DNA from: Hormiphora californensis
Lineage: Eukaryota; Animalia; Ctenophora
Direction: 5' to 3'
NCBI GenBank assembly: GCA_020137815.1
Contig: CM035361.1
Location: 248,001 to 312,000 of the forward strand
DNA length: 64,000 nt
Shown here: positions 1 through 64,000 of the stretch, piece by piece
Layout of the letters: each line of letters opens with the position of its first letter
Position numbering within the stretch: position 1 is the stretch's first letter
The notes under the pieces: generated by a model
The model's database searches: none
The model's input: the letters and a program-made list of their open reading frames with translations, nothing else
Told to the model about the DNA's origin: nothing
Program-made: the position numbers and the translations under genes

Positions 1-663
1 AAAAGGAAAGTGAAACACAGAAAGTCTGTGAACTTGACAAAGAGGGATACCATACTAAACTAAAACGCCCGTGTAGCCTGTGTTTTAGTTAAAAGTTTGC
101 CGATGAAAGGACCAAGCACTGGGAGAGTTAGATCTGAACAACAGAGTTAGATGAACATGAGAGTTAGATAAACATGAGAGGGAGAAGGACAAGAGAGTTA
201 GAAGGAAAATGGGGAGTGAAATGGAAAATGAGACGGAAAGAGAGAGGTGGGATGATAGGGAGATTAAAACAATACCTCTCCCAAGCCCGATATATATAGC
301 GATAGTATTCCTTATGGGCTTATTTTTGAAGCTATTCCCTGCAAATATTTTACTAGCTGCATGCCACGGCATTCCTAGCTCGTTACTTCAGTAAGTCAGT
401 CTCCTAGAGGAGACAAATATTACAGCAGAGATACCTAGATTTTTGTGAAAATTTCAACCCCATTTCAACAAAAAAAAAAGTCAATTTGTAAAATATCATG
501 TCTCGTTTAATTGGCAGGAAGGTAATAAACGGAGACCACGAATCGCGTCAGTTTAAAAATTTGACCCTCGGCCAACTCCGCGTAGAATATCTGCGGTTCG
601 GCGATTAATTCCAGAGAGAAAAAGATAGAGAGTTAGAGAGAGAAAAAAAGATGGGAAGATAGA

Positions 664-831
<168 letters not shown>

Positions 832-1828
832 GAGCTACAAAAATTGGGAAACAAGCTAAAACAAGCTGGAACTAAGTTACCAACGAGGGCCGGCTATCAG
901 CTCAGTTCGAGAATCGGCCGATGCGTTGCGTGATCTCAGGCACTCCTTCTTCAAAATATGTTTTGAGTATTTACGAAGAAGAGACGTACTTAAAAACAAC
1001 CAAAGATGAGTTCATTTCGTATTCAAAAACTTTCTTTAGAGTGTATTTAAGAAGCATTTTTTTATAAAAAAGGTAAAAAAGGAGTTGGCAATAGACAGTT
1101 TATAGTTTTGTGAGGGATATTACAAAAGAGAAAGTCTGTTTTTGGCACTAAACTATAATTTACATGTTGAGTCACACTACCCCCGTAACACTTCGCGTAG
1201 AGTTCACGCTGACTTATTTCATTTTATTATCTCGAATTATAACTGCAACGCACACCAAACACGTGCACTAAAAGTTTTGAGAAAGAGAGGGAAAGAGAGG
1301 GAGAAAGATAGAGGTGTGTAGTCAGAAATCCTAGTTGGTGAGTCTAAAATAGAAAGATACGAATCCAAGTTCACAGCTAACAGTATACCAAGGGGAAACA
1401 AAAATAAAACTATCAACAAGCTCACTCTCAGTGTAACATAAAGTTGTCATCAGTTGGGTACACGCCTAGTGAAGATTAATATCTGAGTGGGTTAAGTAGA
1501 ATGAGAACAGAAGAAAAGAGAGAGAATATAGAACTGGAACGTGAAAGTTGAAAGATAGATCAAAGATCTGTAAGATGAATGGATTGGTGGATTAATCCAG
1601 GATTAGAAGAAACCAGACATCATGTGTATAAAAACACACATACTAATCAGTATAATAAGATCCAGCAATATCTTTTTCTCCCTCTCTTATTTTTCCTCTC
1701 CCTCCCAATATCTCCAAATCTCTCTCCCCACTCTCTTCTCAGATCACTGATCTTCATACGCATAGAAAGTCACATGGCTCAGTCGTTATTCCGCCTGAAT
1801 GAATTGAGAGAGAGAGAGAGAAAAAAGA

Positions 1829-1870
<42 letters not shown>

Positions 1871-2799
1871 TACATTGGGAAAGAAGCAACCATTTGAGAG
1901 AGGTGGAGATAATAAGATGTCGTGAAAGATATGCGATGAGAGGCATCAATTCGATCGAAAACCGTGGGAAAAGCCAATATTCAATTATCAGATCCCAATT
2001 TATTATTAGTACTACATGGATGCATCCGTCGTGGAATCTTTTCCAAGATTTTACCATAGATTTTACCTACATTAGGATGAATGCAAAACTCTTGACAATG
2101 GAATTATTGACTATTTTATCTGCTAACAACAAAACGTCCAGCAGAAAATGGGAGTTCTGTAGATCAATCGAGCGAGACTTGAAGGCTTGAAGATCAAAGA
2201 TGCGATCGTGAAGGCGCCATCATCTCAATCTGCTCTATGTGACAGACCGAGAATGAGAGAATATAATCTAGACAAAAAAAAACAGAGAACACAGCTAAAA
2301 TTATGGGAAGACGGAGAGAGAGAGAGAAAATAATCCAGATAGATAATTAGCATACACGTTGTCTGCTTAATTAACCAACACACACCAGCGAGTGTATCAC
2401 GAACAACGTGGAAGGGAGAAATAGCGAGAATGGGAGAGAGAGAAAGGGAGAAGAGAGAAAGCGAGAATACGAGAGAAAGGGAGAAAGAAAGGTAGAACAG
2501 GGAGACGGTGCCAAAACGACGGAAATAGCAGCGGTGTGTGGCTGGACAAGTGGAGGAAGAAAGTGTTGAGCCTAAATGGGGCTGGTAACAAATTGAAAAC
2601 AGAATTCCGATGAAATTGGAGGAAAACGACGGGCTTTAGCAGGAACGAATTAACATCAAAATGCTGAGACGCGACATATTCAAACGTGGAGAATAAAGGG
2701 AAGAAGGTTTCGATAGCGGGCACAACTAGATGACAGGCTGGTCGCAAGTGTGTGCAGGAAGAGAGAGAGAGAGAGAGAGAGGGGGAGAGAGAGAGAGAG

Positions 2800-2839
<40 letters not shown>

Positions 2840-4391
2840 GCGGAGAGAGAGAGAGAGAGTGAGAGAGAGAGAGAGAGAGGAAGTAAGTTTGCTGAGTGAG
2901 ATACTGTACAGATGGTAAGCGGTGAGGAAAAAAGGAAAGGGCATAGAAAGACAGAGAATACTGCGTCATCAGTGCAGCAGCGGCACACAGTGGAGTCTGT
3001 CATCGCTGTCATTGCCACTAGCCCATCTCTCTCTCCCTTTCTCTCTCACACACACATACTTTCTCTCTCTCTTTCTCACTCTCTCTCTCTCCCATCTCTC
3101 TCACTATATCCTTCTCTCTCTTTCTCTATCTCTCTCTTTCTTCCCTTCCCACTGTCCCCTCTCCTCCCCACCGCGATGTAGAAAAACGTGACCACGTGAT
3201 TAATACAGCCTCAAACACAAGCCATGAAACAAGACAAAATAGGACAGACACAATCAGGCCGTATCACGACAACCGAGTGAGAGAAATAAAAGAGAAAACA
3301 GAGAGAGACAAAGAAGATAATTTCTGTTAAATGTGATTGAGTGTAAATATCCTGGAAACAGAGTGGAATACTAAAACTCCACGGAAAATTGCTGAAAGCA
3401 GCGGAGTGTTAAGCAGCCAATTAATTGACTCATTTAGAGAGACAGAAATGCTGAAAGCATCGTAGCTTAGTAGGGAGACACAAAAGAGAGGGTAACTAAC
3501 CCTCTAACCCTTCTTTACGCGGAGAGATGAGGGTCGAACAAGGCAAGAACTCGTTATGTTGGGATGATGTTAGACATGTGTGTCAATCAGGGTAAATGTT
3601 TCGAAAGTTAAACACCAAATTACCAAATAACTTCCCCAGCGGTCTATGCACGTGGCGCCAGTTCTTTGTTAGCCCGAACAAGGGTGGTGAAAAGTAGAAA
3701 ATCAGGAAAATCTGAATTCTCTGGCCGCTACTAGGTGATGACTATAGTACAGAAGAGTGACAGGTTCTCGAGCTAGAGCTATAACAGCGCTGCCGACATA
3801 GCGTGAAAATATTCCAGGGAACGCAGTTGTTGTGGGCAAAGGTAGAAGTGAAGACGGGAATCATGGGAAAATAAAGGAGAGGGAACTTGCCTTGTTCGAC
3901 CCGCGGAGGGTTAAAATATAACAAGGAGGGAAAATGTCGTAGGATAGGTTTATGAACTAACAAAATGCGTCCAGTGCAGGAAACAAACAAACAAACAAAC
4001 AGTGTGAAAAAAACGAAAAGACGTGACCAACAAACGAACGAAAAGACGTCAACACAAATTGTGTGTGTTCCGTCTTTCCAAATTTCAATTAACCACCTTC
4101 CCACACCCGCACGAGCAGAGTAATTTTAATAGCCCGCTAATTAATTATCGCCTCATTAGGCTACATGGAATGGATTATCACAACACGTACACTCTTACAG
4201 ACTCTTGGACCGTGGTGAAACGTAGATAACGTCGGACTTAAATTGGACAAATTTTGAGCAGGAAAAAACCCTAACCCAAAATTGTCACAGATTTCTCCCA
4301 GCTACCAAGAACACTCCCATTTTTCGGGGACCCTACGAGGGCCAATCACTAAGTGATCCGCTAAAGAACGTCCCCATACAGATCTACATAC

Positions 4392-5490
4392 CTGGTAAGC
4401 GTGATGTCCCGCACTGTGATGATGGTGATGAAGGTTTGATGTTGACGACCTGTAATCGTATTCTGGCGACAGCGGTCCCTGGTCCCCTCCATACATTTTA
4501 CTGTAATTCACATCTGTTGCAATTGATCGTGGTCGAGGTCGGTAACTGAAAGGATGGGGTTTGTTAGGGTCACGCGTGAGGGTCATATATATCACGCGTT
4601 GGGGGTCACGCAAAACATCACGGGCACAAGAGATTGGGCAGCTGCTGTAACAGTTTTTGTCAGTATGGTGTGCTTGAAAAATATGTATAACATCTCCTGC
4701 AACCCTTTAGATAAGTAATGACATTCTGCCACTCACAATCCTTTACACAACAGGAACCCTGCCCAAACACGACCCTAATGGATAGGAACCCTACCCGAAC
4801 TAAAACCCTGAAGTGACCTGAGCACCCACCAAGAACCCTCTGAACCCTACCCAAACACACTCACAAGGCTTTCTTTGGTCCTTTAGGCGAGAAATTGACC
4901 CTCGGGGGAAGTGGGGAATGTTTGTCCGGTCTCATGACCCTCTGAGCAACCTCACGTGACGTAATAACGGCTGGATCAACGCGTGACAAACCCGAATCAC
5001 GCGTGAGACCGCCCCCGAAATCACGTGATAAGCCCTCACGCGAGGAAGGGCGTGGCTGGTAAAGATTATCGTAACTTCTCGACCGTGACTCCAACCCTGA
5101 TTCAACCGTCAGTCGATTTTTGACTCGGTAATCAATTGATGTCTGTTTTCTGAGCAAGTTTTTCCGTCCAAGCTGGGGTGATAAAAACACTCTGCCACCA
5201 TTATCACCACGGTGACTCAACCCATCACCATGGTGACTTGACCCCCCACCATGGTGACTCAAACTGTCACCATGGTTACTGTTATTGCTGGCTGTTGACG
5301 AGGACAGACTGGAGGATGGACGTGGCACTGAAATGTTTGATGAAGGAGCAAGGCGGGGAGAGGATCGAGGGGATGGGCAGGAGAGGTAGGGAGGGTGGCT
5401 ATCAGATGGATAGGACATGGCACCAGCTGGCAGGCGAGATGAAACTCTGTTGAGACATCTTACTGAAGTGAAAGTTTCGATGTCAAACAT
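4392..5490 (-). CDS. Two spliced exons (5490-4865, 4644-4392) of an S/R/P/H-rich protein; likely 5' part of a gene continuing toward lower coordinates
   Basis: Long ORF ends at AAAGCCTT|gtgag (phase 2). The next exon starts ttacag|CAGC, reads SCPISCARDVLRD...AGHHAYQ in compatible phase and ends CAG|gtatgt. No recognisable domain. Confidence 0.6.
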
Positions 5491-5914
5491 ATATCAGATT
5501 ATACCAAGATATTCGTAAAAAAGTAAGCGAAAATTAAAGATTATCGAATGGTTATCAGAATCACAACTCTTGACAACATGGGATGACAACGTCAAGGCAT
5601 ATCTAATCGAAAGAGACACAAAGGGGCTACGTATGATATAAAACCTAATTATTCAGATCACCAGAGCATAACACTTAATTAAAGGCCCCGCATGAGTTAT
5701 GAGAAGTATGTTGCTCCTTCATAAAAACATTTAGTCACCATGGAAACAACATTATAATTCATCGTGATTACATAACCAGTGTGATTACACATTGGTAAAA
5801 CAATCGGATAATAGACGAACAGTTACACATATAATATGTGTGTGCATTTGTGAATGTTTATATTGTTGCTGGCATCGCTTACTACCGTCGTGTTTTAGAT
5901 TTGTACGTCACGAG

Positions 5915-6031
<117 letters not shown>

Positions 6032-7649
6032 GAGAGAGAGAGAGAGAGAGAAGAGGGATAGAGAGAAAAAAGAGAAGATGTTGGATGCCAGTAGTATGAA
6101 AAGTCCCCGAAGCACATCTTATGTGAGCTTGGCAGCATAAGTATTTTAAAATAAACTTTATATTTTAGTTTCGACAGAACACGCACGTTTACACCCCAAG
6201 CTAAACATTCTACAAGTTACATCAACCAAACCAAGCGATGAGTACAACTGAGGTAACAACACAAAATTCCCAGAATTGGAGCGCAGTAAGAGAGGGCCAA
6301 GATGATATTGATGACTTCAGACAAAATGACGACAAAACATCAGCTAGCGGAGAGTGGTGATTCACGTGTATGCATGTTGGTAAGCAATGTCAATAGCAAT
6401 TGCTCCTCCCTCGTGTTGTTCTTTTTATGTCAATCACTCTCATTATTTCGCTCTCTGTCCTTCTCTCTCTCTCTCTCTATCTCTCTCAGCTCTGTTCCTC
6501 TGAAGTCTGAAGATTGTCCAATCATTGCAAGTGTGCATGATCACTCCAATCTGTGTGAATACATGTCAAACGTGAAACAACGCACACGCCAATTCACACA
6601 TTTTGTTTTAGTAGCACGTACAGATTAAAATCCTGCGAGGTTTTAAAACACCTGACAAAATAACAGAGGAACTAAAGCACAAAATAATGCACCATGTGTA
6701 GTGCTTGTCAAGCAAGTTCAGTACCACCAATGTCATCAGAGGAAAATATGAATAAAATGAACAAGAAACATAATAGAGAAAGATAGAAAAAGATGGTATA
6801 AAAGATAGAGCGAGAGAGTGCTAGCTGCAAGAATCAATACATACACTTCTACGTTGGCGTGTGATCTGACTGTAAAGCGGAAATAGAAACAAGAGTAACA
6901 CCACATTTGCAGCTCGTCAATATAACAACTCATCGCAAAAATGTACCATATACAACAACTCACCACAGAAATACAATATGTATACCAGGCTCTCTGTGTG
7001 TGTACAATATTGTACAATTTGGTTTCAATGATTTGATTTCAAACTTTGCCACAAAATGAATACACACAGATGATCGAATTTACAGGTTACAACACCAACA
7101 AACAGCTGTTTCTGTTACAGACAAACCAACTCAACCAAACACTTGGGTGAGCACGAGGAGGCCGGAGGGGGGGGGGGTTGCCATGGTGACAAATGGTGAT
7201 GGTGAAATGACCTAAATACCGGGATGCATCACCATTTGTCTCCATAGAACCCCCGGTTACTAAACACAAATAGTGTTTCCCAGAAGAAATTGTGACACTT
7301 GGAGGATCAATATTCGCCATATTTGGTAAGACAGACTGGGAGTTACCAAATATGGTCTGCAGACCAGAAGGACAGTTACTGCTGTAGGAGTGCTATAAGT
7401 ATCACAGGAGGATTAAACTTCACGTCAAACTACCAAAGCAGATCTTTCGCAAATAATAATTCTGACAAGTTGGACAAATTGGAGCAACCTTCACTTGGTT
7501 AAATCAACCAATTGCTACAACTGAACTTGGTTACCATGACAACAAAATTCAGGGCTTGATAAATTATTGTCATCGGACCTGTCCTTGGAAAAATGCGAGA
7601 CAGGAATAGAACAAGCTCTTGTAACAAGGTAAGAGAGGGGGAGAGAGAT

Positions 7650-7734
<85 letters not shown>

Positions 7735-8217
7735 GAGTGAGAGAGAGAGACAGAGACAGAGTGAGAGAGATAAAGAGTGCATTTCTCTGGTAGCTTTAAC
7801 TCAATTGACAAACTACTGGTGTATCGAAACACGGAAAATTAGACGATTAACGGCTCGGGGGCGGAAAGCACACATTGATTGTGCGTGATTTAATATCGGG
7901 CCCACACGCATGTGTAATTGGGTGACAAAAAAGTGACAATACAAGCTCGGAACACGTGCTATGAAAAACATGAGAAACTATTAAACTACAGGATAAAAAA
8001 GTGATATACGGCCAGGTGCAAAAAGAAGACTGAAAAGAAGACTGGGTGAAGAATAAAAATGCTAGGCTAGGACGAACGTGCCCGGCCTAAGAGGGATATA
8101 ATATGGAACTAAAGCAAAGAAAGTATTGCAAAAATAGGCCGTGTATCAAGTTGGAAAAACTAAAAATATATTTCGCCTAAAATGTATGTCACCATTCCTA
8201 TAATAAACCTTATGGAA

Positions 8218-8310
<93 letters not shown>

Positions 8311-8639
8311 CATATCTCTCTCTTCCTCTCATTAAAAAAGGACATACACCCACGGTGTGTTAGGTAATTGTGCAGTGACAAGTGCGAATTGAGTGATGAA
8401 GTGTTGTGGAGGTGTGGGGGACAGATCACAATGGCGCTGGCAAAGGTTTTATCGGGGAATTTAGAAATTTGGAATTACTTCGATGAATTCTAGTTACAAA
8501 GGAAACAGTCAGAGCGTGTAGTACGTAGTAAAACCTAATGCAGCAGTAAAACGTAGATCCTAAATAGCCTCAACATTAAAGTGATATTAGATATAATCAC
8601 AAAGTGTACTCGTTACAGAACATATGAAAAATATCCTGA

Positions 8640-9093
8640 TTTTTTCCCTGCCCGGGTGGATGCCGAAGGCATCCACCCGGATGCCTTTTTACTTTGTAAA
8701 AAGGCATAGCAGGGTTAGAATTCGAAAACGACATTTTGGTATACTAACTAATCGGTAGAGGGACATTTTTTGGTCACACTTTCGTTGCGAGGGGCAACCG
8801 TGCGGCGCGCGCGATTTGAAGTTTGCGGAGTAACATGCGCGCCCACAAACTATTGAAAATTTATGAGGCGTGCGCGGCTATAAACTGTAACGCGCGGCAA
8901 AATTTGTTTTATATCGGCCGCGCGTTTTTGGGGAAAATGGAGAAATTGAAAAATATGTTTTGCGGTTTTTTTTTCAAAAGTTCGAAAAACACAAATCCCC
9001 ATTTTGCAGACAGCTTAACGGCGAGTTGAATGGCAAATCGAAGAGGGCAGGGAAACGTAGCATTATGGATACATAATGCAAATAATTCTTGTT
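8640..9093 (+). mobile_element. Non-autonomous Helentron-like (DINE-1/HINE-type) element
   Basis: 5' tttccctgccc is inverted to 3' gggcagggaaa. 5' hairpin ccgggtggatgcc-gaa-ggcatccacccgg; 3' hairpin gcattatg-gata-cataatgc; ends cttgtt. Related copy at 52788-53148. Confidence 0.6.
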
Positions 9094-10989
9094 AAATCTC
9101 TACATTATTATACAGCCAAGGTTTTTGCAGTTTTTCACCTGTCACAGACATTCGGGTGAAAGAACGTTCTACGTATAATGTATAGAAAAGATGAAATGGA
9201 AGCAAAAAATAGGAGTGAAACAAACCTATATTCCCATTTCAGTGAACTAAATCAGGAAACAAACCTCGCTTTTCCAGAAATATTTCCAAACCAAAATAGA
9301 AAGCATACCCAGAAATTTGAACGTACTAAACACTGCACGACATTGCTAAGTGTGACGAGAAATTAAAGTGTGAGAGAGAGAGGGAGAGAGAAAAGGGTTT
9401 AGAAAGATAGAGAGAGAGAAAATAGTGAAAACGAGTGAGAAAGGGAGAAAATGAGGAGACGGGTATGAAAGCACTTAGTTACCAAACACACTGACAAGCT
9501 AGTTCTGCAAGAAAATAGAGTCAAAACGGGAAACACAAACTGCAATAGCAGCTCGTTAGGTAACCTTGATGTAAAAACAGTGTAATTCATTCTTGACATT
9601 GTATCAGGAACATTTTCTCTCTCTGTGGGCTTTTCTGTCTCACAATGAATTTTCTCTTTATTATACCTATTATACCTGATGCACTATGCAGGGTACAGGG
9701 AAGTAAACCAACAACTAGCAGGATAGGAAGATCTATCCAATAAATTTTCCAGATATAAAACAATCACTTATACTCCTATCAGGTCTAACTAAATACACGT
9801 CAAGCTCCTTGCATCAGACAAAAACATTCCAAGTATATTGAAGCGCTCCTAACTGGATCTAAACAAATAAATAAAACTGTGAAGCTGTCTGAACTGAACG
9901 TACTCCTTGTTCTACATCAGACAAGTAGTATGTTCCTTGTTCAGACAAGTGGCGGTAGCCGGTACAGGTGATGAAGCCATGAGAAGTCAGTGTATCAAAC
10001 GGGAGATAAAAACAGATGTGTGTACTGGGTTGGGGTAAAACGTCACTTTCCCCTGTAATTTCCAACGTATGTTCAACTGAATATATTGTACACATGATAT
10101 TGTTCACATGGGCAATTATACTGGTAGCTGCCAGACTAAAGATATAGGGTGCTAAATCCAACATTTAACGAGTGAGAAAAAGCTTTCGAAAGCAGAAAAG
10201 TGAGTAGGTACAATCTTTTGAAATGTGCCGGTTAAAATGTGTATCAGGTAGTTGGGTGGAGCTCTGTAAACTATGCCGGTACATTTAAGTTCAACGATAA
10301 GGGATTAAAATAAAAGCTTTCAAAAAGTGCCACTATAGTCAAAACTACAAAGCTAATTAAAGTGCCAATTAAAGTGCCAATTAATTATGCCGATACCCCG
10401 TGGAGGAAGAAGAAGGAAGGTAACTGGTTGTGTAGACACGATATCGAACTGAGGGAGGTATCCCAGATGATACACTTCCCAACTCCCTGCTGATAGAGTG
10501 TTTGGTTGCTATGGGAGGGAGAGACTCTGTTGCTATGGGGGATATAGGTCCCATATATATGAGGTCTGACAAAGTGCCAAAAAGGAGACAATGCGACTAC
10601 CCCGCCCCCCTTGCTTCATATTGTTCTACTAAAACGCGTACCAGCTGAGTTACCCACAGTGCGTCACGTGCTTTCACCCCGCCCCAGAAGACATAATGAC
10701 CTACCCAGTTTGTCAACCTTTCCAGTCAGACCAATTTTATTTCTCACTTACGTTTATTCACACTAAAATCACGTCACTCAGATCAAAGCTATCACACACA
10801 AGCTTTCATTCACACGCCACTTAAAAATCACACACTCTCCGAAAATCACACCCAAATCACGCACACATCAGTCATCACCCCAAAATCACACCTAATCTCA
10901 CTCTAACCCCCAAACCATCACACCCACTGCACAAAATGTGTGCCACACATCACACCCGAATCACACACACTCCCCATGCTCACACTCAC

Positions 10990-13133
10990 GCATTATAATA
11001 ATACCCCGCTGCGGCAGCACCGCTCCCAGAGGCGGAGGAAGATGAGGAGGGGGAGGCAAAAATAGATGCCATGTGATTATCAAGTGATTTAGATAGATCA
11101 CTAGTCGAGGTACCGTGCCTAAAATGGGACAGAAACAGCTGTGATTTAGAAAGATCGCTAGTGGAGGTACCGTGCCTAAAATGAGACAGAAACAGCTGTA
11201 CATGGTGTTACATAATGACACCTCCCAAAAACAGCAGCTACCTTGAAACTTATTCAAGTTCGGTTTATGTATAGTTTGTTTTGTCTCATATATCGTACTG
11301 TCACGTTTGTAAGCTATAAAGAATCATGTAGCTCAAGTGTCACTAACACATGGACACAAAGAGTGATCTGTAGAGTTGCCACACGGAGAAAACTAGTTAC
11401 ACAAATTACAGTTATAGTACAGTTTACACAGTACAGTTTACACAGGACAGTTTACACAGTACACAAGATTGAACTCAGAGGGTTACAAACAGGTTACACT
11501 ATCACATGGTCATAGTTACACAATATAATGAACCTACCCCCCTGGGACTACTACAGTAGTTACACAATCAGGTTACACTCACAAACAGGAGGTTACACTT
11601 TCACAGGTTACACATGATCACAGGTTACACATGTGACACAATGAACCTACCCCCTGGGGCTAGTTGTAGCGGGTGCAGCTACCCCGGGTGATGAACTACT
11701 GAGTGTACGTGGTCTAGACCTCACTATTGGTTCAGTGTAACTTCTCCTCTCCAGCCGTGGTGATGCAGGTGATCTGATGGAATAGTGAGGTGAGATGGAA
11801 TAGTGAGGTGAGATGGAATAGTGAGGTGAGATGGTGAGATATTAGGTGATCTGATGGAATAGTGAGGTGAGATGGTGAGATGTTAGGTGATCTGATGGGA
11901 GGTGAGGTGAGATGGTGAGATGTTAGGTGATCTGATGGGAGGTGAGGTGAGAAGGTGATGTGAGATGTGAGAAGGTGATGTAAGAAGGTAGTTACGTGGT
12001 GATCATAATTCGATGTTCAACGAACCAAAACAGACTCAAGACAAAACGTATCTCTAAAACATGTTTGTATGTCTACCGATGTATGTTTGACTCTGTCTGT
12101 TTGTCGGACAAATACATTCGTCTGTTACACTCGTTGTTCTGTCTGTCTGTTATAGTGACAGTCTGTCGGTTTGTACTTTGTATTGTCTGTCAGCGTCTGT
12201 CGGTTTGTACTTTGTATTATTGTCTTCAGACACTCGTTGTTCTGTCTGTCTATAGTGACAGTCTGTACTTTGTCTGTCAGACACCTACCTTCCAGGTATA
12301 GGAACCCTCAATGCAGGGTCCCCTCCACTACTCTTGTGAAGCCCCTCACTGGACCCGCTCAGTCTGTGGTTGTGTCCCGCACTGTACCTGCGAGATGTGG
12401 TACTGGTGGACATGGTTAGATAAGATGTTATATATATAGATGGACTTGCTAATACAACTTGGATATGTTATATTGGTAGAGGCGGTCTGAACTTGGTCTG
12501 GTAGAAGAGGAATATGATATGGCCAGCGGGAACTTATAAGTTATTTTTTGTAGGTCTAACGAAAAACACCGCTTTTCTACCCACCACAACAGTCCCGTAT
12601 TTGCCACTAACCGGTTTTCTGGTATGTAAGATGATCTCCCATAGTCGTGAGGATGTCTGATCATATCGACATGTTTATCTGCCGTGTTAGTAGACCTGAA
12701 ACATTTTTTACACTGTTTGTTATGTTCTGACCCTCCTTTATAATACTTGTGGGGGGGGGGTATGGTGAGAGAGGTGGCATTAGCAATACGAATCAGGGGG
12801 TGTTTCACTACTTCTTTTTGATTTAGATTGTTACAAAGAAAGTATCTCAGACTCAACACAACATGTTACCTTGTCCTTGGTCGACTATTTGACATGAGGG
12901 TGGGCGTCCTGTACTCACTCTCTGGGTACTGGCCTTTACTGGTCTGCAGATACTGAAAGGAGGGAAGCTGTTTAGTCAATAGCTACTGAGTTTAGTCGAT
13001 TCAGAGCTACCTAGGGTCTCATCTAGAGATGCCCTGAATAGAGGCTTATAAAGGCCCCCTGAACAATTACCTGAAATGCCTGTTCCTTGAGAGAGGGATG
13101 TTTCTTGGACAGATAGGTAGATCTCACGTCCAT
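10990..13133 (-). CDS. Five spliced exons (13133-13071, 12952-12870, 12387-12289, 11773-11651, 11118-10990) of an S/P/R-rich protein; 3' continuation uncertain (candidate exons near 10566 and 7382)
   Basis: All junctions are GT-AG with consistent phases. Reads MDVRSTYLSKKHPSLKEQAFQ|YLQTSKGQYPESEYRTP...|RYSAGHNHRLSGSSEG...|SPASPRLERRSYTEP...|HGTSTSDLSKSLDNHMAS. No recognisable domain. Confidence 0.6.
11775..11990. repeat. Intronic minisatellite (gtgaggtgagatg variants)
   Basis: Visible tandem units directly abutting the acceptor at 11773. Confidence 0.8.
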
Positions 13134-14501
13134 GATGAGAGAGATGAAGAGAGATGATTAGTAGATCTGATAATATTTAGTTGACCTGATCTGATGTCAG
13201 CTTTACAGGTGCCACACAATACCCAGGGTGGTATTACATGTGGGTGATATTGTAGTAGAGATCAGGCCAGCTGATGGACATAAAACATGCTATAGAAATT
13301 GTAGTGGTTAGTAGGGCCCTGATTTACATTGTTATGTTCTAACCCTCTTTTACAATATTTGCGGGGCTTGGTAAGAGAGGGTCGAGCAAGGCAAGACGTA
13401 CCTATACCACTGCCATACTTTGGACTTGAGTAAAACAAAATAAACCTAAGTCTAAAAAAAGAATATTATTATCAAGTCTTTTGAGTATTTACTCAACAAA
13501 AGACTTGATGATAATTCAGTCATTTATCAAGGTAAGAGTTGTACTCAAGAGATACAAAGATGCCACAAGGCTATTTTAGAAGTGTCCCAACTCTAAAAAT
13601 GAATGGAATGTGCCTCTCTGAAAATATTTAGCGCTCCTTAGCCTAGGTGCCAATAACACATGACCAAGAGAAGGAGAGATATGAGAGAAGAAGAGGAAAA
13701 GGGAGAGAAGGAGAGTGAGAGGAAGGGAGAGAAAGAGAAAGATAGCGAGAGGAAGGGAGTGAGAGCAGCTTAGAATGAGAGAAAAGTTGAGAATTTGCGG
13801 TGTTCACGAAAAACCGCTCGAAGGCGGTAACAACCTCTAAAGATAATCAGTTAACAAGCGGCGTGTATAACATTCGAAATATTTCCTGAGAACTTGATGT
13901 TTACGCCATTTCATAACGTTCAATTTCAATCTAATAGACTAAGGTGTTTCTAGCTCTACTTCATAATATAATACAGTTCAAATTATGTGTAAACTGCATT
14001 GTAGGTAGGATACCAATCATGAATCAATCTCAAGATAAATCTGTGATATAATTTCAATGTAACATACATGTTCCAATTACCGTGTAACAAGATAACACCA
14101 GGCCTAATTAGAGTGTGTGTATATCGGTAACATCAGATAAACACGGTATATCAGAAGGTAGTGTGAAACACAGATCACCAGTTGGCAATATCATCACACT
14201 AAATCACACTACGTTACAAGCTGCCTTGTTCAACCCTCTCTCCAACGTAACAAGCTGGTAGTTGTTTCAAAGGGGAAAAAACGTAAAATATGTACACGAT
14301 ACCAATGTGAGATACAGCTCGGTAATATGGTGCTGCCGGGCGGCGAAACCAGGAAACAATATTAAATAGTAAAAAGATACATGTAGAGAAAGTATCGGTA
14401 AAAAAGGTAAATATGACCAAGATGTTATATCGCAGTGTAATACATTATTTCATCCCGGCTGGAAGGCCGGAATGTGCAATGAACTATAAGCCATACACAC
14501 A

Positions 14502-14578
<77 letters not shown>

Positions 14579-14697
14579 TGGGAGAGAAAGGGGAAGAGAG
14601 ACTTGTTAACTTGTAGTTATAGCCGGGCGGCTTGTTACACACAATGTTCTGCAGCTTCTGCTGCAGGGAGGAAGTGCTTGCTGCAACTAACTGGGTG

Positions 14698-14755
<58 letters not shown>

Positions 14756-17612
14756 AGAGAGATAGAGAGAGAGAGAAAATGTGGAGAAAATAATGGCAAT
14801 GGTAAAAGTAAGACAGAGAGGGTAGCCAAAAGAAAACTAGATGAAAAAAGGAAGCACTGACCTTATAATCTAACAACTGGGTAACCAACAAGAGTGAAGC
14901 ATTATACCACACACTCATTTACCAGCAACCTGGTCTATCTTGATCTACCGAACCCCCGCAGAGTGTGCTCGCTCATTTTACAAAATAAAATGCAGTGTGA
15001 GCTACACGAGGTCGACATAGTGAAATAGCACCAACCTCCTAACAGTTTTATGCATCGAAATATAGAAACACTCAGAGCTGAGTAAGACAAACAATGCGGT
15101 GAACGATTGCCAATTGCTCGATCCTCTCTCACTCCTGAGTAAACAATCAACAAAGTTTAAATTAGTAAAACAGTAGTAAACAGTGTAACAGTCAAACCTT
15201 GATCTACCAGGTTCAGCTTCAGGCTACCAGGTTCTACCAGGTTCAGCTTCAGGCTTCCCCAAGGATTCTATCGAGGCCTGAAATACTAAAGACTAAGATA
15301 TCGGTCTTTACAATAACCTATAATTACTATCGACATGTGATGACAGACAACACATATAGTGATCTAAGTCGGCTCTAAATCACATGACTGTATAATGCTG
15401 AAAATAAACCAAATGTATGGTATATGCATTAACATCTGGCGTCTACCAGGAATAAACCACTCATTAGTTGAAATAGGATTATAACTAGGGCGTGGGAAAC
15501 TGGCATTTGGATTTAAGTACATAAATCATAATTTAATTGTCTAATAGCCCAAGTATTAGAGTTGTTTGTAAAAAAATACAAAGATGAAGGAATAGAATGA
15601 AATCAAGAGTTGCTAAAATGATAGCGAGGGAGGGACAGAGGTCTGAGAGAGAGTTGAGTATTATGATGTTCAACATGCAAACAATAATACACTACTTTTT
15701 GTGCACTGCAAATAAAGCTACTGCTCCTCCCATCTCTCTATCTCTCTCTATCTCCCTCTCTTTCTCGCTCTCTCGCTCTCCCTCTCTCTGCAACTGTAGG
15801 CCCCAGTGACGGATTTTACAAGCAGAATAAAACAGGAGTGCAGTATCAAAATATTGACAGAACAGAGAGATAGAAAGAGAGGGGAGAGAAGAGAGGGGAG
15901 AGAGATGAAAAATTAGGAAATTTCAAAACAAATGGTTGAATCCCGATGGCGTCTTGTCAAAGAAATCGGACTTTTCATTGAGCTTTGGTAAAGGAATAAT
16001 AGACGGTCAAATTATACCAACATCATGCAGATAGCTCAGCATCTACACCACATACAAAACAGGGAAAATAACAAAGATCTTTTGTGAGATGTAAGCTTCC
16101 TTAAGTATAGAAAACATGTGACTATTTCGATAGTGACGTTAAAAGATAAGAGGCCATAGCTAAATGTTAAAAAACCTGGTACTTTTAAATATATTTTGTT
16201 TAATACCCTAAAACCTGGCAAAACATATAATGTTTGTGACGATGAAGAAAATCAAATATATTCCTTGGCAGAAATATACGACTTGAAAAATGAAAAAGAG
16301 TGGAGAGAGGATGAATTGAGACAGAGAGAAATGGGATAATTAGGAACTGTCATTATGCGAACATTCATTCCACATTGATCTCTAATAAAACTCTAATAAT
16401 AAGGATTAATTTCAAAACGTTATGAAATCAGTCGATAATCATTTTGAGAGAAATAGATTTAGCTTGAACTCTGAAATAAGTACTAAAACTATCTATACTA
16501 CTACTAAAACTATCTATACTATTACTTGACTTCACGAAAACGAACGAAACTTAAAATGTGTTTTAACTTCTTGGTGACCCTCTCTCACTGCACCGAGGGT
16601 TAAAACATATAATAATAAAAAAGTTTCAATGGGAATTGACTGAGAAATTCCAACACCAAAAGTTTTGGTTAGAACTAATCCTTGAGAGAGTTTGTAAGGC
16701 CAAGTAACCATCCATTAGTGACACAGGACGCGATTAGATAGAGTCATAACTAGGATGACCAGCTCCATATCTCGCTTTAATTAATACAAGAATCTCTCTC
16801 TCTCTCTTTCTCTCCATTTCTCTATCTAGTAAACGTAATAATCTCACTTATTGCAGTTGTCTGTCCGCTCTCCTCCCTCACAATCATTATTACATGAGCT
16901 AGCATACATAAGGACCTTTAATGCGAGCAAAGCTTATTACACTTCTTCAAGCGCCGCCATGTGGAATCTTTCTCTCTCCTCTCCTCTCCCTCTATCTATA
17001 TCTCTGTTTCTCTCCCTCTATCTATATCTGTATGTCTTTCTGGAAATCTCTCTCCCTCACTCTATCTATTCGTCTTCAATTTTGTCTACTAAACTTCCTC
17101 TCCTCTCTTTTTCCTTTTCCTCTGTATACCACTTCACTGAAGGGATAACTCCTGGGGAGGGGGATATCTCCTGTCTACGGTAATAACATGGCACCAATAC
17201 GCCTGGTATCTCATTATATGACGCTCAGCTACAGCTAATATTTTACGACTAGTATATTGAACTACGGGGTTCACACCAGGCTAAACAGGAAGAGGTCAGA
17301 GTATAGTAAGATCTTTATTATAAGCCACATTACTTTACTATGACGATTTATTAGACTCCCCTACAACTTCCAAGAGCGAGTAAAAGGGGTTGTCTAAATC
17401 TGTAGAACTAAACCTTGCAGTTGGCGAATAAAATGTCAGGTGACCAAATTACTCTATCCCAATTCAAGGTGGTTGGGTGATTGCGTGGTTGGTGAAAAGA
17501 GGAGAGCGAGTAAGCGACAGAGGATTTCTTCAAACAACGGAGCGAGCGAGCGGGTGATAGTGAGACAGAGAGAGTGAAATAGGGAGATAGAGAGAGAGAT
17601 AGAGCGAGAGAG

Positions 17613-17707
<95 letters not shown>

Positions 17708-18209
17708 GAGACAGAGAGAGAGACAGAGAGACAGAGAGACAGAGAGAGACAGAGACAGAGAGAGACAGAGAGAGACAGAGACAGAGAGAGACAGAGAGAC
17801 AGAAAGAGAATTTATGTGAGCTGTAATTATGTGTAATAATCACAGTTTCCGCATTTCTAGAACATGACTGTACATCAGCTCACGTGTGTATGACGTGACA
17901 GTACTCACTGAGTACTACTCAAGTATAATACTGAGTATGTGTTACCAAGGTTACCGAGGGTAACGGTGGTTACCAGGGTAACGGTGGTTATCAAGGGTAA
18001 CAATGGTTACCAAGGGTAACAGTGGTTACCAATAAAATCAAAGGTTAACAACGGTTACAACACGATTAATGATATTACTATCGTGTCACAGAGAGATATA
18101 TGGTGCAAGGAAGACGTACATTTATGATTTATCAAGATGTAACAGGTCGCGTAGGGGGAGGGAATACATTGTACACTCACAACTGTGTTACGGGATAAAA
18201 GTAGAGAAA

Positions 18210-18304
<95 letters not shown>

Positions 18305-19079
18305 TGTTGGTGTGTAAGTTAACCGGGAAAATATATGTTTTTCTCCAATTCTCCCAACTAAATAATCTCTCATCTCTCTGTATTTCACACTATCCATCAC
18401 AAACTATCTTAAATGCTCTCTAACTCAACATATGACAGGGACATCAATTCAACATTTACAGCATCGTCTGTATGAGTGAATATATACACTTCCCCACACC
18501 CAACTGCCCTGAAACCCCCGATATAAGACAGTAGAACGAATATACAGAATGATCACAACGAAATGAATCCATTTCCAATGATGTTCTATTGAGTCAACAG
18601 GTCACACACAACATGACCTACAGCTGGTGGTGGTGCAGAGAAAAATAAACATTGCACACTCAAACCGCATACGGTGTATCTACTAGGTTGACCGAACCCT
18701 CACAGAGCGTGCTGGTAATTTCATGAAATAAAATGCGGTGTGAGCCACACAACATCAACGACATCATTGACAAACATTCTTAAACAACACAAAACTCTAT
18801 CTTCGAAAAAGGATGAACAGAATGGTTAGTAACAAAACATATTCAACTATTTAACTATTTCAACGGGTGACAAGTCCCGGATTCGCTATAAAACTGTCGT
18901 CCATTTGTTAATATGGTCCTTCGAGTTTCAACAACCAGTGGAATAAGAAGTTGAAACAACTTACAACCAAGCAGAGAAGAGAATTGGCAGAGAGAAGGCA
19001 AGACTGATGGCCCTTCTGGACAGTAGCAGAACAACGTATAAGGGGTACCCCAGGGGTACACGGAAACAATTAGACAAAG

Positions 19080-19158
<79 letters not shown>

Positions 19159-19194
19159 AGAGCAGAGAGAGAGAGAGATAGAGAGAGATAGAGC

Positions 19195-19236
<42 letters not shown>

Positions 19237-20328
19237 TCAAGTGTGTATTGGGGTGCACCCACTGCAGTACAATGTCCCATAACAAGCAACTCTAAAAGCT
19301 AATTACCCCACGAGAATCAAATAAGATATCTTTAACATGGGATAATTTTGGGTCTCACAAATTAAGAGACCGAATCCCTCTAATTCTCAACTCACTGATG
19401 CTCAGAACATTCAATGGATGCAAGTTGGGGTTTTAAAGACAAGCCACAAAACCAGGACCCATCGCCGCATGAGCCACATGGGTCACTCCGAAACACATGG
19501 GCGGCAGTTTGAATGCGCCAATGGACTAGCGACGTAGTGCTGAAACGGTATACTTTCATATCACGCGCGGCATTCGGTGGAGTGAAATGCTGCCGCGCGG
19601 CGCCCACAATACACGTGCCCGGAGCAGGGGAGAGGGAAATTGGGTTGAGTGACAAGACAGTGCTGCCAGAAACAAAGACGGGGGAAAACAAAGGGAGAGA
19701 GCAGCACAAAATAAAGGGAGAGAGAGAGCAGTGAACATATCAGAGTAGATAGTGGTAAAACCCATAGTTCCAAGAAGGGTCCAATCAAAAGGGGTGTGGT
19801 TGTATTATAAATACCCAATTAAACTATATTTACCTACCTAAATACTAACACTGCCGCGAGCCGAAAAGAATGGAGACAGCTCACGTCACTAAGATCGAGG
19901 ATACCGGAAGCCGGCCACATGGTGAAAGAGACCGTCTCAAGTATCAAGTAAGGACACAATACGTCTCTGGACTACCAAGCTGTCGTGTTCAGCCGTGTTC
20001 AGCCATGTGCTAAAGGAATAATTGGATTGTTAGAAATAGTGCAGTTACAAATGTTAAGTAAAACACACTTTGAGTTAAAACAATTATAAACCCATCACAA
20101 ATACTATAAAGTAAACCCGTACAATTTTAAAGAGAGTGGAAATTGAAAACAACTTTCCTAAAACCGTCTTTTAGAATCCATGATTCCATTCATCAAACAA
20201 TTGGCAGTCCGAGAGTCCGCAAAAACAATGGGGTTTAGATCACACTGCATGTTCCCATCATTGATTCCACAGGAGAATTAGGTTCCCATTGCATGGTATC
20301 TTTGCAGAAGAAATAACTAATTGGTCCT

Positions 20329-21681
20329 TTACAGTAGTTTCAGATGCCGTGTAATCAGATCAATATCACTAACATGTCCCGGACCCAGTGCCAGTACAGT
20401 CTTACTACCAGGTTCTATCTGTGTCCTACCAGCATCTCGGACAATATAGGACAAGATCCCGTGTTCTGCTGCTGCTCGACCCAGTGAAACTAATTCCTCC
20501 TCCGTACCTGCTTTGACAACAACCTGGGAAGTTAGTTGTGGGACGTTATAATTAGGTGGTCTGCAGTCAGAAACTCATTTACTGGGCATCTTCCGCTAAA
20601 TCGGGGATCGGCAGAATCCAATTAAATACTTGTATTCAAAGTGAGTGGATCATGTCGATATTGGGACTAGTAGTCCCGGACTACTGAGATACTACGTTCG
20701 GCGGCAGGGTGGTGACTGGTGAATGGTGACTCAGGGGGAGAGGGGCAAATAATTAATAAATAATTACCTTTGCCTGTCCTTCATACCGCCATGTTTTTAA
20801 TAGGTCAGGTTGTCTTTTAGCGGCCACCTCCACTGCACCACACGCTGCGTGAGCACACTGGGCTGCAACTTTACCTGGGAAGTAACACTTTTTAGTGGTA
20901 TATGTTCAAAGTTCAAACATGACGCTGAGTTTGACATACAAAGTATTAGCAATTTCTTCGATTCCTCATTAAAGTCAGATTTTTTGAAGTTGTTACCCCA
21001 AAATGACCGTGCATGTGAAATTTATCAATTTTGACGCGCACACCACACGTTAACATGTGATGTGACGCGCAAAAACATTCCGCGCACGAGAAGGGGGGGG
21101 GGGTGACAACTTCAAAAAATCCGACTTTAATCTATTTTCAGTCTACACGGTCCACGGTGGAAGAAAATGCTAGAACCGAACTGCAAACTTATCATACTCA
21201 GTACATTATATTTTGACCAACCTTTTCCCATTTTCAAGTCCATACGGACTACAAGAAGCATCTTGAGATCATCACCAATATAATCATTGTCATCGATCGT
21301 TAAGTTCTCCTTACCCCTTTGCTTCCGTTTAATGCGAGCCTGTAAAGGGAGAATTTTATTTTAGATTTTACATAAATAAACCGATGGTGAGGGAATAATT
21401 AAAAATATTGTCATTTATATATAACTGACAATACTTTAAATTCGATTATCGAAAGTGAGACGAACAGGGACTGACTGTTCTGATTCCGCGATCACTGTGC
21501 GAGGGAGTCTGAACAACTTGTCCAGAGTCTCTCGCGTGGGGAAAATAGCGTTGTGAAAGGTGATTTACAGAACAAGACAAGAGCTGACTGTCTAAAGCAC
21601 CTGAATTCTAGGTATAAAGTATCCCAGTAGAACGCCGGTTATTGTACACAGAACCGCCCCAGATACAGTTGTTGCATTCAT
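20329..21681 (-). CDS. PTRH2: Peptidyl-tRNA hydrolase 2, 4 exons: 21681-21601, 21339-21222, 20874-20768, 20523-20329 (166 aa)
   Basis: Spliced translation has an N-terminal hydrophobic anchor, then [24 protein letters not shown]...WRYEGQAKVVVK...VRDAGRTQIEPGSKTVLALGPG...IDLITRHLKLL*, the canonical PTH2 motifs. GT-AG introns, phases 0/1/0. Confidence 0.93.
20969..21130. mobile_element. TTAA-bounded MITE in PTRH2 intron 2
   Basis: About 30-bp TIRs ttaaagtcagattttttgaagttgttaccc / gggtgacaacttcaaaaaatccgactttaa. Confidence 0.75.
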
Positions 21682-22310
21682 CCTAAAGTGTTGTATGGTT
21701 TAAAGCAGATTTCTCGACCTTGTTTCAAAACTTGCGGTTTGGCTCTTGAACAAGGTTTGAATTTTGATCTAGAATTATGTAACTGTTTGCCTCTGAGTGT
21801 GGCTTAAGGATCGAGATAAAGTTTTGCATTAGCGAGTGTGATCTGTCAGCTCGGAAACAGTCAAAAGCTACAGGGTGGTCATGAATTTTGAGAACTTGAT
21901 GAACTTGCAGGTACGGCGCTGGGCCTTCGGACTTCGGTACAGCAAGTCCCTGGGTGTCCGGGGCCAGGGGCGGCAGCCTCGGTCAGGGGACGTGGGCGTA
22001 AGGGGCAGAGCCCCCGCAGGCAGGGTCAAGGGGCTGCAAGCCCCGGTTGGGATTTTTTAACGATTTTAAGCATTTCTGATTTCCTTTTGTGAAAAATGGG
22101 AAAAAAGATGAAAGTTTTCTGATCACGAGAAAAAAAATCCTCTGCTCGCACACACTTTTTTTTGGGTGAACCGGACACCCTGGTCATATCAAATTGCACT
22201 GTGGCGCACGTAAGAACCTTCTTTATGCTCTGCCGTGTAGTGCGTAACAGGTGCACGCAGAGCTCCGGACACCCGCAAATCCAAAATTTCGCAGTTTTCA
22301 TCGATTTTTT

Positions 22311-25300
22311 TTGGAAAAGAGGTTTAAAATTATACTGATAACAATCAAATTATATATAAGCACACTGTGGTAATAAATTAAACATACAATAAATTAATAT
22401 CTATACTACTTGAATAGTATGGTGTAATTGTCTTTCCTCGGTAACCCCGGAGGCTGACGATGAGAGTTTTGAGGAGACAGAAAGATAATCTCTGCCGGAT
22501 GTAGCGTACCGCATCAGGGATGGATTGTTTGGTTTTCCCGGAAAGGAGAACTGCCAGTCTGCGGTAGAACCTTTCTGCTTCACGTCCCATAGTTCCGGTG
22601 GTGGAGAACACGATGGGTGTGAAGGAGGCTTTCTCTACTTCCAGGATTCGTTCATTGTACACCCTCTTTTTCTCTTTCTCGTGAGAGGCCAAAGCAGATT
22701 TCAATGACTTTTTGATGTTAGAGTCTGCACGTGAGTTGAAAACTCTGATGTCAAGGAAAGTTTTGTCCATGTCGACCCATACCTTCCTAGCAGACACGTC
22801 AAGCCTGGCTTGATCTTCGGTGTTGGCACTCTTGTATTTGAATTTTTCTCCAGTGATGGGAAGGAGATGTGGTTCAATAGTAACATCTGTGCATCCAGCC
22901 TCGGAGAGAAGATTCGCAGTCAGATCCCGTATCTGATTGTGGCGGAGGTGAACATAGCCACCAAGAGGACATGACAGACAGTGTTCCATACTGTTAGGCT
23001 TTCCACACATGCAGGTATGGGATATACCTTCAATGGGGAAATCATACCGTAAGGACATTGCGTCGTGGAATTCCCCTTTGTTGAGAAGGAAGCCATGTTC
23101 AGCGAGAGGGAGGGTTGTTACCCAGGTGGAGGCTCCGCGTTGGCACAGCTCCTCATGGAGACGTTGTTGTCGGGGGTCTAGCTCAGCTGATGCAGTTTCA
23201 AGGTCGCATTTTTGTTTCGCTCTCTTTGCCGTTAGAACCTTGTGTTTGGCAACACTGAGATCCACTGTGGCTCTGTCCGCTCTCTCTGAGGTAATATGAG
23301 TGTTCTGTTCGTTTATGAGTTCAGAAAGAGGGGCAGTAGCTTCAACAGATCTAGCATACTCATCGTCCGCGATTTTGGTGGGATCAGATATGCCAATACC
23401 TCCATTCCTAGCAGGGAGACTGAAAATGTTTCTGTGGGTATCGCTGAAGTGGGGAGTTATAGTTTTGGGGAGGAAGAGAGTCGTGATGGTATGTTCCAGA
23501 GGGAGAAAGAGGTGCGATATGTTGGGTGTAGTACGCATCAAGAACAGCCACTTTTTCGATAGTCCTACACAGAATGCTGAGAATGACGCTTGCGGTTCCG
23601 TTTCAGAGGCAGATGAAAGTTCCTCTAGCTGACGGCACCAGCCGCTCACTTGGTCTGAAACAAACTGATCCCTGAAACTATCAGAGCCAAGAGGGGCGCC
23701 TAGATACCTTGTTCCTTCTGTCAGGATTTGAATGTTTGTGTTGCTAAACAAGGACTTGGCCGAAGCGAGGAAGCGAGGTTTCACTAGGAGAATGGACTTT
23801 TTAGCATTAGGGAAGTAGCCCAAGCCTGGACCCGCAAGACACAGTGTGTCCCACCATTGTTTCACAGCAGCAAGTTTTCCAGCAGCCGCACCATCATCTG
23901 CATAGAATATAGTCTTAGCATTAGATAGCGATAGTGAGTTGATCAGTGGTCGTACACTTATAGAGTAAAACGGAGAGGCGATGTTGCATCCTTGGGTAGT
24001 TCCCTCTGAGCTAAGGATAATTTGGCCATTGGATAAGTAAAGGTTGGTGGGGGAGCGGTAGAAATTAGTAGCAAAGGTTGAAAGGTTGGGACAGAGAAAT
24101 CGCAAGTTAACGAGGGCTGTCTGCCTGTTGATCACATTGAATGCGTTTGATGCATCAGCGAGGAGAACGCCTTCCGTACCATCGTCGTGGAACATGGCAT
24201 TCATGGAGTGTACCGCAGCCTCAATTCCTCCCTGTTGACCAGCTGCTAACTGGAGTGGGCCTGCTGCATCGAGAATATCAGGTCTGAGATGGCAGGACAC
24301 TGTTCGGCCAATAATTCGGCGCAGGATTTCACCGACACCGATTGGTCTCACGCCTGGGTTCTTATCGAGGGCAATGAGTCGGCATGCAAGAAGAGGGGAA
24401 ATGGTGGAAGGATCAACATGTACAGTACATAACCGTCTGGTCATGAGGGCGAGGGCGTGAGCTAAAGCATCAGCTTCCTTGGAAAAAGATTTGCTGCAGA
24501 TCATTCTAGCCCACAGTTTCTCAGTGGTCCCGCTCGGCCCAGCCCCTCCTTTAGTGGTCCCTGCCGCATCCCTAATGGATTTGGCGCTGATGTCATAGAA
24601 CACTATAGGGTCAGGTTTGGGTGCAGGATCAGTGCTGTACAAATGTTCAAAGCTGATTCCCTTTCCTTCCGGATGTTTGGATTTCAACTCGTCGATAACC
24701 TTTTCCGTAATCTCGAGGGGTTTGGATGGTGTGGTGGACAGGATCCTCAAAGCTGCACCTACCCTTCCCTGAAACATGAGTCGGGCAAAGGTACGCTGTG
24801 GATTAGAGTTACTGGCAGGTCCTTTCGCAAGCCTAGACTGGATGATCTTACCCTCGGCAAGAAGTTCATTGAACTGCCCGCCCTTCCATAAATCTAGTCG
24901 GCGTTTCAGTATTTCACGATGTTCTCCCGGTTTAGTGTTCTTTCCTGGGTTCTGTAGTAGGAGCGGTCCCATGAGCATGAGAGCGTGGATCGAGATTCGC
25001 TCAAGGCGGGTTGGGATCGCCCAAGCGGTCACCAGCCGTGTGGCCTCTGCCACATAGGATCTTCCTACAGAGCCACCGGGTAAATTAAACAAATTAGGTC
25101 TCCACGTTGCTATTGTTTTAGACGCTAACTGAAAGGTGGAGATAAGATCTTCATCTCCCCAGTCACATTGCAGTGGCTGGGCCTTCCGGAAATCAGGAAT
25201 ACGACAACAGTTGTGGCAGAACCATTTGGCGTCAGATAATTGAAGATTAGAGAATTGTTGGTCAGATAGACTGGCACATGTTGGGTGGTACCAGGACTGA

Positions 25301-25547
25301 CAATTGTCACACAGAATTGATTGATAAGAGGGTGTAAATTGAACGAAACCTGTGGAACATGTAGGACAGTTTGTGACAGCATCTTTGGAGGAGGAGAGTT
25401 GGGGACAGGATGATGTTACTTCTGTGGACTTCGTCTCGTCGTGGCTGTGCCGTTCGTTTCTCTTCTTCTTGCCATTATCTGCAACGACCATTGAGGCAGC
25501 CACAAGGACCACCTCAAATTAATTTGTTTAAAGTAGTGTTGAAAAGT
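22311..25547 (-). mobile_element. Full-length CRE-clade non-LTR retrotransposon with SL-like 5' end and 10-bp TSD
   Basis: tcgatttttt occurs at 22301-22310 and 25548-25557 flanking the element. Single intact ORF, about 65-nt 3' UTR, no long poly(A). Confidence 0.85.
22378..25491 (-). CDS. PHD finger + reverse transcriptase + restriction-like endonuclease polyprotein (about 1037 aa from the first ATG)
   Basis: C4HC3 PHD (CPTC..CDNCQSWYHPTC..WFCHNC). RT motifs LDKNPGVRPIGVGEILRR, DASNAFN, EGTTQG, YADD, YLGAPLG. CCHC knuckle CMCG..HCLSC then RHN. RLE motif RLDV..FLDIRV..EKEKKRVY. These match the animal CRE-clade layout. Confidence 0.93.
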   Translation of the reverse strand: MVVADNGKKKRNERHSHDETKSTEVTSSCPQLSSSKDAVTNCPTCSTGFVQFTPSYQSILCDNCQSWYHPTCASLSDQQFSNLQLSDAKWFCHNCCRIPDFRKAQPLQCDWGDEDLISTFQLASKTIATWRPNLFNLPGGSVGRSYVAEATRLVTAWAIPTRLERISIHALMLMGPLLLQNPGKNTKPGEHREILKRRLDLWKGGQFNELLAEGKIIQSRLAKGPASNSNPQRTFARLMFQGRVGAALRILSTTPSKPLEITEKVIDELKSKHPEGKGISFEHLYSTDPAPKPDPIVFYDISAKSIRDAAGTTKGGAGPSGTTEKLWARMICSKSFSKEADALAHALALMTRRLCTVHVDPSTISPLLACRLIALDKNPGVRPIGVGEILRRIIGRTVSCHLRPDILDAAGPLQLAAGQQGGIEAAVHSMNAMFHDDGTEGVLLADASNAFNVINRQTALVNLRFLCPNLSTFATNFYRSPTNLYLSNGQIILSSEGTTQGCNIASPFYSISVRPLINSLSLSNAKTIFYADDGAAAGKLAAVKQWWDTLCLAGPGLGYFPNAKKSILLVKPRFLASAKSLFSNTNIQILTEGTRYLGAPLGSDSFRDQFVSDQVSGWCRQLEELSSASETEPQASFSAFCVGLSKKWLFLMRTTPNISHLFLPLEHTITTLFLPKTITPHFSDTHRNIFSLPARNGGIGISDPTKIADDEYARSVEATAPLSELINEQNTHITSERADRATVDLSVAKHKVLTAKRAKQKCDLETASAELDPRQQRLHEELCQRGASTWVTTLPLAEHGFLLNKGEFHDAMSLRYDFPIEGISHTCMCGKPNSMEHCLSCPLGGYVHLRHNQIRDLTANLLSEAGCTDVTIEPHLLPITGEKFKYKSANTEDQARLDVSARKVWVDMDKTFLDIRVFNSRADSNIKKSLKSALASHEKEKKRVYNERILEVEKASFTPIVFSTTGTMGREAERFYRRLAVLLSGKTKQSIPDAVRYIRQRLSFCLLKTLIVSLRGYRGKTITPYYSSSIDINLLYV

Positions 25548-25548
25548 T
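25513..25548 (-). other. Spliced-leader-like 36-mer AACTTTTCAACACTACTTTAAACAAATTAATTTGAG
   Basis: Matches, from memory, the 3' part of published ctenophore SL exons. Lies exactly between the TSD and a 21-nt 5' UTR. Needs a database check. Confidence 0.75.
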
Positions 25549-25870
25549 CGATTTTTTGAAATTCATTTTATTTTTCCTTCTTTTCTTTCTCCGTCTTTTT
25601 GGCCTGGGTGTCCGCGGACACCCGAACACCCACGAACGCCGTCCCTGGCGCATTCATTTACCCAGATTTTAACGCTGACCGATTTTAAAACGCTGGCCCA
25701 AAAAAGTTTGAACTTTAAAAATTTCCAGCGCGGCCCGGCCCCGAAATTTATTATCGCGCGCACAAATGTCCTTGCGCGCAACAACTTGCAACGTCAAATC
25801 ATTTTATCTGCGTTGACCGTAAATTTTCTTTTGACGGCCGCGCGCGAGTGGCGATAGTATTAGGGTGAGG

Positions 25871-26100
<230 letters not shown>

Positions 26101-26401
26101 TATGAAATGAAGGGGATCGCAAAGGGAAGAAGAGCTGATATATGATGGGATTGGGAAGAGAGATGGCAAAAAGTTTCACAGCAATAAACAATTTTTTGTT
26201 TTGGGTGGAATGTGTTCACTATTATATTACATGAATCAGAATATGATTATGAGCATTTAAAAACTACAACATGTACATCTTTTCAAACATTAGGGATATC
26301 TTGAAGTTCTAAAAGTACATATTACATAATAAGATGGATATCTGATAAAATTAGAATTGTTATTTGTTATTGTCGGATACAAAACTAGACATTCCATGGT
26401 A

Positions 26402-26647
26402 CAGTCGGACCCCGATTTAGTGGCATCCTCGGAGGGGGGGGGGATCCTGCCACTAAATCGGGGTGCCACTAAATCGGGTTCAAATAATGTTAATTTCCTA
26501 TATCGGGGGAAAAAAATCCTGCCACTAAATCGGGGTGCCACTAAATCGGGTTCAAATAATGTTAATTTCCTATATCGGGGGAAAAAAAATCCTGCCACTA
26601 AATCGGGGTGCCACTAAATCGGGGGCCACTAAATCGGGGTCCGACTG
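26402..26647. mobile_element. Tc1/mariner (pogo/Tigger-type) MITE
   Basis: TIRs cagtcggacccccgatttagtggc-like / gccactaaatcggggtccgactg, TA on both sides, internal ccactaaatcggg repeats. Same family at 39930-40101. Confidence 0.85.
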
Positions 26648-27220
26648 TATAATAATAATAGTTGTCATGTACTCAGGTGTCAAGGACCACTTGACAGTAC
26701 AAAATGGGGTCTGAAGAGCCGCTAGAAATGGGTCACGGGCGTGTGCCAAAAAGCGAGAGGGTATCCCTCTAGGATTTTAGACAGATTGGAGATGAGGTGC
26801 CGGGTATATGGAAGGTACAATATCCTCTTTTTTGCCCACCGTTATTGTTATTACTAAAAATATAATTATCTAAAGTTAAATTGGGCCCAGCTGGGAGGAG
26901 GGTGCCAGGGTGAGTTTTCAACTCTTTTTCTCATGCACACACGAACACAAACTAAACACTAAACACGGTATACTACTGAAAAACAAAAACATTCTCGCTC
27001 GGTTCGACTACAAAATTAATTTAATTTCTAACAGTGCATGTTTACCTTTTAATTGATTAGCTACTTTTTACAGTCATATTTTTATATTCTATAAAATTTC
27101 TACTGTCAAATAATTTACTCAGTTTTTTATTATGAAAAATCCACGATAAAGCTATCTAATAGAAGTGTCTCTATTGTCTCTAATACACTTTAAGTGTCTC
27201 TAATTAATGCCGATAGTCCA

Positions 27221-54000
<26,780 letters not shown>

Positions 54001-57000
54001 ACGACCGCGAAAACTCTACACATTGATGTTGAGAATTCGGCCCCATTGACGATGTCATTAAGTTAGAGGTTTGTTGTTGTTCGGTGTGGTCGTGGTCGGG
54101 TCGGGGTCGTGGTCGGGTCGGGGTCGGGTCGGTTCGGGAGACGAGGTCACTGGCGATGATCAGAAGTTTCCCAAGTGTACGTTGTACACTACTAGGACAT
54201 GGTAGCCCACGTTGGTGGATCTTTGGCAGCGGAGACAGTTGCAGGTGATGAGAAAGCAGGAACACGAAAAACTAAGTTTTTAAACCTGAGAGTTAGAGTT
54301 TTACGGTTCAGTTGAGGTTTCGTTCAGTTTGGGAGGACGCTATCTCTTGGAATCACAACACGGACGCGGTATACGTGTAGAACATCAGAGGTCCACATAC
54401 TTGACGATATAGTTTGACACCAAAACAGTTCTCCAGAGATGGGACAAAGTTCCAAATATAGTAAGGGACAAATAACCAAATATAGTAAGGGACAAATAAC
54501 CAAATAAGGAGGGTTAAATCTCCAGAGATCATGGGAAGGCAAAGTTACAAGGTAGTTCCTTTGTGACCATGAAGACTCACCGAGGGACGACACATGGAAC
54601 ACGTTGTAAAAGTAAGTATATAAACTTTTTCAAAATGAATTATGTATGCAAGGTACGACATTTAATTATATTACCACAATCATATGATATACGTTTTTGT
54701 TTTGAGGAAAGTGAACAGTTCAGTGACACTTTTACGGGGGTGGGGTTACAGGGCGGTTAATTTGGATATTTGCAAACCCAGAAATAAGCCAAAACAATTC
54801 TAGCTCTGAAATTTCAACTTGGACTATTATTGTGCCCCATTCAAAGGGTTTACGGTGATTTCAGAGCTTCTAGGCCACCCGGGAACTCGTCTCTTGGCTC
54901 TCAAGTACCAGAAGTATTTTCAGAGAGATAGAATTAGAAGAAAGGAAGAAGATAAACAGGGGGACAGGGACAGGGCACCCTAGAAGATCGATAACAAAAA
55001 ATCCTCCCTATCTACTGCAGCAGAATAGTACCACGCAACAGTCCGTGTGTTGCTTGGTTGTGTGTTTTTGTATCCCCCCCGTCTCAGTTTTCCCACCGCC
55101 ATCCCTTACCTCTTTTACCCCGTCCAACTTTATGGCCATAATGGTTAATTTTGGGGGGTTTCAGCTATTTGGGCCTACCCAAGCCAACTTACTGGGCTCC
55201 TGTAGCCCGACGAACCACCCACTCCATCATCGTGGAAACTTTAGAAAGGACCTAGAAATGTCTAAAAGTGGTTGGCAAAGTCTCAGTACAGAAAAGTATC
55301 TTGAATGTCAAAAACATACTTTCCGTGGTATAGAAGCTCTGTAAAAGCAGAAACATTGAATGAGGGCAACAACATAGTCAAGTATGCAAATTTCATAAGC
55401 CTAAAACTGTTTTGCTTTTTTTCTGGGTGCAAGCCCCCAACGTTTTGTGTAAAGATCCCAAATTAACAACCCTGTATAATTAATTAATAATAAGTACTAG
55501 TGTTAACTATCTAGTCAAGAGAACAATTATAGTACTCACCATAGGCCGCCTGTGAAAATAAGAAACCCTGAAAAGAAGCAGTGTAATAAAAACATGAATT
55601 AGTTTCTATTCGAGGGAAAGTAATTACACTAAAAACTGATCATTCGCGTTAAATAATTACTATAAGTAATGAAAACAAGCTATCACAATTAAATAGGTAA
55701 CTTTGTGTTAACGTACACAAGATTTGGATAAGGCTCCCAGGTGATTGCGGGCCTGACAGTAAGATTCCCAGTTAATCCAGATTTTTTAATTCAGATCAAA
55801 AAGGTCGTCGGTAGTTACGAAATGGGTGATAGCTTTGTAGAATCCTATATATTCTCATGGCGACTCCCCGACCTCATCTCATTTAAACGGCCAAACACGC
55901 CCTGATTGGTCATCTAAATCAGGGTGAATTGGTTAAGGAGGGAGATCCATCCTGGTTTCCTCCTGGCTTGTGATTGGTCCAGCTGCAGGTCGCCATGGGA
56001 CACGTGGTTGCGCGGCTTAAGAAGCGTTACGTCCGGTAACAAGCATTAGAGGGGGAGGATCTCGCTGTGGAAATTTGGGAACGAGTCCGTGAAAAAAACA
56101 AGAGTATCCCTTAAAGATGGCAACATGGTACCAAATAAGCCTGGAAGAGGGGGGTGGAGAGAGCAGATCGATGCACGAGACCCGAGAGGAGACGGAGAAA
56201 GGAGAGAGCAGAGACGAGAGACCGGCCTTTCAGAGAGAGAGCGGGACCAACCGAGAGCCGAAGAGACGAGATGAGAGAGAGGAAGAGGACGGATCGAGAG
56301 CAGGGACCGGAATTCGAAGAAGGACCGCGAAGAGAGACGAGACGAGAGCGAGACCGGATGCGAGAGGGCCGACGGAGAGTAGAGAGAGAGCGAAGGCGAC
56401 GCAGGAGAGGACGAGGAGGCAGAATGGAGATGACGTCAGCAAGAGAGCGGAGCAGAGGGAGCGACGGAGGACGCCATGAGAGGAGAGAATGAGATAGAGA
56501 GAAGAGAAGAAGAGAAGAGAGAGGAGGAGAGATGAGCAGGGGAGGAGAGAGGAGGAGAGGAGTCACAGGGAGAGAGAGAGAGAGAGAGAGGCGAGAGATG
56601 AGAGAGGCAGAGGAGGGACGGAAGGGAGGAGAGTGGAGAGGAGGAGGAGGGGGAAGGAGAGGGGATGAGAGGGAGAGGAGAGAGAGAGGAGGGACACAAG
56701 GATTGAGAGCGCAGAGAAGCGGGGGAGCCGAGGGAGAGAAGAGCAGAGGGTATGGACCCGAACAGAAGCGACGAGACCTCTCACCGGAGAGAGCACCCGA
56801 CCGAGGCAGAGAGATGGCCCCCATTGAGAATACCCCTGAGAGAGAGAGACGACAAATGACCCACGGGTCAGCTGTCAGAACCGCCTGAAGGAAATGCCCC
56901 TTTTAGCCCCTCTCCCTGCAGAGGCTTTCTCCGAGAGAGGGAGAGAAGCATGGCGGAAAGGAGAGAGAGGAGAGAGAGAGAGAGAGAGATAGAGAGGGGA

Positions 57001-59061
57001 GAGGAGAGAGGAGAGAGGGAGATAGAAGGGATGAGAGGCGGGGCTAAAATCCTGACGGATATTGAACTTCAATCACTAAAATGATGTTATGGCAAACGCA
57101 TGCACTTTACCGCTGTAACATCTAATACCGTATTTGTCAACACTTAACACTCCATAAATTAACCCTCATGGAGCCACGTAGAATCAAGAAACCACGTACA
57201 GTACTTTGTCTCACCAAAAAGACTGCCCGTTCCGAGCCCAAGGCGATCACCCCACACCACCCCCTGGAGCCCAGTCCTGCCCGAAACTGGGGCCGGGGGG
57301 CCGACATTACATAGTCATATAGTTATGACAAGTACATGTACATCATGTTAACATAAAAACACTAAAACCTCATAAACCATGTACTGCCAGCAGTAGTACT
57401 AGGAACCATGGTTTACTGGGAGTTACCTCTGATTTGCCACTGAGGGCTCAGGTACGGGAAAAGAGTTGAGATGGTGATCGAAATTCAAAAAATAGGGTTT
57501 AACCTGCACCGGCCGTTGTTCTGGGTATTAAGTACTTTTACTCTGTAAATTCAAATAAGATTAGATGGAAAAAAACTTCTGCGAAGTACGTTTAGTTAGT
57601 CATGACTTATCAAACTCGTGAAATCCGGAGTCCAGATATTTGATGATTGGCGTAATTTTCTATCCGATATAATCCGATAATGATTTTCTTAGTTATGAAT
57701 CATACTTATCCCAAAAAAAACCAGTGCGGTGGCATGGCACTGATACTGATATATCAGTATCAGTGTCATGCACTGGTTTTTTGGATAAGCATGTATGTCA
57801 GAGTCGCCATGATACTGTGTATGTATATAAAGTATGAAACAAATAATGATACTGATACTTTGGTTCCAGTGATACCAAGATAACCTAGAGTATGAGGGGA
57901 TAGTGACAGCTATTATTGGGAAAATCGAACACATCTACAGGCATCACAGATATATCTGCTCGAATAGAGAAAAGAGAGAGAGAGAGAGAAGAGAGAGAGA
58001 AGCGAGCAGAGAGAGGAGAGAGAGAGAGAGAGAGATAGTCTTCTCTCTCTCTCTCTCTCTCTCTTCTCTACACTCTTCTCTCTCTCTCCTCATTCCCCAT
58101 AGTTCATTTTCGCATCCTGATACGTCATAGATTACTTTGGCGTGTATCTCTTATCTTCTCTCACTCTCAAGATCACGGTTCAGTTTTGACACTTCCATAA
58201 ATAGACTTTGCTTGCCTCATCTCTTTCCTCTCCCTCTTGTTTGTATGTGTCATCTCTCATTTACCTCCGGCCTCCCTGCTGTAGCCGGTAAATCAGTTAG
58301 CAGTGCAAACTTAAATTCGTTTCTTTTCTATAGAAGTGTCCACTTGTCATGACTCATGATTACAACATGACTTTGGTCCGGTCCGGGCTGTTTCTTTGTG
58401 AGGCCATAGGTTGTTTAGTTAATTATTGAGTGTAGTACCATTGTTGTTTATCGCAATTACCTCGTTTCCCCTCTTCCTTCCCCTAATATCTATCTATTAA
58501 TTCGTCTCCGATCCCCCCCCTCATATGATCTTAATCCAGGCACCATGAACCACAATATCTCAAGCTAGTTCCCCCTGTGTATTAGGCCCAATAGCAAAGG
58601 ATCAACAGATGTCTTCCAGGAAACAAATTCACAGGTGAGTTGTTACAATGGTAAACAATGGTTATCACACGAGATGTTAGATGTTACCATTGTTACCGTT
58701 CTTAAGAAACCCTCGATAATATCCCAAATAACCAATTAATTAATTAATTAGGTAATTAATTAACATTACTCCCACAGGAGGAGATGGAATGGGCGGAGGG
58801 CTTGTTCCCGACATTGTGGACTGTACGACCCCGACTACGGGGAGAGTCTTCAAGGATATTTTCAAGAACGAAGTGAAGAGAGAGGTCAAGTGGGTCTTTC
58901 TATGCGGTGTGAGAAATTTGAAAAAGAAAAAAAAAACATTGATCCCTGTCTCTACAAGGGGGGCCACGATTGTTGTCATGGTTAGCGAGGTGGTGCGTCA
59001 AAACGTGATAGTGGATGAGAATAAAAATTATGGAGCACTCGGATCAATCTGGTAACTTTTT

Positions 59062-60278
59062 CCATAATTTTTGTCAAAAATTCGAAAATTCATTTTTCAT
59101 CCTTCATTCATTTTCGTTCATTCATGATGTGAGCATCCTAATTTTCCATCATTATGCCTATTGTTCTTTGGCTTGAATTTATCTTTCCAATGAGCACCAT
59201 GAAACTACAATTGAATCACCAGGTCACTCAGCAGTTGAGAAAATGTTCATGCATGATTGGCTCTTTTGCGACCTTTCAAACGCTGTATCACAGCTACCTT
59301 TCGTTCAAATCTTCGTAAAACTTGGGAAAACATTGGATAGCAAAGATCTTTTGCTCACAGAAAAATACAAGGCCAAAGATCAAGTCATTTTTCATTTTTG
59401 TTAGTTCATTCGTTCATTCAGGAAACCAACATCCCTAAGTTGATGAAAGGTTTGGGTTTTGTTGGCCCTGTCCTGCAATGACAGAGAGGTGGAATAACGT
59501 GTTTCCGGCGCTGTTTGTGGTGTCCATGGAGTATGATGATATATCTGACACCTTTTTGAGCCATTTTCCAAATTCAAGCATGTATGATGTAAATTGTTCG
59601 TTTCGTTCAAATTTGAATCGGTTGTCTCTTTCAATATAAATCAAACTCATTTCATTGAGCTAATCATCATTTTTGAGGTGGTATGAGAGCTCATACATTG
59701 CTGACGGTACTTAATCGCAGAAAAAACCAAGGTACCTGCTTGGAATTTGAGAAAATCCCTTAATCAGGCTCAGAGAAAAGGTGTAAGATATCATCATTCT
59801 CACATGGAACCCACAAACTAGCCCGGAAAACACACTATTTACACATCTCTGTAATTGCAGGACATGGGCCAAACAAAACCCAACCTTTTCATCAACTTTA
59901 GGGATGTGGTTCTGAATTGAACGGAATGAACTACAAAAAATTAAAAAATGAACTTTGACCTTTGGCCTTGATATTTATTGTGTGGCAAAGAGATCCTTTG
60001 TTATCTAATGTTTCCCAAAGGTTTAAGAAGATTGAACGAAAGGTAGCTGTGAATAAGCTGTTTGAAAGGTCGCAAAAAGAGCCAAAATCATGCATGAACT
60101 TTTCAATGCTGAGGACCTGGTGATGCAATTTTATTTCATGGTGTCATTGGAAAAAGATAAATTCAAGCCAAGAAAATAGCATAATGATGGAAAATTAGGA
60201 TGCTCAAATAATGAATGACGCGAAATGAATGATGAAGGAATGAAAAAGAATTTTCGAATTTTTGACAAAAAAATATGG
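59062..60278. repeat. Long foldback (about 500-bp inverted arms) with many small indels
   Basis: Arms align in inverted orientation, e.g. gagcatcctaattttccatcattatgc / gcataatgatggaaaattaggatgctc. Confidence 0.7.
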
Positions 60279-60350
60279 AATGGGGGGGGCCCAAAAGGAA
60301 TCTTGCGAAGTTACGAGCCTTTCCCGAAAATCGGGCCCAGTTGGAGTGAG

Positions 60351-64000
<3,650 letters not shown>

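Follow-up and report, generated by a model that had tools for sequence, protein, structure and literature searches.

How does a retrotransposon come to begin with the spliced leader (SL) of its host? The question is raised by a stretch of 64,000 nucleotides from the ctenophore Hormiphora californensis (contig CM035361.1, positions 248,001 to 312,000), called the window below. At 22301..25557, on the minus strand, it contains an intact, CRE-like element with a single ORF for a reverse transcriptase (RT) and a restriction-like endonuclease (RLE), flanked by 10-nt target site duplications (TSDs). The first 36 nt of this element are leader sequence.

Non-LTR elements lose their 5' ends in copying and must keep a promoter. 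Two solutions are known, an internal promoter and co-transcription with a ribozyme, and trans-splicing would add one more. On the reading favoured here, which we hold to be probable though far from certain, this is a non-site-specific RT-RLE element whose 5'-complete copies start with the SL at a fixed junction. These copies likely derive from trans-spliced RNA, and the leader is likely renewed in each cycle on the terminal AG of the relic left by the previous one.

Structure of the Element

Copies were compared in Logan contigs from three DNA runs (X3, X5, and X8) and one RNA run (X13). Runs X12, X14, X15, and X16, whose share was small or zero, are left out. This is a comparison of contigs rather than a census of copies, and contig depths are not taken as copy numbers. 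The features of the locus are as follows, in window coordinates.

25558..25647: left-hand portion of the MITE-like host repeat, including a terminal inverted repeat (TIR) at 25637-25647
25548..25557, minus strand: 5' copy of the TSD, AAAAAATCGA; its last A is shared with the SL relic, and an empty paralogue joint, 22298->25548 (X3), has a single TSD copy
25513..25548, minus strand: SL relic, matching the 44-nt SL exon over its last 36 nt with 0 mismatches
25492..25512, minus strand: 5' UTR of 21 nt, starting GTGGTCC and distinct from the SL RNA intron, which starts GTAAG
22378..25491, minus strand: ORF of 1037 aa without internal stop, with PHD finger, reverse transcriptase, and restriction-like endonuclease
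25207..25368, minus strand: PHD finger, aa 42-95 (Pfam PF00628, E 1.5e-5)
23890..24357, minus strand: reverse transcriptase core, aa 379-534, YADD at 530 (Pfam PF00078, E 3.8e-8)
22657..23013, minus strand: RLE motifs, CxC-x7-H-x3-C knuckle (827), RHN (850), RLD (896), and KKRVY (941), kept across 40 homologues
22305..22377, minus strand: 3' UTR (about 65 nt, AT-rich) and a run of 8 A, 6 of them in common with the TSD
22301..22310, minus strand: 3' copy of the TSD
21908..22300: right part of the host repeat, with a TIR at 21908-21918

These coordinates confirm the order given in an earlier note on this DNA (TSD, 36-mer, 21-nt UTR, 1037-aa ORF, 3' UTR, TSD), with two amendments. The 5' TSD and the 36-mer overlap by one base, the final A of the former being the first A of the latter, and since six of the eight terminal A fall in the TSD, the tail proper may be as short as 2 A. 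The chance of finding a given 10-mer at a given place, as in the TSD, is about 1e-6. The 24-nt core of the SL occurs once in the 64-kb window and in none of 100 shuffles.

The ORF has the arrangement of the R2 group, in which a single ORF carries an RT (PF00078) followed by a PD-(D/E)XK-like endonuclease, the latter recognized here by motif only. The CCHC knuckle and the RHN, RLD, D.R, and KKRVY motifs are conserved over 40 homologues; we take them to be RLE motifs from their usual definitions. The CRE label is likewise our assumption, from a likeness to animal Cre elements, and no named CRE reference is among the 120 homologues listed. The TSD and poly(A) 3' end typical of CRE are present, with only 2 A beyond the TSD. 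Members of the CRE clade have one or two N-terminal zinc-finger-like motifs (PMC12278014); the N-terminal finger found here is a PHD finger (PF00628), which does not imply correspondence to the CRE fingers.

Searches with the ORF returned only PHD fingers from PDB sequences, all at E values of at least 0.0045, nothing from a profile search of PDB at E<=0.01, and only PHD+RT clusters from the Atlas. An Rfam scan of 21800-25860 gave no meaningful match and no ribozyme, and none of three candidate relatives in viral_contigs was confirmed.

The Surrounding Repeat

With the insertion removed, the host repeat is 493 bp long and ends in 11-nt imperfect TIRs (25647-25637 and 21918-21908). Its left end is also marked by loose ends at 25647 in five contigs of X3 and five of X5. 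Helitrons begin with TC at the 5' end, finish with CTRR at the 3' end, and have no terminal inverted repeats. The TIRs and the boundary at 25647 do not bear out the earlier description of this repeat as a Helitron; it is MITE-like. No 8-bp TSD was seen around it. A search for the upstream exon of PTH2, the neighbouring gene, gave no result.

Repeats free of the insertion are represented by the joints 22298->25548 (X3; a single TSD and no SL), 22307->25559 (X5), and 22299->25571 and 22310->25571 (X8). They look like paralogues rather than an allelic empty site, because a few letters differ from the window flanks. The 36-mer is absent from these empty copies, in agreement with its earlier assignment to the inserted element.

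Identity of the Leader

The earlier note took the 36-mer for the 3' part of a ctenophore SL. It is indeed the host leader: PMC8527503 gives a leader of 44 nt for H. californensis, and the 36-mer equals its 3' end exactly; the exon of an SL gene at locus L027 ends in the same 36 nt. Contigs that extend beyond 25548 carry on into the remaining 5' end of the SL, with loose ends at 25548 in all four Logan runs. Within the 44 nt, AG occurs only at nt 2-3 and 43-44.

At L027 the exon is followed by an intron starting GTAAG, the gene is linked to 5S rRNA, and its flanks are unlike those of the window copy. Because the SL gene continues with GTAAG and is 5S-linked, the window copy is not an insertion into an SL gene, in agreement with the earlier note. 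The family also departs from SL-gene-specific insertion of the CRE, SLACS, CZAR, or NeSL type: the window copy lies in a MITE-like repeat, and three other copies lie in three unrelated flanks.

Other Copies of the Family

All five DNA contigs that reach the 5' end join the SL at the same GTGGTCC junction, retaining 8, 9, 15, or at least 18 nt of it. They stem from three runs and two organisms (3 of 5 contigs in X3, 1 of 3 in X5, and 1 of 13 in X8, where 8 of the 13 are listed and the depths tabulated do not allow for one more). In three of them the SL stops after 8, 9, and 15 nt and gives way to three unrelated flanks. The element always meets the exact end of the SL exon, and the SL intron is never included. 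The earlier note had predicted such variably shortened leaders, at one junction and in other flanks, for 5'-complete copies. A long SL-free 5' UTR, which it would not have expected, was looked for and is present in none of the five.

A 5' end consisting of SL exon, cut at the exact exon end and lacking the intron, is what the cDNA of an SL-spliced RNA would have. That the element was copied from SL-trans-spliced RNA is therefore well supported, and we regard it as very probable.

Which copies make this RNA is a separate matter. Rare masters without an SL, possessing their own promoter, an outron, and a YAG acceptor, could produce it, leaving the SL-headed copies as dead-end cDNAs. Such masters would explain the fixed junction and the perfect SL without recourse to the GAG acceptor of the relic, some depth is unaccounted for at the X5 junction, and the LINE loci described below were ascertained by their SL. 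Unspliced RNA would have to be the template for copying the masters, however, and therefore some of them should be visible. Yet none of the five junction contigs (three runs, two organisms) has an SL-free end, X3 and X8 show no branch at 25513-25519, and all sequence variants there converge on SL-joined contigs. Nor do element contigs have loose ends at 25512 or within the UTR. We consider such masters rather unlikely and prefer transcription of the SL-headed copies themselves.

Contigs lose rare variants, those built from 31-mers are blind beyond the 44-nt SL, and the window's own 36-nt junction is absent from the set compared. At the junction the depth of X5 drops from about 870-1240 to 370, and unseen 5' forms are possible there.

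The one RNA run, X13, has no contig spanning SL and element. It holds pieces of a relative at depths of about 1-11, none across the junction, and its one element contig stops at 25462 in an adapter. Record 2 of this run (498 nt), in which the SL is followed by 18 nt that contain 5 mismatches, was considered as an RNA junction and rejected, as it continues into unrelated mRNA. As a side observation, X13 covers the element and not its flanks, a weak sign of transcription; the pieces are about 6-13% off the window, and the flanks are of low depth in organism B.

Leader-Headed LINEs

The SL head is not special to CRE; APE-type LINEs carry it too. The SL core occurs at 42 loci: 30 mRNA-like ones, one SL-5S array, and 11 that resemble elements. 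None of the 42 encodes the protein family of the ORF (tblastn). Eight of the element-like loci are LINEs of clear APE type by APE/RT Pfam matches or ORF1 homology; L020, L037, and L040 have no significant Pfam match and are putative elements. Each of the 11 has an exact SL at its start, joined precisely where the exon ends; as the LINE loci were retrieved by exact SL core, any SL-free relatives in their families would have gone unseen. Four lineages keep the homologous junction TGAG|TGTTCC although their DNA is only 66-88% alike. There is no second relic at any of the 11 loci or in the window, and a second SL 12-mer is absent from 41 of the 42, the exception being the SL gene array. SL scans of viral_contigs and genome_contigs gave 0 matches. 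A G/T bias after the SL (12/12 against 12/30) is given no weight, the loci being related.

An RT that switches template from element RNA to SL RNA or a leader-bearing mRNA could also produce chimeras, like those of U6 and L1. Templates of this kind are extremely abundant (56% of Iso-Seq reads in an excerpt of PMC8527503; SL bin depth in X13). Switching predicts junctions that vary on both sides and include pieces of SL intron or host mRNA, yet the junction is invariant in 5/5 contigs and the window and lies at the exact exon end in 11/11 other loci. This invariance largely refutes template switching, which we judge extremely improbable.

Alternatively, a master copy inserted where the exon of an SL RNA gene ends might be driven by the SL promoter, while its offspring land elsewhere with the exon attached. 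CRE1, CRE2, SLACS, and CZAR do insert in SL RNA genes, the element begins with GT as the SL intron does, and 31-mer contigs cannot look past the 44-nt SL. Among the joints listed, though, none links the 3' end of the element to SL in the three DNA runs, and no common 3' flank is listed (a weak argument); the flanks of the element are also unrelated to the L027 unit. The APE-type LINEs have this head too, and at 9/11 loci the sequence after it begins with something other than GT, which makes one general route simpler. Such a master is very unlikely.

The relic might also be inherited as DNA, acting as or beside an internal promoter, with trans-splicing occurring once per lineage and never again. 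In Ascaris the SL exon acts as a promoter element. Inheritance would make the weak acceptor unnecessary, and a short internal promoter, the 77-nt Pr77, is known in T. cruzi L1Tc. Furthermore, a stronger-looking acceptor, TTT(C/T)AG, directly follows the SL at L020, L024, and L040; it would be the expected target of re-splicing and appears unused at all three. An inherited head should, however, drift like the head of a SINE and shorten by 5' truncation. Yet lineages with 31-85% identity in ORF1 agree exactly with the present-day host SL over 28-43 nt in every case, and copies of the window element's family keep as little as 8-9 nt. The exact match reaches 38-43 nt in 9 of the 11 loci where only 27 nt were required; for a relic that drifted by 10% these lengths have p of about 8e-4, and by 5% p is 0.08, the loci not being independent. 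We therefore regard inheritance as improbable and retain renewal of the leader.

Proposed Cycle

The element may not be promoter-less, as the earlier note had it, for a promoter could overlap the ORF and the internal promoter of L1Tc takes up only 77 nt. In the proposed cycle, a copy would be transcribed from upstream, via read-through or a weak nearby start. The spliceosome would then add a fresh 44-nt SL at the terminal AG of the relic. Reverse transcription would be primed by the element's protein where an A/T tract is nicked, as is established for RLE elements. Finally, the cDNA integrates with a TSD, ending inside the SL and leaving a truncated relic; this last step is what the genomic copies show. 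Because truncation usually removes the first AG of the SL (nt 2-3), the junction would stay put and no tandem relics would form.

Re-use of the relic AG is the best reading by elimination. The acceptor itself is a GAG, an atypical form, with a pyrimidine share of 0.50; the neighbouring cis acceptors, inspected by eye, are CAG in 9 of 9 cases, with shares of 0.50-0.81.

Renewal is directly testable in this family, because its copies are distinguishable by their leaders of 8, 9, 15, and 36 nt. The SL head is also an exact marker for full-length elements. Excerpts of PMC8527503 count 718 leader copies in the H. californensis genome and leave them unexplained there; SL-headed elements are a possible explanation for many of them. 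LINE heads have likely inflated the numbers of SL genes and of shared "first exons" in ctenophore annotations.

More speculatively, comb-jelly non-LTR elements of several clades (RLE and APE) may be promoter-free, relying on read-through and on the 3' end of the SL as a portable acceptor that restores a capped 5' end in each cycle. In that case most of the 718 copies would be heads of retrotransposons, and every insertion would bring in a trans-splice acceptor able to cut host pre-mRNAs.

Comparison with Known Systems

Trypanosomatid CRE1, CRE2, SLACS, and CZAR and nematode NeSL resemble the present element in their single ORF with RT and RLE, poly(A), TSD (CRE), and association with the SL. 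They occupy a fixed site in SL RNA genes, whereas here the flanks are unrelated, the SL is the element's own 5' end, and the protein has an N-terminal PHD finger.

R2 frees its 5' end by an HDV-like ribozyme and is site-specific in rDNA; here the 5' end is set by the SL and Rfam gives no ribozyme match. Excerpts of PMC3636483 describe R2 as an RLE element that lacks a promoter of its own and depends on the host for transcription and 5' processing.

In Hydra, about 30% of TE Iso-Seq reads carry an SL, full-length CR1 included. This concerns RNA only; the excerpts of the source (PMC12220107) do not describe SL at genomic element ends.

The earlier note overstated the novelty of an SL-dependent strategy, as work on dinoflagellates and flatworms makes clear. 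In dinoflagellates, SL-spliced cDNA integrates as a retrogene and the next SL is spliced at an AG of the relic (Slamovits and Keeling 2008, per excerpts of PMC3229502). Those are host genes in which an internal AG is used and tandem decaying relics remain. Here there is no tandem relic (11/11 loci and the window), and splicing at the terminal AG would leave no trace of earlier rounds.

The flatworm case is alike in having partial leaders at genomic LINE and LTR loci, with 6 in S. mansoni and 597 discarded loci over 24 species (excerpts of PMC5832876 and PMC12582326). Integrated trans-spliced transcripts are suggested in these excerpts, where the loci are mentioned as discarded or as possible mis-assemblies. 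That treatment is in passing and, in the excerpted text, does not extend to an analysis of junctions, a census of families, or a cycle; the ctenophore case adds an intact RLE element with its TSD, a junction invariant across copies and in two organisms, and several LINE lineages.

Structure of the element

The element reads on the minus strand in the order that the earlier note had described, with one correction: a single A is common to the 5' target-site duplication (TSD) and the 36-mer.

Parts of the element in the window sequence, read 5' to 3'
25557-25548, minus: 10-nt TSD, 5' copy
25548-25513, minus: 36-mer, the relic of the spliced leader (SL)
between 36-mer and ORF, minus: 21-nt UTR
25491-22378, minus: uninterrupted ORF, 1037 aa
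between ORF and 3' TSD, minus: AT-rich 3' UTR, then 8 A
22310-22301, minus: TSD, 3' copy

Pfam places a PHD finger (E 1.5e-5) and a reverse transcriptase (RT) domain (E 3.8e-8) in the ORF. Its C-terminal CCHC, RHN, RLD and KKRVY motifs, kept across 40 homologues, are presumably those of a restriction-like endonuclease (RLE), going by the usual motif definitions. Of 7988 candidates, 1120 are relatives of the protein, with identities of 51-57% for the best; its placement in the CRE clade is putative.

Identity of the leader and its gene

The 36-mer had been taken for the host SL, and it is the exact 3' part of the 44-nt H. californensis leader printed in PMC8527503. That source puts the leader on 56% of Iso-Seq reads and counts 718 occurrences in the genome. 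Going by this match, the window probably derives from a ctenophore of Pleurobrachiidae type.

Scanning metagenome contigs with 27 nt of the 36-mer gave 43 stretches in 42 loci, of which 30 are ordinary mRNAs headed by the leader. One locus, L027, is the true SL gene, a tandem unit of 778 bp. The 44-nt exon is there, with a GTAAG donor that lies in a hairpin; other hairpins (fold z -4.2) are also present, as is a 5S rRNA gene (E 9e-24). Since its intron and upstream sequence differ from the window's, the element lies outside any SL gene, as claimed earlier. The SL RNA gene and 5S rRNA span L027:263-1945, and the Sm-like site, CCUUUUGG, seems to depart from the canonical form.

Insertion site

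The flanks are two halves of one 493-bp repeat, which has 11-nt imperfect terminal inverted repeats (TIRs), is delimited at 25647 by varied loose ends and has high depth in organism A. The earlier note was right that the flanks belong to another repeat; its Helitron label is unsupported, the repeat being MITE-like and having no Helitron marks. Four joints in three DNA runs bypass the entire element. In one of them (run X3) the TSD is present once and SL is absent, as expected of an empty site; the joints appear to be paralogues of the host repeat.

Just 5' of the junction the target (25555-25564, minus) reads GAATTTCAAA; 9 of its 10 positions agree with nt 1-10 of the printed SL, either by chance or perhaps as an aid in joining the cDNA end.

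Neighbouring features in the window
20329-21339, minus: PTH2 gene with three exons identified; same strand as the element, about 1 kb downstream
27240-31030, minus: multi-exon gene, likely a membrane protein, read by eye; upstream of the element, same strand
38296-39093, plus: 265-aa ORF, 33-34% identical to ORFs of SL-headed loci L020 and L040
47288-48208: ISXO2-like transposase ORF (PF12762, E 1.5e-16)

Because the first coding exon of the PTH2 gene was not located, the element may lie in an intron or an outron. An 11-mer at 31020-31030 is identical to the host repeat's TIR. The 265-aa ORF looks like a decayed ORF1-type element, and no SL relic was found upstream of it. The ISXO2-like ORF lies between 324-nt inverted arms, 97% complementary (43699-49579).

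Other copies of the element

Other copies were sought with 141 nt, the element start plus 18 nt of SL. In X3, possibly the window's source sample, three of five matching contigs reach the junction: a shared contig enters the SL by 8 nt, one branch departs after 9 nt and another after 8 nt, and the two flanks they enter are unrelated. In X5, a further sample of organism A, one of three contigs reaches it, keeping 15 nt of SL before a third flank begins; at the junction, depth in X5 is 370, down from about 870-1240. In X8 (organism B), variants meet in one contig with at least 18 nt of SL among the 8 of 13 contigs listed, and divergence from the window is about 10-14% for the pieces listed. A subfamily in X3 and X5 skips 37 nt at 25383-25421, in the N-terminal coding region, with one letter between and the frame preserved; it likewise runs to an SL-joined 5' end.

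Variable truncation at one junction, with unrelated flanks in X3 and X5, is what had been predicted. SL-free 5' ends, named beforehand as contrary evidence, occur on none of the five junction contigs of the three runs: all five carry SL. Weighing against this are the loss of rare forms from contigs, the absence of the window's own junction from those compared, the X5 depth drop and the possible origin of the window in X3.

The anticipated RNA junction did not appear in RNA run X13. There the element is covered at low depth by pieces of a relative, no contig crosses the SL-element joint, and the 5'-most piece ends at 25462 in adapter. A second contig, considered as a junction, is an unrelated mRNA.

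Other SL-headed elements

Eleven other loci matching the SL core have 1-461 nt of non-SL sequence, then SL, then long ORFs of mobile-element type. L011, L012, L019 and L042 encode RT and an APE endonuclease; L024 encodes APE, L006 matches it weakly, and L026 and L039 group with the LINE loci by ORF1 homology (31-85%). L020, L037 and L040 are putative elements. Over 1200 nt, the similarity among four loci (L006, L012, L039, L042) is 66-88%, yet they have the junction TGAG|TGTTCC in common. Exact SL matches run to 28-43 nt (at least 38 in nine of eleven; required length 27). SL heads are real, family-wide in the element and common to several LINE lineages.

Ten of the eleven come from two assemblies in which the SL gene array is the sole further SL locus; given that array and the flanks, these assemblies are read as DNA. 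None of those 11 loci is a host-gene retrocopy. L024:1-2289, a LINE headed by SL, includes 351 nt of genomic flank and is possibly a read-through transcript or DNA carry-over, the other six loci of its set being mRNAs. L040:473-1656, with SL head, single 318-aa ORF, short 3' UTR and (AAT)n tail, is a possible non-autonomous ORF1-only retroelement.

Probable origin and proposed renewal of the heads

Each head is a suffix of the SL that stops precisely where the exon ends and meets the element at one fixed position; the truncation varies and the flanks are unrelated. These features fit copying of trans-spliced RNA, the origin proposed earlier, and the heads very probably arose by its reverse transcription. 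The same features rule out SL-gene targeting of these copies, and a master copy inside an SL gene is very improbable. Template switching as the source of the heads is scarcely credible given the exact joins at a fixed position and the unrelated flanks.

Relics in diverged lineages are identical to the current SL, so they would have to be renewed; that they are inherited promoter relics is quite unlikely. With renewal, and no source free of SL in view, the terminal AG of the relic itself would serve as acceptor. Unseen master copies are an unlikely source, though an exact SL core was the criterion for choosing the eleven loci, which keeps relatives without SL out of view. Within the SL, AG occurs only at nt 2-3 and 43-44; the first is lost in ten of the eleven loci and the window, and none of the twelve has a tandem relic. 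Transcription of the copy may be pure read-through, which the two same-strand host genes on either side of it could supply.

Two observations count against re-splicing. The relic's acceptor, GAG, is atypical, nine of nine local acceptors (read by eye) being CAG; and TTTTAG or TTTCAG are the first 6 nt after the SL in L020, L024 and L040, apparently a strong acceptor left unused, which re-splicing does not explain. Immediately after the SL, 12 of 12 elements have G or T, as do 12 of 30 mRNAs, the loci not being independent. On balance the full cycle, in which trans-spliced RNA is copied and the relic renewed at its own terminal AG, is somewhat favoured; that renewal is promoter-less is a tentative proposal.

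Comparison with known systems

Several papers describe related cases: in S. mansoni, six SL exons fused with transposable elements (PMC5832876); 597 discarded flatworm loci with partial leaders adjoining LINE/LTR elements, for which integrated trans-spliced transcripts are proposed (PMC12582326); SL on about 30% of TE reads in Hydra (PMC12220107); dinoflagellate retrogenes that are re-spliced at an AG within the relic (PMC3229502); and trans-spliced transcripts tied to a CR1 repeat (PMC6362198). In coverage without most subscription papers and Repbase, no report was found of SL-headed elements in ctenophores, of an RLE element with an SL head, or of a renewal cycle for an autonomous element. 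CRE and NeSL elements are defined, in PMC3636483, PMC12278014 and PMC4640811, by targeting SL genes, whereas the present element is not in one and carries the SL as its own 5' head.
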